Below are positions 1-64,000 of a DNA stretch of 64,000 nucleotides, one piece after another. The notes beneath the pieces are model-generated. The model did no database searches, had not been told where the DNA came from, and worked only from the letters and a program-made list of their open reading frames with translations. The DNA is taken from IMG/VR virus record IMGVR_UViG_3300043446_001144, positions 1-64,000 of that record. The stretch is one strand, 5' to 3'. The stretch's first letter is position 1; each line of letters begins with the position of its first letter. The DNA comes from a virus. The position numbers were made by a program, and so were the translations under genes.

Positions 1-95
1 GAATTTCCACCAGCATCTCGATACCCGAATGGCGATTTCTTTTCCTTATACTGAGCAACAAAGTCATCTGCCAATTTGAATGAAAAGTAATTCAT
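1..95 (-). CDS. nrdJ: Class II (B12-dependent) ribonucleotide reductase, 5' end only; runs off the window
   Basis: Hand translation from ATG at 95: MNYFSFKLADDFVAQYKEKKSPFGYRDAGGN, resembling the N-terminus of actinophage NrdJ; GGGG RBS upstream. Only 31 codons are visible. Confidence 0.65.
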   Translation of the reverse strand, partial: MNYFSFKLADDFVAQYKEKKSPFGYRDAGGN

Positions 96-165
96 AAGAC
101 CCCACTATTTCTCTAGTTGATTAAATACCCCTCAGAGGGATGCATATTCTGAATGGCAAAACCCT

Positions 166-202
166 ATCACGCACTTGTTAACTTAATTTAGTTCCAAGAA
201 CA
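166..202 (-). promoter_or_regulatory. Putative nrdJ promoter region just upstream of an extended -10 (TG-A-TAGGGT at 161-169)
   Basis: Minus strand reads gtgATAGGGTttt, the same motif as at 48543-48551. Confidence 0.3.
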
Positions 203-231
203 AAACCACAGGGTAAACCGTGTTTCATGCC

Positions 232-251
232 CTGATAATTGCTGTTATCAG
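232..251. repeat. Inverted repeat CTGATAA-N6-TTATCAG
   Basis: Perfect 7-bp arms immediately after the stop codon of the 500-aa gene. Confidence 0.6.
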
Positions 252-252
252 A

Positions 253-1755
253 TTACTCTTCAATTGATTCAGAGATAATCTTTGTAACTGTGTCTTCTTT
301 AAGGGTCTCTGGTAACTCACGAAGTGCCTGTGCCCTATCTCCAAATATGGCTGAAAGAACTCCACCAGCACTCTGTCTTTGGGCAGTTATTTGAATGAAC
401 TCCTTGTTGGATTCCATTTCCTTGACTTGATTTACTAACTTAAACAGGCGGTCAATCTCCTGTGAAACGTTCGGGTCTGCGTATCCGCCGTTCATTTCTT
501 CGGCAAAACGCATGAACGCTACACGTTGTCCTTGCATCTCAATTATGGCTGTGAGCAGGGCTTTTAGTTGTTCCTTGGTCTTTACTTCTACTGGAAGATT
601 GAAGGCACAAGAGTTATCAGGCTTGAAAGCAGGGCAATTAGCAGCGACAAAGCAAGTGTTGCACTGACGAATTGAACCACTCTGCGTTTGAATGACGGGT
701 ACATCTTTGAGTACGTCTCTCCCATTCTCATCGGTTTCTACTACAGTCTTTACATTAAACCCAAATACAGGCAGATTTTGCATCTCTTCAGGGGCTCGTG
801 GAACCACTCCACTTCGCTCCACTTTCCGCCCTTCCACACCACTGTTATCAGAAAGGTACTCCCCTAATTCCATCAAACCCGACATAAGGGGTGTATCGTT
901 GTTATCAGATACTTCTTCTTTTTTACCGCCCTCAATGATGTGTAAATCGGGTCTCTTCTTATCCATTGACTTCTCCAACTGTAGATACGACCACACGGCA
1001 ACCCTAGTGGCTTCAAGGGTACTATCGTTTATAAACTCTGAATAGTCTAGCCCTGCACCTTCCACAATAGCCTTGTAGCGAGGTCTGGCTTGGTCTTTCA
1101 TCTTCTTGGGATATCTAACTAACTTTGTTCCATCCCAGACGATGGTCTCGCCTCTTCTCATGGGCGATAGCCATGACAATGTGCTGGCTGTGGCAAATGG
1201 TATCTGTCTCAAGTTGTCTGGCTTGGCACATCCGATAGCGTGATACTTGGTACCGAACTGTCTTTCATACGCCCTGGTTATACCGGCTAAGTTAGTTACT
1301 GACTCAATCTCATCGTTAGGTATTGCAATGTTTTTAAATTGTTGCGAAAGTTGTTTTAGATTAAGTAACCCATACTCTTGATGCCAGATTACCCATAGTT
1401 TGGGGTCATTACTGAAAAAGGGACGCTGTTGCTCTACCCATTCTTGGCCCAAAACTTGTGAATCAAATTCTTGAAAGGCTGCGGCTCTATCAGCATTATT
1501 GACCAAAAACTCTTGGTAATCGGCGGCAAGGTCTAGTAACTCTTGTTTGGACAGACCGGATTTGTCTGCTTGATATGCGCCAGACTCAATGTAAACTTTT
1601 GCAGAGTCGTCAAAATGTTCAGATATAAGCCATATCTTTGTTTTGGGCAGTCCTCGTTTGCGTAATCCCCAGTAATTAAGGCCCATGGCAGTAATTGAGA
1701 GGTCTTCAAGCAGAGTTCTGTTACTGCCTACTTCTGTTCCAGAAAATATGAGCAT
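253..1755 (-). CDS. TGT/DpdA-like TIM-barrel protein with degenerate motifs, fused to a Cys-cluster C-terminal domain
   Basis: VYIESGAY (cf. DSGAF), WVIWH, YHAIG, PFATASTLSW (cf. SVDSTSW); C-terminal CxxC-x5-CP-x7-C. ATG at 1755 overlaps the upstream TGA. Confidence 0.55.
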   Translation of the reverse strand: MLIFSGTEVGSNRTLLEDLSITAMGLNYWGLRKRGLPKTKIWLISEHFDDSAKVYIESGAYQADKSGLSKQELLDLAADYQEFLVNNADRAAAFQEFDSQVLGQEWVEQQRPFFSNDPKLWVIWHQEYGLLNLKQLSQQFKNIAIPNDEIESVTNLAGITRAYERQFGTKYHAIGCAKPDNLRQIPFATASTLSWLSPMRRGETIVWDGTKLVRYPKKMKDQARPRYKAIVEGAGLDYSEFINDSTLEATRVAVWSYLQLEKSMDKKRPDLHIIEGGKKEEVSDNNDTPLMSGLMELGEYLSDNSGVEGRKVERSGVVPRAPEEMQNLPVFGFNVKTVVETDENGRDVLKDVPVIQTQSGSIRQCNTCFVAANCPAFKPDNSCAFNLPVEVKTKEQLKALLTAIIEMQGQRVAFMRFAEEMNGGYADPNVSQEIDRLFKLVNQVKEMESNKEFIQITAQRQSAGGVLSAIFGDRAQALRELPETLKEDTVTKIISESIEE

Positions 1756-2240
1756 CAATCATCCCAAAGTGTTGCGTCTTTAGGCTGTGCTGCATATTTT
1801 GATTTAGCAATGTTAACTTTTGTAATAGAGTCTTCAATATCTGACCATTTGCGAACCTTGCTTGGCGCATCAGGACGATGCTCTATTGGCAAATAACTTG
1901 GGTTACTTACCAGTAACGTAGGGATACCTTGTTCCATTACCCATGCGCACATAGAGGGGTCAGAGTCCACGTAGAGTTCTACAGGCGCTTTTTGACGACT
2001 AAGAGTGAACTGACGCTTCTTTAAGTCATCCCCAGCCAGTTCCACCACGTTATCGAGCAAATCATCAAACCCAATAATTCCATGAGAGTTTAACCAATGT
2101 TTTGCATTGGCAGAATCATCTTTTGTAATAAGGGCTACACGATGAAGGTTGTTTAGTGCGTAATAAACCAGAACTCCTGTGCGATTTGGTTCTCCAGATT
2201 CCGCCCTAAGTACCCCGTCTAATGAAAGAATTATATTCAA
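1755..2240 (-). CDS. HAD-superfamily (PNKP phosphatase-like) protein, nucleophile Asp apparently replaced by Ser
   Basis: IILSLDGVL (cf. DxDGVL), LIT, K, YVDSD motifs; TTG start. Confidence 0.6.
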   Translation of the reverse strand: MNIILSLDGVLRAESGEPNRTGVLVYYALNNLHRVALITKDDSANAKHWLNSHGIIGFDDLLDNVVELAGDDLKKRQFTLSRQKAPVELYVDSDPSMCAWVMEQGIPTLLVSNPSYLPIEHRPDAPSKVRKWSDIEDSITKVNIAKSKYAAQPKDATLWDD

Positions 2241-2241
2241 A

Positions 2242-3171
2242 CTATTCCTTTACTCTGTAAGTTGCCGCTCTACGAATAAGTGTTTGTGTGTCTGGCAGTT
2301 CTACTCCGTAAGTCTCAAGCGCCTGTTCTTCTTCTTGTCCTTTTAGGTAATCATGCATCTGTCGGAGCGCAGGAACAGTGCCATACTTTTTACCAGCCTG
2401 CCATCTATAATTATAAAAATCATCATAACCTTTTCCAAACTCTGTAAAGGCAAGTTTACGAGAGCGATGAATATCGTCAAACAACATTGAACCCTGCTGC
2501 AGAGCACTATGTAGTTTGAACTCAGCATTACGTCGTGCTGCATCATTAGGTGCAGCCTTAACTTCAGTTAATGCCTTTGAGTAACGTGTGACGATATCTA
2601 TAGCCATGGAGCGGTCACGTTGTGCAGCCTTCTCCCATGCAGCATTGCGTGGGGCAGAAGTTCTGCGTGGGAACACAGTCCACTCGTTATACTTCAAATC
2701 ATATGCAGCATAAGGATTAATGCTACGAATATCTGTAGCACCAGGGTTCACATAGAACGTAACCTCAAAGCCATGCCAGTTAGTTGTCTCTGGTTGTAGA
2801 TACTCACGAAAATCTTCATTAAGCATCTTGCTAATTTCTGTGTCAGATAGCCCCACATACTCAGGATGCGCTTTGCGGAATTGAACATAATCAACGCCAA
2901 TGAGAACGTCAAGGTCTCCTGGGTCACGATGTGCTGCCCATTGGAATGAAACTGCAGAGCCTGCAATCCATGCATGAGCCCAAAGGTCTGGGTGTCGGTA
3001 TTGCTCATTCAAGAAACCAAACAGTAATTGCAGAATGCCGTTACGCACCCAACCTTTGAGAACTGTGCCAGTAAATAACTGGGGGTCTAGTTCTTCTTCA
3101 GGTTGAGAGAAGTAGGAGGTAGAGCCGCGTTGAATTTCAACGGGCTGCTCTAGACCAAACTGGCTTTCCAT
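2242..3171 (-). CDS. Pol-beta superfamily nucleotidyltransferase
   Basis: IAGSAVS...GDLDVLI (GS plus DxD), third acidic residue in FEVTFY; helical C-terminus. Confidence 0.7.
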   Translation of the reverse strand: MESQFGLEQPVEIQRGSTSYFSQPEEELDPQLFTGTVLKGWVRNGILQLLFGFLNEQYRHPDLWAHAWIAGSAVSFQWAAHRDPGDLDVLIGVDYVQFRKAHPEYVGLSDTEISKMLNEDFREYLQPETTNWHGFEVTFYVNPGATDIRSINPYAAYDLKYNEWTVFPRRTSAPRNAAWEKAAQRDRSMAIDIVTRYSKALTEVKAAPNDAARRNAEFKLHSALQQGSMLFDDIHRSRKLAFTEFGKGYDDFYNYRWQAGKKYGTVPALRQMHDYLKGQEEEQALETYGVELPDTQTLIRRAATYRVKE

Positions 3172-3177
3172 ATACCT

Positions 3178-3183
3178 AGTCTA
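3178..3183 (-). promoter_or_regulatory. -10 box of a leaderless transcript (TAGACT-N6-ATG)
   Basis: 6-nt spacer to ATG 3171; no SD. Confidence 0.55.
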
Positions 3184-3190
3184 TGTCTAT

Positions 3191-3541
3191 TTATGCGTTA
3201 GGTGTCTCTATGCCTCTGTTACTCAAGGCTGAAATTAACTTTTCTCTAAGTTCTTTAGAGGTATCTGCAGGCTTTAAAGACTCAACTACAGACTTTGCAA
3301 CACGTTCTGCCAGCAATTGAGACTCGATGTCATTAACTAAGTCTTTACAGGTTGAATAGACATCAAAAGTATTCGCAAGTCTCTCAATACTATCGGATGG
3401 CTGAAAGATTTGTGTTTGGATAGACCCGTCGTTGTCTACAATTACAGTATAAGCGTATTGAATTGGTTTACGCCTATCTTCTGGTCTACCAAGGTCTTCC
3501 CAAGCCTTTTCTTTTTCATTTGGGTCAATTATTTGGTCCAT
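3191..3541 (-). CDS. Hypothetical protein
   Basis: TAATG-coupled ORF, 116 aa. Confidence 0.75.
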   Translation of the reverse strand: MDQIIDPNEKEKAWEDLGRPEDRRKPIQYAYTVIVDNDGSIQTQIFQPSDSIERLANTFDVYSTCKDLVNDIESQLLAERVAKSVVESLKPADTSKELREKLISALSNRGIETPNA

Positions 3542-4092
3542 TAAATCATCCCCATAAGTTTTTGTTTACGTTCCGCTACCTTTACTGCTACGGGACAAAA
3601 GTCACATAGGTAAGTTTTTACTCCAGGAGCACTTTCGTAACTATCTAAACCTTCTTTACGACGTTCTTTAATAGTGTTGGGTATTAGCATCCTGTCAGAA
3701 TGGTGCCAATCACTACACCCATCTTTTGGTTTGTTATGCGCTTGATAGCATTTCATCGCATCTTCCATGAAAGTAGAACGGGTATCGTAAAAAGTGTCAT
3801 CAATTTCTGCAAGGCCTTTAGAGCCGCCTTGTCTTATTTGACGAATAGCATCTTTACGAGTCTCAGCGTCACGCCATGCATCTACTGGGATATCTACAAA
3901 AAGATTACCTTTGTGAGGTTCTCCAGACTCAAAAGTGTGTCGTTCACAGGCAACAGCAAGAAGGTAATCTTGGTCTGAAGGTCCTTCAAAAGGTGGGAGT
4001 TCTTCAAGGGTGTCACACACCCAACAATGCAAAAGACGAAAAGTTTTCTTTTTATCGACAGGTTTAGACCCGATTAGTGGAACGTTACTCAT
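3541..4092 (-). CDS. Hypothetical Zn-binding protein
   Basis: CWVC, CERH, CYQAH...C and CDFC motifs; GGAG RBS. Confidence 0.7.
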   Translation of the reverse strand: MSNVPLIGSKPVDKKKTFRLLHCWVCDTLEELPPFEGPSDQDYLLAVACERHTFESGEPHKGNLFVDIPVDAWRDAETRKDAIRQIRQGGSKGLAEIDDTFYDTRSTFMEDAMKCYQAHNKPKDGCSDWHHSDRMLIPNTIKERRKEGLDSYESAPGVKTYLCDFCPVAVKVAERKQKLMGMI

Positions 4093-4100
4093 AGTGCTCC

Positions 4101-4286
4101 TTATGCTGCGACAGTTAGTTTGCGATGACCTTGGTCATGCCCCAATCTATCAGTTCTTTTAAGGGAATATCCACAACAGGACTTGCCCTTCTTTTTATTG
4201 ACTTTTGGATTCTTTTTCATAGCCTTACCACTGCGACGATTTGAGTTACGTTCGCCGCCTCCCTTTCCGCCCTTACGTTTAGCCAT
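4101..4286 (-). CDS. Small basic protein
   Basis: 61 aa, K/R/G-rich, CC and H-x3-H motifs; overlaps upstream stop. Confidence 0.65.
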   Translation of the reverse strand: MAKRKGGKGGGERNSNRRSGKAMKKNPKVNKKKGKSCCGYSLKRTDRLGHDQGHRKLTVAA

Positions 4287-4665
4287 TTAGTTTTTCTAAC
4301 GGTATACCTTGATTGACTGATTGTTTTGCTGCACGCTTTGCAGCACGCTCTTCCATCTTAACCTCACGGGCACTCTTAACGCCAATCGCGCCACGCACAA
4401 TGCTCTGGTGCTTGCCAGTAGTTGGACTATGAGAAACGTCTGGATAGAACCATCCACCTTCGTGATGAACAGCAATAGGTGTCTGGTAAGACATAACTGT
4501 ATAAGAAGGATTCTTCAATCCCTTAATTTGTTCAGAAAATTGAGTTCCTGACAACCATCCATGTGATGGAGGAGCGCCCTCGATACCACGCATACTTGAA
4601 CCCTGAAATGGCACACGTCCAGAGATTAATGGTCCTGCACCTCTATTAGAAGTTCTTTTTGCCAT
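4279..4665 (-). CDS. Hypothetical phage protein (SYxTPIA...SxTTxKHQ type)
   Basis: YTVMSYQTPIA...W...HSPTTGKHQ pattern; operonic. Confidence 0.6.
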   Translation of the reverse strand: MAKRTSNRGAGPLISGRVPFQGSSMRGIEGAPPSHGWLSGTQFSEQIKGLKNPSYTVMSYQTPIAVHHEGGWFYPDVSHSPTTGKHQSIVRGAIGVKSAREVKMEERAAKRAAKQSVNQGIPLEKLNG

Positions 4666-4667
4666 GA

Positions 4668-4820
4668 TTAAAACCCTAACTCAACAGCGCAAGACTGACA
4701 AACTCTGCCTTGTCCTGCGTAATCCATTGCTCCTTTTTTTCCACAATTATCGCACTTCCAGTTAGGATTATCACTAACTTTGCGTTTTGGGTCATTAGCA
4801 CGGTCTGGAACGTTTGCCAT
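4668..4820 (-). CDS. 50-aa Zn-ribbon microprotein (absent from ORF track)
   Basis: Hand translation MANVPDRANDPKRKVSDNPNWKCDNCGKKGAMDYAGQGRVCQSCAVELGF; fills the gap with 2-nt spacing on both sides. Confidence 0.75.
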   Translation of the reverse strand: MANVPDRANDPKRKVSDNPNWKCDNCGKKGAMDYAGQGRVCQSCAVELGF

Positions 4821-4822
4821 GA

Positions 4823-5026
4823 TTACTTACCTGGATTTACCTTATTTGGATATTCAGTAGTAATAAATCCATATCCATAGAATGGGTGTAGAGACTGACG
4901 ATTAGCCTCAGTTGCTGAGGTGTTCATCGCATTCTCTTCTGTATCTGGGCGAACTTTACGGTACTTGCCGTCTGTCGCTCCATCATTGAGAGACTTGTTC
5001 ATCGAACGAGATGAGTTGACTGCCAT
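4823..5026 (-). CDS. Hypothetical protein
   Basis: Abuts neighbouring ORFs; 67 aa. Confidence 0.7.
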   Translation of the reverse strand: MAVNSSRSMNKSLNDGATDGKYRKVRPDTEENAMNTSATEANRQSLHPFYGYGFITTEYPNKVNPGK

Positions 5027-5320
5027 TTACTTGCCTTTCTTTAATTCTGCATCGATAGCAGCGCGGTTTTCTTTCACTGTTTTTGCATTACTGGAACCTG
5101 TGCCCATCATCATTCCACCAATTTTTTTGCTTAACTTAGATGGAGACTTTTTAGTGGCCTTAATTGAATTGGCGCGTCCAACAGCAAGTACGTTTGCTCG
5201 TGCTGTGTAATCTTTCATTGTGCGTTTTTTATTAGCACCAGGAAGGTTCAATCCATATGTATGCACTGCGGTATCTGGGTTAGGTAGTCCACGGGTTTTA
5301 CGACGGTCGTTGAATAGCAT
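5027..5320 (-). CDS. Basic hypothetical protein
   Basis: TAATG coupling; GGAG RBS. Confidence 0.7.
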   Translation of the reverse strand: MLFNDRRKTRGLPNPDTAVHTYGLNLPGANKKRTMKDYTARANVLAVGRANSIKATKKSPSKLSKKIGGMMMGTGSSNAKTVKENRAAIDAELKKGK

Positions 5321-5523
5321 TAGGCCATCTTCTCCTTTGCTCTTTGAGCACGTCTTTGAGTCACACAGTTAAGGCAATGACCCTGATTTGCTAGAAATTC
5401 TACAGGGTTCATAACGACCCCACAGGTCGGACACGCAGAAGAACCGTTATAAAGGGTGGCATTGTCGGCTATCTTTTTAGCCTGAAGTTCCATGATTAAT
5501 GCGCCATCGCCGTCGTCAGCCAC
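5320..5523 (-). CDS. Small Zn-ribbon protein
   Basis: CPTC...CLNC; TAGTG coupling. Confidence 0.7.
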   Translation of the reverse strand: MADDGDGALIMELQAKKIADNATLYNGSSACPTCGVVMNPVEFLANQGHCLNCVTQRRAQRAKEKMA

Positions 5524-5882
5524 TATTCACTTCCTAACGTGTTTCTAGATGCACCAGTGTATCCCGAAGGGCTTCCTGAGTACCATGAAATACGTGGCTC
5601 TACATAGTTTCTATCTACTGTAACAACATCGTCAATGCCAGTAGCACGACGGTCATACCCATAACGGTCTGGGAATAGCCTAATCTGTGGCAAAGGAGGT
5701 CTAACCATCTGCGATATTTCAGCAGCAGGTATGGTTGCAACCATAAGAGCCTGTGAGGTTAGTCGTTCCATATTGCTTGACCATGGTCCGTTGTATTGCC
5801 AACGCTTTGCTACTTGGTCAGGCTGTACAGGTGCTCGCCATGGTTTTGTGTAATCGTATACTCCGTCATATTTTTGTGTCAT
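5523..5882 (-). CDS. Hypothetical protein
   Basis: ATGA overlap; GAGG RBS. Confidence 0.7.
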   Translation of the reverse strand: MTQKYDGVYDYTKPWRAPVQPDQVAKRWQYNGPWSSNMERLTSQALMVATIPAAEISQMVRPPLPQIRLFPDRYGYDRRATGIDDVVTVDRNYVEPRISWYSGSPSGYTGASRNTLGSE

Positions 5883-6538
5883 AGCGCACCTCTATGTGCT
5901 ACCCAGGAAATTGCTTGTGTCTTATTTGGAACTGGTTCTCCCAATTCTTGTGATGCATGCTTATAAGCCTGAACGAAATGTTGATAACGACCAAGTGCTG
6001 AAAGACCTATGTCAGGCGACATCTTTCCTCCACCACCACGTGGTGTGGTCTTTCTTCCTGTGCCTACAAATGGATGACCCATCGCAATGTCGTATGCGTG
6101 GCGGTCAACTGTTACGTGTTCTGGATTGCTGGGGTCATGAATGTTTTCAAAAAAACTACGAACCTTATGCCCACCCAATACTTCGTGTGGGTCTTCTCCA
6201 GCCATAATGCGATGTGCTTTTTCAACATTCTGTGGAATGAGAGCGTTAGAAACGTATCCAGTCTTTTTCATTTCATGTGCTTGTTGAACGTTTCTATCCC
6301 AGTCTGTAAGAGGAGATAGTGCTGCAATAATTCCAGCGCCTTTTCTCACATCTCCACTACCAACTTTTTTGGCTTCTTCATGGGCTTTTTCATACCATTT
6401 AGAGCCGCCTTCTTTTAATTCTTTAGTTGCCTCATCGTGTTTTTTTAAAATATTTTGAACATGAGTATGAAACTGTGCTTGAGCAAGGTTCTTATCAAAA
6501 CGACCATGTTCGTTAACTCCAAAAAATTTTGTTGTCAT
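5879..6538 (-). CDS. HhH DNA-glycosylase-like fold protein (DUF7178-like)
   Basis: WY...IIAALSP..W..N...KVRSF..NI...VTVDRHAY...QAISWV pattern; start moved to ATG 6538 (TAATG overlap). Confidence 0.5.
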   Translation of the reverse strand: MTTKFFGVNEHGRFDKNLAQAQFHTHVQNILKKHDEATKELKEGGSKWYEKAHEEAKKVGSGDVRKGAGIIAALSPLTDWDRNVQQAHEMKKTGYVSNALIPQNVEKAHRIMAGEDPHEVLGGHKVRSFFENIHDPSNPEHVTVDRHAYDIAMGHPFVGTGRKTTPRGGGGKMSPDIGLSALGRYQHFVQAYKHASQELGEPVPNKTQAISWVAHRGAL

Positions 6539-7071
6539 TATCGCCACGCAGGTTTCAAATAAGCCAACATATTCTGACGACGAGTATCAATCTCACCTGG
6601 AGCATCTGATACAAGGTTCGACTTGCCATCATTTACAAGATGCGGTGCAGGAGTTAGTTGTGTCTGTGGAGCAAAACGTGCTGCACGATACACTGTTGCA
6701 CCACGGCTGGCATCTGGCACTGCACGCATTTGACGTTGAATGCCCATGTCAGGATTAAACTCTTGAGGCCAGAAGTACATCGATGGCTCAATGCGTTCAC
6801 CCTTGTGAACACCGCGTTGATAAGACTTTTGATTAACGCGAGATTTAATGCTGTCAAGAAGTCTGTCATCACGACGAGAACGAATCGTTCCTAGATAACC
6901 GTCTGGATACTCTGCAGATGGAACACGGCCCACACCGATACGCAGAGCGTCCATGGTGTCATGTGCAACAGGAGTACCTGCACCACCTTGGTTGTTGTAA
7001 CCCGCAAATCCTCCGCCACCTAATGATTGCCAGTTCTGACTAGCAGAGAAGTTATTAGCACCTGTTGGCAT
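6538..7071 (-). CDS. Hypothetical protein (PSAEYPDGYLGTI...YQRGVHKGERI core)
   Basis: Coupled ORF, 177 aa. Confidence 0.75.
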   Translation of the reverse strand: MPTGANNFSASQNWQSLGGGGFAGYNNQGGAGTPVAHDTMDALRIGVGRVPSAEYPDGYLGTIRSRRDDRLLDSIKSRVNQKSYQRGVHKGERIEPSMYFWPQEFNPDMGIQRQMRAVPDASRGATVYRAARFAPQTQLTPAPHLVNDGKSNLVSDAPGEIDTRRQNMLAYLKPAWR

Positions 7072-7691
7072 TAACTTCTCCTGGCTTTGATTGCTGCTAC
7101 ATCCTTATCCATCTCTGCAAGGGCTGCTTCACGCTTCTTTTTGCTCATTTTGCTGCGTGATTTCCATTCTTCTTCTTTTTTGCCATAAGACTCAGCAACC
7201 ATTTTTGCACGTGGATTATCTGTTCTAAAACCACGTTCATCTTCAAATCTGGTAGGCAAAGTCTTACCTGCTCCTGCTGCATAAACTCCAAGTTGGTTTT
7301 GTTTCATACCTCTGCGTAGTCCTTCGGACAATGAAGAAACACGGTCAGAAATATCTAAATAAGTTTTACCACTCTCAGTATCCGTCCAAACTCCTTGATG
7401 AATATTTGACTTTTCTTTTGCGGTTGGCATGCGAGCAGTACCGTGTTCTGTTGGGAATACTTTTGTAGCAACATCTTTGGTTTCATGAAAGTGTGCTGCT
7501 GCTTCTTCAACATCAAATGGCTTGGAAGAAACACTCTCTACTCCGCCACCTGCCTCAACAGGGATGCGAGGGTCACGAGAAACGTAATAACCGCCACGCT
7601 TGCCTTTCTTACCTGTTGCGTACTCACGAGATGCGCCATAACTTTGCGCAAATTGTGCATGACTAAGGACAGGTCGGTTATCTTCAGACAC
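7071..7691 (-). CDS. Hypothetical protein
   Basis: Likely GTG start at 7691 overlapping the upstream stop; GVW...TYLDIS core. Confidence 0.65.
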   Translation of the reverse strand: MSEDNRPVLSHAQFAQSYGASREYATGKKGKRGGYYVSRDPRIPVEAGGGVESVSSKPFDVEEAAAHFHETKDVATKVFPTEHGTARMPTAKEKSNIHQGVWTDTESGKTYLDISDRVSSLSEGLRRGMKQNQLGVYAAGAGKTLPTRFEDERGFRTDNPRAKMVAESYGKKEEEWKSRSKMSKKKREAALAEMDKDVAAIKARRS

Positions 7692-7926
7692 TCTTACCCA
7701 TTCCCTTATCAGATTGTGGAATGGTTGGACTATTGTCATCGTCCCATTTAAATGTAGAACCAGAACTTCTTTTTGAATATGGGAGAGGACGTCCTTTACC
7801 CATTTCACGAGTTCTCCATGCAGTTGATTGAGCGTAAGTCCCTGCAGTAGATGACCCCAAAGATACAGGAGTATCAAAGGACTGCGAAGAATCTACGTTA
7901 CCAAACTGTGAGGCTGAATTTGGCAC
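7684..7926 (-). CDS. Small Ser/Gly-rich hypothetical protein
   Basis: AAGGAA RBS with GTG start. Confidence 0.65.
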   Translation of the reverse strand: MPNSASQFGNVDSSQSFDTPVSLGSSTAGTYAQSTAWRTREMGKGRPLPYSKRSSGSTFKWDDDNSPTIPQSDKGMGKSV

Positions 7927-7937
7927 AGTTGTTTCCT

Positions 7938-8390
7938 TTAGTTTGACATCCCGTAATTAAAATCTTTTGATTGACGACCTGTTGAAGATGGAACAATCTT
8001 TGCATTAGCCATTGTTGCTGCTGCTTCAGCAGAATGAACTGCTGGAAACTTTGCACCAATAACATAGCGTGCACCCATGCGCTCGGACTGTGCTGCATTT
8101 CCTGCAGAAACATTCTTGCGGTTTGCTTTGTTTGCAATTGTTGGGTCGCCAGCCTGCGTGTTCTTCTTAGGCATTAGTTTGCCCTTGAGAGGCTTTGCAC
8201 TAACATTGGTAACACCTGAGTAGTCCATGCCTACATAACGGCGTGGGCTTGCAGAGTGTGCTGCAGATGCAAGAACTTCTTCTGGGGTATCAATATTTCT
8301 GTTTTTCATGTTACCTGCCGATTCTGAGTGGCTTGAGGGGATGCCCATGCGACGACGCATTGCATGACCCATGTCTGACCAAGTTGCCAT
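7938..8390 (-). CDS. Low-complexity basic hypothetical protein
   Basis: AAGGGAG RBS; first gene after the putative promoter at 8414. Confidence 0.75.
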   Translation of the reverse strand: MATWSDMGHAMRRRMGIPSSHSESAGNMKNRNIDTPEEVLASAAHSASPRRYVGMDYSGVTNVSAKPLKGKLMPKKNTQAGDPTIANKANRKNVSAGNAAQSERMGARYVIGAKFPAVHSAEAAATMANAKIVPSSTGRQSKDFNYGMSN

Positions 8391-8413
8391 AAATAACTCC
8401 CTTGCTTAACCCA

Positions 8414-8419
8414 AGGATA
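8414..8419 (-). promoter_or_regulatory. Putative -10 box TATCCT
   Basis: The same hexamer precedes the gene at 42498 (42563-42568). Confidence 0.35.
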
Positions 8420-8427
8420 AGCCTGTT

Positions 8428-8718
8428 TTAGTTTGCTGTAATGGCGAATACGATGGCGCTTATTTCACCATCACGGCTTTCAATTGTGGTGAATCCTGGC
8501 TTACATGTCAGGTCCATGCCACGAGGAGCAACGTAGCCACGAGAGATAGCGATTGCTTTGACTGCCTGATTTACTGCGCCAGCACCTACGGCACGCAATT
8601 TAACCTCATGTTTTTCATAAATTGCATGAGCAATTGCTGAAGCAACTGATTGAGGATTTGAGCCCGCACTTACTCGTAAAAAGGGTTCTTCTGTTGAAAC
8701 TGTTGGTTCTGTAGACAC
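8428..8718 (-). CDS. spoVS: SpoVS family (Alba-like fold) protein
   Basis: LRVSAGSNPQSVASAIA...RAVGAGAVNQAVKAIAISRG...CKPGF...ISAIVF signature. Confidence 0.9.
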   Translation of the reverse strand: MSTEPTVSTEEPFLRVSAGSNPQSVASAIAHAIYEKHEVKLRAVGAGAVNQAVKAIAISRGYVAPRGMDLTCKPGFTTIESRDGEISAIVFAITAN

Positions 8719-8773
8719 GGTTGTTAGTCCTTTGGTTTCGATATAATGCCGCTCCTAGGGCAACATGGTAAGA

Positions 8774-9352
8774 CTAATCTCGTGCTTGGTCTCGGTATTT
8801 GCTGTCCTGCATTTGCATAACTACAGATTCCTCTACCTTATCTGTAAAGATGTCAGCAGCCAGCCTTGCCAGGGCATACGAATCAGCAGCATTGTCGTCG
8901 TTGAACTCAACGCCCCATCTCTTGTACATCTGTAGGAGCATCTCCTGCTTCTTGGCATTTCCCTTACCTGCTGCATACTTCTTCAAGGTCATAGGAGGAA
9001 CCATTACTGGAAATTTAATATCGTCATCAAAGTAGTCGTAGATAGCCAGTTTTACTAGGGCCGATAATTCTCCAAGAACTAAAGCGGAATGACTGGCAAG
9101 AACTGTGCCTTCCATTGCAATCTTTTGTATTGGATGTTTTTCTGAAATATAATCAAGATGGTCAAACAAAAACTGACGAATGTCAGCAAGGCGTTCAACA
9201 CCAAAATACGGAGATTTGTAAACCCAAGTCATGTATTGCTTAGGGTCAGACACAGCCAATGCGGTAAACGCAAAACCAGTTAAAGACTGGTCTATACCTA
9301 TAGAAACTAACAGGTCTTTCTCTAATCCTGCATCAATTGACTTCGTTGGCAC
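8774..9352 (-). CDS. ruvC: RuvC-like Holliday junction resolvase
   Basis: IGIDQSLTGF, AMEG, PMTLKKYAAGKGNAKK, NAADSYALA; likely GTG start at 9352. Confidence 0.85.
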   Translation of the reverse strand: MPTKSIDAGLEKDLLVSIGIDQSLTGFAFTALAVSDPKQYMTWVYKSPYFGVERLADIRQFLFDHLDYISEKHPIQKIAMEGTVLASHSALVLGELSALVKLAIYDYFDDDIKFPVMVPPMTLKKYAAGKGNAKKQEMLLQMYKRWGVEFNDDNAADSYALARLAADIFTDKVEESVVMQMQDSKYRDQARD

Positions 9353-9617
9353 GGCGTTCCCTTTCAGTAATGACCATGTCAACAGTCCCAAGATATCCGG
9401 CGCCGTCTACTAGATTATCCCTCTTGTGTTTGTAAACTTCTCTTGCAATTTTGACCCATGCCATAGCAAGTCCAACTTGTTCTTCTGTTACAGGAATTCC
9501 AAAGATTACTTCCCAACCTTTTTTAATTCTTTCAAAATTATCTAATGGATGGTCGTAAGAAGCATTCCTTTCATTATTTATGAGTCGATGTGCTTCGGGA
9601 AGTACTGGCTCTGTCAT
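9333..9617 (-). CDS. DUF6378-like all-alpha protein (putative nucleotide pyrophosphatase)
   Basis: ER...YDHP..NF.RI...W...KIAR...DN.VD.AGY pattern. Confidence 0.7.
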   Translation of the reverse strand: MTEPVLPEAHRLINNERNASYDHPLDNFERIKKGWEVIFGIPVTEEQVGLAMAWVKIAREVYKHKRDNLVDGAGYLGTVDMVITERERRANEVN

Positions 9618-10072
9618 ACGAAGTCTCTCCTTGGTCCAACGGTAGTTCTGCGAGTAATTTCACGAGACACTAAGGTGATGTCACGTTCTTGGTTTGTCAA
9701 CATCATCTCAACCATCTTGCGATATGCGTACTGTTCTTCTAACTCTTCTTCTAACTTTACCACGGCATCATCAACTGCAATCTGTGCTCTAATAAGAGTG
9801 ACTTTATCAACTTTTGTTGCAGAACCCATTTTTTCAACAATTAATCTATTTATCTTTAAATCAAGCAAACGCTGTGCAGTGCGTTCAGCAATTTGTGCTT
9901 GAGCAAGTTGCGAGGCAGTGTAATCAGCCCACCCTGTTAAAACAGTAAACATCTCTGCCAACTGTTCGCTGCTTAAGGCAGTGATATCTGGGGGAAGAGT
10001 TACTAATTCGTATGAAGGTTTGGGAATATTCATTCCCTTTTCAACTAAGGTATCAAGTCGCATTGTTTGCAC
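9614..10072 (-). CDS. Helical protein, possibly a UvsY-like recombination mediator
   Basis: Long coiled helices; size and position in the recombination block. Confidence 0.4.
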   Translation of the reverse strand: MQTMRLDTLVEKGMNIPKPSYELVTLPPDITALSSEQLAEMFTVLTGWADYTASQLAQAQIAERTAQRLLDLKINRLIVEKMGSATKVDKVTLIRAQIAVDDAVVKLEEELEEQYAYRKMVEMMLTNQERDITLVSREITRRTTVGPRRDFV

Positions 10073-10875
10073 CCATCCTCCGATACGTTACAGGCTGGCA
10101 TCTTATCAACCTCTACCGCATCTACCACTTTCTTGGCTGCATTAAAAACTCTTTCTACTATTTCAAAGTTTGCTTTTACCGTGAACTCTCTGTAGTCCTG
10201 GTCTGCTTTAAGTTCATAAATAAAAACTATTTCTTTTGGCGCTTCATCTCCAAACATACGACGAGCAAGTTCTAGGTACATCTGACCCTGCAATAAGTGA
10301 CTTCGAAATGGTCTACGTATATTCTTCCAAGCCTTGGTCAAGTCATAGTTAGCATCAGCAAGAATATCTGGCGCTTCAAATCTTAAAGTTCCTGCTCCTA
10401 TAGATTTGATTTCTATTAAACAGTCTTCTCCAAGACCCTTAATCCAGCCATCGGCATGACCATGAATACGAAGTGATTCATCCTTTAATGGAACTTCCAG
10501 GTACTCATCTTCTGCGTCTACTTTAGATGAGACTTCCCATCCTTTACCAACTGGTCCATGCCACATTCCATACAGAACGCCCATTTCACGGAATCTGTTC
10601 TGCCATTTAGCGTGAATAGCGTGACCTTCATCAAAGATGTTTTGAAGTCTTAAAGATGGTTTTTCTTTCTTTGGAGCCCCACCTTTCAATAAATAAAAGG
10701 CATAACGGTGACACCAATCAGCCTTTATAATCTCTGATGGATGTAGAACGTCTGTTCTACGGTCACTTGGGGGCTTGAGTAAAAGATGTCTCTCGACATC
10801 GCCTAAAAGTCTGGTCTCAGTCTTCTTGGCATCCAAGAACTTCTTTAGGTCTTTCGACGCTTGAACTGGCATCAT
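10045..10875 (-). CDS. Cas4/RecB-like PD-(D/E)XK exonuclease with Fe-S Cys ligands
   Basis: PSE...C, GHAIH, GHADG, EIKS, QGQMY, C-x6-CxxC. Confidence 0.85.
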   Translation of the reverse strand: MMPVQASKDLKKFLDAKKTETRLLGDVERHLLLKPPSDRRTDVLHPSEIIKADWCHRYAFYLLKGGAPKKEKPSLRLQNIFDEGHAIHAKWQNRFREMGVLYGMWHGPVGKGWEVSSKVDAEDEYLEVPLKDESLRIHGHADGWIKGLGEDCLIEIKSIGAGTLRFEAPDILADANYDLTKAWKNIRRPFRSHLLQGQMYLELARRMFGDEAPKEIVFIYELKADQDYREFTVKANFEIVERVFNAAKKVVDAVEVDKMPACNVSEDGCKQCDLIP

Positions 10876-11189
10876 ACTTCCTTACTGAATATAAATTCTT
10901 TTAGGGTCATTTTCTTTTTATATTTCTTTTGCCACTTTCTTATGAGGGCGTTCCTCTCTCGATGAGAAAGACCTCCCCATATTCCGTGCGGTTCGTCTCG
11001 TGAGACTGCGTCCCATAAACACTCTGCTTTGACTGGACAATGGTTCTTTCCACTTTCACCAAAACAGAACGACTTCGCTTGACTAGCGATAATTTTGTAT
11101 TGGTTCTTGTCTCTTGGCGGGTAGAAGATATCGGTGTCTTCTCCTGAGCATCGGGCTTTATATCGCCAAGCGTACTCTGGTTCATCCAT
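10872..11189 (-). CDS. whiB: WhiB family transcription factor
   Basis: C...FYP...AKSFC...CPVKAEC...GIWGGL..RER. Confidence 0.92.
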   Translation of the reverse strand: MDEPEYAWRYKARCSGEDTDIFYPPRDKNQYKIIASQAKSFCFGESGKNHCPVKAECLWDAVSRDEPHGIWGGLSHRERNALIRKWQKKYKKKMTLKEFIFSKEV

Positions 11190-11192
11190 TTG

Positions 11193-11510
11193 TTAGGCAT
11201 CCTTTGTTTTATCCCTCATCTCAATGAAGTCATCCTCAAGCAGAATGACATAATCTTCCCCATCGAGATGAATACCAAGAACTGGCATTCGTCCTTCTAG
11301 GATTGCCTCTCTAACATTTTTCTTAAGCACGTCAGACTTTATAGTGAATTGTTTTTTACCAGTCCACTTATGTTCAATCAACAGGTCGGATGACCGAACA
11401 TCACCTTTACGTGCCCAAAGAGCCCCAGATGCAGCATTACGTTTTCCGCCAATCTTCTTGGCTAAACGCTTCTCGTGCTTCTGAGACTCTTTTTGCCCTT
11501 TACTCCTCAA
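11193..11510 (-). CDS. Hjc-like PD-(D/E)XK resolvase/endonuclease
   Basis: HEKRLAK...SGA...KGDV...IEHK; TTG start. Confidence 0.7.
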   Translation of the reverse strand: MRSKGQKESQKHEKRLAKKIGGKRNAASGALWARKGDVRSSDLLIEHKWTGKKQFTIKSDVLKKNVREAILEGRMPVLGIHLDGEDYVILLEDDFIEMRDKTKDA

Positions 11511-11742
11511 GTTCTATTTTGCCTTCCTGATGCCCTTTTAGCAACTTTGGAACAAGATAGAACATTGTCTCTCTCCAGAAACATCTGTTACAACCACAGA
11601 ATGGTTCTCCAGATACTGTTTCCGAAATCTCTTCTTCTGTACCTTCATAAATGGCTTCGAACAGCATGTCTGTATAACTTTCTACACCACGCTCTAATTC
11701 TTCTGCCCATTTTTCATCATTGATGAAGAACCCGTTACTCAT
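11500..11742 (-). CDS. Small acidic Cys-motif protein
   Basis: ATG 11742 overlaps the recA stop; FCGCNRC. Confidence 0.7.
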   Translation of the reverse strand: MSNGFFINDEKWAEELERGVESYTDMLFEAIYEGTEEEISETVSGEPFCGCNRCFWRETMFYLVPKLLKGHQEGKIELEE

Positions 11743-12781
11743 CAACACCCACCACAATGGAGTCGGTTGATTCAAGGACAGTCTTTTCAAGTTCTTCCTT
11801 GAGGTCAATCTCGCTACGGAGGCTATCAATAACTGGTTCGATTCCTTGCCACTTTCTTTCGCCATAGTAATACCATCCACCTTTGCGTTCTATCAATCCC
11901 TTTACTACTGCGAGAGACGCGATTTCTTTAGCGAAATCATATTCTCCAGGAAGGCAAGGGCCGCCTTCTGAGAAGTAAAAGTCAAAGTATGCAACTCTTT
12001 GTGGGGGCGCCGTTTTGTTCTTAAGAGTCCTAACCTTGATTCTTTGCCCGATTCTGACTTTATTGTTACCCGAACCAAGTTCAATCCATTCATCTCTACG
12101 GATTTCACATCTAGTAAAAAATGCATAATTCTTTCCTTCACCTCCAGGAGTAGTGCGAGGGTCTCCATGCATTACACCAATCTTCATACGATATTGATTT
12201 ATAACTATTCCTAGTACGGGACGTTCTGCCTCAACAAGACTTCTCTTCATTGCAGTACCTACAACTCGAAAGAACTTATTGGTTAGCAAGGCTCCCTTAC
12301 CTACGGTTGCTTCATCCATTGTTTTTTCTAACTCAGGAGAAGGTGAAAGGGCTGGAAGAGAATCAATTACAATCGCATCCACAGATTTAGACTCAGCAAA
12401 AGCAATAACTGCATCATATGCTTCTTCCATAACTGATGTTTCGACCACGATAACTCTGCTGGTATCTACGCCACACATTTCCGCGTAATCTGGAACCCAT
12501 TGTTCTGCTGCTACCCATACAGTTGTAAAATTTGGATTTTTTAATTGATTAGCAGCAATTGCTTTTAACGCTACAGCAGTTTTACCATGAGAAGGTTCAC
12601 CAATTAATTCGTTCCATTGATTACCAGGAAACCCACCACCAAGAACATAGTCAAGAGTTGTAGAACCACTGGTAAGCCTAGGTACAAGGTCAGGACGAAT
12701 ATCAGAGGCAAATACAACAACCCCATCACCAAATTTTTTATTAAGTTGAGCAACGATTTTTTTCGCTTCATCGGCAATCAT
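11735..12781 (-). CDS. recA: RecA recombinase
   Basis: GEPSHGKT Walker A, IVIDSL, INQYRMKIGVMHGDPRTTPGG, VRTLKNK, GGWYYY. Confidence 0.95.
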   Translation of the reverse strand: MIADEAKKIVAQLNKKFGDGVVVFASDIRPDLVPRLTSGSTTLDYVLGGGFPGNQWNELIGEPSHGKTAVALKAIAANQLKNPNFTTVWVAAEQWVPDYAEMCGVDTSRVIVVETSVMEEAYDAVIAFAESKSVDAIVIDSLPALSPSPELEKTMDEATVGKGALLTNKFFRVVGTAMKRSLVEAERPVLGIVINQYRMKIGVMHGDPRTTPGGEGKNYAFFTRCEIRRDEWIELGSGNNKVRIGQRIKVRTLKNKTAPPQRVAYFDFYFSEGGPCLPGEYDFAKEIASLAVVKGLIERKGGWYYYGERKWQGIEPVIDSLRSEIDLKEELEKTVLESTDSIVVGVDE

Positions 12782-13158
12782 CCATCAATCCTTCCAATAA
12801 TTTGTTGAGGGTTAAAATTATTTGTAACATCATTTCCACGAGCGCTCTTTGTTGTGCCTTCTACTTTTGCCCCTGTTAAAGAGCCATACCTACTTCCTGA
12901 CTGTTCTAAAGGATACCCACAGTCATAGCAACGAAGTTTTGCTCCAGAAACGCTCATATAGTTATTAGAAGAACAATTTGGACAAGATTGATTTTGCGTA
13001 GCGCTCTGCGCTTTTGAAACAACAGGGTTAACCTGGGGTTGAGGAGGAGTATAAGGAGTCATCGGTTGTTGAGATGGAGGCATCGGAGTATTGGAAGGAC
13101 GAGGCTGTTGTGCTGGCTGTTGTCCTAATTTGTTTGCCCACCAGTTTGCGTTACTCAT
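12778..13158 (-). CDS. Pro/Gln-rich Zn-ribbon protein
   Basis: CPNC...CYDC; ATG 13158 overlaps the polA stop. Confidence 0.7.
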   Translation of the reverse strand: MSNANWWANKLGQQPAQQPRPSNTPMPPSQQPMTPYTPPQPQVNPVVSKAQSATQNQSCPNCSSNNYMSVSGAKLRCYDCGYPLEQSGSRYGSLTGAKVEGTTKSARGNDVTNNFNPQQIIGRIDG

Positions 13159-15160
13159 CTTTTGCTTCTCCCCACTTGTCGACAATCTTTGCTTCAGCAA
13201 TGAGCGGAACTGTAATCTCTGGAAGGCGAATTCCTTCCATTGACTCGCGGATTGCTTCTGCTACATCCTCCGCTAAATCTTCACGAGCAACGGTAACCAA
13301 CTCGTCGTGTACGGTCAAAATGACGTTGGCTCCTGGCTCATCGACAAAACAGGAGTGAGCCCTGACAATAGCCAATTTCATAATATCTGCTGCAGAACCT
13401 TGAATAACGGTGTTAAAGGCTTGTCGCTCCGCTCTGGACTTAAGTCCTTGGTCTCGACTTTTAAGGTCAGGTATATACCGACGACGACCAAACAGGGTAG
13501 ACACATAAGGAGTAGGTGTCTGAGCAGCAGCCATACGAATAACTCGTGCTCGATACTTTGAGATGTCATTAAATTGTTTACTGAAACGGTCTAATAAGTC
13601 TTTAGCGTCTTTTACGCTACACCCTACACTCTGAGCAATCTTCTCTGGCCCAACGCCGTAGGACATCGCTAAAACAAGAACTTTTCCGGCCTTACGGTCT
13701 ACTCCCATCGTGTTACCAATAGTGGTGTAGATATCTCCTCCTTCTAAATAGTTCTTCATCATAATCGGGTCACCAGAAAACGAGGCAATGATGCGGGGTT
13801 CAATTTGAGAATAATCAGCAACCACTAGTTTATGACCTGGTGGTGCAATAAACAGGTTCCTAATTAACTTACCATAGTCTCCACCACTAGGAATGTTTTG
13901 TAGGTTCGGGTCGCTACTGGAAAAACGCCCTGTCTCTGCTCCATGGGATTTAAAGTTTGTATGCACTTTGCCATTTATTAAAAGCGATTTCTTTTCGCTA
14001 ACTTTTGTTTTGCCCATGACAGTATGAGTAACTTCGCCACCAAGATATGGCATTACATAAGTTGTCATTAACTTATTTAAATCTTGATATTCAAGAATGG
14101 CGTCTACGAGTTCATCCTTGCTGCGATAAAACTCCAAAGCATCAGATGATACAGAATAGTGCTGTATATCTAATTTCATGGGATTAGTCATAGCCATTTC
14201 TTGACCTTTGGCTGTCAAAGCAATCTTAATACGAAGGTTAGGCTTTATTCCTCGACCACCCTCTTCTTTAGGAGAGAACAACAATTTCTGCTTCTCCTGC
14301 ACAGAGTTCATGGCAAATGGCTTTCCAACTAATTTCCAAGCCTTTGCTTTAGCGTTATCTAAATCCTTTTCAAGACGCTTCTTTAACTGTGTCAATTCAT
14401 CAACGTCTATGTTTGCCCCAGTGAGTTCCATGTCGCAGAGAGACGCGACCACGTCCATCTCTAGACCCCAGACACGTTTTAGGTCTCCCTCTAATTTAGG
14501 CTCTAGAACCTTGTATAACTGCCATGTTGCGTCAGCATCTAGTCCTGAGTATTTAGCAACATCACTAAAAGAATGTACCTCTACCTGTGCTCCAACGCCC
14601 TTTTCAACAGTCAATCCAAGTTCACGCTTGGCGCAGTCTGCCAACCCTAAAAATCCACGATTACGATTGTTGATGATAAAAGACGCCATCATTGTGTCAA
14701 AGAATGGTTTATTAGGAACGTTGCCTCTGTAATACTTTGCAATTGACTTTAAATCAAACTTTACATTGTGACCAATCTTTAATTTGTCACTAAAGAACAA
14801 CGGGTGTAACGCCTTGAACACGTCTCCAGGAAGCAACTGCTCAGGAGCGGGGCCGAATACTGGTTTCCATTTCGCCTGATTCTTTGAATAATCGGTATCT
14901 CTTACTTCTTTGCCAGCAGCAATCTTGCGCTGACCACTCAATAGTAATTCCTTGTCCCAATTTAAAAATTCACCATTTGGATGACCCATAGGTATAACAT
15001 CAACGCGACCATCTGTTGCTAAAGAAATCCAAAGCACATCATTAACCACAGGCTGGATACGGTCTTCACCAACAGACTCAATATCAAATGCAAATGCGGG
15101 TTGCTTTTTGTAATACGCAACCAAATCTTCAAGTTGTTCTTTTGTTGTAATGATATTCAT
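13151..15160 (-). CDS. polA: Family A DNA polymerase (3'-5' exonuclease plus polymerase; no 5'-3' exonuclease)
   Basis: DIE, GHNVKFD, YSGLDA, TGRFSSSDPNLQNIP, ADYSQIEPR, R-x3-K-x7-YG, IQGSAAD, VHDE. Confidence 0.95.
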   Translation of the reverse strand: MNIITTKEQLEDLVAYYKKQPAFAFDIESVGEDRIQPVVNDVLWISLATDGRVDVIPMGHPNGEFLNWDKELLLSGQRKIAAGKEVRDTDYSKNQAKWKPVFGPAPEQLLPGDVFKALHPLFFSDKLKIGHNVKFDLKSIAKYYRGNVPNKPFFDTMMASFIINNRNRGFLGLADCAKRELGLTVEKGVGAQVEVHSFSDVAKYSGLDADATWQLYKVLEPKLEGDLKRVWGLEMDVVASLCDMELTGANIDVDELTQLKKRLEKDLDNAKAKAWKLVGKPFAMNSVQEKQKLLFSPKEEGGRGIKPNLRIKIALTAKGQEMAMTNPMKLDIQHYSVSSDALEFYRSKDELVDAILEYQDLNKLMTTYVMPYLGGEVTHTVMGKTKVSEKKSLLINGKVHTNFKSHGAETGRFSSSDPNLQNIPSGGDYGKLIRNLFIAPPGHKLVVADYSQIEPRIIASFSGDPIMMKNYLEGGDIYTTIGNTMGVDRKAGKVLVLAMSYGVGPEKIAQSVGCSVKDAKDLLDRFSKQFNDISKYRARVIRMAAAQTPTPYVSTLFGRRRYIPDLKSRDQGLKSRAERQAFNTVIQGSAADIMKLAIVRAHSCFVDEPGANVILTVHDELVTVAREDLAEDVAEAIRESMEGIRLPEITVPLIAEAKIVDKWGEAKDE

Positions 15161-15166
15161 AAAACC

Positions 15167-15211
15167 CTCTCTTTAAGTAAGAGAGCCTGTAATGGAGGTA
15201 ACAGGCTCTCT
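15167..15211 (-). promoter_or_regulatory. Two overlapping, mutually exclusive hairpins in the polA leader
   Basis: 11-bp stem 15180-15190/15201-15211; alternative 7-bp stem 15167-15173/15179-15185 covers the polA SD. Confidence 0.55.
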
Positions 15212-15225
15212 CACGTGGAAACGAA

Positions 15226-15873
15226 CTAAGCGATTGAACGAGCAACTTCCAGTAGTTCAGAGCGAGGGGTCTCTCGAATTACTTCGGCTGTATAAGGTTC
15301 AGCGGCTGCTACGAGTTCATTGACCGCATCAGCGTTTAGTTTCCACTCCTCGGCAAGGTCACGACCACGGACGAAGTTGAGGGTGTACTGCGTCGTTGGT
15401 CCTGTTCCAAGTCGAGAAATCTCCCAGAACTCTTTTGAAAGAGGTCCTTTGCGCTCATCGTCATGCGCTTTCTTAATCTGACGAGCCAATGATGGTGGTG
15501 CAGTAAGAATCTGTACGCCCTGCATTTCACCACTAAGTACTAGCACATTGAATGAAAACTTGCCACGAGGCTTATCCCCAAGAATGTCACACAGTGGGCA
15601 GTTTTCTCCAATACATACAAAAGATTTTTTACCCTTTGGGCGTTCAATCCAGTGTTGTTCATAAGTTGCAAATGGAGAGTCTTCGAGGAACTTTACAAGT
15701 TGTGGTTCCTCGGAGAAACGGAAGTCAGTTGGGAACTCAGTTGAGTCTGACTTAAGAAGTGCATCAACGGCATCCCAGCCCTGTTGCACGGTAGTTCCAA
15801 CCTTTGGTTGGGCTGTTTCACTATCTTCATCAAGATAGTTTTCAGCATTTACTGCTGGTTTTGTAATTGGCAT
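15226..15873 (-). CDS. Single-stranded DNA-binding protein (gp32-like, Zn site)
   Basis: VKFL...QHWI...FVCIGENCPLCD...SRLGTGPTTQY; AAGGAA RBS before ATG 15873. Confidence 0.75.
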   Translation of the reverse strand: MPITKPAVNAENYLDEDSETAQPKVGTTVQQGWDAVDALLKSDSTEFPTDFRFSEEPQLVKFLEDSPFATYEQHWIERPKGKKSFVCIGENCPLCDILGDKPRGKFSFNVLVLSGEMQGVQILTAPPSLARQIKKAHDDERKGPLSKEFWEISRLGTGPTTQYTLNFVRGRDLAEEWKLNADAVNELVAAAEPYTAEVIRETPRSELLEVARSIA

Positions 15874-15924
15874 GTTTTCCTTTAGGTAGTGAGGCACGGA
15901 ACAACCCTGTATCTCTGTACAAAA

Positions 15925-16407
15925 TTATTGCTGCTGGCTCTCTGTGGATGTGATGTCCTTCCAGCGCTTTACTAAAGCATCTGTAAGGTCTTCGTGTTGG
16001 CTCCATTCTACACGAGCAGAGCCAAGTAGGTTTCGTCGAGAAAACTCATCGATAGCAGCCTCTATAAGAGTGCGAGTATAAACCCGATTTCCTCCAGTTT
16101 TTTGACCTTTTAAAGTCTTAGACCGAAGTCGATACGGGGCACGTGGAATGTATCCTTTGCGCTCCCATAGACGGACTGTGACAATCGTCTTTTCCAAGGC
16201 TTGTGCTAACGCACCAATGGTAAAGACTTCTGTTTCTTTTCCACCTAATGTTTTAATGATTGGGGTTTCATCCCAACCATTTGTCTCACCGCTTTTACGG
16301 CGAGAAACCTTTGGGTCTGGTTCTCTTCTTTTCTTTTTAGAACCAGGAATGTATTCGAGGTCTCTAAAGGCCTCGATAATCTCGTCTTCTCCTCGTAATC
16401 CTGCCAT
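15925..16407 (-). CDS. MerR-like HTH DNA-binding protein
   Basis: FTIGALAQAL...TVRLWERKGYIP...RVYT. Confidence 0.75.
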   Translation of the reverse strand: MAGLRGEDEIIEAFRDLEYIPGSKKKRREPDPKVSRRKSGETNGWDETPIIKTLGGKETEVFTIGALAQALEKTIVTVRLWERKGYIPRAPYRLRSKTLKGQKTGGNRVYTRTLIEAAIDEFSRRNLLGSARVEWSQHEDLTDALVKRWKDITSTESQQQ

Positions 16408-16409
16408 GG

Positions 16410-16847
16410 CTATCTCTTGTTCATCACCAATGCCCAGACAACGGATTGCGGATACATTTCATCAATCTCTTCTTCAGTCAACTCATCGTTATACAGAGCA
16501 GCCATAAGAGCATCCTCATCAATAACTTCTACAATCTTTACAAGTTTGTCACGGAGTCCTTTTTCTTCAATGAGGTCAAAAGCAATATCTTCATCAATCT
16601 TTCGAGATACTCGACGTTGTTTGGTGATAGCAACAAAGCCTTCAATTTCTTCTGGCAATTCAAGGACGATGTTTCCTTTGTCATCTTGTTCGCCACGTTC
16701 TTCAACATGTTCAAAAATTTCTTGTTTTAAATCTTTTAATTTTTTTTCAAAATATTCCACCTGCTTTTTTGCAAACGCATACTCTTTTGCTTGAGCAATT
16801 AACTCATCTTTGTTCATGCGTGGTTCTACTTCAGATACTCGTGCCAT
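16410..16847 (-). CDS. Acidic coiled-coil protein (Gam/Gp157-like?)
   Basis: N-terminal coiled coil, IDEDAL motif; GGAGGGG RBS. Confidence 0.5.
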   Translation of the reverse strand: MARVSEVEPRMNKDELIAQAKEYAFAKKQVEYFEKKLKDLKQEIFEHVEERGEQDDKGNIVLELPEEIEGFVAITKQRRVSRKIDEDIAFDLIEEKGLRDKLVKIVEVIDEDALMAALYNDELTEEEIDEMYPQSVVWALVMNKR

Positions 16848-18417
16848 CGGCCCCTCCTACTTTAGTTTGTGATATGAAGTTCAAAAGACTTCCTACTGTC
16901 AAGTCTACACCACCACGAGAATTGATTCCCGTGCCGTCCAGCACCGCATCAGCCACAGCGTTCTTCTGCTGAAGCATCTCGTGCTGACGTTCTTCAATAG
17001 AGCCCTGCATTAGGAAATCTTGAATAGTTATGGTAGGCCAACGGCTTGAGGTTCTCTTGATTCGTCCGTTTCTTTGAACTGCTAATCCTGCGTTCCAGGG
17101 AAGGTCATAGTTAATCAAAAGGTTTGCATTAGGCAAATCTACTCCATAACCACCAGCATCAGAAGAAATGAAAATTCGACAATCTGGGTCAGTTAAAAAC
17201 TTTTCCTTGCTTGCTTCCTTTTCTTTTGAGTTCATTTGTCCTGTGTACAAAGTCCCACCGAGTCTGTCGTAGATTGTAGAGACCGCATCTAGGTAAGAAG
17301 CAAAGATGACTACCTTTGCATCGGCATCCGTTTCAAGGTGTTCATTTACATATTGAACGACAGCATCAAGTTTAGGAACTCCCATTCCTTTGATTTTAAT
17401 GTGACCGTTGTTCCAAAGATAGTTTGCATAGGCACTTCCCTTTGTTCCATCATAATTTGCGCCGCTGTTTGCAAGAATATATGGATTATCACAGACCATA
17501 CGAAGCGCAGTTATCTTAGACATTATAGAACCACGCATCATGTCTGCTGGACTTCCTGGTTTATATCCCTCACCATAATGAGCGGCTATAGAAAACCCAG
17601 CACCAAGCAATTGCTGCGCTTCTACTAATTCATTCTTTAGTTCTTCAACAATAAAGTTGTACAACTTACGACCTGCCGAATCAAACCTAACAAGAATTGG
17701 GTCACGATAGATAACACTTGGAAGATACGGAGCAACATCAGGGTCTGTCTGAACTTTGCGAACCGAAGCCTGTTTCATTTTTTCATGAAAGATAGGTAAA
17801 TTTCTGTATCGCTGAACTCCACCAAAATGATTTCTAACAATAAAAGTCTGGTCAAATAAGTCAAAACGACCAAGCAGATTTGGATTAACGAATTGCATAA
17901 TGCTGTACAACTCTTCTGGTTTACCGTTCTCAATAGGAGTTCCAGTAAGAGCAAATCTAATTGATACATTGCGAGCAAGGTCTTTAACGCGTTTTGAACG
18001 CTTTGACCTAAATCCTTTGATAGCGGTTGCTTCATCACACACTACTGCGCCCCAAAAGTATCGGGAGACAAGGTCCCAGTCATTGACTATCGACTCATAA
18101 TTGGTTATTACATAGTCGGACTTCTGACCATCTTCATATTGTTGTGTGCGTTGCTGTTTATTTCCATCCACAACGGTAGAAACCACACCTGTACAGAATT
18201 TTGCTATTTCTTTCTGCCACTGATATTTGAGGCTAGATAAGGCTATTACAAGGATAGGACCCTTCTGTATCTGTCCTGTATCGTTTAATTTTTCTAGGGC
18301 CGCAATAGTCATACAGGTCTTACCAAGACCCATTTCGTAAGCAACAAGCATCTTCTTCTCGCCAACCATGCGGCTTACAGCCTCTACTTGATATGGCTTA
18401 AGAGTTCCCGTGAACAT
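16831..18417 (-). CDS. SNF2-family helicase
   Basis: LKPYQ, MGLGKT, CDEAT, LTGTPIEN, GGYGVDL, DLPWN, QRNGRIKR; GGAGG RBS before ATG 18417. Confidence 0.92.
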   Translation of the reverse strand: MFTGTLKPYQVEAVSRMVGEKKMLVAYEMGLGKTCMTIAALEKLNDTGQIQKGPILVIALSSLKYQWQKEIAKFCTGVVSTVVDGNKQQRTQQYEDGQKSDYVITNYESIVNDWDLVSRYFWGAVVCDEATAIKGFRSKRSKRVKDLARNVSIRFALTGTPIENGKPEELYSIMQFVNPNLLGRFDLFDQTFIVRNHFGGVQRYRNLPIFHEKMKQASVRKVQTDPDVAPYLPSVIYRDPILVRFDSAGRKLYNFIVEELKNELVEAQQLLGAGFSIAAHYGEGYKPGSPADMMRGSIMSKITALRMVCDNPYILANSGANYDGTKGSAYANYLWNNGHIKIKGMGVPKLDAVVQYVNEHLETDADAKVVIFASYLDAVSTIYDRLGGTLYTGQMNSKEKEASKEKFLTDPDCRIFISSDAGGYGVDLPNANLLINYDLPWNAGLAVQRNGRIKRTSSRWPTITIQDFLMQGSIEERQHEMLQQKNAVADAVLDGTGINSRGGVDLTVGSLLNFISQTKVGGADGTSI

Positions 18418-19342
18418 AAGCCTCCTTACCAAGTATGTAAGATTTGGAGTTTTCAATACCACGATGAATCTCATCTATCGTCATATCACCTGGGTCTTTG
18501 ACATCAATCCCTTTGTAATCAAAGTAAAAGAGGTTTAATCCGTATTTACGAGCATACGGACGCATCGACTCGGCAGCCTTGAGACCTGCTTCATCACTAT
18601 CAAATGCTGCAATAACCTTGTCTGCTCTGCGCATAATTTTTGCTTGGTCTTCACTGACAATAGCGCCAAATGTAGATACCGCTCCTTCAACGCCTGCGCA
18701 TCGCAATCGCACAACATCAAGTGGTGATTCAACAACAACAAGAACATCGATAGCCATTACTTCTACACCAAAAACTGTCTTGGATTTTTTAACGCCCACT
18801 GGTTGATTGCGAAAAAAGCGACCACTAGCACCCTTCTCTTGCCATCCCATCAACTCGTATGTGTCGGGATGTCGGATAGGAAGAACCCATGCTGAATGAC
18901 TTATATCCCAGAGTACGCCGTGGTGCTTTGCTGCTTCTGCAGTTAGGAATCGCTTTTTTAATTCAAATGCAGGAGGCTCCGAGTACACAGCCAAACGAGC
19001 CTCTGACATACTTATTGGCTCTGCTTCAGGCTGTACATACTGTGGCAAATCCTTGATGCGACGAAGCAACGAATCGAGGGGAAGTTCTGCTTGACCATCA
19101 ATAAATTCTTTTGCTTCGTGATAATCAATACTTTTTAAATCACGAACGAGCGTGTAAAGGTTTCCCTTGTAACCGCAAGAGAAGCAGATGTGTGCTCCTG
19201 TTAATGCATTTATCCACCACGATGGATTGTGGTCTTCTTTTCCTGTTCGCTTCTTGTGCATAGGACAAAGCCCATTGACTTCATCACCACGTTGTGCCGT
19301 AAGTGGTAAATCAAGTGCAAGAAGAACTTTTTCTACATCCAC
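18398..19342 (-). CDS. dnaG: DNA primase (CHC2 Zn finger plus Toprim)
   Basis: CPMH...CFSC, VESPLD, FDSDEAG, KDPGD; GTG 19342 coupled to the helicase TAG. Confidence 0.9.
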   Translation of the reverse strand: MDVEKVLLALDLPLTAQRGDEVNGLCPMHKKRTGKEDHNPSWWINALTGAHICFSCGYKGNLYTLVRDLKSIDYHEAKEFIDGQAELPLDSLLRRIKDLPQYVQPEAEPISMSEARLAVYSEPPAFELKKRFLTAEAAKHHGVLWDISHSAWVLPIRHPDTYELMGWQEKGASGRFFRNQPVGVKKSKTVFGVEVMAIDVLVVVESPLDVVRLRCAGVEGAVSTFGAIVSEDQAKIMRRADKVIAAFDSDEAGLKAAESMRPYARKYGLNLFYFDYKGIDVKDPGDMTIDEIHRGIENSKSYILGKEAYVHGNS

Positions 19343-20589
19343 TACTTGCTCCAGTTCATGCAGTAGGTGCACTTGGTCATAAATGATTCATCGTGGAAGC
19401 AACCAGTCTCCCAACGCCAAGTAATAGCGGTTTCACTTGGTGGGCAGTTACGTGATTGAACAATTTTTAATAAACGAATCTCTTCGTCCTCTTCAACTGG
19501 CTCAAGACCAAGAATTACATCCGAATCCTGGAAGAACGAAGATGAATATCCAATTGAATCTGCAGTTACTTTTCCAGCACGCATCTTCCACAGCAATGTC
19601 TGCGTGGTGATAACTATTGGCTTGTTAATCTTTTGAGCAAGACGTTTAAGAGCGCGAGTTATGTTGGTAATTGCTTGAGGAGTATTCATCTCGCCTGTGA
19701 TTTCATCCATCATCAAATAAACACCATCAACAAACACAATGTCAGGATTGCACTGCTCAATTTTTGCTGACAGCGCTGATACGGTTATTCCATTGACTGC
19801 ATCGACAAGATGAAACGGATGTAAATTCTCCATGTCATTTAACATGTCAATATAACGAGTCTCTTCTGCAGGCAACAACTTTCCACGACGCAAACGACCA
19901 TGTGAAATGTTGGCACGCATAGCATCGTGACGCTGCTGCTGTTCGTGATTGTTCATCTCAAATGATTGGAACATCGGTACCTTGCCCAACTTGTGGACAT
20001 TGATAGCCATCTGTAGAGCAATCTGAGACTTACCTGTCTTTGGTGGAGCAATTATGGTGATTAGTTGACCGCCCTGCAATCCTGCAGTTGCTTCGTCAAT
20101 CTTTTCAAAACCAGTAGGTATTCCTAAAAAGGTCTTATTCTGTAGCGCTTTGTAATCCTCGTAACGCTGCTCAGTATTCTTTGATAAATCTACTTCGTGA
20201 GTTCCAAGAACTCCCTGTTCATTGACTTTTGCAATAGCCTGCTCCATAGCAAGAAGAGCGGCGTCATGATTGTTGTCTTGCAGTAACTCAACAGCGTTCT
20301 CAAGTCCTTGACGAGTAAGAAGTCGACGACGGAAATCAACCATCGTGTCTAACAGATATTCAACCGAATCTTCTACATCAAGAATCTTGTAGTTTGGATA
20401 ATGGTCTTTTACTGTTACGCCGGTGGGAACTTCACGATATTCGCTGTAATGTTTGCGAACGAATGTCCAAACTTTACGATTGTCTTCATCAAGAAACCAA
20501 GAATCTTGAACTCCACGTGAGAGCGCAGGAACAATATCGCGGTCACGAATTACTTTACTGACCAGACGATGTTCGTTATCTGCTGCCAT
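19342..20589 (-). CDS. dnaB: DnaB-like replicative helicase
   Basis: GIPTGF, APPKTGKS, SFEM, FVDGVYLM, QDSD. Confidence 0.92.
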   Translation of the reverse strand: MAADNEHRLVSKVIRDRDIVPALSRGVQDSWFLDEDNRKVWTFVRKHYSEYREVPTGVTVKDHYPNYKILDVEDSVEYLLDTMVDFRRRLLTRQGLENAVELLQDNNHDAALLAMEQAIAKVNEQGVLGTHEVDLSKNTEQRYEDYKALQNKTFLGIPTGFEKIDEATAGLQGGQLITIIAPPKTGKSQIALQMAINVHKLGKVPMFQSFEMNNHEQQQRHDAMRANISHGRLRRGKLLPAEETRYIDMLNDMENLHPFHLVDAVNGITVSALSAKIEQCNPDIVFVDGVYLMMDEITGEMNTPQAITNITRALKRLAQKINKPIVITTQTLLWKMRAGKVTADSIGYSSSFFQDSDVILGLEPVEEDEEIRLLKIVQSRNCPPSETAITWRWETGCFHDESFMTKCTYCMNWSK

Positions 20590-20607
20590 GTCGCCCCCTC
20601 TAGGCTA

Positions 20608-21024
20608 TTAAAGATTGGCTAGTTCTACTCCTGCTGACCCATATCGTGCAACTCTGTCGGGAATGTCAATCACTCCTTTAAGGTTTGGACGATACGGAAG
20701 CATTGTGACTAACTCATCTACACTTTCGTACAGTTGCCAATAGTTAAACGGATTAACTACACGGCGTTCTAACTTTTCAAAGGCCTTGTCAAGAAGTTCT
20801 TCTGTCCAACCCTCTGATGCAAAACCAGCAAGTTCTAGAGAAATGCCGTAGTTATTGGCAAGTATCCACAATCTGTTGGCGCCAAGCAAATCCACATCTC
20901 CAACTTTGTAAGAGACCCGTTTTCCAAGAAGTCGTCGGCTCTCTTCTTCAAGTAATTTAATTACAACATCTGTTACAGCGATTACCTGCGGAGAGGAGAC
21001 GTTTGATATGTCTCCATTCTTCAT
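20608..21024 (-). CDS. Hypothetical protein
   Basis: ATGA-coupled; 138 aa. Confidence 0.7.
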   Translation of the reverse strand: MKNGDISNVSSPQVIAVTDVVIKLLEEESRRLLGKRVSYKVGDVDLLGANRLWILANNYGISLELAGFASEGWTEELLDKAFEKLERRVVNPFNYWQLYESVDELVTMLPYRPNLKGVIDIPDRVARYGSAGVELANL

Positions 21025-21329
21025 AAGACTTCAATCTTAGCGTACTTAACAACAAACTCACGAAACTTTTCAGGGTTGTCCTGAACTTCAAGAGCGGTCT
21101 CTTCTGGAACTTCGTCTGGAATCAGTATCGAGTAATGCCCATGGTTCATCCGCATTCGTTCATCAACAAACCTTGTATGTTTGCAATTAAAGAACTTTTT
21201 CCACTTAGGACAACTGCAACGAAGTCTTTTTGTTTCAGTATCGACCTCAACTTCAAAAACGCCAGCGGCCTGAGCAGAGATGAACAGTTGAACTGTTCTC
21301 CAAGGTGTCTGCACGTTGTTGCCTCTCAT
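21021..21329 (-). CDS. SWIM-type zinc finger protein
   Basis: CSCP-x6-CKH. Confidence 0.75.
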   Translation of the reverse strand: MRGNNVQTPWRTVQLFISAQAAGVFEVEVDTETKRLRCSCPKWKKFFNCKHTRFVDERMRMNHGHYSILIPDEVPEETALEVQDNPEKFREFVVKYAKIEVL

Positions 21330-22048
21330 TGCGCTCCTCGTAGGTCAGAACCAAGGATTGGCACACGAACAAAGGCTTCATTGGCAAAACTTGCCATTGC
21401 CTCTCGATATTGCGCTTCCCAGTTCTCCAGCATCACGTTAGTCGTTACGATAGTTGGTAACGCCTTGTCATACCGTGCACGCAGTATCTCATCAAACGAT
21501 GTATCGTCGTACTTTGAACCGTATTCTTTTCCGAGGTCGTCTATGACTAGAATCCGAACGTTTAAAAAGTCGAACTTTGAGCGACCATGGAGCCCGTCAA
21601 TTTCGTAAACCATCTGTTTTTTGTCTTCGGGGTCCGCATCGAATGTTGATTTTTTTCTTGACAGGAATTCAGGATAGGTCATGTAATAAATAGGGCGAGC
21701 ATTGAGCCCATAGTCGCTCGCATTCATACCCAGAATCTTACGAGAAGCCTCGTCGTCATTTGGGAGACGTCGGACCACCTCCATAGCGGCAACAACGGCG
21801 TGAGTCGTTTTGCCTATACCAGGCCCTCCGTCAAAAAGCATACCGACACCATTTGTGCCAATGTTGCCAATCTGTTTTATAACAAGACCACTAACAACGT
21901 CGTCAATCCATTGAGAGTACTGTGGTGGCACATCTCCTGAACGCTCCTGTATATCTGATATCTCTAACCCAAGAAAACGACGTGGGATATTTGACGTTCT
22001 TAATAGCCAATGTTTTTTTAATGAAGTTAGAGAGTTTACGTCGTACAC
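21326..22048 (-). CDS. DnaC/IstB-like AAA+ helicase loader
   Basis: GGPGIGKT, LVIDDLGKE, PTIVTTN, GSDLR. Confidence 0.88.
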   Translation of the reverse strand: MYDVNSLTSLKKHWLLRTSNIPRRFLGLEISDIQERSGDVPPQYSQWIDDVVSGLVIKQIGNIGTNGVGMLFDGGPGIGKTTHAVVAAMEVVRRLPNDDEASRKILGMNASDYGLNARPIYYMTYPEFLSRKKSTFDADPEDKKQMVYEIDGLHGRSKFDFLNVRILVIDDLGKEYGSKYDDTSFDEILRARYDKALPTIVTTNVMLENWEAQYREAMASFANEAFVRVPILGSDLRGAQ

Positions 22049-22052
22049 TAAA

Positions 22053-23018
22053 TTAATCCCCCTTTATCTTCTTTTCATACCGCTCAAGTTGTGCACGACC
22101 AGACATTGAGTTCTGGAATACGCGACCGTCACTTGCTGTAAGCGTTGATATCTTAACAGTGGGCTCTTTACTTCCCGCAACTCGACCGAGTCCAAGGTTC
22201 TCTCGTGCCTGATTCATCCTCTTACCAAAAGATGCTAAATAAAGTTTGTAAAGATTTGGCGCTTCATCACCAATGTGTTTGAAATTACTTTCATCTGTCA
22301 TAAACAACCGAAGCAACTCAAGTTCGATTAATGCTGTGGTTCCGTACTGCTTTCTAAACTTTGCAAGGGCTCCTGCGAGGACTTTGACATTGACGGTTCC
22401 TGGAAGGAGGGGGTACTTGCGCCCAACCCGATAAGAAAACTCTGCAGCGACATCCATTGGGGTCCACTCATGCTCTGGCCTCTTGCCACGAGTTTTGGGG
22501 TCACGTTTGCTGTAGTGCTTCTGTGGTTGGTCTCTGTCCTCAACCAATCCAAAGCCTGCCAAGTCATCGCCATCGTCATAGCCTTTCATTGAAATTCGTA
22601 TCTCCTTTAGTGGCGCTTCTTGCGCCACAATATCTTTTAATTTATAACTATCTTGGCTATTAGGTACTAATGACTTATCTGTCTTTTGACTACGTGGACT
22701 ATTAGTCACGTAGTCATGTGAGGCGCGGTAATTTGAGTCCCCTATAGCGCGGTAATTTGAGTCCTTTATCTCAACTATAAGAAGGCCGTTAAATCCATTG
22801 GCTCTTCTAGTTTGAGTAAGCGTTATTAAGCCTTGCTTTTCTAAAGCCTTTAATGCCCTTCTGACGGTTTTATCAGACTTTTTGTCAGTCTCCCTACCCA
22901 ACGCCTCTACAGAGGCCTTAAAACGGCCTTGAGAGCCCGAAAAACGGCATAGAACGACCATTAGTCGGAACTGGTAATCGGTAATAGGAGCCGTAAACGC
23001 TCCTTCTGGAATGTGCAT
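22053..23018 (-). CDS. Replication initiator with N-terminal winged HTH
   Basis: SVEALG...TVRRALKALEKQGLI; sits upstream of the loader; internal direct repeats. Confidence 0.75.
   Translation of the reverse strand: MHIPEGAFTAPITDYQFRLMVVLCRFSGSQGRFKASVEALGRETDKKSDKTVRRALKALEKQGLITLTQTRRANGFNGLLIVEIKDSNYRAIGDSNYRASHDYVTNSPRSQKTDKSLVPNSQDSYKLKDIVAQEAPLKEIRISMKGYDDGDDLAGFGLVEDRDQPQKHYSKRDPKTRGKRPEHEWTPMDVAAEFSYRVGRKYPLLPGTVNVKVLAGALAKFRKQYGTTALIELELLRLFMTDESNFKHIGDEAPNLYKLYLASFGKRMNQARENLGLGRVAGSKEPTVKISTLTASDGRVFQNSMSGRAQLERYEKKIKGD
22687..22764. repeat. Putative replication origin: 10-bp inverted repeat plus two 18-bp iterons
   Basis: TGACTACGTG-N10-CACGTAGTCA (22687-22716); GCGCGGTAATTTGAGTCC at 22723-22740 and 22747-22764. 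Confidence 0.7.
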
Positions 23019-23024
23019 AGCCTA

Positions 23025-23030
23025 ACCCTA
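23025..23030 (-). promoter_or_regulatory. -10 box of a leaderless transcript (TAGGGT-N6-ATG)
   Basis: 6 nt to ATG 23018; the TAG is also the upstream stop codon. Confidence 0.5.
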
Positions 23031-23606
23031 TCTGTCTTCAAACGGGTTAATTTCGCGCTTGCCTTCCTCCTCCTGAATACGCTCCTGCACGGCTTTAGTG
23101 ATGACGTCTAACACTCCGTTCATGATGTACTCAGAGAAGGCCTCGATGAACTCACTTAACTTCTCTTGCATGTGGCTGTAGAGGGCGTCTGAATCGTCTT
23201 CATCATAATCGACTTCTATGACATCAAGCCCCTCTTCAATGTTCCAGGTCTCAATTGCAAAGTCTTCCACGGCGTGAAGTGCCATGTGAGCCTCAATGCT
23301 ATCGTCCCATACCATTGCAAGAACATCCTCAGAGGTAATTTCCCTCATGATTTCACGAAGTGGGCTGCTGCACATAGTTATGTCGTGAGCATTAAGTATC
23401 AGTTTGTCAATTCCCTCAGTACTATCTGTAAAAAATAGATGATATTTGGCTTTTGTTGCTTTTATGGCTTTCATAGCAGTTTCATTAAACTTTGTGAATC
23501 CTAAAATAGGTAGAATGACTACCGCATCAGGATTTAACGTAATAAGTCTCCGCAAACCATCTTCTACATCGCCATCTTTAAAAGATAACACAACAATGCG
23601 TTTCAT
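23028..23606 (-). CDS. Acidic hypothetical protein
   Basis: AGGAGGGG RBS; 192 aa. Confidence 0.75.
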   Translation of the reverse strand: MKRIVVLSFKDGDVEDGLRRLITLNPDAVVILPILGFTKFNETAMKAIKATKAKYHLFFTDSTEGIDKLILNAHDITMCSSPLREIMREITSEDVLAMVWDDSIEAHMALHAVEDFAIETWNIEEGLDVIEVDYDEDDSDALYSHMQEKLSEFIEAFSEYIMNGVLDVITKAVQERIQEEEGKREINPFEDR

Positions 23607-23614
23607 AGCCCCTC

Positions 23615-23887
23615 CTATAGTCTTGGTAACCGTTGCGATACAACGGTCGGTTTATTTAAGTATTTTCCTAATGCTAAAGATATAAAGGTTGTTGCTGGAA
23701 CAGAGACAAGCATCTGTGTTGTTAGGCCGAAAAATAAGTACATTCCGCCAAAACTTAACGGTAAAGCAAACGCAATATTTATGTTTGATTTACCTATCCA
23801 AGCCCCAAGTATGCTTAAATCAAGCAGTTCCAAGATATAAGTTACAGCAAAGCCTGTTAAAAGAACAACGATTAGTAGGTCAGTCAT
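23615..23887 (-). CDS. Small membrane protein (about 3 TM segments; holin-like?)
   Basis: Hydrophobic segments, basic C-terminus; TAGAGT-N6-ATG leaderless start. Confidence 0.55.
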   Translation of the reverse strand: MTDLLIVVLLTGFAVTYILELLDLSILGAWIGKSNINIAFALPLSFGGMYLFFGLTTQMLVSVPATTFISLALGKYLNKPTVVSQRLPRL

Positions 23888-23896
23888 GACCTCACT

Positions 23897-25819
23897 CTAC
23901 ACGTCCAGTACGTCCTTCTCCAAACCACGTTCAGTCTTGATACGCCACCACACGTTTTCAGGAACCCAATCATTTAAAGTTCCAGTAAGACGTGGAATTT
24001 TTTGGTCTCGGCTAGGGTACCGGTAACTAATTGAGTTATACGCTGTTCCTCCCCATACAACTCCATATTCATCTGGTAGTGAACCGTCAAAATATTCCGA
24101 TGCTTTAAACGACTGCTCCAGTTGAACGCAATCTATATAGAAGGTTCCTGTACTACCACTAAAGTTTAGGGACAAGGTTGTTGCCGCAGAACCCGCTGGA
24201 ATAAGGATACTCAAGTCATACCTTGACCATGATGCGCCATTGACAGACTTAGAAGTGGTAGCAACGGTTGACGATGCAGAGTCTTTTGCGGTTAACGTCA
24301 TAGTCATTGCTGCATTTGTTTTTGCATAAACGGATGCGGTGTAGTATTGACCAACAGTGATGTTGGCAGCATCCGCTGTGTAAGTCCAAGAACCTGTTGC
24401 AAGTATTTTTGCACTTCTAGTTCCTGCATAAGCGTCTGTTGTAACGTCAGTTTCTCTTGTAATTGTTGGAGAACCTGTTGAAGTCCAAAAAGTTGTGTTA
24501 GTTTCAAAAGAAGGATTTTTAATTAAATTTTTGTAGGTTGCATTTAACACAATGGTCAATGCTCGTGCTTCATCGTAGGACACTGAGGCGCCGCTTTGGT
24601 AGCACACCTGGTCAATATAGTAAGTTCCTGCAGCACTAAAATATACTTCTATATCTGCATAACTAGCAGACGAAGATGACGTTGCCGTAACACTTCCTGT
24701 TTTCCAAGTGTCATCTGCCGCTACTGGAGATGAAGATGCTGTTGAGCCAGTCTGTATTCCGTGTCTGTCGTAAAACGTTGTTCTAATAGTTACATTTCCA
24801 GCACTGGTTGGAGAACGGAATCTACATGAAACGGTGTACTCAGTACTTGGGTCTACCGGAATTCCCAATCTTATCGGGTCTGGATTTCCTAACCTCATAT
24901 AAGAAACGCCTGTAGTAACAACTTGGCAAGAATATAGGTCATCTATGACATTAGTTCCAGTGGGTGGAGTAATTGCTGTTGAAGCAGTTAGAGTTGCGTT
25001 TGCGGTTGTCCAATTACCAGTAGAATTATAAAACGTAGAACTTTGAATATCTAGAATTTTGTTTTCAGATACGGTAATAGTTGGCGCATATCCAGTTAAA
25101 GACTCTACATATGTTTCTAACCCGTTTAAAGTCCCTTTTCTGCTGTACATGTAGAGCGCTTCACGAACAAGTCTTTTTTGGTTTTTTATTGGTAAGGCAA
25201 ACTCAGGAGTTAATCCTAGATGCCCGTACTCTAATGGCAATAATGATACTGGCGTATCAATACTCACATGCCTTGGTCGTAATAAATCCAAATAAGAAAG
25301 AAGTTCTTCTATTGAAAGAGATAGTCCTCCAATAAAGTTGTACAAATCTGAAGTATTTGAAACTTGTCCTAAAGGTGTTTGTTCTGCACTGGTAAACACT
25401 CTTGGTAAAAAAGAAAGTAATTTTTGATGCGTTTCCTTATCGAAGGGCACTATTGTGTTAGCGTCACCTGCAGGCACCCAAATACTACTTCCAGTAAATA
25501 AAAACATTCGGTAATAAACCATTCTTCCAGAAACAAGAGGCGTTACTGAAGGGTTGTCAATACCGTCGTCTATAGAAAGAATAGATGGAGTAGAGGCTGC
25601 TTCTTCCCATACAGTAACCCCATCTTCAGCAGTTTCTGCGTATCCACCTTGGTTTCTTACTAACCTAATTTTAGAGAAGGTTCCTTGAGGTAGTTGCCAA
25701 GAAACTCTTATTGCAGAAAACGACAATGCAAGAAGAGATATCGGTTCTACTGAATAGGTTAACTTAGCGGGTTGACCATATGTGAACGTTCCAAATATAG
25801 ACGAACCATATTTTGCCAC
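23897..25819 (-). CDS. Baseplate wedge/tail protein (gpI-like) with Ig-like and CBM-like domains
   Basis: LLSFLPRVF, LYMYSRKGTLNGL, NLIKNPSFE...YIDCVQLEQ...YFDG; N-terminal YG repeats. Confidence 0.7.
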   Translation of the reverse strand: MAKYGSSIFGTFTYGQPAKLTYSVEPISLLALSFSAIRVSWQLPQGTFSKIRLVRNQGGYAETAEDGVTVWEEAASTPSILSIDDGIDNPSVTPLVSGRMVYYRMFLFTGSSIWVPAGDANTIVPFDKETHQKLLSFLPRVFTSAEQTPLGQVSNTSDLYNFIGGLSLSIEELLSYLDLLRPRHVSIDTPVSLLPLEYGHLGLTPEFALPIKNQKRLVREALYMYSRKGTLNGLETYVESLTGYAPTITVSENKILDIQSSTFYNSTGNWTTANATLTASTAITPPTGTNVIDDLYSCQVVTTGVSYMRLGNPDPIRLGIPVDPSTEYTVSCRFRSPTSAGNVTIRTTFYDRHGIQTGSTASSSPVAADDTWKTGSVTATSSSSASYADIEVYFSAAGTYYIDQVCYQSGASVSYDEARALTIVLNATYKNLIKNPSFETNTTFWTSTGSPTITRETDVTTDAYAGTRSAKILATGSWTYTADAANITVGQYYTASVYAKTNAAMTMTLTAKDSASSTVATTSKSVNGASWSRYDLSILIPAGSAATTLSLNFSGSTGTFYIDCVQLEQSFKASEYFDGSLPDEYGVVWGGTAYNSISYRYPSRDQKIPRLTGTLNDWVPENVWWRIKTERGLEKDVLDV

Positions 25820-25875
25820 TGTTATACCCCTGTCTTTTGTTTAGGCTAGTTTAACGACTTTAATTTTTTGTTTTG

Positions 25876-26580
25876 TTACTTATTGACTTCTGCTTCCCAA
25901 AATTCTTTTTCAGTTTGGTATTTTTCTTCAAAGTTTGCCACATGACGATAATCACAGCAATCACAGATTGGTCTGTTATTACTGTAATCCGGCATGGACC
26001 AATACCCCATTTTTGCTCTAAATCTAAAGTCTGATTTCCATGAATTTTCAGCGTGTCCATTTGGAGTAAACGCCCAATGGTCGGGCTCTGCAAACTGCAT
26101 AAATAGAAGAGTTACAAACTTATCTTCTGTGTCTGTAGGAAATTCTGGTCTCCAATGCATTTGATAATTGCCGCAAAATACAACACATGAATTTGGCTCT
26201 TCTTCGTAAACAGTGTCTTCTACTACCAATTCCCAATCAACGTTTTTTTCAATACATACATCTAAAGAATATTGACAGGCCGACTGGTCGTAGTGTTTCC
26301 AAAGTTGAGGGATAACACCATTCTGTTTCTGATATCGTCCAACATGAAACCCTGCTCTACGAAGAGTGTCACTTCCAAAAGTTTGTTTTGCTATCTTTAA
26401 AAGTTCTGCTTCTGTTTCAGAATCAAACCAAATTTCTTCTAACCATCTTCCAGCAACTGTGTGATAAAAATGCGGTCCTTCTGGACCAAGTTGTTTAGCC
26501 AGAACTTGTTGTTTTACTTTTTCAAATAATTCTGGTGAAAGAAAATTTTTTATTGAGGTTGCTTTTACATCAATTGTCAT
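25876..26580 (-). CDS. 2OG-Fe(II) oxygenase
   Basis: KHYDQSACQYSLD...HWR (HxD...H); C-terminal CDCC. Confidence 0.78.
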   Translation of the reverse strand: MTIDVKATSIKNFLSPELFEKVKQQVLAKQLGPEGPHFYHTVAGRWLEEIWFDSETEAELLKIAKQTFGSDTLRRAGFHVGRYQKQNGVIPQLWKHYDQSACQYSLDVCIEKNVDWELVVEDTVYEEEPNSCVVFCGNYQMHWRPEFPTDTEDKFVTLLFMQFAEPDHWAFTPNGHAENSWKSDFRFRAKMGYWSMPDYSNNRPICDCCDYRHVANFEEKYQTEKEFWEAEVNK

Positions 26581-27136
26581 TTAAGTTCATCCTTATTTGT
26601 TTTCTAATTTCCTCTACGTGTTGCGGACCTTCTGTAAACCACCAATGATTTGGCTCTACATAATGGAAAAACACAACTCCTATTTTCCCACTATTTGTGT
26701 AAAGTGTATCCCGCCAGTGCTCATACTTTTCACCCATAAACATGATGGCTTCATTAGGGTTTGCAATGTAGGCTTTGTTGTCTACGTACAGAGCCCATGG
26801 GTCTACTTGGTAAAGAGTTAAGTCAAGAGTGTACGTACATGCATTTGCGTCTTTATGTTTAGATAGACTAATAGTCTCATCTGAGTATTCTGCAAACAAA
26901 GAGTACGAAGGAAGGCAAGTTTCTGTCCTAAAGTACTCTCTTACTTTTGGTAAGAGAATTTCACTATACTCTTTTAGTATAGGTTCTATATGTTCTCCTA
27001 TTAGTTTTCTGCCAAATTCGTCTGTGTTCATTGAATCTAAAACAGGATTATCTTTAAAGTGCATTTTGAGTCTATCAAAATGGTAAGGTTCTAATACATT
27101 TTTTATTATCCCTACCTCTTCGTTTATGCCATCCAT
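26570..27136 (-). CDS. 2OG-Fe(II) oxygenase (paralogue of 25876-26580)
   Basis: KHKDANACTYTLD...EHWRD...FFHYV. Confidence 0.8.
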   Translation of the reverse strand: MDGINEEVGIIKNVLEPYHFDRLKMHFKDNPVLDSMNTDEFGRKLIGEHIEPILKEYSEILLPKVREYFRTETCLPSYSLFAEYSDETISLSKHKDANACTYTLDLTLYQVDPWALYVDNKAYIANPNEAIMFMGEKYEHWRDTLYTNSGKIGVVFFHYVEPNHWWFTEGPQHVEEIRKQIRMNLNDN

Positions 27137-27699
27137 TGAACCACCACATATCTAAGACCATCTGTAACTGGATGAACTTCATGATTATATATAAAATTAG
27201 ATGGAAATATTAACAAATTGTTTTTTTCAGCCTTGAATCTGAGACCGAATCGTTTAAAAGATACGTCTCCACCTTCGTAATCTTCATTTAAGTAATAAGT
27301 TAAAGATATTCTTCTAGTAAAAAATGGGTGGTCATCGATATGGTCATGGAATTTCTGTTCTTTTCCATATCTTAACAACTGTGGATTTTCAAAAGTTTCT
27401 ATTTTTGCGTAGTAAGCATTTAAGTATTGTTCTAAGCATGGTTTCATGTTTTTATGAAATTCTTTTGTAAATTCTGTTAAAATTCCATCATCATTTGCTT
27501 CATGATGAGGGAGCATTATAAGGTCAGTGTCTCTTGCTTTGTGATTTGTTCCAGAAACATGCTCATTTTCATTAACCAGTACTTCTGCTTCTCTCCATGA
27601 TATTTTGGAATCTTGTATTCTTTTTATATATTCCATTGAATTTGTAAAAATTTTTTCAAATACAACAATTCCTGGCGCTAATTCTTTCACAGTTACCAC
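27124..27699 (-). CDS. Prolyl-4-hydroxylase-like 2OG-Fe(II) oxygenase
   Basis: QLLRY...HDHIDD...YYLNEDYEGG...IFPS...HEVHPVTDGLRYVVVQW. Confidence 0.88.
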   Translation of the reverse strand: MVTVKELAPGIVVFEKIFTNSMEYIKRIQDSKISWREAEVLVNENEHVSGTNHKARDTDLIMLPHHEANDDGILTEFTKEFHKNMKPCLEQYLNAYYAKIETFENPQLLRYGKEQKFHDHIDDHPFFTRRISLTYYLNEDYEGGDVSFKRFGLRFKAEKNNLLIFPSNFIYNHEVHPVTDGLRYVVVQWMA

Positions 27700-27899
27700 T
27701 TACCTATTGGACAAGTAGCATCTTCAAGTTTTGTTTTTAAAGGCATAAAGCACCCACATTTTTTACATTGTTTTGTCAGTTGAATCAGATGTTCGCAAGT
27801 AGAACAACTATTCAGTCTTTCTTTAGCAAGTTCATCGCTCATTTTTGGTTTACTTGCGTTAAATAAATCCCACGGTCTAACCTTTTTTGGTGCTGTCAT
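27693..27899 (-). CDS. Small Cys-rich protein (DUF6171-like)
   Basis: RL..C..C...CKKCGCFM..K......CP.GKW. Confidence 0.75.
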   Translation of the reverse strand: MTAPKKVRPWDLFNASKPKMSDELAKERLNSCSTCEHLIQLTKQCKKCGCFMPLKTKLEDATCPIGKW

Positions 27900-28360
27900 A
27901 CGTTATGGCCTTTACTTTTTAAAAGTTCTTTTTGTTCATCTGTTAAATGAGTATGAACAACGGTACGTGGGTCAACCCAATTTTCTGGAGGAATAAAGTT
28001 ATTATCATTATCAACTGTCCATCCAGGTTCAACATATCTTTTTATACCTATGGTTTCAATAGGAGGTTTTGGTTCTCTAACAACTACAATAACTTTTGGT
28101 TCGCTTCGTAAAAGTGCGCTTATTAATTCAGAGCACTCTAAAGTCTCTACTACAGTCTCATTATTTAAAAAAGCAATTACAAATTTTCCTTCGTCAGATG
28201 GTGCTTCTACGACCTCATAACCTGCTGTAATAAGGTCGTAGAACCACACGAAGGTGCCCATGATATGGACGATAATGTCATCTATAGCAAACGCTATTAA
28301 TATCCCATCTTCTTTGTTATCTGGGTTTGTTGCTAACGAAATATCATTCATAGTAATCAT
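27896..28360 (-). CDS. Acidic hypothetical protein
   Basis: Leaderless start; VEPGW...FIPP motif seen in fibre-associated chaperone-like proteins. Confidence 0.65.
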   Translation of the reverse strand: MITMNDISLATNPDNKEDGILIAFAIDDIIVHIMGTFVWFYDLITAGYEVVEAPSDEGKFVIAFLNNETVVETLECSELISALLRSEPKVIVVVREPKPPIETIGIKRYVEPGWTVDNDNNFIPPENWVDPRTVVHTHLTDEQKELLKSKGHNV

Positions 28361-28366
28361 ATAGAT

Positions 28367-28375
28367 ATCCTATCA
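28367..28375 (-). promoter_or_regulatory. Extended -10 of a leaderless transcript (TG-A-TAGGAT-N6-ATG)
   Basis: Heads the five-gene oxygenase operon. Confidence 0.6.
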
Positions 28376-29098
28376 GCAGAAAGCAGCGGCACAGCCGATT
28401 ACGCATTGGCTACCACTGTTGCTGTAGCACCAATCGCATGAACCAACAGAACAGCCAGTCCAATACGCATCTGAAGCGGTGCACTTACACCCGTACCACG
28501 GACATTCTCCTGGAGGACATGGTCCAGAAGGAGTAACCGGTGGAGTAACTGGAGGAGTAACCGGTGGAGTAACCGGTGGAGTAACTGGAGGAGTAACCGG
28601 TGGAGTAACTGGAGGAGTAACAGGAGGAGTAACCGGTGGAGTAACTGGAGGAGTAACCGGTGGAGTAACTGGAGGAGTAACAGGAGGAGTAACCGGCGGA
28701 GTAACTGGAGGAGTAACCGGCGGAGTAACAGAGGTATCGTTTACTGTAATTGTAGAACTTGTGGCAACAATAGTCCCACTTGTAGAGGTAATTCGTAAGT
28801 TTGCCCTAAATGACTCTGTACCTTCTGTAGATGCGTCATTATTTAACGTGACTGAAAAAGAACCAGAATTATTAGTAATCGTTACAGAACTACCAGAACT
28901 AACAGCGTTAGCAGGGGAACTAAAGTCAGAGTTGTTTATCGTGCCTGTGATACCTTCAAGAGTCCAGTATAAAGTTCCAGTTCCAAAATTAGTTGTAGTT
29001 ATTGTAAAAGTTACTGTGCTACCTTCGTTTACTGAGGTTGTATTGGGCGAAATTGAATACGTAGGCGAAGCAAATATAGGCATTACGATGCCAGTCAT
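28373..29098 (-). CDS. Ig/Calx-beta-like domain + (VTPP)16 stalk + 10-Cys C-terminal peptide; putative virion-displayed protein
   Basis: SVNEGSTVTFTI...TEGTESF...TVNDTS; TAATG-coupled to the fibre gene. Confidence 0.75.
   Translation of the reverse strand: MTGIVMPIFASPTYSISPNTTSVNEGSTVTFTITTTNFGTGTLYWTLEGITGTINNSDFSSPANAVSSGSSVTITNNSGSFSVTLNNDASTEGTESFRANLRITSTSGTIVATSSTITVNDTSVTPPVTPPVTPPVTPPVTPPVTPPVTPPVTPPVTPPVTPPVTPPVTPPVTPPVTPPVTPPVTPPVTPSGPCPPGECPWYGCKCTASDAYWTGCSVGSCDWCYSNSGSQCVIGCAAAFC
28530..28729. repeat. 12-bp tandem repeat, 17 GGAGTAAC cores, coding VTPP
   Basis: Counted by hand; variation only at synonymous positions of the - strand frame. Confidence 0.95.
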
Positions 29099-30057
29099 TA
29101 TGTAAGGCCATTTCCGCTAGCAATCCATGTTGTGGAAGCAACTTTTAAAAGAGTGCACATACCATTAGAAGCCAGGGTTCTTGAACCCGTAGAACTGGTG
29201 TTTGCTAATCTTAAGGTGTCTGAGGTTATTGCTATCGTTGTACTAACGGTATCAGCATTTACAACTACTATCGTTGTACCTACTGGAAATGCCACAGAAC
29301 CATTAGACGGAATAGTAATTGTTTGTCCAGTAGTTGTAACGTAGATGTGTTTACCAGCATCTGATGCAGCAAGTGTTATCCCTGTTCCAGTGCTGTTTTG
29401 AGGCATGCCCATGTAACCAGCACCAGAGGTTGCTGTCGTAGTGGTTCCTGCTGCAGGAGTAATGGTTGGTCCAGTTCCAAATACAAGTGAGCCGGAACCA
29501 GTCTCATCTGTCACTGCAGAAGCAAGATTAGACGAGGAGGGTGTTCCAAGCCAGGTTGCAATTCCTGTGCCAAAAGACGTAATTCCAGTTCCACCATTTG
29601 CTACCGGTAATGTTCCAGAAATTCCTGTAGTTAAAGGTAGTCCAGTGCAACTTGATAAAGTTCCGCTTGATGGAGTCCCAAGTGCTCCACCATTGGTTAC
29701 AAAAGCACCTGATGAGCCAACGCTTACTCCTAGTGCAGTAGCAACACCTGTTCCAAAAGAAGCAATACCAGTTCCGCCGTTAACAACTGGTAGGACATTA
29801 GTTCCGCCAATCTTGTCATACACATTTTTTAAACCATATTCAAGGTTATTAACACGGGCTTTTACGGTAGCCCATGACGTTGTTGTCGAATCAAATGAGC
29901 CAATCCAGCCAGAACTAACTGTGGGTGATGTTCCTAAAGCGGTCTGTACCGCAACAGTTTCTTCTTGAAGAGAGTTTACGTGGTCAGCAATGACCGTATC
30001 AACAAAGTCTACTTTAGTTACAAAGGACTTTACATTGGAGGGGTAAGACGCTGCCAT
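29098..30057 (-). CDS. Tail fibre/adaptor protein
   Basis: MAASYP...ADHVNSLQEE N-terminal anchor, repeated LPVxNGGTG, C-terminal FPVGT...WIASGNGLT domain. Confidence 0.75.
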   Translation of the reverse strand: MAASYPSNVKSFVTKVDFVDTVIADHVNSLQEETVAVQTALGTSPTVSSGWIGSFDSTTTSWATVKARVNNLEYGLKNVYDKIGGTNVLPVVNGGTGIASFGTGVATALGVSVGSSGAFVTNGGALGTPSSGTLSSCTGLPLTTGISGTLPVANGGTGITSFGTGIATWLGTPSSSNLASAVTDETGSGSLVFGTGPTITPAAGTTTTATSGAGYMGMPQNSTGTGITLAASDAGKHIYVTTTGQTITIPSNGSVAFPVGTTIVVVNADTVSTTIAITSDTLRLANTSSTGSRTLASNGMCTLLKVASTTWIASGNGLT

Positions 30058-30121
30058 AACCTCTTCTTTCTAATAATTCCCCCCTATTTTCGTCGGTTTG
30101 CCTTAAATTTATTGGCTGAAC

Positions 30122-30817
30122 TCACGCTATCTGGTTAACCGTCACTATCACAGACGGGACCGCAGGGTAGGGAGACGCGGCAGGCCTATTCTCAAGTCTT
30201 ATGTTGGCGTTATCATTAGACCAAAAGACCTGGAAATAATCGTCTGCCTTCATATACTCAAACAAATTAACAGTCATTACCTGGTATTCATTACTGCCTA
30301 CTACTATCGAAGTGGCTGAGTTGTCTATGGCTGTACCATTTTTAGCAAACCAAAGATAAGCCGATTGTCCTGCTCCTCCGCCTCCTGTGTTATGGATTTG
30401 AGCAGAAAACTGAATGTTGTAAGTAGCAGGTTCTTCAATAACGAGTTTGGAAGAGTCTTTTAAAAACACTCCCTCTTCAAAAAAGGCTGTAGTCAAAGGT
30501 ACCGCTGTACCAACTCCTGGAGTAGCCGTTAAATCTCCAGTATTACACCAAGACCCGTATGCCATCAATCCTTGAGGGTCTTCTCCAAACTCTCCAATCC
30601 ATACTGGATATTCCGGATTTCCTCCTATGTACATCACCCATGTACCAGTACCTACTGCTGGAGGACGTTTTGTCGAGAGTACAGGCCAAATCCAATCAGT
30701 TACTTGGTCTCCTGTAATTTGGGGAACCACTACTCGTATGCGTCGTAAATGTTTGGGGTCCTTGTTGTACTTTACGACTGCTCGATAGACTCCCTCGTAA
30801 CGTGGTACTAAATCCAT
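30122..30817 (-). CDS. Baseplate spike (gp5/gpV OB-fold) with C1q/TNF-like C-terminal domain
   Basis: GVYRAVV...DP..L.RIRV.VPQ...W...P.VG..WV.Y.GG.PEYPVW.G; YNIQFSAQI. Confidence 0.8.
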   Translation of the reverse strand: MDLVPRYEGVYRAVVKYNKDPKHLRRIRVVVPQITGDQVTDWIWPVLSTKRPPAVGTGTWVMYIGGNPEYPVWIGEFGEDPQGLMAYGSWCNTGDLTATPGVGTAVPLTTAFFEEGVFLKDSSKLVIEEPATYNIQFSAQIHNTGGGGAGQSAYLWFAKNGTAIDNSATSIVVGSNEYQVMTVNLFEYMKADDYFQVFWSNDNANIRLENRPAASPYPAVPSVIVTVNQIA

Positions 30818-30818
30818 A

Positions 30819-32363
30819 TTAGATTTCTGTCAAAGTTAAATTTGCCTCAGAAAATCTGAAAATTTCATCAGCCTGTCCTACAAGAGTTGTTAAATCAGAC
30901 AAGTCTCCGTCTCTGTAGAGTGCTGTTACCTTTACTGTTTTAACTCCAGGAGTTTGAATTAATACAAACTCAATATCTTGTGGGTATATCGTATCCTGAA
31001 ACGACAGATTTACATAATTGAACCCTGATAGTAACGCACTCTTTAATCCTGCTTCTACTTCAACAGCAGTATACTGCGGTAATCTAACATACTCAAGATT
31101 CAGTATTGCGTCGATATAATCCGGTGGTTGAACAGTTACTGTTGTTCCAATTAAAAGTTTGTCTTCAAGAAATGTCTCCACATCTCCTTTAAGGCGAGTG
31201 TATTCCTCTGTTGGAGTTCCAGTGCCGTCAAGTCCTGGGGCATCATCGGTGTCCACCGCACTTCTACTTGGAGCAATGTACAACGATATTGACGTCCATA
31301 CTGAAGCATAAGCATTTGCTTTGCCCACACCACTTACACTTAATGCTAAATCAGAAAAATCTTTTAATGTAACTGCACGGTTTCCAGAACGAAGAGATGC
31401 AGGAGCAGAGACACGAATTTGGTCATTAGTTTCTGGGTCTGCACCACCAATTGCAGCCTCAAGATTATCTACGGAAATAACGCTTTGAATAGCAGTTGTT
31501 TGTGACTCTGATAATCCCGGTATATACTCAATAGTTGTTAGAGTTGATGCTGGAACATTTCCTAATGAACCAGAGCCAACTGTATACTCAACACGAATTT
31601 CTGATAGTAGAGTAGGTATTGCTCCAGAAATACCGTCACCAAAGTTAACAGTTACTACGTTATTTTCATCTGTTGAAACTGTAAACACTAGGTCTGTTGG
31701 GTCATAGTCCATAATATGTTGAACTTGTGTCCATTTAGAATAAGATGACCCATCTTGTACGTAAACTTGAACACTACCATCTACGACAGAGGTTTGGCTT
31801 AATTCAAATATTTGTTCAGGAAGTCCTGATGAAGTTCCCAAAAGTTCTCCAAATGAATTAGTGTTGGTTGATACGCGTTGAATAGAGCGTCCTTCTACTG
31901 CTCCGACTACCTCTTGTCCTGATGCTGAAACTATTACATCTGCTTGAGTAGAAAAGTAGATAGTTTGAACAGTGTCTCCAAGAGTTATATCAGCAGATAT
32001 GACTGTTCCTTCTGAAAGAGTCACCGTGGTTGACGAAGTATTGGTAAAAGTTAGGTCTACATATGCTTGACGATATCCAGCAGGTATATACCCGTATGAT
32101 TGTGCAATATCAATAAGGCTCTCTCTTTGAATAGCCGTTTCTAAAAACGATTCGTTAGCAGTTCTGTCTATATAGTAGGAGATAATGTCTCCCATATACG
32201 AGAAGGCTTCGACTAATGCAACTCCAAAATCTGCTGGGTCAGAGGCTGTCCAATCAGGAATACGGTTCTGTATACGAGCAATTAATGCTTCACGCAAAGA
32301 ATAGTAGTCTCTATTGGTGTAATCAACTGAAACCGGTACGTTAGATGCTGGTGTTATACTCAT
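30819..32363 (-). CDS. Baseplate J-like wedge protein
   Basis: DYTNRDY...PDWT..DPADFG, FGDG, GGADPET, RAVTLKDF. Confidence 0.92.
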   Translation of the reverse strand: MSITPASNVPVSVDYTNRDYYSLREALIARIQNRIPDWTASDPADFGVALVEAFSYMGDIISYYIDRTANESFLETAIQRESLIDIAQSYGYIPAGYRQAYVDLTFTNTSSTTVTLSEGTVISADITLGDTVQTIYFSTQADVIVSASGQEVVGAVEGRSIQRVSTNTNSFGELLGTSSGLPEQIFELSQTSVVDGSVQVYVQDGSSYSKWTQVQHIMDYDPTDLVFTVSTDENNVVTVNFGDGISGAIPTLLSEIRVEYTVGSGSLGNVPASTLTTIEYIPGLSESQTTAIQSVISVDNLEAAIGGADPETNDQIRVSAPASLRSGNRAVTLKDFSDLALSVSGVGKANAYASVWTSISLYIAPSRSAVDTDDAPGLDGTGTPTEEYTRLKGDVETFLEDKLLIGTTVTVQPPDYIDAILNLEYVRLPQYTAVEVEAGLKSALLSGFNYVNLSFQDTIYPQDIEFVLIQTPGVKTVKVTALYRDGDLSDLTTLVGQADEIFRFSEANLTLTEI

Positions 32364-32761
32364 AATATCTCCTCATATACTGGTGATTTTCCTCTTAATA
32401 CAACTATGCCAACGTCTGTTGTAATAATTTGGTCATTTGGAAGCGCGTATACTACCGATGTCTTTATGACATTGTTTACATCGTCAAACTCCGCAGTCAC
32501 TTCTTGAAGAGACAGCGTTGGCAAGAACTTTAAAAATGCACTTTTTACTTCGGACTCAATCTCTGTAGAGGCCGCTTCGCTAGTCTCAAAAAGCGCAAAC
32601 GGGATTACAGTACCAAAATTTGGCCTCATTACCCGCTCTCTAAGAGAGGTTCCAATTACTGATTTAACTCTATCCGCCCAAATTTTAGGTTGTTCTATAG
32701 TTGAACCTATTTTTCCGTATAAGTCTACAGTGAACGGCAGAGTAATAGCCACTTCAGGCAT
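32360..32761 (-). CDS. gp25/GPW baseplate protein
   Basis: ERVMRPNFGT...LFE; ATG 32761 (TAATG). Confidence 0.9.
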   Translation of the reverse strand: MPEVAITLPFTVDLYGKIGSTIEQPKIWADRVKSVIGTSLRERVMRPNFGTVIPFALFETSEAASTEIESEVKSAFLKFLPTLSLQEVTAEFDDVNNVIKTSVVYALPNDQIITTDVGIVVLRGKSPVYEEIL

Positions 32762-34014
32762 TAACGAGCCTCCCATCGTCTAGGACTTATTTTAAATCCT
32801 GTGTTTGCTTCACTGATTATTGTACTTGAAGCACTCAGTGTAGAATAGGTGGGCTTTCCTTGTGTTGCGGAAGTAAGTTCGTAGGACACATTTCGATATG
32901 GAATAGTCCCGGTATCTAGACCTCTTTTACCTGACTCTTGTCTGTCTACACCATCAGTTAGACAGGTAAACTCAACTATATATCGATAATTAGCAAACAT
33001 AGTGTGATGCGCTGTTTCGATAACCCAAAGACCATTAGCCGCATTCTCTGTTCCAGATATTAAAACAGTTCTCCACGGAGCAATTCTTGGGTCTCCTTGA
33101 CCGCCGCCTTTTGCCATTATAGATAACCTTGATTTTTCTGCCTTCGCTTTTGCCATTTCTTGTGTCATAGAATTGCTAGCAGTAACTGTTCTTGTTTCAA
33201 TTTGAGAAAACAATGGTTCTTTAACATTTTTCCTTAACTTTTCACCCGTCTTACTAGGGGACACACTGCTTCCATACACTTTTGCAGTATAGGGGTCTAC
33301 GCTTTTTACAATTTTTTCAGTTCTTCTATGGCGTTTATTTTCTAAAAAATCACCTATTTTTGGTTCAAAATACTCTAATGTTCTTGCCTCATGAACTGTG
33401 TCCGGACCAGCGCCGTAATCAAGAATAGTCAGTGAAGGAACTGTCGTTAAAAATTTATCAATCATGATATCAACGGGGTGACAATGAAGTTCAGTTCCTT
33501 GCATTTGTAACCCGTACCCAATTATGTCTGCTAATTCATTGGCCTTTTCCCAATAGGAGTGCCCAGCCATAGATTGTTGTCCAAAACGTGTTGGATGTGG
33601 AGTTACCACGGGTTTCAATTTAAACTTCAATGCAATTTCTTCAATTACTTCTGTGGCAGTTTTATTTACCCAAATATTATAGCCACTTTCTTTTAATACA
33701 AAAGATGCTCCAAGAAAAGTTAAAGTTGTTCGTCTTTTACGTTCTACTGACGATGTGTAAGTACTGTCGTATTTATAACCTTTAAAATTACCTGAAACTT
33801 TGTCATTTTTCCATGACACCTCTACTAATGCTCCTGTTGTAAGAGCATCCAACATATACGTGATTGTGTCAGGATAATGAATTTTTAAAATATCATGTTT
33901 TCCCATTGCTTGTATCAATTCAATTTTATGAGGTTGCAAATCAAAACTTGGAAAATCAGGAAAAGTTACTGTGAAAAAGTTCCCCTGAACAAGTTGTCTT
34001 CTTGGGTCACGCAT
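32761..34014 (-). CDS. Baseplate hub (gpD/gp27-like)
   Basis: Position and size; Q...SYWE..NELA..IG, GQGDPRI.P..TV.I.G....G.W.I....H. Confidence 0.78.
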   Translation of the reverse strand: MRDPRRQLVQGNFFTVTFPDFPSFDLQPHKIELIQAMGKHDILKIHYPDTITYMLDALTTGALVEVSWKNDKVSGNFKGYKYDSTYTSSVERKRRTTLTFLGASFVLKESGYNIWVNKTATEVIEEIALKFKLKPVVTPHPTRFGQQSMAGHSYWEKANELADIIGYGLQMQGTELHCHPVDIMIDKFLTTVPSLTILDYGAGPDTVHEARTLEYFEPKIGDFLENKRHRRTEKIVKSVDPYTAKVYGSSVSPSKTGEKLRKNVKEPLFSQIETRTVTASNSMTQEMAKAKAEKSRLSIMAKGGGQGDPRIAPWRTVLISGTENAANGLWVIETAHHTMFANYRYIVEFTCLTDGVDRQESGKRGLDTGTIPYRNVSYELTSATQGKPTYSTLSASSTIISEANTGFKISPRRWEAR

Positions 34015-34282
34015 TTGGAATCCTTAGTTGAGTTCCAGGGGCAATAGATGTGGCGTCTAAAATTTCCGGATTAATGTCAAGTATTTTCCACCACAATGAG
34101 GGATTTCCTAAAAGTTTCCACGCCAGAGTGTCTAATCGGTCAGTTTCTACCCACTCATAGACAGAATATCGAGTGGAGTATGTAGGCCATTCCCTAAATA
34201 CTGCTACTGTGTAATTACTTGTTCTAGCATCCCACGCACGTTCTAAGGGACCGTCCGCATACCTACTGTCTAAATAAATCAT
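34007..34282 (-). CDS. LysM/tail X (gp53-like) protein
   Basis: DRLDTLAW..LG.P.LWW.I.D.NP...PGTQLRIP. Confidence 0.85.
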   Translation of the reverse strand: MIYLDSRYADGPLERAWDARTSNYTVAVFREWPTYSTRYSVYEWVETDRLDTLAWKLLGNPSLWWKILDINPEILDATSIAPGTQLRIPNA

Positions 34283-35577
34283 AACATTCCCTGAACTCTT
34301 CCTCCACCAGAATTTGTGGCATCTCTGTAGTCCTCTGTTGCAGGAAGGTCTGGCAAACGTTTACAAATGAAGTCTACTGTTGAAAATATAGGAACCATTC
34401 TTTCATTAAAGATTTTATGGTCAACGTTTATTTGGGTTACACGCACTAAATACCTAAGACCACTTCCTAAGTGCAATTCTACAGGAAAAGAATTCAACCA
34501 TCCCAAGTCTGCTGTATTACCATTCAAATTTGAATTGTATTCAACATTTTTTCCATTTACGGCTTTAAACAGATACTCAAGGTCAAGCATAGTTCCGCGA
34601 GTGTATATGCCATCCGCATCTATTGATTCAACAGGAAATGGGTACGGGTTTCCTATAATTCCTCCACCTTTGGTAACATGATTCATATCCAACATTCTGT
34701 TTAAAATAACAGAAAAAGTTATACTGCTATTCATAGCAGCGTCTGTTATAGGAGAGGCTCTAAAACTTCCGGCAGTAAACTTAGCAATGTCAACCTCACT
34801 GCCTACTCCCCATGACATAGAAACTGTTGTTGGATTGTACAAAAATCTAAACCCATGAACAACACTGTCTTCTGTTACTGGTTTTGCCTTACTGTTTACT
34901 AATTGGTTGTAGTACGGATAACTTCTACTCATTTGAATTACGCCTTTGGAGCCTCGACTAACTCTCCAAGCGTCCATAGCATCGTCCCAAGTTCCTGGGT
35001 TACCTACAGGCATTAATCCATCTTGTTGTTGCAGTCCTACAGGATTTAGATAGGCTGCTTTTACCATTGGAGGGTTATATTTCCACTGCAATAAAGGACC
35101 AGCAGTTATAGCCTCCGGAGCAGCAGTAGCATCGGTGTTACTTGTGTCTGGATTTGTAATTTTGTTTTTTAAGTTACTGCCGGTGCTTAGTTGATAATTT
35201 CCAACAGGCTTTATTCCATATAACAGAATTGTTAATTGAGTTTTAGCAGCATTTAAATCAGCAGATACTGTTTTTAATTTTGCTTTTTTTGTTGTTCTGT
35301 TTTTTGTGTACTGCTCAATTTGAGCAAAAGCGTTGTTTATGGCGGTAGAATTTGTAGATGTTTTTGTGATGTTTGTGTAATAAGCAATCTGTTCATCAAT
35401 AGTCTTAAGTTCAGACTGCAAAACTTTTTGTTGAGTTTCTAAATCTTTTATTGCTTTATTAGTATCAGCAATACTTTTTGCGTTTCTTTCACGAGCGCTT
35501 GTAGTTGACGGGGTAGTGTAGGACTGCCCAGAAGCAGAGGGTCTTTTGTATGACTTAGGGTCTAATCTTCCAGCCAT
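34279..35577 (-). CDS. Tail tube initiator-like protein with N-terminal coiled coil
   Basis: FRFLYNPTTV...F.ERMVP; position between tape measure and LysM genes. Confidence 0.65.
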   Translation of the reverse strand: MAGRLDPKSYKRPSASGQSYTTPSTTSARERNAKSIADTNKAIKDLETQQKVLQSELKTIDEQIAYYTNITKTSTNSTAINNAFAQIEQYTKNRTTKKAKLKTVSADLNAAKTQLTILLYGIKPVGNYQLSTGSNLKNKITNPDTSNTDATAAPEAITAGPLLQWKYNPPMVKAAYLNPVGLQQQDGLMPVGNPGTWDDAMDAWRVSRGSKGVIQMSRSYPYYNQLVNSKAKPVTEDSVVHGFRFLYNPTTVSMSWGVGSEVDIAKFTAGSFRASPITDAAMNSSITFSVILNRMLDMNHVTKGGGIIGNPYPFPVESIDADGIYTRGTMLDLEYLFKAVNGKNVEYNSNLNGNTADLGWLNSFPVELHLGSGLRYLVRVTQINVDHKIFNERMVPIFSTVDFICKRLPDLPATEDYRDATNSGGGRVQGML

Positions 35578-38216
35578 TATTTACTCCCCATTACACTGTA
35601 AGTATCGTCTGTTTCTAAATATTCTTTTACTCTTTTTGCAAATTTAATTGCTTCATCTTCAGATGCTTGTTGGATATTAAGTGTAACATTTACAGTGCGG
35701 TTTCCAATGACTTGACCAGAAGAGACTCCAGATACGGAGGCACCAAAACCTGTTCTTCCTCCACCTTTTGGACCTCTATTGTAGTTAAATTGATACGGAC
35801 TTTTTCTTTCTTCTCCACCAACCCAAGCAGAAGCGCGTATAGCATCAAACGATTGTTGAAAACTAGACCCGGAACGTAAAGAATTTAATATTGCAGTGTA
35901 TCCTCTTTGGTCCGCACGATTACCGGTCAAAGTTGCAAGAGTTGCTTCCAATCCTTCTGAAGAAGTTCCATACATTTTTACGCCAGCACTGTTCATGGAT
36001 TGAGCACCTGGACGACTTAAGGTTGTGTTTAGCGGATTGTTCCAACGACCCCATTTATCTCCGCTTTCAAAGCGAATCCATTCCGACATTGCATAAATAT
36101 TGTCTTTTGTATGCGGAGCGTTAATGGACGTAAGGAAAGACTTAATCCACTCTTGTTTACCACCAGACGGATTTACTCCCGTTGCTGAATAGTTTGTAGA
36201 CTTTGGAGTTGCGCCTGTAGTTGCTGAAGAAGGGGAATATGAAAGAAGTGAGTTTGCGTTACCAAATGGGGAACTCAGTAACTCTTGTGGATTTACTGGA
36301 TTATTAGAGCCTTTACGAACTTCAAAGTGAAGGTGCGGTCCAGTAACGTTTCCTGTGTCTCCCGATTTGCCAATTACTTGACCTTTTCTAACTCTATCTC
36401 CAGGTTTTACAAGTGCTTGACTTAAGTGACCATAAAGAGTTTGGAACCCGTTCTCGTGGTCAATTTGAACTGTAATTCCGTATTCATATCCTGGAGCATC
36501 GTCCATAACAATACCGTCAAGGGCTGCTTGAACATCACTACCAATTGGCATTGGGTAATCTTGACCTGTATGTGAGTTGTTTGAACCGCTCCAAATACCA
36601 CTTGTGTCTTTAGCACCAAAGCCAGTTGTAGGAGCAACTCCGGGAGCAGGAGACTGTGCTCCACCGCCCTTTGCACCAAAAGATGCCCCAAAGCCTGTGG
36701 TTCCTCCACCTTTTCCTCCACCTAGTTTGTAACCAGCCATATGTGTTGCCCCACCTACAAGGGCACCAACCACAGCGCCTGGTACGGCGCCCACTCCTGC
36801 TACAGGTGCACCTGCCATTGCTCCCGTCACCGCTCCGGCTCCTATTGACGTTAGTAAACCTGTCTTGTCTAATTCACCATCTTTTGCGTCAAAGTAACCG
36901 CTTGCACCTGAGATTACTAACCCTAATCCAGGGATAAATCTTGCTGCGCCCTTTGCACCTGCTTTAGCACCTGTTGCTCCAGCAGTTTTTAGGAGAGCAC
37001 GAGCACCTACTGCGCTAGTTAATCCTCCAACTGCCATTCCTAATCCGCCAAGTAATGCGCCAGCACCTGCACCGACATTTGAATTAGAAAGTGTTTGAAG
37101 AGTTGCTTTAAATTCAAACATGGCATCTGGAAGTTTTTCCATTGCTTTATTGACATCTTCAATTACATCAGCCGCTCTTTCAAAGCCCTTTATCATTGGC
37201 TCTGTTGCTCTTTCCATCAAAGCAGTCTGAGATGTGGCTATCTGCATTTGAGCGGCTATTGGGTTATTTGCACCCTGCATTGTGGCAAGGTTAAACCCTT
37301 TTCCTTCAGCAAAGTTTCCTGCTGCATTTATAAATAACTCTTGTTGAGTTTCGCTAAATCCAAGTTTTCTTAAATCTGCGCCTAAAAATCCTGAACGAAC
37401 ATCGGTCATTACCTGCTCACGTGTAATGCCTTTTTGTCCACCATACGCACGGTTATAAATTTGCCGTGCAATTTGTTCAAACGATAGGTCTTTTCCTGTA
37501 CGTGGGTCTGATGTAAAAATCCCATATTGAGAGAGATTTCCTGACATAGGACCCGTGCCCAACCCACCGAGTGCCTCTGCAGCAACTGGGTTAGCGATAT
37601 TCAAGTAACGAGCAGCACCACCAATTTCTCTGACACGCATATTGAACGCGGCTGAGTTAGGTGCGTAACGGTAACCTTGAACAAGCATCGCAGCCGCGGC
37701 AGCGTCATCTCCTGCGCCTGTAATGCCGCCTGCTAAACCACTGAACGTGGCTTGACGGAGCCTTTGTTGATTGACTCCACCCATAACAGCAGCACCATAA
37801 AAGCCTGCTGCACGACCAAGAACTGCGCCTGTGTCTGGCGTCGCGGAGTATCCAGCAGCACCAACTGCAAGACCTGCTTGGGCTCCAAACTTTAGCCCTA
37901 TCATGGTCTTGCTATAGAGCCACGGCATTTTTGTAGTTCCTGCTTGTTCTTTTTGAACAGCAGAAGATGCTTGAGCGCCCTTTACACCACTGGCACCTTT
38001 TTGCACATCATCAGAGAATGATGCAGAGTCATCAAATAGTTTGTTACTACTGCCAAGGTTTCCCGACATACTCTTAATAGAGGCTGCCAGACCTTTTACA
38101 CCCTTAGAGTGCCCCACTATGTTTTTAAGAAGACGAGAAGTGCTGCCCAGTTCTTTGTTTAGGGCAGTAACAGCAGCAGACAAGTTCTTTACACTTGTCA
38201 CCATGTTTAGGTTCAA
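35577..38216 (-). CDS. Tape measure protein with M23 peptidase and a C-terminal lysozyme-like domain
   Basis: Ala/Gly-rich helices; HTGQD, YGHL, GPHLHFEV; WIRFESG...NNPLNTT; AAGGAG RBS before TTG 38216. Confidence 0.85.
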   Translation of the reverse strand: MNLNMVTSVKNLSAAVTALNKELGSTSRLLKNIVGHSKGVKGLAASIKSMSGNLGSSNKLFDDSASFSDDVQKGASGVKGAQASSAVQKEQAGTTKMPWLYSKTMIGLKFGAQAGLAVGAAGYSATPDTGAVLGRAAGFYGAAVMGGVNQQRLRQATFSGLAGGITGAGDDAAAAAMLVQGYRYAPNSAAFNMRVREIGGAARYLNIANPVAAEALGGLGTGPMSGNLSQYGIFTSDPRTGKDLSFEQIARQIYNRAYGGQKGITREQVMTDVRSGFLGADLRKLGFSETQQELFINAAGNFAEGKGFNLATMQGANNPIAAQMQIATSQTALMERATEPMIKGFERAADVIEDVNKAMEKLPDAMFEFKATLQTLSNSNVGAGAGALLGGLGMAVGGLTSAVGARALLKTAGATGAKAGAKGAARFIPGLGLVISGASGYFDAKDGELDKTGLLTSIGAGAVTGAMAGAPVAGVGAVPGAVVGALVGGATHMAGYKLGGGKGGGTTGFGASFGAKGGGAQSPAPGVAPTTGFGAKDTSGIWSGSNNSHTGQDYPMPIGSDVQAALDGIVMDDAPGYEYGITVQIDHENGFQTLYGHLSQALVKPGDRVRKGQVIGKSGDTGNVTGPHLHFEVRKGSNNPVNPQELLSSPFGNANSLLSYSPSSATTGATPKSTNYSATGVNPSGGKQEWIKSFLTSINAPHTKDNIYAMSEWIRFESGDKWGRWNNPLNTTLSRPGAQSMNSAGVKMYGTSSEGLEATLATLTGNRADQRGYTAILNSLRSGSSFQQSFDAIRASAWVGGEERKSPYQFNYNRGPKGGGRTGFGASVSGVSSGQVIGNRTVNVTLNIQQASEDEAIKFAKRVKEYLETDDTYSVMGSK

Positions 38217-38377
38217 CCCGAACTCCTTATACTTCTCGCTTTGGCTAGTTCTAGCCAATTCTTCCGTTCTCTAGAAGACATTTCCTTAACTTCCGTTAAG
38301 GTCCAACTAGGATAAATTTCAGAGATTGCTGCCCATTCTGCAAATAGTCTTATATATGGAACGAGACTAGAAGCGAA
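38213..38377 (-). CDS. Start-less C-terminal tail-chaperone segment in the +1 frame
   Basis: FASSLVPYIRLFAEWAAISEIYPSWTLTEVKEMSSRERKNWLELAKARSIRSSG*; no canonical start before codon 33; its TGA overlaps the TMP TTG. Confidence 0.65.
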   Translation of the reverse strand, partial: FASSLVPYIRLFAEWAAISEIYPSWTLTEVKEMSSRERKNWLELAKARSIRSSG

Positions 38378-39176
38378 ACAACGTGCCCAAATTAACGGGA
38401 ACGGTTACCTCACTTTCACAGTCAGGACAAGCAATAGTCAAGTCCTCAAATTGAGGTCCTGCTGCTCTTTTGTTCATCTCTTCGGTAATTTTTCTGCGGT
38501 CAGCAACACCAAGATTTTGTACTTGACTCTTGCTTATTACATCTTTATCACCAATTCTTAATACAGTCTTTTCAAGAACAATTGTGTTCAACTCAGCACT
38601 GGTTTTATCAGAATTATTAATGAGTTCCTTCTGTACTTTGCCATTAGGAAGTTGAACGAGGATATCTCCACGCTTTCCTTCTACTGTAAAGATACGGTCA
38701 TCAATAGGATTTGCAAGAGTCTTTGTCTTGATATCGGTGTCGAGGTTCACTGATACCGTTTTTACTTCTTGACAACCGCTACAGTACGAAGGAATCTCCG
38801 TTTCTTTTCCAAAAGTTGCCTTAATAATGCCAAGAAGAAGAGCGTCACGGTCTCCTGCTAGAAGTTCATCAAGAACCTTTTCATCAGCCTTGATATCGCC
38901 AATTTTTACAGTGCCACGCTGTAGTACTGCAAGAAGTGCTTTACCCATACTGTTAGTTTTAGAGATAAACTCTTCATCTTTTCCAGTTAGTTCACGCACT
39001 TCGGCAGTACGGATGACCTCCCCAGCAGTGGTGATGTAACCGCCAGGGAGTTCAACTGTAGTATCCGAAGGTGCATTAATTTGAGGTTCATATGTTGCTG
39101 GCTCTTCTTGCAGAGCCTTCTGAATGATGTTATTTGCCAAAGCGGGATTAGCCGCTGCATTAATTGTGCTCGTCAT
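38367..39176 (-). CDS. Tail assembly chaperone (T4 gp26-like, Zn ribbon)
   Basis: VELPGG...VRELTGKDEE, GDRDALLL.I...TFG, CSGC, CPDC; lies between tube and TMP. Confidence 0.8.
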   Translation of the reverse strand: MTSTINAAANPALANNIIQKALQEEPATYEPQINAPSDTTVELPGGYITTAGEVIRTAEVRELTGKDEEFISKTNSMGKALLAVLQRGTVKIGDIKADEKVLDELLAGDRDALLLGIIKATFGKETEIPSYCSGCQEVKTVSVNLDTDIKTKTLANPIDDRIFTVEGKRGDILVQLPNGKVQKELINNSDKTSAELNTIVLEKTVLRIGDKDVISKSQVQNLGVADRRKITEEMNKRAAGPQFEDLTIACPDCESEVTVPVNLGTLFRF

Positions 39177-39188
39177 ATGAGTCCTTTA

Positions 39189-39812
39189 TTAGAAGTTTGG
39201 TGCTTGAGTTTCTAGGCCTGGTGCCCACTTTATGTCAAAACCCTCGTGTACAAGAGTCATTTGCTCAACAAAGAGTGCGTTGTCGCCTGCGTTGAGGTCA
39301 GAGTATGCCACAGAGGTAGGCCATGCGTTGTAAACCTTAAACCGCACAGCAGTATGGTCAGAAGAAGCCGCATTTGTGTCGTCTTCTCCTGCCTTTGGAA
39401 TTGGATGAGATAAAACCTGAATCTCTAGGTCGCAACGGAAGTTGTCTGTAATAGCACGAGTTGTTCCGTTACCTTGAACTGTTGCGAAGAGATTGCGCAT
39501 CCATTCCCAATTCTGGTCAGTGTTCAAAATAACGCCACGCTGCAATGTAATTGGAGCGAAGGTTGTTTGACCAGGAATTTGGTGAACGGTGGTGTTATAG
39601 CCACCTTCACGGTATGGGATAGAGTCTGTTGTAACAGCCATGCCTGATACAGAGGTAAACCCAAAAGTTGTTGCACGCTGACCTGAAAGTTTAGCGAGCG
39701 TTGGATTTGCTGCTCCAGCAGCATTTGGCTGTGGGAAGAACGTGACTAGAAACCGAAAGTTTCTAATCGGGTCGCTGATTAAATTCGACCTAGGGTTAAT
39801 TACTGTTGCCAT
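39189..39812 (-). CDS. Tail tube protein (T4 gp19-like)
   Basis: DPIRNFRFLV, GFTSVSG, YREGG, ITLQRG, YNAWP...DLNA...E..TL.HEG. Confidence 0.95.
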   Translation of the reverse strand: MATVINPRSNLISDPIRNFRFLVTFFPQPNAAGAANPTLAKLSGQRATTFGFTSVSGMAVTTDSIPYREGGYNTTVHQIPGQTTFAPITLQRGVILNTDQNWEWMRNLFATVQGNGTTRAITDNFRCDLEIQVLSHPIPKAGEDDTNAASSDHTAVRFKVYNAWPTSVAYSDLNAGDNALFVEQMTLVHEGFDIKWAPGLETQAPNF

Positions 39813-39833
39813 TTATTTTGTTTCTCCTTCGGA

Positions 39834-41345
39834 TTAGTTCACAGTCTTTTGACTGAGGTCGATGACAATGAACTCTGCTGGGTACTGCAAAGCCACACCC
39901 ACTTGGATGTGTACTTCACCATTTGCAATTTGAGCGGCTGTGTTGTTTTCAGCGTCGCACTTGATAAAGTACGCTTGGTCGCTGGTTGCACCACGTAAAC
40001 CACCCTGTCCTCGATATTGCTCAAGGAACGTTCCAATACGGCTTCTAATCTGAGCCCAAAGACGTTCGTCATTGTTCTCAAAAATAGCGAATTGAGTAAG
40101 ATTCTTCAGATTCTTTGTAATGAAGATAAGCGAACGACGCATGTTTACGTACTTGTTTGCTGTGCCATCTTGTAGGAGTGTACGAGCACCCATTACAGAA
40201 AGGCCTCCACCAGGAATTTGACGAATTGGGTTAACTGGAGTTGTAGATGCGTTCATGCTATCTAGTTCAGATGAGGTAAATGAACGCTCCATTGCAACAG
40301 CGCCTTGAACAGAGGTCCTAATACCTGCTGGAGCCTTAAAGACTCCTTGATTAGCATCGGTGTTTAAGAACAAGCCTGCAACTGATGCAGATGGTCCAAT
40401 TTTACGAAGAGAACCGGCTCCACGTCCTAGAGGGTCAGCAATGTAGATGTGTGGGTAGTACACCGCAGCATAACTTGTGTCTGCAAATGCAGCCGATGCG
40501 CTAATCGCTTGTGAAACAGTTAAGTTTTCTGCCGTTTCAATCACTACAAATGAATTGTTTGCTGCTGCCCAAGAAGTTGCGGCGTCATAAACAGCGGTTT
40601 CTCCAGAAGCGAGACTCTTCCATAGGTCAGGAAGAAACACTACAAGTGGACGGTCAAGAGAAGAGAACTCGTTGAACACTGAAGCACCTGTTGATTGATA
40701 CGAGGTGTAGTCAGTTGAGGCTACTGTTGAACCGTTACTTCCACCAGATAGTGGGTAAACGTTTGCTACAGGAGTTCCTGCAGCGCTGTTACTGATTAAA
40801 ATGTATGAAGAGACAAGGTTTACAACAGTTTCTGCGAAGTCTGTTGAAGTAGAGTCGTCAAAAACAACGTTCTCATAACGTTCAAGAAGAACGTCATCTG
40901 TAACCACGCTAGCAGTTCCAGTCAGTCCTTCTTTGTAAACGGTAATCGTGTAAGTATTTGCGACTGTTCCTGTTTCACTTGTAATGCGAAGGTTGTTTCC
41001 GTCGCTTCCTTTGTTTTTTGCAGTAATAGTTGCGACAACTGCTGCTCCTGATGTTACTAGGTCAACAGATGCAGCAACTGCATTTGATGCCAAAATGCGC
41101 TTAACGTAAAGTTCACGTCCGCCATTTTGAAAGAAGGTACTGACGCCAAATGTCGCTGGGTAGATTACGTTGTAACCCCCAAAGTATTTGACGAACTCGT
41201 ACCAAGAGGTAACAAGTGTCACTGCTTCTGGACCTTGTGCAAAAGGTGCCACAATTGCGCCAGCAGCGTTTGCAGACACTCCTGTTGGAAGTGGTGCTGG
41301 TAGAAGACGTTCACTAATGTAAACGCCAGGACGGCTATAAGCCAT
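39834..41345 (-). CDS. Contractile tail sheath protein
   Basis: RPGVYISE, FFQNGG, AAVYYP, GVFKAPAG, GARTL, FENND..LW, PAEFIVI. Confidence 0.96.
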   Translation of the reverse strand: MAYSRPGVYISERLLPAPLPTGVSANAAGAIVAPFAQGPEAVTLVTSWYEFVKYFGGYNVIYPATFGVSTFFQNGGRELYVKRILASNAVAASVDLVTSGAAVVATITAKNKGSDGNNLRITSETGTVANTYTITVYKEGLTGTASVVTDDVLLERYENVVFDDSTSTDFAETVVNLVSSYILISNSAAGTPVANVYPLSGGSNGSTVASTDYTSYQSTGASVFNEFSSLDRPLVVFLPDLWKSLASGETAVYDAATSWAAANNSFVVIETAENLTVSQAISASAAFADTSYAAVYYPHIYIADPLGRGAGSLRKIGPSASVAGLFLNTDANQGVFKAPAGIRTSVQGAVAMERSFTSSELDSMNASTTPVNPIRQIPGGGLSVMGARTLLQDGTANKYVNMRRSLIFITKNLKNLTQFAIFENNDERLWAQIRSRIGTFLEQYRGQGGLRGATSDQAYFIKCDAENNTAAQIANGEVHIQVGVALQYPAEFIVIDLSQKTVN

Positions 41346-41378
41346 GATTTCTCCTAACTAGGTTGAATGGGGACCAGA

Positions 41379-42020
41379 TTATTCCGTAATAGTGAACGAA
41401 TCGATGGGGGTGAGCGAGTTGACGTTCGCGCCAATAGCGTGAACTTCTTTTACCTTATAGAATGAGTCGAGTAATGCCGGTGCAATCTCGCTAGAAATAC
41501 GCACCGTGAAAGCGTTTACGAATAAACGTTTTCCTGCTTCTGATATATCTCTTTTGGAGATATCCAGAACATCTAAACGACGGACTGTGTCATCGTCCGT
41601 TTGAAGACTTCCAAATCTGAGTGGAAGACGTGTTCTTACTAATTGCGCAAGAATTTCTCTGTCATGACGTGGTTGACGAGAGTAAACCGTGACTTGATAG
41701 TCAATGTTTACAGGGATAGGGAAGTTGATAAGCCAGTTATGGTCATCGTCAATCCATGGATTACCATCAACTGTTTCTGGGTTATCTAAGTAAGCAGGTT
41801 TGACTAAACCACGCATGGCACGTGTGACATCCTCTGAAATATCAATCATATCGATGGTGATGTAAGGATATTTTTGGTCACGTAATTCTTGGTCAGGTTG
41901 TCCAAACCATACCTCTACCTTGCGGTGAGACACGTTGGAATCATCTGACTTTTGGTCGGTCACTGTGATGCCCTTGAGAAGGTCACGTAGAGCGTTATCT
42001 TCAGATAAAAGGAAGGTCAT
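41379..42020 (-). CDS. Tail terminator/completion protein
   Basis: Position before sheath; YPYITID...PVNIDYQV. Confidence 0.65.
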   Translation of the reverse strand: MTFLLSEDNALRDLLKGITVTDQKSDDSNVSHRKVEVWFGQPDQELRDQKYPYITIDMIDISEDVTRAMRGLVKPAYLDNPETVDGNPWIDDDHNWLINFPIPVNIDYQVTVYSRQPRHDREILAQLVRTRLPLRFGSLQTDDDTVRRLDVLDISKRDISEAGKRLFVNAFTVRISSEIAPALLDSFYKVKEVHAIGANVNSLTPIDSFTITE

Positions 42021-42328
42021 TCAATACCACCTGTTAGATGAGCCATACGACGTACAAAGAAAGCCTCCACCTGACCAGTGCGGTTTGCCATGCGGCGAAG
42101 AGCAGCAGTTGGTTGAGTATCAGGAGTTCCGTATTCGAGGTTCATAGCCTCAGCACGATGGGCTTTATGAACATTTACATTAAAAGAATCATCAACACTA
42201 ATAGAGCGAACGATATGTTCAGGCCATCCGCTTGCTCGCGCCTCCGTGCGCATGAGAGCAGACATATATTTGGAAGACTCTCTACTGGCCTGCTTTATGG
42301 CGTTGCTGTAAGGATTGTTATGAGTCAC
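42017..42328 (-). CDS. Neck/HK97-gp10-like protein
   Basis: LEYGT...P.A.LR motif. Confidence 0.6.
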   Translation of the reverse strand: MTHNNPYSNAIKQASRESSKYMSALMRTEARASGWPEHIVRSISVDDSFNVNVHKAHRAEAMNLEYGTPDTQPTAALRRMANRTGQVEAFFVRRMAHLTGGIE

Positions 42329-42498
42329 TTCTTTTTACCCTTCGCAGCGACTTTGCCACCGACATAGCCTGCGATAAGGGCAGTAACAATAGGTTGTCTT
42401 TCTTTTGGACGAAAGCCAAATACGCCGCGAATGAATTCTTCGCGTTCATGCGTAGAGTGAATCTCTGCGGCTTTCCTATACCAAGGCACATGTGCCAT
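42325..42498 (-). CDS. 57-aa hypothetical protein (absent from ORF track)
   Basis: MAHVPWYRKAAEIHSTHEREEFIRGVFGFRPKERQPIVTALIAGYVGGKVAAKGKKK; AAAGGGG RBS; GTGA overlap. Confidence 0.7.
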   Translation of the reverse strand: MAHVPWYRKAAEIHSTHEREEFIRGVFGFRPKERQPIVTALIAGYVGGKVAAKGKKK

Positions 42499-42569
42499 TT
42501 CTATCCCCTTTATCGCAAGTAGTGGGTGCTACACGGAGTCCGCACGGATTTCCGATAAGGCTAGGATAG

Positions 42570-42595
42570 AGAAAAGGCCCCGGTTAAGGGGCCTT
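42570..42595 (-). terminator. Intrinsic terminator closing the microprotein array
   Basis: AAGGCCCC-UUAACC-GGGGCCUU followed by UUCUCU. Confidence 0.8.
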
Positions 42596-42600
42596 AACTT

Positions 42601-42885
42601 TTACTTCTTTTCTTTCTTCTCACGCTTTTCTTCGGCTTTTTCGCCCTTCTTGCCTTCCTTTTTTTCGTGAGTCTTTTCTTTCTTTTTAATGCCCTTAATA
42701 ATTTTTTTATCAATCTTTACATCTTCTTGAAGAGTCTTTGGCTTCTTCTTTTTGCCGTGGGCTTTGTCTTTCTTTTCGAACTCTTCTTTCTCTTCCTTGT
42801 CGAGTCCAGCCTTTTTGGTCAAATAAGAGTCCATCTTTTCGTCAGACTTCTTGGTGTACTTGCCCTTCATAGGTGGTTTTTTCAT
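42601..42885 (-). CDS. Lys/Glu-rich microprotein
   Basis: 94 aa, extremely K-rich; TAATG coupling. Confidence 0.7.
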   Translation of the reverse strand: MKKPPMKGKYTKKSDEKMDSYLTKKAGLDKEEKEEFEKKDKAHGKKKKPKTLQEDVKIDKKIIKGIKKKEKTHEKKEGKKGEKAEEKREKKEKK

Positions 42886-43085
42886 TACATACCACGCTTT
42901 CTTGGCATCGCCTGTTTCTTAGCCTTAGCCTGTGAAACAGCCTTCTTAATTTGAGGCCTGTTTTTATCAGCAGCGGCCTTGCCTTGCTTACCAGCACGCA
43001 AAGTTGCTAAGTCAGCAGCATCAATCTTGTTCTTGTTGCCAGCAAGTGCAGCAATCTTCTTCTGCTTAGGAGATAGTTCTTTCAC
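42885..43085 (-). CDS. Basic microprotein (LSPKQKKIA...NKIDAADL motif)
   Basis: GTGA coupling. Confidence 0.7.
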   Translation of the reverse strand: MKELSPKQKKIAALAGNKNKIDAADLATLRAGKQGKAAADKNRPQIKKAVSQAKAKKQAMPRKRGM

Positions 43086-43204
43086 TTTTTGCCTTTCTTC
43101 TTTGCAGCCTTCTTTTTTGTCTTAGCGTACTTTTTATTAGCAGCGGCTAAAGTTTTTTCACCATGCTTGTCCTTCGGGCGCATGCAGCCACATGTTGAAC
43201 ACAT
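43082..43204 (-). CDS. 40-aa basic microprotein starting MCSTCGC (absent from ORF track)
   Basis: MCSTCGCMRPKDKHGEKTLAAANKKYAKTKKKAAKKKGKK. Confidence 0.7.
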   Translation of the reverse strand: MCSTCGCMRPKDKHGEKTLAAANKKYAKTKKKAAKKKGKK

Positions 43205-43206
43205 GG

Positions 43207-43278
43207 TTACTTACAGCACTTGCACTTGCAGGATTTAGTCTTGCATTTACCTTTTTTACATCCACATGTAGCACACAT
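43207..43278 (-). CDS. 23-aa metallothionein-like peptide (absent from ORF track)
   Basis: MCATCGCKKGKCKTKSCKCKCCK (8 Cys, 8 Lys); TAATG coupling. Confidence 0.7.
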   Translation of the reverse strand: MCATCGCKKGKCKTKSCKCKCCK

Positions 43279-43427
43279 TACTTCTTACCTGCTTTCTGTT
43301 TTGTTGGTTTTGCAATCTTGTTCCTGCCTGAACGGTCGGGAACACAATTAGGTACTTTACGACCATTCTTCATCTTCATGCCAACCTGGACATAGCCATC
43401 CCAGCATGGGTCAGACTTTTTAGCCAT
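43278..43427 (-). CDS. 49-aa basic microprotein with CWxGY...VPNCVP motif
   Basis: ATG 43427 overlaps the upstream stop; motif recurrent in phage proteins. Confidence 0.75.
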   Translation of the reverse strand: MAKKSDPCWDGYVQVGMKMKNGRKVPNCVPDRSGRNKIAKPTKQKAGKK

Positions 43428-43650
43428 TCTTATTTTCCTTCTTGTGAGGGTTACCTTTGTGCCAGTCCTTAACGGCTTTGACACCCTGCTTAATTGTCTT
43501 AGACCCACCCTTTTTAGTCAGGTTAATTTTATCCCACTTGCCAGCCTTAGCCTTGGCTTCGTGGTCAACGACCACATCTCCCTTGCTGTTCTTTTTAACA
43601 GTGTGCTTAATCCCTTGAACTTTAATGGTCTTTGATTTTTCTTTTTTCAC
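43420..43650 (-). CDS. Basic microprotein
   Basis: GTGA coupling; K-rich. Confidence 0.7.
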   Translation of the reverse strand: MKKEKSKTIKVQGIKHTVKKNSKGDVVVDHEAKAKAGKWDKINLTKKGGSKTIKQGVKAVKDWHKGNPHKKENKNG

Positions 43651-43829
43651 GGAACCACTTTCTTACGATGAGTGTAACGAATGGGAGGTTTTGGCTTACG
43701 AACATAGCCGCCACGCTTTTTGCGCAACTTGGCTCCACCTGATTCGTACTTGCCCTCTGTAAGAGTGGTACGAACCTGTTTTTGAGGTGCTTTCCCTGCA
43801 CGAGCACCAGGTGATTTTTTACGACGCAT
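43647..43829 (-). CDS. Arg/Lys-rich microprotein
   Basis: TAATG coupling. Confidence 0.7.
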   Translation of the reverse strand: MRRKKSPGARAGKAPQKQVRTTLTEGKYESGGAKLRKKRGGYVRKPKPPIRYTHRKKVVP

Positions 43830-44008
43830 TACTTCTTCTTTTTAGACATTCCCGCTTCGCTCATGGCGATAGCAACAGCCTGCTTGCGTGACTTAACTAC
43901 AGGTCCCTTACCTGGACCTTTCTTACCCGATTTTAGTTTGCCGGATTTGTACTCACGCATAACTTTTTCAACTTTTCCTTTTTGCTTTGACGTTGCTTTT
44001 TTTGCCAT
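43829..44008 (-). CDS. 59-aa basic protein, DUF6496-like (absent from ORF track)
   Basis: KVEKVMREYKSGKLKSG...VKSRKQAVAIAMSEAG. Confidence 0.8.
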   Translation of the reverse strand: MAKKATSKQKGKVEKVMREYKSGKLKSGKKGPGKGPVVKSRKQAVAIAMSEAGMSKKKK

Positions 44009-44145
44009 TACTCTTCCTCTTCTACTAGTTCTTCTTCATCCCAAACATGGTCATCATATTCTTCTTCCTCTAAAGATTCATAGTCAAAATCTTCTTCAAA
44101 CAGAGTAGGGTCAATTTCTGGCTCAAAACTTTCCATATTAGACAT
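44008..44145 (-). CDS. Hyper-acidic microprotein (absent from ORF track)
   Basis: (MSN)MESFEPEIDPTLFEEDFDYESLEEEEYDDHVWDEEELVEEEE; 23 D/E, no K/R. Confidence 0.7.
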   Translation of the reverse strand: MSNMESFEPEIDPTLFEEDFDYESLEEEEYDDHVWDEEELVEEEE

Positions 44146-44146
44146 G

Positions 44147-45643
44147 CTATGCCACCCGTGTGATAGAGGCCACGTAGAACGTGTAAGTGTTTGTTGTCCC
44201 AGAGTTCATTGTTAGTTTTAGGTAGTTTAAGGCAGTTGTGTCTACTGCTACGGCAGTGGTGGTGTTGGTTGTGACTGTGCTGCCGTTGTAATGACTGGTT
44301 GTGCTTCCAAGAATAGTTCCGGCAATTCCAGTACTTCGCACTGTAATAAGGGCATTTATTTCTATTGCCCCTGCAGTTGCTGTTGCTCCAATGGTTCCTG
44401 TTGTTGCGACGGTACCAGTCGTTGCGGATGTAGTTGTTCCTACTCTAACATTGTAGGTAGCAGTAACATTGTTAGTTCCAGTGCGAACTCCGTATGCCCT
44501 TACAATGTAACTAGAACCAACTACTAAAGCATCTGCGGCTACAGCAAGGTTGATAACGTTGGTCTCTGTCGCTGCAGTTGTGGTTACGCTGGTTGTTAAT
44601 GAACTACCACTTAAACCCAGAGTGCCTTGAATTCCTTGTGTACCTATTGTTCCTTGGTTTCCTGTTAAACCTGTAGTTCCCTGGAATCCTTGAATTCCCG
44701 TAAGACCTTGAGTTCCTTGTCGGCCTTGAATTCCTTGAGTACCTTGAGCACCTGTGGCACCTTGAATACCGTTAGTTCCCTGTGTACCAACCGTACCTTG
44801 AGAGCCTAGTGTTCCTTGAATACCCTGTCTTCCTTGAATTCCTTGTGTTCCTTGCGTACCAAGGACACCTTGTGTTCCTTGTCGGCCTTGAATTCCTTGA
44901 GTACCAATGACTCCTTGAATACCTGTTAAACCTTGCGCACCAACACCAACCGAACCTTGCGCACCAATTACTCCCTGTATTCCTTGAGTTCCCTGTGTGC
45001 CGAGCGTTCCTTGAGAGCCGGTTGTTCCTTGACGTCCCTGTACACCTTGTACTCCTTGAAGACCTGTAAGACCTTGGTTTCCAGCAATACCTTGTGCACC
45101 AGCAGTTCCCTGTGCACCCTGTTGACCAACACCTGTAATTCCCTGTAAACCAATGTAGCCCTGCAATCCTTGCGCACCTGCAGTTCCTTGCGCACCATTA
45201 CTGCCACTAGTTCCAGAAGAGCCTTGCGTTCCTGTTCTACCTTGAACACCTTGTGTTCCATTTGTGCCCTGAATACCCGCAGAACCGTTAGAACCTGCAG
45301 TTCCTTGTGTTCCTGTTCCCGCAACACCTTGAGTTCCATTTAAACCTTGAGTACCAGTCGTACCCTGACGACCTTGAGTTCCTTGAGCACCTGTTCCATT
45401 TGCTCCTTGAATACCAAGCGCACCCTGTGTTCCAGTAAATCCTTGAATACCTATTGTTCCAGTTGTTCCTTGGAGTCCTAACGGACCACGAGTTCCTTGT
45501 ACGCCTTGACGACCTTGAGTTCCTTGTCGGCCTTGAATAGCCTGTGTACTTAAAGATTGGATTCCAGCATCTAAATAATCAAGCGCTGCATTAAGTGTGA
45601 CATCCCAATCGGATTGTCCTGCAACGGGCTTTTGAAGTGGCAC
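44147..45643 (-). CDS. Collagen-like fibre (G-X-Q/T repeats) with globular C-terminal head
   Basis: N-terminal P..G...W...LN.ALD anchor; about 300 aa of Gly-X-Y; Thr-rich beta head. Confidence 0.85.
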   Translation of the reverse strand: MPLQKPVAGQSDWDVTLNAALDYLDAGIQSLSTQAIQGRQGTQGRQGVQGTRGPLGLQGTTGTIGIQGFTGTQGALGIQGANGTGAQGTQGRQGTTGTQGLNGTQGVAGTGTQGTAGSNGSAGIQGTNGTQGVQGRTGTQGSSGTSGSNGAQGTAGAQGLQGYIGLQGITGVGQQGAQGTAGAQGIAGNQGLTGLQGVQGVQGRQGTTGSQGTLGTQGTQGIQGVIGAQGSVGVGAQGLTGIQGVIGTQGIQGRQGTQGVLGTQGTQGIQGRQGIQGTLGSQGTVGTQGTNGIQGATGAQGTQGIQGRQGTQGLTGIQGFQGTTGLTGNQGTIGTQGIQGTLGLSGSSLTTSVTTTAATETNVINLAVAADALVVGSSYIVRAYGVRTGTNNVTATYNVRVGTTTSATTGTVATTGTIGATATAGAIEINALITVRSTGIAGTILGSTTSHYNGSTVTTNTTTAVAVDTTALNYLKLTMNSGTTNTYTFYVASITRVA

Positions 45644-45658
45644 TATGTATTACCTTTC

Positions 45659-46249
45659 CTAGTAACCGTAACTACTGTCGCCATAGCCATTTGCACCGTA
45701 GCCAAAGTATTCGGTAGATGTTGCATACTGTTGGAACTGCGGGTCATTGACCATTTCTTCGGAATTGACCATGTTACAGTCAATAGTGACTACTGAGTAT
45801 CTATCCTTATATCTTCCTCGTGGGTTAACTCGCGTGGGAACAAAGACAAATCCTTGAAATATAATACGGTCTTTTATATGTTTGCTTGGGTCTGTAATCA
45901 TTGCTGGAAGAAGTCTGTTTATATCTGCGACACTTACTACTAAGCGTAGAGTATCTGTGGTGTAGAAGCCTCGCTCATTCATAATATTGCTGCCACGCAT
46001 CTGTTGGGCAAGAATTACAGGTAATTTAAAGGAGGTATTCCAACGCCTTCCCTTGTTATCTACTTGATTTGAGACGTCGTAGATGGGGTCTACCCAGTTC
46101 GTATAGTTTTGGCGTAAAGCATCAGCATCCCAAACCCACCAATCAACCTCAGTTCCTACGGGGTCGCGTAACTCATCAACGATACCCTCATCCATGGACT
46201 GGGTTTCGTAGTCGATTTTAAAGCGTCCTTGGACTTTAGTCCCACGCAT
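45659..46249 (-). CDS. Head closure/neck protein with C-terminal YG repeats
   Basis: DPIYD, ERGFYT.DTL, DRI.F.G.VF; GGGAGG RBS before ATG 46249. Confidence 0.65.
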   Translation of the reverse strand: MRGTKVQGRFKIDYETQSMDEGIVDELRDPVGTEVDWWVWDADALRQNYTNWVDPIYDVSNQVDNKGRRWNTSFKLPVILAQQMRGSNIMNERGFYTTDTLRLVVSVADINRLLPAMITDPSKHIKDRIIFQGFVFVPTRVNPRGRYKDRYSVVTIDCNMVNSEEMVNDPQFQQYATSTEYFGYGANGYGDSSYGY

Positions 46250-46320
46250 AGAACCTCCCAACGGCATTGATACGATACCAATTTTTTGAGGAAAAAATGT
46301 GCTGGATTATCGGGACATAG

Positions 46321-46329
46321 TGTTAGGAT
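46321..46329 (+). promoter_or_regulatory. Extended -10 of a leaderless transcript (TG-T-TAGGAT-N6-ATG)
   Basis: 6 nt to ATG 46336; no SD. Confidence 0.6.
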
Positions 46330-46335
46330 GCCCCC

Positions 46336-47337
46336 ATGAATTTGGTACAACGAGCAGTCTCATCTGGCGGAAAACTTGCCCCTCTAGTCATCTCCCACGG
46401 TCTAACCGCTGGAACAGGGCTAATGAACCCCTCAATTTTTATAGACGATGAAGGCGATATTCTTGTCAATTTACGGCATGTTAACTACACCCTCTATCAT
46501 GCAGAAAATCATCAGAAGTTCCCAAGTAGATGGGGACCTCTCTCTTATTTGCATCCAGAAAAAGACCAACGTCTAGTTACCGTCAATTATGTTTGTCGTC
46601 TAGACGAAAATCTCTTAATGACTGATTTTGCAAAAGTTGATACTTCTAAGTTTGATGTTGAGCCTAAATGGGAATTTGTTGGTGAAGAAGACTGCCGTCT
46701 TGTTCAATGGGATGGCGACTACTATTTAGTAGGCGTTCGTAGAGATACTACTACTAATGGTGAAGGACGTATGGAGTACAGTAAAGTGACAATAGATAAA
46801 CGCAAATGGTCTGTTAAAGAGGTTTCTCGTGTTCGCATTCCTGCTCCTATGCCCAACATCTCTTACTGTGAAAAGAATTGGGTACCTATTATTGATAAAC
46901 CTTATCACTTTGTAAAATGGGTATCCCCAGTAGAAATTGTAAAAGCGTCCCCCAACAAATCGGAATGTGACCAAGTTAAATTAAAACAGTGTCTTGTTAC
47001 TCCCATGGACCAACGAGGAAGTTCTCAAGTTATTAGATGGAAAGGACAGTACATCTCTATAACACACGATGTTGATTTATTTAAAAATTATTTGAATCAA
47101 AAAGACGGAATCTATCGTCATCGTGTACTAGTTTGGAATGATGACATGAACCTTATTGGAATTTCTAATCAATTTTCTTTTTTAGATGCTCGAATAGAGT
47201 TCTGTGTTGGGGCTGCAGTTCATAACGAAGATTTATTGATATCTTTTGGATTTCAAGATAACGCTGCTTTTGTGCTGAGAACTCCTGCACATATTGTGGA
47301 CGCTCTTGTAGAGGAGGCTTTGCAATATGGCAATTGA
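46336..47337 (+). CDS. Five-bladed beta-propeller glycosidase/phosphorylase-like protein (GH130/DUF377-like)
   Basis: NPSI, GEEDCRL, EKNWVP, RGSSQ, IEFCVG, ISFGFQD. Confidence 0.7.
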   Translation: MNLVQRAVSSGGKLAPLVISHGLTAGTGLMNPSIFIDDEGDILVNLRHVNYTLYHAENHQKFPSRWGPLSYLHPEKDQRLVTVNYVCRLDENLLMTDFAKVDTSKFDVEPKWEFVGEEDCRLVQWDGDYYLVGVRRDTTTNGEGRMEYSKVTIDKRKWSVKEVSRVRIPAPMPNISYCEKNWVPIIDKPYHFVKWVSPVEIVKASPNKSECDQVKLKQCLVTPMDQRGSSQVIRWKGQYISITHDVDLFKNYLNQKDGIYRHRVLVWNDDMNLIGISNQFSFLDARIEFCVGAAVHNEDLLISFGFQDNAAFVLRTPAHIVDALVEEALQYGN

Positions 47338-47887
47338 AGATTTGATAGTTGACTTATCAAGTGACCCGTTCAATCACGAAAAGAACTTCACCGTTGCAAG
47401 TGAATATCAAAAGTTAAATCAAACCGCTTCTGCTGTTTCCTTTTACCTAAGAACTGCAGAGTATGGTCCAGAAAAAGGAAGCCCACATGTATACGCATCT
47501 CTATTAAAGATGGCGAGATGCTTTAATGACCAGCATGACAGAAAGCACACTGTAACAAACTGTCTACTTCAAGCAATTGCTTATTGGCCTGAACGACCAG
47601 AAGCGTACTTTTATCTATCGCAATTTCATGAAAGAGAAAGTAATTGGCAAGAATGCTACACCTTTGCAGAAATTGGTCTTAATCTTGCTGATTTTGACAA
47701 ACTTCCAGGAGAACTTGACTATTACGGAAAGTATTGCTTGGAATTTGAAAAGGCAGTAAGCGCCTACTGGGTGGGACGTCGAGATGAGAGCATCAGTATG
47801 TTTATACAGTTAAAGACCAAAAATCTAGAGTCTGATTATGTTGAATCTGTAGAAACTAATCTAAGGAGTTTAGGTGTTACTTTTTGA
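47327..47887 (+). CDS. TPR-repeat protein
   Basis: A..FYLRTAE, QAI..WPERPEAYF.LS; helical repeats. Confidence 0.7.
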   Translation: MAIEDLIVDLSSDPFNHEKNFTVASEYQKLNQTASAVSFYLRTAEYGPEKGSPHVYASLLKMARCFNDQHDRKHTVTNCLLQAIAYWPERPEAYFYLSQFHERESNWQECYTFAEIGLNLADFDKLPGELDYYGKYCLEFEKAVSAYWVGRRDESISMFIQLKTKNLESDYVESVETNLRSLGVTF

Positions 47888-48545
47888 TATTGGTGCAAAC
47901 CGTGGTGACGCAGTAGTTGCTGGGTTAAACAAAGGGTACAAAGTAGTTGCTGTTGAGGCTGCTCCTAAAATATTCAGAGCATTAGAGACTAACTTTAAAA
48001 ATAACCCTAATGTTCGTACCATAAAGTTTGCTGTTTCTGAAAAAGATTTTGAAACTGTAAATTTCTACGAATGTATTGAAGATGGGCTTTCAACCCTAAA
48101 TTTAGACTGGCTTACAGCAGACACCATGCCATACAATGGGAAACGGTTTTGGACAGTAGAAGTTACGACAATAACTATCGACACTCTAGTTAATTTGTAC
48201 GGAAAACCTGACCTTATAAAAATAGACGTAGAAGGTGCAGAATGGTCTGTTTTCAAAGGAATGACGCAAAATTATGGAAAACTTACCTTTGAATGGACTT
48301 TTGAAACCATAAAAGAACACGAAAAACAATTAGACTATCTCTACACGTTAGGGTATACACATGTTGCTCCACAGTACATCGTCCATCACTTAGACGAGCC
48401 TACTGAATGGTATGAACTGCAGCAAAATAACCTCAATCAACTGTACATTTGGCATCAAGAGACCTCCGATGCATGGATAGAGGGTGGGTGGAAAACCGCA
48501 AACCTTAGACCAACTGCCGATGTTGGAATGTGTTGGGTAAAGTGA
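47874..48545 (+). CDS. FkbM-family methyltransferase
   Basis: FDIGANRG, AVEA, IDTL...PDLIKIDVEGAE. Confidence 0.9.
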   Translation: MLLFDIGANRGDAVVAGLNKGYKVVAVEAAPKIFRALETNFKNNPNVRTIKFAVSEKDFETVNFYECIEDGLSTLNLDWLTADTMPYNGKRFWTVEVTTITIDTLVNLYGKPDLIKIDVEGAEWSVFKGMTQNYGKLTFEWTFETIKEHEKQLDYLYTLGYTHVAPQYIVHHLDEPTEWYELQQNNLNQLYIWHQETSDAWIEGGWKTANLRPTADVGMCWVK

Positions 48546-48551
48546 TAGGGT
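48543..48551 (+). promoter_or_regulatory. Extended -10 of a leaderless transcript (TG-A-TAGGGT-N6-ATG)
   Basis: 6 nt to ATG 48558. Confidence 0.55.
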
Positions 48552-48557
48552 TTAGCA

Positions 48558-49235
48558 ATGACTAACGCTCTTCCGCATTTCAATATAATCTTTGCAACTC
48601 CAGGGCACTCTATGCTTCCCGGATATGTTCGAAGTATACTAAAAAGCACTTACTATTTGACTCACAAAGGTCTAACATGGAATTACCTTACTGATTATTC
48701 CTCTTTGGTTGCGCACGCAAGAGAAAAGACTATTGGTGGAACAGGTTATCAAGACCGCAGTAATAAAAAACCAGGTCATGGAACCTTTACCTACGATGTT
48801 ATAGTTTGGATTGACTCAGACATAGCGTGGGAGCCAGAAGATTTGTTTAGACTCATAGAGCATAAAGAGGAGATTGTTTCTGGGTGCTACATGATGGAGA
48901 ATGGAGAAGTGACTGTTTATCCAGAAGCATTAAAAAACGGTATGAGAGTAGAGGAAATTCTTCGCATGAAGAAGCCGTTTGAAGTTAGAGGAGTAGGTTT
49001 TGGGTTTTTAGCAATTAAGTATGGGGTATTTGAGCGCATGGAGCGTCCTTGGTTCTCTCAGGTCGAGGTCGAGGTAATGAATGATAAAACAGGAGAACCA
49101 GAATACAAATTTCCTCTTATGGGAGAAGACTTGTCTTGGTGTGAGAAGGCGCATCGTATGGGGTTGAAAATTTGGGTGGACCCACTTATCAGGGTGACGC
49201 ATCACAAACAAATAAAGTTGGAATGGCCTCGTTAA
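48558..49235 (+). CDS. GT-A fold (GT2-like) glycosyltransferase
   Basis: ATP, WIDSDI (DxD), VSGCY, GFGF, GEDLSWC, H.K. Confidence 0.85.
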   Translation: MTNALPHFNIIFATPGHSMLPGYVRSILKSTYYLTHKGLTWNYLTDYSSLVAHAREKTIGGTGYQDRSNKKPGHGTFTYDVIVWIDSDIAWEPEDLFRLIEHKEEIVSGCYMMENGEVTVYPEALKNGMRVEEILRMKKPFEVRGVGFGFLAIKYGVFERMERPWFSQVEVEVMNDKTGEPEYKFPLMGEDLSWCEKAHRMGLKIWVDPLIRVTHHKQIKLEWPR

Positions 49236-49760
49236 ATGCCTGTATCTAACCCAGAAACCAAACCTTGGATTGCTAAACAATTACTTGCTTTAAAACCTAG
49301 AACTGTTCTAGATGTTGGAGCAGGAAAAGGTTTATATTTAAACTTAGTATACGATGTACTTGGAAAACACAATGTTCACGTAACTGGCGTTGAAGTATGG
49401 GAAGAGTATGTAAACTTTTTTATGCTTGAAATGCGGTATGACAAGTTAGTAAAGGCTGACGTAAGAGACATGCAGGAGTTTAATTACGATTTAGTTATTC
49501 TTGGAGATGTCCTTGAACACATGTCCAAAGATGATGCGTTAGCATTGTGGACTAAGATAAGTAAACAGGCAAAATACGCTGTAATTGCTATACCTGTTGT
49601 TCATCACCCACAAGATGCAGTAAACGGTAATCCCTTTGAAGTACATGTAAAGGAAGATTGGACCACTACCGAAGTGCTAGAGAGTTTCCCTGGTATTATT
49701 GACCATGCCGAGTTTTCAGTATGCGGTGCCTTTTTAGCCAAATTTAAAGGAGATTTATGA
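49236..49760 (+). CDS. Class I SAM-dependent methyltransferase
   Basis: VLDVGAGKG, GVE, YDLVILGDVLEH, GNPFEVH. Confidence 0.9.
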   Translation: MPVSNPETKPWIAKQLLALKPRTVLDVGAGKGLYLNLVYDVLGKHNVHVTGVEVWEEYVNFFMLEMRYDKLVKADVRDMQEFNYDLVILGDVLEHMSKDDALALWTKISKQAKYAVIAIPVVHHPQDAVNGNPFEVHVKEDWTTTEVLESFPGIIDHAEFSVCGAFLAKFKGDL

Positions 49761-49897
49761 GTGTTTATAAACGCCCTGGTTGGACACACCCGTCACCTTT
49801 TGCAAATGCAGAAACTGCACCTACTGAACCGTTAGATGTCGTTTCAGAAGAAGAGCCTTTAGTAGATGAACCTTTGTTGCCTGTAGTAGAGGAATAG
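49757..49897 (+). CDS. 46-aa Pro/Glu-rich microprotein (absent from ORF track)
   Basis: AAAGGAGA RBS, ATGA overlap, abuts ATG 49898; MSVYKRPGWTHPSPF...PVVEE. Confidence 0.7.
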   Translation: MSVYKRPGWTHPSPFANAETAPTEPLDVVSEEEPLVDEPLLPVVEE

Positions 49898-50797
49898 ATG
49901 ACTGAGAAGGTTATGCCTATGGGAGGCTCTGACATTATGTTGGAGGGCCTCAAAAAATACGTAAATTTAGATGGGATAAACGTTATACAGTCAGTATGTG
50001 ATGAAAGGTTGATTGACTTAGATAAAAAGAATATTCTTTGGCAGCATTTGCCCGCAAATCAACCATTAGTTCAAGGAATTAGTGACAAGTATTTTCAACG
50101 GCAGTTAGATGCCACCGTTATGGTTTCTCACTGGCAACATGAAAAGTACAGATTTATGCATCAAATTCCGTTATCTAATGTTGTTGTTATAAAGAATGCT
50201 ATAGAACCTATAGAGTTTATTCCTCGTTCTACAGGTCGTAAAATAAAGGTAATATATGCGTCTCCGCCATATCGCGGTTTAGACGTAATGTTAGCGTCTT
50301 TTGAGTTATTAAACAGAGATGATGTTGAGTTAGATATTTACTCCTCTACGATTATCTATGGCTCAGATTATGTAAAACATGAGGGTGACCGATACGAACC
50401 TCTATTTAATAAAGCAAGGGAATTGCCTAATGTAAACTACATTGGTTATGTTCCTCATAAAGAGATGATAAGTGCCTTCCAAAATGCCGACATTCTTGCA
50501 TATCCTTGCACTTTTGAAGAAACTTCGTGTCTTACAGTAATTGAGGCCGCCGCTGCTGGGTGCAAAATTGTTACTACTAACATTGGCGGTCTTCCTGAAA
50601 CAGGCTCTGAATTTGCAACTCTAGTACCAATACAAGCAACACATCTCGAATTAGTGTCTAGTTTTTCTTACTTTTTAAATAAAGTAATTGATGAAATTGA
50701 TTCTTTTGATGGAGCGTACCAGTCATCTTTTTACAACAAAATGTATGATTGGGAAAGACGTGCTATTGAATGGAAGTCTTTAATTAGTATGCTCTAA
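49898..50797 (+). CDS. GT-B fold (GT4-like) glycosyltransferase
   Basis: MGGSD, VS.WQ, VIKNAI, YASPPYRGL, AYP..FEETSCL...EA.AAGC...GGLPET. Confidence 0.88.
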   Translation: MTEKVMPMGGSDIMLEGLKKYVNLDGINVIQSVCDERLIDLDKKNILWQHLPANQPLVQGISDKYFQRQLDATVMVSHWQHEKYRFMHQIPLSNVVVIKNAIEPIEFIPRSTGRKIKVIYASPPYRGLDVMLASFELLNRDDVELDIYSSTIIYGSDYVKHEGDRYEPLFNKARELPNVNYIGYVPHKEMISAFQNADILAYPCTFEETSCLTVIEAAAAGCKIVTTNIGGLPETGSEFATLVPIQATHLELVSSFSYFLNKVIDEIDSFDGAYQSSFYNKMYDWERRAIEWKSLISML

Positions 50798-53700
50798 TAT
50801 AAGGTGTATAACCATCGATAGTTTCAGAGAGTGCGTTAAAACTAAACGCATTTAAAACTGCAGAGGCTATACGAGGCGTACCATCCCTTGCAGCAATAAA
50901 CAAACCTCCACCGCTAGCAATACCTCGTATTGTACTTGTTCCAAATGTAGCAACATTAGTTACCCAAGTAATACCGTCTGTAGAAGTCTTTAATGCTCCA
51001 GCAGAACCACCTGCAACCCATAAGTTATTACCATAAGACAGTGCAGGTAAGGAATTAACACTAGCACTAAAAGAAGTTTGAACAGACCAATCAAGAGACT
51101 TAGAACTTACGTTTATACTTCCACCAGTACCTCCTGCTACGTAGATTCCGTTACCATACACACCCGCACCCAACCCACCAGAAAGGCCATTGGTAGTACG
51201 CGTAGTCCAAGTAACTGCATCAGTGGAGGTTTTTAAAAGACCAGTATTTGGTCCAGCAATTATCCAGAGGTTATTTGCGTAATCTAGTAAGTTAACGGTA
51301 CTCATACCGGCGCTCTGCGTAACCCAGGTAATACCATCAGTAGATGTTCGTACAGCATTAGCACCACCTGCAACCCATAGGTTATTCCCATAGGCTACGT
51401 TGGTTATTGCTGTAGTACCAAAATTTGAGGTTCTTGTAGTCCAGGTAACTCCGTCAGTAGATGTCCGGAGAGTCCCTCCAACACCGCCAGCCACCCATAG
51501 ATTGTTTCCATAGGCTACTGCGTTTATGTCAGAAGTACCGAAGTTTGACGTTTGTGTGGCCCAGGTAATGCCGTCAGTAGAAGTTCTGAGAGTCCCTCCA
51601 ACACCGCCAGCCACCCATAGGTTATTTCCGTAAGCGACTTCGTTTATTATTGAAGTACCAAAATTTGACGTTTGTGTAGTCCAGGTTACTGTATCAGTAG
51701 AGGTTCTGATGCCTCCAGCAGAACCGCCTGCAACCCATAAGTTATTGCCATAGGCTATAGAGTTTATTGATGTAAGACCAAAATTTGAGGTCTGAGTAGT
51801 CCAGGTAAGTCCATCAGTAGATGTTTTGAGAATTCCATTAGAAACACCTACTCCTACAAAAGTCCCATTACCGTAAGCAAGTGAGGCTATACTTGTGGTG
51901 CCCCAATTACTATAGACATAGTTCCATGTAGTGCCAAAATCTGAAAGAATTGCACTACTAGATTTGTATACTCTTGGAGTTGTATTAATCATGAAAGTTT
52001 GATTACCATACTTAACTACCTCATTAGCAACATTTGTTAGAGGAGTTCCTTGGAAATACCAGTTTAAACTTTTAGCGGTTGTTCTAATAACACCAGATTC
52101 ACCTACTGAAACAAAAAACTTATCTACATAAGTAAGATAATTAATAGTATTAGTAATTGACAATAGGTTTGCTGACTGCGTAGTCCAGGTAACTCCGTCA
52201 GTGGAGGTTCTTACTGTTCCAAATTGTCCAGCGGCTACCCATAGATTATCTCCATAGGCTACTGAGTTTATGGTAGTAGCACCGAAATTTGAAGTTTGTG
52301 TAGTCCAAGTAATGCCATCAGTGGAAGTTCTTAAAGTTCCTCCAACACCGGCTGCAACCCATAGGTTATTTCCATAGGCTATTGCGTTTATGGTAGTAGA
52401 ACCAAAATTTGAGGTCTGTGTAGTCCAAGTAATTGCATCAGTAGATGTCCGGAGAGTTCCGCTATTACCGCCTGCAATCCATAGGTTATTGCCATAGGCT
52501 ATAGAACGAACGTTTGTAGCACCAAAGTTTGACGTTTGTGTAGTCCAAGTAATGCCGTCAGTAGAGGTTCTGATAGTTCCGGCAGAACCTCCTGCAACCC
52601 ATAGGTTATTTGCGTAGGTTACTGTGTTTATTATTGAAGTACCAAAGGTTGATGTTTGTGTAGCCCAGGTAACTGCATCAGTGGAAGTTCTTAAAGTTCC
52701 AGAATTACCAACCGCAACCCATAGATTATTTCCATAGGCTACTGCGTTTAGGGTAGCAGTAGTATTTGACGTTTGTGTAGCCCATGTTGTAACAGTAGTG
52801 GTAGTTCTGAGAGTTCCATTATCACCAACTGCAACTAGAGTTCCATTGCCATAGGCCACTGCATTTAGATTAGTAGTAGTAGTATTTGAAGTCTGCGTGG
52901 CCCAGATAACTCCAGGGTCGCTATATGTGTTGTCACTTATACTTATTGCTCCGCTGTTGCCAACTGCTACCCAAATATTATTGCCAAAAGAAATATCGTT
53001 GATAGTAGTAGACAATATAGGCGCTTGTGGAATCCATGTGGTTACACTATTTAAGTCGGACATAGATGCAGCAGTTGTCGAAGGTCCTGCTACAAACACT
53101 CTTCCAGCACCATCAGATTCCATTGCTGTTAAAGATGTTCCATAACCTGTTCTAGTTATCCATTTAGGAGAAGTAGAATTTGAAACTCTTATTATTCCAC
53201 CAGTACCAACTGTTACAAAAAGACCATTACCGTAGGCTATGGATGATACGGTTGAAGAAAAATTTGAGGTTTGTGTAGTCCAGGTAATTCCGTCAGTGGA
53301 AGTTCTCACTGTTCCGCTTACACCAACCGCAACCCATATATTACTTCCATAGGCTACTGCGCTTATGTTAGAGGTACCAAAATTTGAGGTTTGAGTAGCC
53401 CAGGTAATGCCGTCAGTGGAAGTTCTGAGAGTTCCAGCATTGCCGCCAGCCACCCACAGGTTATTTCCATAGGCTACTGTGCTTATTGCTGTAGTACCAA
53501 AATTTGACGTTCTTGTAGTCCAAGTAACTCCATCAGTGGAAGTTCTTAGAGTTCCAGAAGAACCAACCGCTACCCATAAGTTATTTGCGTAGGCTACTGC
53601 ATATAGACTCTGTGAACCAAAGTTTGACGTTTGTGTAGCCCAAGTAACCCCGTCAGTAGAAGTCCTTAAAGTTCCAGCAGAACCGCCTGCAACCCATAAG

Positions 53701-54443
53701 TTATTGCCATAGGCTATAGAACGAATGGTTGTAGCACCAAAGTTTGACGTTTGTGTGGCCCAGGTCACTGTATCAGTAGAGGTTCTTAGAGTTCCATTAA
53801 GACCAACTGCTACCCATAGATTATTTGCGTAGGCTACCGCGTGTATGTCAGAAGTACCGAAGTTTGACGTTTGTGTAGCCCAAGTAATGCCGTCAGTAGA
53901 AGTTCTTAAAGTTCCGGTTAAACCAACCGCCACCCATAAGTTATTTCCATAGGCTACGCTTGAATTTGCTACTCCTGCAACTCCAAAGTTATTTGTAGTG
54001 TTAGATTCACGTGGTAACCATGCAGTTCCTATATCTGCTGCTGCTGTACCATCCCATGTGTTAAATGAACCTGTTATCCAAGAGTTATTTGCATAAAGTA
54101 TTTTAGAACTAGTAGATTTCAACGAACTTAAAGACCATACACCTGTTGAAGTATTGTAGAAATCTACAGTCGAGAATGTAGAAGAAATTAACCCAAATAA
54201 ACCATTACCATAGGCTACTGCGTTAGTTGCAGTTACTCCATTACTGGGTTGAGTAGCCCATACAAGAGCGTTAGATTTTCCTAATTTTTTACCTAATGCG
54301 CTTTTAGAGTTCACGAGTACATTTGAATTAGCGGCAATCCATTCAGGTCCTGGACTATCTAATGTAGATTTTACATATACAACATCTCCTATGTTGTATA
54401 CATTAGATGAATTTGGTTCGTTCTTAAACAGCCCTTTGTTCAT
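50784..54443 (-). CDS. 1219-aa Asp-box repeat protein, 28 blades (four 7-bladed propellers); putative adhesin
   Basis: 40-aa repeat AYGNNLWVAGG..GTLRTSTDGITWTTQTSNFG; starts MNKG. Confidence 0.8.
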   Translation of the reverse strand: MNKGLFKNEPNSSNVYNIGDVVYVKSTLDSPGPEWIAANSNVLVNSKSALGKKLGKSNALVWATQPSNGVTATNAVAYGNGLFGLISSTFSTVDFYNTSTGVWSLSSLKSTSSKILYANNSWITGSFNTWDGTAAADIGTAWLPRESNTTNNFGVAGVANSSVAYGNNLWVAVGLTGTLRTSTDGITWATQTSNFGTSDIHAVAYANNLWVAVGLNGTLRTSTDTVTWATQTSNFGATTIRSIAYGNNLWVAGGSAGTLRTSTDGVTWATQTSNFGSQSLYAVAYANNLWVAVGSSGTLRTSTDGVTWTTRTSNFGTTAISTVAYGNNLWVAGGNAGTLRTSTDGITWATQTSNFGTSNISAVAYGSNIWVAVGVSGTVRTSTDGITWTTQTSNFSSTVSSIAYGNGLFVTVGTGGIIRVSNSTSPKWITRTGYGTSLTAMESDGAGRVFVAGPSTTAASMSDLNSVTTWIPQAPILSTTINDISFGNNIWVAVGNSGAISISDNTYSDPGVIWATQTSNTTTTNLNAVAYGNGTLVAVGDNGTLRTTTTVTTWATQTSNTTATLNAVAYGNNLWVAVGNSGTLRTSTDAVTWATQTSTFGTSIINTVTYANNLWVAGGSAGTIRTSTDGITWTTQTSNFGATNVRSIAYGNNLWIAGGNSGTLRTSTDAITWTTQTSNFGSTTINAIAYGNNLWVAAGVGGTLRTSTDGITWTTQTSNFGATTINSVAYGDNLWVAAGQFGTVRTSTDGVTWTTQSANLLSITNTINYLTYVDKFFVSVGESGVIRTTAKSLNWYFQGTPLTNVANEVVKYGNQTFMINTTPRVYKSSSAILSDFGTTWNYVYSNWGTTSIASLAYGNGTFVGVGVSNGILKTSTDGLTWTTQTSNFGLTSINSIAYGNNLWVAGGSAGGIRTSTDTVTWTTQTSNFGTSIINEVAYGNNLWVAGGVGGTLRTSTDGITWATQTSNFGTSDINAVAYGNNLWVAGGVGGTLRTSTDGVTWTTRTSNFGTTAITNVAYGNNLWVAGGANAVRTSTDGITWVTQSAGMSTVNLLDYANNLWIIAGPNTGLLKTSTDAVTWTTRTTNGLSGGLGAGVYGNGIYVAGGTGGSINVSSKSLDWSVQTSFSASVNSLPALSYGNNLWVAGGSAGALKTSTDGITWVTNVATFGTSTIRGIASGGGLFIAARDGTPRIASAVLNAFSFNALSETIDGYTPYIRAY

Positions 54444-56420
54444 TGTTTAATCCATCCCCATATGTTATTTCCTAAGTCTAAATTAGGAAGAGAATTAGGA
54501 GATACCTTTATTAGTCCAATATTAGTAACAACAACCCATAGGTTATTTCCATACGCTATTCCATTATAACTATCAGTTGGTAAAGTGCCTAGATTAAGGG
54601 CATACCATGTCGTGTAATCGGGTGAAACCTTGCCGCCTGCAACGTCAACGCACAACGCCATTGCTTTATTTCCATATAATATTCCTTCAGTTATAGAATT
54701 AATGCCATAACCAGTACCAAGATTTGACGTTTGTGTAGCCCAAGTAACTCCATCAGTAGAGGTTCTGAGAGTTCCTGCGGTACCGCCTGCAAACCATAGA
54801 TTATTTCCATAGGCTATTGCGGTTATGTTTGTAGAACCAAAGTTTGACGTTCTTGTAGTCCAAGTAATTGCATCAGTAGATGTCCGGAGAGTTCCAGCAG
54901 AACCGCCTGCTACCCACAGATTATTTCCATAGGCTACTGAGAGTATTGCTGTAGTACCAAAGTTTGACGTTTGAGTAGTCCAGGTAATTGCATCAGTAGA
55001 TGTCCGGAGAGTTCCGCTATTACCGCCTGCAACCCATAGGTTATTGCCATAGGCTATTGCGTTTATGGAATTAGAGGTATTCGGATTTCTTGTGGTCCAG
55101 GTAATACTATCAGTGGAGGTTCTTAAAGTTCCGTTATTACCAACCGCAACCCACAAGTTATTTCCATAGGCTACTTCATTCAGGACATTATTAGTATTTG
55201 GTGTTTGTGTAGCCCAAATAAGGCCATCAGTAGAAGTTCTGATAGTTGCGCTATTACCAACTGCTACAAAGAGACCGTCTCCATAGGCCACTGAGTTTAG
55301 GCTAACAGTAGTATTAGAAGTTGCAGTAGTCCATATATAAGGATATCCCGCATAGTAGAGAGTATTACCGGGATAAACTGCAGTTCCATTAGCCTTTACC
55401 CAATTGTCACCAGGTTTATCGATTCCAAATTTAATTTCCCCACGATTAAACTGGGTATTGTGTAATGAACGAAGGCCTTTATTCATGAAAACCTACCATA
55501 AATTTTTGGAAGTTCATCATATGATGCTTTTAACTGTACAGGGTATACGCTTTGTTGAGCGTTTGCAGAGGTTGTAGATGTAGTCTTCATTGCTCCCGAA
55601 GTGCCAACCATTACCCATAGATTATTACCATAGAAAATACTAGTAGGATTAATTAAATTAATTGATATGTTAGATGGTTGTGTAGTCCAGTTTACGCCAT
55701 CAGTAGACGTTCGTATATTTTCGGCGTTTCCTATCGCTATCCATAGGTTATTTCCATAGGCTATTGCGTTTATGGTAAAAGAACCAAAATTTGACGTTTG
55801 TGTAGTCCAAGTAATTGCATCAGTAGAAGTCCGGAGAGTCCCTCCAACACCGCCAGCCACCCATAGGTTATTTCCATAGGCTATAGAGGATATGTTTGTA
55901 GAACCAAAATTTGACGTTCTTGAAGTCCAGGTAACTCCGTCAGTGGAGGTTCTTACGACTCCGACAGAACCTCCTGCAACCCATAGATTACTTCCATAGG
56001 CTACTGCGTTTATGCTAGCAGTAGTACTAACTGATTGTGTAGCCCAAGTAACTCCGTCAGTAGAGGTTCTTAAAGTTCCGTTACTACCTCCTGCAACCCA
56101 CAGATTATTCCCGTAGGCTACTGCGGTTATATTTGTAGTACCAAAGGTTGATGTTTGTGTAGCCCATGTAATCCCGTCAGTAGAGGTTCTTAAAGTTCCT
56201 GCGACACCGCCAGCCACCCATAGGTTATTGCCATAGGCTATTGCGTTTATTGCTGTAGTACCAAAATTTGAGGTCTGTGTAGTCCAGGTAATGCCATCAG
56301 TAGAAGTCCGGAGAGTTCCTGCGGCACCGCCAGCCACCCATAGGTTATTTCCATAGGCTATAGAGTTTATATTTGTAGTACCAAAATTTGACGTTTGTGT
56401 AGTCCAGGTAAGAATACGTT
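50880..56420. repeat. 120-bp coding repeat family shared by three adjacent genes
   Basis: For example, taggttatt.ccataggcta recurs at 56221 and 56341; about 42 copies including degenerate ones. Confidence 0.9.
54440..55486 (-). CDS. Single 7-bladed Asp-box propeller protein
   Basis: 7 repeats (one degenerate); starts MNKG; ATGA coupling. Confidence 0.8.
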   Translation of the reverse strand: MNKGLRSLHNTQFNRGEIKFGIDKPGDNWVKANGTAVYPGNTLYYAGYPYIWTTATSNTTVSLNSVAYGDGLFVAVGNSATIRTSTDGLIWATQTPNTNNVLNEVAYGNNLWVAVGNNGTLRTSTDSITWTTRNPNTSNSINAIAYGNNLWVAGGNSGTLRTSTDAITWTTQTSNFGTTAILSVAYGNNLWVAGGSAGTLRTSTDAITWTTRTSNFGSTNITAIAYGNNLWFAGGTAGTLRTSTDGVTWATQTSNLGTGYGINSITEGILYGNKAMALCVDVAGGKVSPDYTTWYALNLGTLPTDSYNGIAYGNNLWVVVTNIGLIKVSPNSLPNLDLGNNIWGWIKQ

Positions 56421-56616
56421 CTGCAGTGTAGATGCTTGGTAACGAATTTACAACAAAAGGATTTGATAAAGTATTTTTTAGTGAATTACTAGGAGAATTT
56501 ATACCGTAAGCAAATAGCCTTAAAACACCGCCCTTAGTTGAGTCCAAAAATAATGAATTAGACTGGTCCTCATTAGTGTTGGGCTTTCGTGAACTTCCAA
56601 ATGTGCCCCTGTTCAA
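55483..56616 (-). CDS. Single 7-bladed Asp-box propeller protein
   Basis: 7 repeats; TTG start giving MNRG. Confidence 0.8.
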   Translation of the reverse strand: MNRGTFGSSRKPNTNEDQSNSLFLDSTKGGVLRLFAYGINSPSNSLKNTLSNPFVVNSLPSIYTAERILTWTTQTSNFGTTNINSIAYGNNLWVAGGAAGTLRTSTDGITWTTQTSNFGTTAINAIAYGNNLWVAGGVAGTLRTSTDGITWATQTSTFGTTNITAVAYGNNLWVAGGSNGTLRTSTDGVTWATQSVSTTASINAVAYGSNLWVAGGSVGVVRTSTDGVTWTSRTSNFGSTNISSIAYGNNLWVAGGVGGTLRTSTDAITWTTQTSNFGSFTINAIAYGNNLWIAIGNAENIRTSTDGVNWTTQPSNISINLINPTSIFYGNNLWVMVGTSGAMKTTSTTSANAQQSVYPVQLKASYDELPKIYGRFS

Positions 56617-56618
56617 AG

Positions 56619-56999
56619 TTAGAAGTCTCCACCAAAAGCAATTACATGATAGGTTTCAGCGTTATTTGTAGTAACGCGAAGAGATGAGCCTGAAGGTAAC
56701 ACGAGTGAGTTAAAAGTAATTGCGGTAGAAAAAGAACTAATTGATGCGCTTGGAGTAGTTGCAGTAATGGCTACCTCTTGAAGAAGAAAGTAAGTTGAAC
56801 CATCATAGATAAAAAGTCGCACTACATTAGCAGTCGATGTTCCTGCTGCAGTGATGTCAACCTCATCAATTCGGCTACCACTTGCACCTGCGGTGAATAG
56901 TGTTCCTACGCTTGTAGGAGCAGTTCTAGACGTGTCAGCAGATGATATAGATACAGCCGAGCAACGTGGGGTTGCTGCAAAATTTGGTGTCGTTGCCAT
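56619..56999 (-). CDS. Small beta-rich fibre-tip/adaptor protein
   Basis: 126 aa, ends GGDF; between the collagen fibre and the propeller genes; AAGGAA RBS. Confidence 0.65.
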   Translation of the reverse strand: MATTPNFAATPRCSAVSISSADTSRTAPTSVGTLFTAGASGSRIDEVDITAAGTSTANVVRLFIYDGSTYFLLQEVAITATTPSASISSFSTAITFNSLVLPSGSSLRVTTNNAETYHVIAFGGDF

Positions 57000-57011
57000 A
57001 TATTTCCTTTG

Positions 57012-59276
57012 TTATCTGAATATAAATGATTGTACCAGCGTATCTGCTGGTACATTGGGGATTAGTCCTTGAGTTCCTTGAAGTCCTTGAGTACCAGTTG
57101 TACCTTGATTTCCCAAAGTACCCTGAACGCCTTGAGTTCCAACTGTTCCTTGAGAACCGATAAAGCCTTGATTTCCAGTAGTGCCCTGAACACCTGTGGT
57201 TCCTTGAGTACCCTGTGCTCCTGTATCTCCAGTTATTCCTATAGTACCTTGGGAACCAGTAACTCCTTGAGTTCCTTGAAGTCCTTGAGTACCAGTTGTA
57301 CCTTGATTTCCGTCTAATCCTTGAATTCCTTGTGTTCCTTGCGTACCAGTCGTTCCCTGCGTACCAACTGTTCCTTGGGCTCCTGTAGTTCCTTGATGAC
57401 CAGTCGTGCCTTGAGTTCCTTGTGCACCCTCAGTCCCTTGAGCGCCTGTTAATCCTTGAGTACCGGTAGTGCCTTGTGTTCCCGTAGTTCCTTGTATACC
57501 AGTCTCTCCTTGTAATCCAAGTGTTCCTTGAGTACCTTGCGTACCAGTGGAACCGGTTGCACCAGTTGCTCCTTGGGCTCCTGTCTGTCCTTGAGCACCC
57601 TCAGTTCCTTGCGCACCTGTTAATCCGTCTGTTCCTTGTATGCCGGTTGTTCCTTGAGAGCCTGTTGTTCCTTGAGAGCCTGTTGTTCCTTGAATTCCAG
57701 TAGTTCCTTGTGCACCCTCAGTCCCTTGAGCGCCTGTTAATCCTTGAGTACCAGTTGTACCTTGTGTTCCCGTAGTTCCTTGTATACCGGTTGTACCCTG
57801 AGAACCAGTTGTTCCTTGGGCTCCAATTGTTCCCTGTGCACCCGTTGTACCTTGAATACCAGATGCAAAAGTTATAAGTTCAATGTTTAAATCATTTGCA
57901 AATCCAGATGTCCCTGTTCCTCCAGACGCTGACAAAGACACTGGTATTTTTACATAACTATTTGAAATTACTATTGCAGAACTAGTGACATCAAATGTTT
58001 GATAGTTATCAGAGTCAGTTTTATCTTGAATAATAATTTGGTCATACTGTTTAATAATTGCCAAAAAGACGTCTATGTCAATCCCTAATTGTGTTAGATG
58101 GTTTACATAGATAAAAGAGGCACTAGTTTGAGAAGAATTATTCCAACGAAGATAGCCCGATGATGGCTGAGAGTCTGTTTGCGAATTAGCATCTGCTTTA
58201 TAGTTGTAATAACTAGAGGAGGTACCGCTGGCTCCAGTTACACCTTGAATGCCTTGAGTTCCAAAAGTTCCCTGAATACCTATTGTTCCTTGAGTTCCTT
58301 GAAGTCCCTGCAATCCTTGCACACCCTGCAAACCATCAGTTCCCTGAGTGCCCTGAGTACCTTGAGACCCAGTAATTCCTTGCGTACCTTGCGCTCCTGT
58401 ATTTCCAATAGCGCCTTGAGTACCCGTCTCTCCTTGAACTCCTTGAGTCCCTTGAACACCTTGAGAACCAGTAGTTCCCTGTATACCTTGATTACCAGTA
58501 GTTCCTTGTACGCCTACTGTTCCTTGAGGCCCCTGTGTTCCCTGTAATCCTTGAAGACCTTCAGAACCAGTTATGCCTTGATGACCTTCGGTTCCTTGAA
58601 CACCTTGAGTTCCTTGAGAACCAGTAGTTCCCTGAATTCCTTGAGTACCTTGTATACCAGTTAACCCTTGAACACCTTGAGTACCAGTCTCTCCTTGTAC
58701 TCCATTTAAGCCTTGAGTACCAGTTGTACCCTGACGACCTTGGATTCCTTGAGTACCAGTTGTACCCTGACGACCTTGAGTTCCTTGAGCACCTGTTGTA
58801 CCTGTAGTTCCTTGAGAACCAGTAGTTCCCTGACTACCCTGTGTACCATTGGCGCCTTGTGTTCCAAAAATACCTTGAGTTCCTTGGGCTCCTGTAGTTC
58901 CAAAAGTTCCTTGAGAACCAGTAGTTCCCTGAATTCCTTGAGTACCTTGAACTCCAACAGTTCCTTGTATGCCTTGAGTTCCTTGAGTTCCTTGTGCTCC
59001 TTGGATTCCTTGCGCACCCAGCGCACCCTGAGTTCCAATTGCTCCTTGAACTCCAACAGTTCCTTGTATGCCTTGAGTTCCCTGCAAACCTTGAGGGCCA
59101 AGATTTCCTTGCGTACCTTGTCGTCCCTGTATTCCTTGAGAGCCAATAGAGCCACCCTGTCCAGCACCGACTGCAACAGACAAGGGGTTAGGAATTTGAA
59201 CACTTACACTTATTTGTAAAGGTTCTCGTCCTTGTACGCCTTGTGGTCCTTGAGTACCTTGAATACCTTGTGTCAC
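57012..59276 (-). CDS. Long collagen-like fibre with two G-X-Q segments separated by a globular domain
   Basis: GTQ/GIQ/GAQ/GTT triplets; non-collagen insert at about 57865-58225; GTGA coupling to the neck gene. Confidence 0.88.
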   Translation of the reverse strand: MTQGIQGTQGPQGVQGREPLQISVSVQIPNPLSVAVGAGQGGSIGSQGIQGRQGTQGNLGPQGLQGTQGIQGTVGVQGAIGTQGALGAQGIQGAQGTQGTQGIQGTVGVQGTQGIQGTTGSQGTFGTTGAQGTQGIFGTQGANGTQGSQGTTGSQGTTGTTGAQGTQGRQGTTGTQGIQGRQGTTGTQGLNGVQGETGTQGVQGLTGIQGTQGIQGTTGSQGTQGVQGTEGHQGITGSEGLQGLQGTQGPQGTVGVQGTTGNQGIQGTTGSQGVQGTQGVQGETGTQGAIGNTGAQGTQGITGSQGTQGTQGTDGLQGVQGLQGLQGTQGTIGIQGTFGTQGIQGVTGASGTSSSYYNYKADANSQTDSQPSSGYLRWNNSSQTSASFIYVNHLTQLGIDIDVFLAIIKQYDQIIIQDKTDSDNYQTFDVTSSAIVISNSYVKIPVSLSASGGTGTSGFANDLNIELITFASGIQGTTGAQGTIGAQGTTGSQGTTGIQGTTGTQGTTGTQGLTGAQGTEGAQGTTGIQGTTGSQGTTGSQGTTGIQGTDGLTGAQGTEGAQGQTGAQGATGATGSTGTQGTQGTLGLQGETGIQGTTGTQGTTGTQGLTGAQGTEGAQGTQGTTGHQGTTGAQGTVGTQGTTGTQGTQGIQGLDGNQGTTGTQGLQGTQGVTGSQGTIGITGDTGAQGTQGTTGVQGTTGNQGFIGSQGTVGTQGVQGTLGNQGTTGTQGLQGTQGLIPNVPADTLVQSFIFR

Positions 59277-60322
59277 TGAGTTATCCCCCTAGTAACGAAC
59301 ACAGTGCCACGCAAAAATGTTTGTTGGTAGTTAACATCGGATGCGGTTGTTGCTTGAATGTCCCAATAACATTTATCGGGTAGACGAGAAGTCTGCGCAC
59401 TAGTTAAAGATATGGTTAATTTGTCATTTTGACCAGCAACGTTAGTGATAGTAAACGTCGCAAGGACTGGCAAACCACCAGGTAATTGACGAATTTCTGA
59501 TTTAAAGGTATATCCAGTAACATCAAATGGGAAGTCAAGAACTGCAGAGAAAGAGTCTCCTTCATACATTGTTAAATCGTAATTAGGAACATTAGACGGA
59601 GCAAGAGTTCCTCCATAAGTTGGCATAGGAAGAGATGCACGTGTAGGAGTTGACTTGTCGTCTACTTCCATTGGTAAGAAGACAGGTACATAACGATTTG
59701 TTGTTTTTGAAACTCGACGCAAAGTAAACACGTCAACTTTAAACAGACCAATACCAAGTTGAGAGCATAGTTCTTTATATTGTTCTTTTCGTGCTTGAAC
59801 CATTTGCATCAATTGTTGAAAACGCTCAGAACGAGGTATAGTGACACCATCTGGTGCAAATACGTTGATATCAAAAGAAGCATCTGTAGCCAAGGTGTAC
59901 AGCGCTAACGATGAAGCATAAATAACTACAGGGTACTCTTCAATAGTAGGAAGATTAAGTAGAGAGGTAGAACGCCCAAAAGGGTCAGTTCTATTTGCGG
60001 AGTGTTCAGCAAAAGCGGTGGTAATAAAGTTGTTTATTTCTGAGTCAGTAAAATACCGATAATAAGTTCCAGAAACAACAATTTCATCTCCAAGAGTAGG
60101 TACCGCGTCCAAAGTGATGTATCCAGTTAATTCTTCTACGTCTGTGGTAGCAGAAACATCGACACCTTCTACAGCGACTTCTAGAGTTACCCCATCTACG
60201 GGCGCATATGGAAGGAGAAAACGATTGGTAGAGCCATCGGCTGTAATAGAGTGGACAAAGGACTTGCCCATATCAGCAATTTCAAACCTGAGACGACTCG
60301 CTAAGTCAGATAGAACAGCCAC
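59273..60322 (-). CDS. Head-tail adaptor/neck protein with C-terminal Ig-like domain
   Basis: LRFEIAD, YFTDSEI, IPRSERF; YEGDSF...YWDIQ...TFLRGTV; GGAGG RBS. Confidence 0.7.
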   Translation of the reverse strand: MAVLSDLASRLRFEIADMGKSFVHSITADGSTNRFLLPYAPVDGVTLEVAVEGVDVSATTDVEELTGYITLDAVPTLGDEIVVSGTYYRYFTDSEINNFITTAFAEHSANRTDPFGRSTSLLNLPTIEEYPVVIYASSLALYTLATDASFDINVFAPDGVTIPRSERFQQLMQMVQARKEQYKELCSQLGIGLFKVDVFTLRRVSKTTNRYVPVFLPMEVDDKSTPTRASLPMPTYGGTLAPSNVPNYDLTMYEGDSFSAVLDFPFDVTGYTFKSEIRQLPGGLPVLATFTITNVAGQNDKLTISLTSAQTSRLPDKCYWDIQATTASDVNYQQTFLRGTVFVTRGITQ

Positions 60323-60384
60323 AAGACCTCCGTTAACGTATCAAAGCCTATAATCTCGCGTAATAGCAATTTAGTAAGCACAAA

Positions 60385-60436
60385 CATAAAAGGTCCGCCC
60401 CAACTGGGAGGAGGGCGGGAACCAGTTGAGGCGGAC
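60385..60436 (-). terminator. Long-stem intrinsic terminator with C-rich loop
   Basis: GUCCGCCUCAACUGG-14-nt loop-CCAGUUGGGGCGGAC followed by CUUUUAUGUUU. Confidence 0.75.
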
Positions 60437-60450
60437 TATTTTTAGACGGC

Positions 60451-60834
60451 TTAGTTAGGCCGCCAAATGTATCCAAGTTGTTCTAAATAATTAGCAAGAT
60501 GAGAAGGAACACGATACTTAACACCAGACTTAAATGTATAACTTTGAGGTGTCCCATTTACAACACCAAAAGTCATATCATCAATATCGGTGATTGTTCG
60601 AATGATTACGTAGTCATTCGACACTGACACGCCTACATTCTCAATTTCATCTAGAACAAGAGGAGCATCTGGTTTCTTTGGGTCAAAGACATCCCGCTCC
60701 ATACTTTCTGCCTCGATTTGATTAGCAATCGAAATTTCTTCTTGACGCTTTTTTAACTCAGCAGCATTCTTTTTTGCTGCTTTTTCGGCTGCAACGCCAG
60801 TTGCATCCAATGGACTTGTTGCTTTATTTGCCAC
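60451..60834 (-). CDS. Capsid-associated hypothetical protein
   Basis: AGGAG RBS before GTG 60834; directly after the major capsid gene. Confidence 0.7.
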   Translation of the reverse strand: MANKATSPLDATGVAAEKAAKKNAAELKKRQEEISIANQIEAESMERDVFDPKKPDAPLVLDEIENVGVSVSNDYVIIRTITDIDDMTFGVVNGTPQSYTFKSGVKYRVPSHLANYLEQLGYIWRPN

Positions 60835-60870
60835 GGTGTTTATTCTCCTAAGTTGTGTGGTTGATGATGC

Positions 60871-60901
60871 CTGGGAGCCAAAGAAGGAGTATGGCTCCCA
60901 G
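60871..60901 (-). promoter_or_regulatory. 10-bp hairpin after the major capsid gene with anti-SD-like loop and no U tract
   Basis: CUGGGAGCCA-UACUCCUUCUU-UGGCUCCCAG. Confidence 0.6.
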
Positions 60902-60914
60902 ACATCGGGTGAAA

Positions 60915-62042
60915 CTAGTTGGTGTAGACCTTGACGATAGCCTGGTCTGTGATGACACCAAGACCCCAAATTGCGTACCAAGCAAGAGCGTGCTCACGAC
61001 CGAAGTCAAGAACACCACCATCGCGAAGTTCGACTGGGAGAGAGATTGCGTGACCAAATGCGTTGTCACCAATCATGATGGATTCATAAACTTCTGCACC
61101 GTTACCAGTTGCAGAAGTCAAATAGCCTGCTTCAGCAGTGTAATCAGCAGACACTGGGTTACCACCTTGACCAGGAGCGGTGTTAGCCTTAACTGGTACT
61201 GAGATTGCTGAAGACGGAGCAGCAGCATCTGTAGAAGTGGTGTAAGAAGCGTTGATAGCCAACTTCTTAACCTGTGTGGTTTCGATGAATACTACGTCGT
61301 AGAGACGTCCAATTTCACCGAGCATGAAGTTACCTGGAGCAGCGTACTTTGTTACTTCGATGAACTCTGGGTTCGAACGAATATCACGTGACTGCTTTGG
61401 ATGTACGAACTGTACATATGTTTCGCCAAGACGTGGGATGTTCTTACCAGCAAGGGTAAGAGCAGCATCCTTGACAGCACCGGTAGTTAACTTGTAGTTA
61501 CCATCGAGTGCAGCGAAGTTTGCAGCGACTGTACCTTCGTTGTACCAGTCGTTTACACCCTGAAGACCTGTGCGGTCATAACCAAACACTGCAGAAGTTG
61601 CAGCAGATAGGGTATTACGTGCCTGTACGTCGAGATACTGCGCCATGTGACGACCAAGAAGACGTGAAGCAGAAGCCATCACGTCATCGAAGGATGCATT
61701 GAGAAGAAGTTCAGAAACTGCTACTGCGTAGCCGTGTTCTGCAACTGTAATAGCAATCTGCTCTGCAGTAAGAGCGTTCGTTGTCATACGAACACCTTCT
61801 GTTAGAGGAGATGGGTCTACTGCGAAGTTCTTGTAACGAAGGAAGTTCACACGAAGACCAGGAGCAACTCCTAGTTCAGTCTTCTTAACAGCGAACTGTT
61901 CGAAACGAAGGATTGGCATTGCCTGGAACAAGATTTCCTTGGACCAGATTGTCTGAATTGCTTGATTGAGGCTTGAATTGGAGCCTGAATAAGCGGTAGG
62001 GGCGCTGGCGAGTTGACCAGTACCTGTAATTGCACTTGCCAT
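60915..62042 (-). CDS. Major capsid protein (N4-gp56-like)
   Basis: FEQFA...G..VNFLRY...LTEGV...EHG...HP...DIR...GEIGRL.DV.FIET...DFGR...AWY. Confidence 0.93.
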   Translation of the reverse strand: MASAITGTGQLASAPTAYSGSNSSLNQAIQTIWSKEILFQAMPILRFEQFAVKKTELGVAPGLRVNFLRYKNFAVDPSPLTEGVRMTTNALTAEQIAITVAEHGYAVAVSELLLNASFDDVMASASRLLGRHMAQYLDVQARNTLSAATSAVFGYDRTGLQGVNDWYNEGTVAANFAALDGNYKLTTGAVKDAALTLAGKNIPRLGETYVQFVHPKQSRDIRSNPEFIEVTKYAAPGNFMLGEIGRLYDVVFIETTQVKKLAINASYTTSTDAAAPSSAISVPVKANTAPGQGGNPVSADYTAEAGYLTSATGNGAEVYESIMIGDNAFGHAISLPVELRDGGVLDFGREHALAWYAIWGLGVITDQAIVKVYTN

Positions 62043-62075
62043 TTAGGTCAAGTCCTTTCTAGATAGTTGTTTGGG

Positions 62076-62840
62076 TTAACCGAACAGTCCCTGACCACGA
62101 TTGCTGGCTGCATTGCCAAGTAGTTTGGCTCTTTGTTTCGCATAGTCTGCCAATGACATATCCCTGATTGAATCAGGCGTGTACGATTGTTGTGACGAAT
62201 CATTATCGAGGGGTCCTGCGGCAGGCGCTGTTACGCGTGGTCCTGCCATTTGTGCTCTAGCAGACTGCATAGCCTGTTGAGCGGATTCTAAAATACGAGC
62301 AGATTTATCTTTAAGAGTTGCGATGCTTTGCTCAATTTCATCTGACGAAGTTCCTTCAATCAAGTCGATAAGTTCAGGAATAATGTTTTCACGTTCCTGT
62401 TCTAAACGAGATTGACGGTAATTCATCAACTCTTGGAACTTGCGTTCCTGTTCAAGGAGTGCGATAGCACGTTCTCTTTCAAGACGTTCGTTCTCTAGTT
62501 GAGATTGAAATTCTTGCTCCTTCTTCTTGAGAAGGTCTTTGAAGGACAGTTCGTTTTCTTCCTGCTCCTTCTTCAACTGTGCTGCACGGGCTTCTTCATC
62601 AGCAATGCGTGATTGACGCTCTGCTTCACGAGCCGCCGCTTCTTCTCGTTCTCTTTTCAAAGACGAGAGTTCTTCTTTCATCTTTTCCAATTGCGGATAC
62701 AACTTGGCTTTTTCCTGCTCACGCGCCTTTGCGATGTCATCAGCAGAATAGGTAGGCATATCTCCACTCATTTGGATTTCTACTGGGGTTTGAACCTCAG
62801 CAAGTACTGTTTCGTCTACTGCGTTTTCCATAGTAGTCAC
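62076..62840 (-). CDS. Scaffolding protein
   Basis: E/K/R coiled coil, MSLADYAKQR C-terminus; upstream of the major capsid gene. Confidence 0.8.
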   Translation of the reverse strand: MTTMENAVDETVLAEVQTPVEIQMSGDMPTYSADDIAKAREQEKAKLYPQLEKMKEELSSLKREREEAAAREAERQSRIADEEARAAQLKKEQEENELSFKDLLKKKEQEFQSQLENERLERERAIALLEQERKFQELMNYRQSRLEQERENIIPELIDLIEGTSSDEIEQSIATLKDKSARILESAQQAMQSARAQMAGPRVTAPAAGPLDNDSSQQSYTPDSIRDMSLADYAKQRAKLLGNAASNRGQGLFG

Positions 62841-62960
62841 TTATCTTTCTTATGTCGTTGTCCGTATGCCTTTCGGCGTATCCCTTTGTTATTATGAGAT
62901 AATTGCATTACATTTAAATGCGCTTGTCTCGGTATATTCCAAATATTTTTATTTGGAAAT

Positions 62961-63998
62961 CTATTCTCTATCCACTGCCCTTCTTTGAGGAATTTTAGTT
63001 CCATAGGCTTGGGTCAATAAAGTTTGTCTAATAGAGGCTTCTGCCTGTGCATTCATGGCTTCTGATTCCTGATTTACTGGGTCTTCGACATTTTCAGGAG
63101 TTGGGGCTCCTTCTACGCCATCGCCCATGACATCGCCATCACCTAACTGAGTAGGCTGTAGCGGAACGGCGCTTGTACCATCAGGTCCAGGCATCATTCC
63201 AGTCATATCTTGAATCTGTTTTTGAATTTGAACTCGAACGAGAGTCAGGGCACCGTCCGCCTTAGCATCTTCAACAAGTTCACGACGAATCTCTTGCAAC
63301 TTCTCTTCTGGGAATTCTTCACCAAGAGTGCGAAGTGCGCCTTCCTTAGACTCAAGACCCATACCAAGTTTGGTCTGGATTTCATTAAGAACAATGAGTT
63401 TGTCGAGAGGTAGTGGAGGTGGGAACTGTACATAGTTCATGTATGACAGTGGGTCGTTAGGGTCTAGGCGGTCTAGTTGACCTTCCTTGATTGGACCATC
63501 TTCATTTGGGTTATAAAGGAATGTTTGTGGTTCCTTAATGGCAAGGGTGCGAAGTGCAAGTTCATTGATTCGCTCAAGACCCTTACCATATTGCGCTACT
63601 TTTTGAGAATAGCGATTCATCAATGGCTGATACTGAATAGAAAGAGCAACACCTGATGTGTTTGAAATTGGCTGGACTTGTCCAAGCGCAGTTTCAGGAA
63701 TGTTCATAAGTTCGTGCATTGAGCGTTTTAGCAACTCAAGATATTTAAGTGCGCCGTCGATTCCTTGCGCACCACCTTCAAGGTTGAAGACTTGGGCGTC
63801 TTTGGGAAGACCGCCCCAAACCTTCTTTGCACCTTTCTCAAGGTTAGAGGCTTTAGCACCTACAATAACTGTCACAGGAGAAGCGTGATAGTTAATGATG
63901 TCTGCGACATCGGTGCTAATTTCGTTATATGCACGGTTGATAGTGATGATGTCGTGTGCGTCCGAGAGACCCCACGGTGAACCTGAAACAGGAACGTT
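62961..63998 (-). CDS. Portal protein (SPP1 gp6-like), 5' end outside the window
   Basis: Frame open to the window edge (N.P..GSPWGLSD...YHASP); SNTSGVAL.IQYQPL. Confidence 0.85.
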   Translation of the reverse strand, partial: NVPVSGSPWGLSDAHDIITINRAYNEISTDVADIINYHASPVTVIVGAKASNLEKGAKKVWGGLPKDAQVFNLEGGAQGIDGALKYLELLKRSMHELMNIPETALGQVQPISNTSGVALSIQYQPLMNRYSQKVAQYGKGLERINELALRTLAIKEPQTFLYNPNEDGPIKEGQLDRLDPNDPLSYMNYVQFPPPLPLDKLIVLNEIQTKLGMGLESKEGALRTLGEEFPEEKLQEIRRELVEDAKADGALTLVRVQIQKQIQDMTGMMPGPDGTSAVPLQPTQLGDGDVMGDGVEGAPTPENVEDPVNQESEAMNAQAEASIRQTLLTQAYGTKIPQRRAVDRE

Positions 63999-64000
63999 AG

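Follow-up and report, generated by a model that had tools for sequence, protein, structure and literature searches.

The window analysed here, a 64,000-nt stretch of a viral genome record, carries three 2OG-Fe(II) oxygenase genes downstream of a fibre gene and a gene for a proline-repeat protein, raising the question of what these enzymes modify. Published guesses for phage genes of this class are DNA repair or modulation of 2OG and nitrogen stress (PMC3037559), and the role of viral prolyl 4-hydroxylase (P4H) has been termed cryptic (PMC9301287). We read the locus, with a probability of roughly 0.6 based on comparative genomics, as a module for fibre decoration in an uncultured aquatic myovirus, in which phage enzymes would mature the Pro-rich stalk of a Cys-tipped fibre protein. 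Such a module would give the abundant phage "prolyl hydroxylase" genes a testable job.

Operon layout and the stalk protein

The module lies entirely on the minus strand, in the order fibre, 241-aa stalk protein, small acidic protein, DUF6171 protein, P4H-type oxygenase and two paralogous HxD...H oxygenases. The fibre gene (30057-29098) and the stalk gene (29098-28373) share the A of a TAATG, the coupling noted in the preliminary description, and the five genes that follow overlap or are tightly coupled. That description had also placed a leaderless promoter behind the 241-aa gene, opening a separate hydroxylase operon. No promoter-like site was found there, and promoter matches across the region did not exceed those in shuffled sequence; instead, an AGGA lying 7 nt before the ATG of the next, 154-aa gene, inside a 12-nt gap, forms an ordinary Shine-Dalgarno site. 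Neither the promoter nor the separate operon is supported, and the seven genes are read as one coupled operon. GC content is 0.32-0.375 across 25-28 kb versus ~0.40-0.47 in the flanks, confirming an AT-rich block between baseplate/tail genes: Pfam matches Phage_base_V in the upstream flank, and a CBM_4_9 domain (1.1e-11) with a weak, sub-threshold Tail_P2_I match in the downstream flank protein. The 319-aa fibre protein, with only 12 Pro and no repeat, has no match in Pfam or PHROG. Some relatives carry the fibre C-terminal domain fused directly to stalk and tip; in L240, L200 and L180, the domain placed immediately before the (PT)n stalk and Cys tip of the fused protein shares 37% identity with fibre residues 227-318.

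The stalk protein is composed of a Calx-beta/Ig-like beta-sandwich (residues 10-122; 28733-29071), a (VTPP)16 stalk (residues 124-187; 28538-28729) and a C-terminal tip (28376-28537), an architecture on which Pfam, AF2 and exact counts agree with the preliminary description, the tail measuring 54 aa. The beta-sandwich matches Ig_3 (3.9e-6) and Calx-beta (0.052), is modelled by AF2 with a pLDDT of ~95, and has as its best Foldseek match CBD1, the Calx-beta domain of NCX1 (2dpk, 4.8e-5); it is common in phage fibre proteins, turning up at 204 viral loci. The VTPP unit is repeated exactly 16 times; in the DNA, the 12-nt tandem repeats show a higher-order period of 60 nt. The stalk adopts no secondary structure in the AF2 model (pLDDT 60-75). 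This segment, the proposed hydroxylase substrate, is the most Pro-rich of the window and its only Pro-repeat; the collagen-like GXY tracts hold 0-2 Pro and 0 Lys, in line with the earlier remark that the phage collagens are almost Pro-free.

The tip, rich in Cys and aromatic residues (10 Cys, 3 Trp, 3 Tyr), is probably a receptor-binding knob. AF2 returns a pLDDT below 50 over it, leaving the knottin- or defensin-like fold first proposed without support. Searches for tip homologues sharing short words found none, and the tip has no similarity to that of the related locus L004, although the enzymes of the two phages are 73-79% identical; this bears out the predicted hypervariability of the tip among relatives. 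An even number of Cys is present in 40 of 44 distinct tips.

Oxygenases and small proteins

The P4H-type enzyme (27124-27699; 191 aa, true start probably the GTG at 27690) belongs to 2OG-FeII_Oxy_3 (PF13640, 2.5e-15) and carries the triad H120, D122 and H173. Its family profile retrieves the prolyl 4-hydroxylase of Bacillus anthracis at 5e-15, followed by prolyl 3-hydroxylase 1 (P3H1), PHD2, the PBCV-1 P4H and LH3, while a single-sequence PDB search gives collagen lysyl hydroxylases as best matches, including mimivirus L230. The second oxygenase, OXb (26570-27136; 188 aa), has no match in Pfam and belongs to phrog_2954, whose PHROG label "ferrochelatase" is wrong; the AF2 model (pLDDT 95.2) is a confident DSBH oxygenase fold, matched by Foldseek with probability 1.0 to many 2OG oxygenases. 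H94, D96 and H140 of its H94-x-D96 ... H140-W-R142 motif are near-invariant in the family alignment and R142 is invariant. The fold resembles oxygenases of small molecules, of nucleic acids and of proteins to the same degree, which counts against a reading as stalk hydroxylase. The third oxygenase (25876-26580; 234 aa) is a paralogue of OXb (28% identity, E 3e-17 by BLASTP) with HYD at residue 96, MHWR at residue 142 and a Cys-containing C-terminal extension; it is 77% identical to its L004 counterpart. The enzyme assignments made from the letters alone, one P4H-like protein and two paralogous HxD...H oxygenases, thus hold.

Between stalk and enzymes lie the acidic and the small Cys-rich protein of the preliminary description, both borne out here. 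The acidic protein (27896-28360; 154 aa, 26 D+E versus 12 K+R) is a divergent member of a family we call small70, to which hhalign aligns it with 81% probability (E 1.3e-5) over a GWTxD..NF.PP motif; BLAST detects no similarity to the L004 counterpart. The DUF6171 protein (27693-27899; 68 aa; PF19668 at 7.7e-8, phrog_13558 at 1.2e-16) belongs to a family of at least 580 viral loci, with six conserved Cys in the arrangement C-x2-C-x9-C-x2-C-x-C-x12-C.

Synteny and enzyme-stalk co-variation

The stalk-tip-enzyme module recurs, with matching enzyme sets, in dozens of related phages. Loci were sampled in three independent ways, by Ig domain, by DUF6171 and by P4H, and each sampling revealed conserved synteny between stalk-and-tip genes and modification enzymes, which the preliminary description had anticipated for oxygenases. 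In the Ig-domain sampling, modification enzymes lie downstream of 11/11 Cys-tipped versus 5/88 untipped proteins (Fisher p = 3e-11; the loci come from related phages, and neither counts nor p values are phylogenetically independent). The small protein occupies the slot after the stalk gene in 11/11 tipped versus 0/88 untipped loci, and DUF6171 is present in 10/11 versus 1/88. Sampling by DUF6171 places a Pro/Thr-repeat, Cys-tipped fibre just upstream in ~36/78 loci, with P4H, OXb, GT60, rSAM or epimerase genes on the downstream side of the same loci. Each of the 26 close P4H relatives lies behind a Pro-rich stalk protein, Cys-tipped in 25 cases; the stalk repeats comprise PPVV, PPVT, PV, PPPIIAT, PPFF and PT, which have Pro alone in common.

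Enzyme type co-varies with stalk composition. Oxygenases accompany 21/27 Pro-rich but 0/5 poly-Thr stalks (p = 0.002, with the same non-independence), and all five poly-Thr stalks are followed by GT60 alone, whereas (PT)n stalks are followed by P4H and GT60. The slot in relatives also holds a GT60/PF11397 GlcNAc-transferase (2e-49), an Asp/Asn-hydroxylase-like gene (Asp_Arg_Hydrox, 1.4e-16), GT61 (6e-12) and rSAM-SPASM genes. Several loci count against the stalk as substrate. PQYYAA and PYHAP stalks, which contain neither Ser nor Thr, are followed by GT60 alone, and in L085 the PQYYAA repeat instead accompanies a P4H. P4H+OXb pairs in L119, L134 and L142 adjoin Gly-rich fibres lacking a Pro stalk or Cys tip. 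Cultured T4-like cyanophages have homologues of both the P4H-type and the DUF6171 gene, and a Stenotrophomonas phage has one of DUF6171, all of them set among small non-structural genes.

Proposed stalk maturation, rival targets and known systems

Conserved synteny, together with the co-variation of enzyme type and stalk composition, suggests a functional link between stalk and enzymes. For the substrate, the chemistry, the place of the protein in the virion and the role of the tip, we infer the following. The seven genes would be transcribed as a single late operon, and the Calx-beta/Ig domain would anchor a ~20-nm polyproline-II-like (VTPP)16 rod bearing the 10-Cys, aromatic-rich knob. The P4H-type enzyme may hydroxylate stalk prolines, as P4Hs of extensin and PBCV-1 systems do on Pro-rich repeats, rendering the rod stiffer, hydrated and protease-proof, and the two paralogous oxygenases may add further hydroxylations on stalk or tip. 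In relatives, the GT60 GlcNAc-transferase, alone or joined by an epimerase or rSAM-SPASM enzyme, would yield a mucin-like glycosylated stalk. The acidic protein is possibly a tip-specific chaperone, and DUF6171 could be an accessory factor serving either the enzymes or the cysteines, which after lysis would oxidise in their even number to a knot, forming a hypervariable receptor-binding tip. The central proposal of the preliminary description, phage enzymes maturing the stalk of a displayed protein, is thereby retained, minus its tip fold, promoter and separate operon; its "RiPP-like" label serves as an analogy only.

Maturation of the tip, with the stalk a passive spacer, is an unlikely alternative that would bring the cassette closer to RiPP or EGF-domain maturation (thioether or glycosyl links, or hydroxylated Asp, Asn, Trp or Pro in the knob). 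The distribution of DUF6171 and of the enzymes follows that of the Cys tip, and L003, with a Pro stalk, lacks tip and DUF6171 together. Loci sharing the PQYYAA stalk have either GT60 or P4H and differ in their tips, Pro lies inside the Cys cluster of many P4H-associated tips, and the Asp/Asn beta-hydroxylase, GT61 and rSAM-SPASM families found in relatives' cassettes target Cys-rich domains or peptides in other systems. Yet the enzyme type goes with the composition of the stalk, L003, L186 and L205 pair a Pro stalk and P4H without any Cys tip, and sequence-specific tip recognition is hard to square with wholly different tips beside such similar enzymes.

Less probable again is the absence of any functional link, the oxygenases being the usual aquatic-phage "auxiliary" genes acting on nucleic acids, metabolites or 2OG levels and merely accumulating in a recombination-prone, AT-rich island beside fibre genes. 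The published guesses for the gene class, the cryptic viral P4H, cyanophage homologues away from fibres, the low, moron-like GC of the block, and an OXb fold as near to AlkB-type and small-molecule oxygenases as to PHD2 all fit this account. It is opposed by the succession of stalk, small protein, DUF6171 and enzyme genes, overlapping or coupled, that many different stalks and tips share and all three sampling directions recover, by the co-variation with repeat composition, and by the company the enzymes keep: every other enzyme family in the slot modifies proteins or glycans, and among solved structures the P4H profile comes nearest to hydroxylases of peptidyl prolyl and lysyl residues. Least probable is a different protein target, namely the upstream fibre, Gly-rich or collagen-like virion fibres, or a host protein acting at the surface or in translation (EF-Tu, for instance, is modified by bacterial PHD-type enzymes). 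The P4H+OXb pairs beside Gly-rich, Ig-bearing fibres and the lysyl hydroxylase matches favour it, but the collagen-like tracts are Lys-free, the fibre is Pro-poor, and all close P4H relatives follow a Pro-repeat protein.

The proposed stalk maturation has a close precedent in chlorovirus PBCV-1, whose P4H (structure 5c5t) and viral Pro-rich repeat substrates are credited to Eriksson et al. 1999 as cited in PMC9301287. Both viruses encode a monomeric P4H-type 2OG oxygenase and proteins with short Pro-rich tandem repeats as presumed substrates, and the phage family profile matches 5c5t at 1.5e-7, although its closest solved relative is the B. anthracis enzyme. PBCV-1, however, is a giant virus of algae whose enzyme and substrates do not share an operon, whereas the phage, with a prokaryotic host, has its enzyme in a fixed cassette behind the gene of the proposed, Cys-tipped substrate, along with DUF6171, the small protein and extra oxygenases.

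Extended Pro- or Thr/Pro-rich repeats are likewise paired with P4H and/or GT60 in extensins and AGPs (plant and algal hydroxyproline-rich glycoproteins), protist mucin-type O-GlcNAc and Skp1, whose Gnt1 (Skp1 Hyp-GlcNAc pathway) is a GT60 member. Mucin-type O-GlcNAc in protists is started by GT60 pp-alphaGlcNAc-transferases (PMC8724618). These systems belong to the secretory pathway of eukaryotes or, for Skp1, act on one Pro only, whereas the phage target would be a virion protein in the bacterial cytoplasm; unlike them, this window, and the genome record, yielded no GT60-type glycosyltransferase.

Mycobacteriophage virions are reportedly glycosylated by phage-encoded glycosyltransferases (the work of Freeman et al. 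2023), an account echoed in PMC11256854 and PMC10568470. There, as in collagen hydroxylation and glucosylation by mimivirus L230 (6ax6), a virus modifies its own structural proteins post-translationally, but the targets are capsid or tail-tube C-termini and collagen Lys, respectively, the enzyme families differ, and both systems lack DUF6171, a substrate of hypervariable stalk and tip, and a cassette varying with repeat type. The module appears to be a widespread phage form of protein hydroxylation and glycosylation by virus-encoded enzymes.

In cellulases (fungal CBM1, Cellulomonas PT linkers), glycosylated Pro/Thr linkers join small Cys- and aromatic-rich carbohydrate-binding modules. The phage protein shares this order of domain, PT/Pro-rich linker and small disulfide-type aromatic-rich module, an analogy of architecture, and carbohydrate binding by the tip is a guess. 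In L191 and L182, several 4-Cys, W/Y-rich mini-modules are strung on (PT)n linkers.

Gene order and coupling at the stalk locus

The source record is 77 kb long and estimated to be 79% complete. The tail sheath of the phage is 35% identical to Streptomyces phage sheaths, and judged by sequence the phage is a myovirus. Seven closely packed minus-strand genes lie between a gpV-like spike gene (30122-30817; Phage_base_V, 1.8e-8) and the gene for a 640-aa protein (23897-25819) with a CBM_4_9 domain (1.1e-11) and a weak, sub-threshold Tail_P2_I match. A 319-aa fibre (30057-29098) overlaps the 241-aa stalk protein (29098-28373) through TAATG, followed by a 12-nt gap, with AGGA positioned 7 nt before the ATG of the 154-aa acidic protein (28360-27896). 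The latter shares ATGA with the gene for the 68-aa DUF6171 protein (27899-27693), which overlaps the listed open reading frame of the 191-aa P4H-type oxygenase (27699-27124) by 7 nt. Overlaps of 13 nt and 11 nt then lead into the 188-aa (27136-26570) and 234-aa (26580-25876) oxygenases, with a 56-nt gap to the 640-aa gene. The listed P4H GTG start (27699) falls within the DUF6171 gene; an in-frame GTG at 27690, which would leave a 2-nt gap, gives MKELAPGIVV... and agrees with the ATG start of relatives such as that at the related locus L004.

The seven genes read as one coupled operon. The preliminary description placed a leaderless promoter behind the stalk gene and gave the hydroxylase genes an operon of their own; both proposals are unsupported, since the gap after the stalk gene contains no promoter-like site and matches to such sites across the region do not exceed those in shuffles. 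The AT-richness noted earlier is real, with a GC content of 0.32-0.375 across 25-28 kb versus about 0.40-0.47 in the surroundings. A plus-strand open reading frame (28479-29105; 208 aa, GVTGG repeats) is no gene but the antisense image of the VTPP array. Compared at nucleotide level with 50,697 phage records, the region gave no match, and a protein search gave one, weak, to a marine virus.

The stalk protein and the neighbouring oxygenases

The stalk protein comprises an N-terminal β-sandwich (residues 10-122; AF2 pLDDT about 95), a repeat stalk, and a Cys-rich tip. The best Foldseek matches of the N-terminal domain are Calx-beta CBD1 domains, with Pfam matches to Ig_3 (3.9e-6) and Calx-beta (0.052) both below the Pfam cut-offs, and its acidic motif D..TEG.E.F is invariant among relatives (family alignment A1); the model thus places the domain in the Calx-beta/Ig-like class. 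Residues 124-187 form exactly 16 VTPP units, as had been counted before; their DNA is a tandem array of 12-nt repeats with a higher-order period of 60 nt, and they are modelled without secondary structure. This stalk is the only Pro-repeat within the window. The tip contains the 10 Cys and 3 Trp previously described, together with 3 Tyr, in the last 54 residues rather than 50. AF2 assigns pLDDT below 50 to residues 198-241, and a search with residues 190-241 as query found no homologue sharing short words. The putative knottin-, defensin- or hevein-type disulfide mini-domain draws its support from an even Cys count in 40 of 44 distinct tips and from the richness of most of them in aromatics.

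The 191-aa protein matches 2OG-FeII_Oxy_3 (PF13640) at 2.5e-15, passing the cut-off. A family profile (alignment A5) retrieves Bacillus anthracis prolyl 4-hydroxylase at 5e-15 along almost its whole length, with PKHD/PiuC, prolyl 3-hydroxylase 1, PHD2, PBCV-1 P4H, LH3, and Chlamydomonas P4H as subsequent matches; mimivirus L230 is among the PDB matches. The iron triad (H120, D122, and H173) is invariant in A5, and an Arg for 2OG binding lies within GLRY, 10 residues past H173. The P4H-like assignment made earlier is thereby upheld: the protein is a sequence member of 2OG-FeII_Oxy_3, and its closest characterised relatives are protein prolyl hydroxylases. Peptidyl-proline hydroxylation is a candidate activity whose one basis is genomic context, all 26 close relatives lying behind Pro-repeat proteins. 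The enzyme also matches phrog_2297 and phrog_274, both labelled as DNA endonucleases, and such labels in cyanophages may conceal 2OG oxygenases.

The other two oxygenases, of 188 aa and 234 aa, are paralogous to each other (28% identity, E 3e-17) and belong to a phage-only family, here OXb, without a Pfam model. R142 is conserved in all 25 sequences aligned, with H94, D96, and H140 near-invariant. The 188-aa protein is modelled as a DSBH oxygenase (AF2 pLDDT 95.2), matching 8zyb, EvdO1, AsqJ, NMAD-1, and PHD2 with Foldseek probability 1.0, and it resembles small-molecule, nucleic-acid, and protein oxygenases about equally. The modelled fold and the motifs place both paralogues in the 2OG-Fe(II) superfamily, in line with the HxD...H pair first proposed, and lead us to reject the "ferrochelatase" label (PHROG/RefSeq; phrog_2954, phrog_3531). 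NCBIfam yields sub-threshold matches only, and the ESM Atlas clusters of OXb and DUF6171 are virus-only.

Two collagen-like proteins encoded in the window (44147-45643 and 57012-59276) carry GXY tracts of 111 and 315 residues. These tracts are Gln/Thr-rich, a composition unusual for collagen, and contain 0-2 Pro, in keeping with the earlier remark that the phage collagens are almost proline-free. They contain no Lys, and a collagen-type lysyl hydroxylase role is therefore rejected.

Recurrence of the gene order and of the enzyme slot

Co-occurrence of Pro-rich, Cys-tipped proteins with oxygenase genes, proposed in the preliminary description as a check, was sampled from three directions: Cys-tipped Ig-domain proteins (11/11 followed by an oxygenase, GT60, or rSAM gene), DUF6171 loci (about 36/78 behind a repeat-bearing, Cys-tipped fibre protein), and close P4H relatives (26/26 behind a stalk protein). 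Phage fibres commonly contain the Ig domain (204 viral and 358 metagenome loci), joined to a wide range of C-terminal partners. The comparison covered dereplicated Ig-domain proteins followed by at least 1.5 kb of sequence; a protein was scored as tipped when its last 60 residues held at least 4 Cys, and enzymes were sought within 4 kb downstream. A P4H, OXb, GT60, or rSAM gene follows all 11 tipped proteins versus 5 of 88 untipped ones, and DUF6171 follows 10 of 11 versus 1 of 88 (Fisher p = 3e-11 and 8e-12, respectively, values that overstate independence because the loci are kin). A small protein follows 11 of 11 versus 0 of 88. DUF6171 itself occurs at no fewer than 580 viral loci; in the sample of 78, the about 36 positive loci carry a Pro/Thr low-complexity, Cys-tipped fibre protein immediately upstream, many without an Ig domain, and mixes of P4H, OXb, GT60, rSAM-SPASM, epimerase, and DUF6065 genes downstream. 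The close P4H relatives (36-81% identity) all show the order stalk, small protein, DUF6171, P4H, with a Cys tip visible at 25 of the 26; their stalk repeats (PPVV, PPVT, PV, PPPIIAT, PPFF, and PT) have Pro as the sole common residue. The observed locus arrangement is real and non-random.

The contexts of P4H-like and DUF6171 homologues in the cultured phages S-MbCM7, Syn9, and Yut2 are uninformative. Small non-structural genes surround the P4H-type and DUF6171 homologues of T4-like cyanophages, as they do the DUF6171 homologue of a Stenotrophomonas phage. In Synechococcus phage syn9, a DUF6171-like frame occupies an unannotated stretch between tRNA-Asn and gp29 (L246:5001-5168, record 20321-20488), near gp23 ("DNA endonuclease V") and three putative fibre genes, gp32-34. 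In a scan of genome contigs with a DUF6171 protein, all matches were short lake-metagenome contigs (L274-L285) from MAGs that span unrelated phyla (Luteolibacter, Beijerinckiaceae, Bacteroidetes, Saccharimonadales, and an archaeon); these are probably phage sequences placed in the wrong bins, and they give no host clue.

The type of enzyme in the slot co-varies with stalk composition. Five distinct poly-Thr stalks (loci L002, L166, L176, L190, and L210) are followed by a PF11397/GT60 transferase and none by an oxygenase (0/5), versus P4H and/or OXb behind 21 of 27 Pro-rich stalks (p = 0.002, the loci being kin); (PT)n stalks often have both enzyme types, as in the order small protein, DUF6171, P4H, GT60 at L007. 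GT60 is present in relatives (L007, 2e-49; L002, 1e-32). GT60 enzymes are polypeptide alpha-GlcNAc-transferases initiating mucin-type O-glycosylation in protists (PMC8724618). PF11397 was not found in the 77-kb record, about 79% complete, and control genomes likewise gave no matches. Further genes in the slot encode an Asp/Asn beta-hydroxylase-like protein (1.4e-16), GT61 (6e-12), a PHROG glycosyltransferase, NAD epimerases, and, in some relatives only, an rSAM-SPASM enzyme with sub-threshold family matches; these are protein or glycan modifiers.

Counter-examples exist. PQYYAA and PYHAP stalks, whose repeats lack Ser and Thr, are found with GT60 alone, and the PQYYAA repeat of L085 is accompanied by P4H rather than GT60. 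P4H and OXb pairs also lie beside Gly-rich, Ig-bearing fibres without a Pro stalk or Cys tip (L119, L134, L142, and L074/L081), and the oxygenase-fibre link may be broader than the stalk module. In L134 and L142 the P4H gene follows closely behind the fibre gene, in L119 the oxygenase pair precedes the fibre, and L074/L081 encode a single fused 389-aa protein matching both oxygenase families. The Tyr-rich stalks (PQYYAA or PYHAP/PYYAP) belong to loci L084-L091 (e.g., L090:1572-3347), where GT60 alone follows, with P4H-DUF6065-P4H downstream in L085; these Tyr/Pro repeats are reminiscent of adhesive or cross-linking proteins. Another group of Ig-domain proteins (P0008, P0009, P0012, P0014, and P0016-P0018) combines FN3 and Ig domains, Pro-free IQIINx stalks, and 10-12-Cys tips.

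Fibre association, tip variability, and predicted maturation

The C-terminal domain of the 319-aa fibre (residues 227-318) shares up to 37.6% identity with a domain located directly before a (PT)n stalk and Cys tip in single chains (L240, L200, L180, and L191; 28-38% among these four significant matches). Fibre domain, stalk, and tip are thus fused in relatives, a fusion-type argument for assigning the stalk and tip to the fibre. In comparison with L004, the window's P4H is 79% identical, the two OXb proteins 73% and 77%, the Ig domain 70%, and DUF6171 54%, while the tip and the small protein have no detectable similarity. The hypervariability anticipated for the tip is therefore seen against conserved enzymes. 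The small protein retains its family motif, GWTxD..NF.PP (hhalign probability 81%). Joint variation of tip and small protein beside conserved enzymes would be expected of a receptor-binding end with a cognate chaperone.

We propose that aquatic phages widely carry a modular system of hydroxyproline-rich or mucin-like fibres, with a hypervariable stalk and Cys-knot tip and a swappable cytoplasmic enzyme cassette, a reading to which we give slightly less than even odds (roughly 45%). The repeat stalk and Cys-knot tip would be matured in the bacterial cytoplasm by an exchangeable set of P4H-type oxygenases, GT60 or GT61 transferases, Asp/Asn hydroxylase, and rSAM-SPASM enzymes, with DUF6171 as a putative helper. 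The core of the preliminary interpretation, that the enzymes would mature the stalk, draws on strong comparative-genomic evidence, its promoter being the part that failed; the whole case for the enzyme-stalk link rests on the genomic context of kin loci. The accompanying term "RiPP-like" holds only as a functional likeness. A RiPP system has a leader/core precursor, a recognition element, and proteolytic release, whereas the stalk protein is a 241-aa multidomain protein without a leader, and neither a protease gene nor one for a RiPP recognition element (RRE) is present in the window's cassette.

Mimivirus hydroxylates and glucosylates its own collagen, and mycobacteriophages glycosylate their own virions. 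In chlorovirus PBCV-1, a virus-encoded P4H acts on viral Pro-rich repeats, according to the passage of PMC9301287 that cites Eriksson 1999. For phage 2OG-Fe(II) oxygenases, the literature has guessed at roles in DNA repair or in modulating 2OG/N-stress (PMC3037559); the viral P4H role is described as cryptic in a 2022 survey (PMC9301287). The literature searched contained no description of a stalk, tip, DUF6171, and enzyme module, which comparative genomics predicts to be a new phage variant of virus-encoded protein hydroxylation and glycosylation.

If this prediction is correct, many of the abundant phage "P4H / 2OG-Fe(II) oxygenase" genes now regarded as auxiliary metabolic genes would instead serve virion maturation. 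The prokaryotic virosphere would then include protein chemistry of the extensin and mucin type, and hydroxyproline-glycoprotein chemistry would extend to viruses of bacteria. Hydroxylation and O-glycosylation could then stiffen and decorate receptor-binding fibres, with bearing on host range, protease resistance, and proteomic detection of virion proteins. A concrete candidate substrate for phage P4H is encoded two to three genes upstream at this locus and its relatives.

Paired as they are with co-varying small proteins, the hypervariable Cys tips resemble a natural library of small binding domains. Bead-like fibres at two related loci (L191:2414-4579 and L182:4466-5911) contain several 4-Cys, W/Y-rich mini-modules of about 30 aa (e.g., C..AWSY.QS.CQ.CGYYW....GEC) on long (PT)n linkers, ending in an 8-Cys tip, a layout reminiscent of small carbohydrate-binding module arrays on glycosylated linkers.
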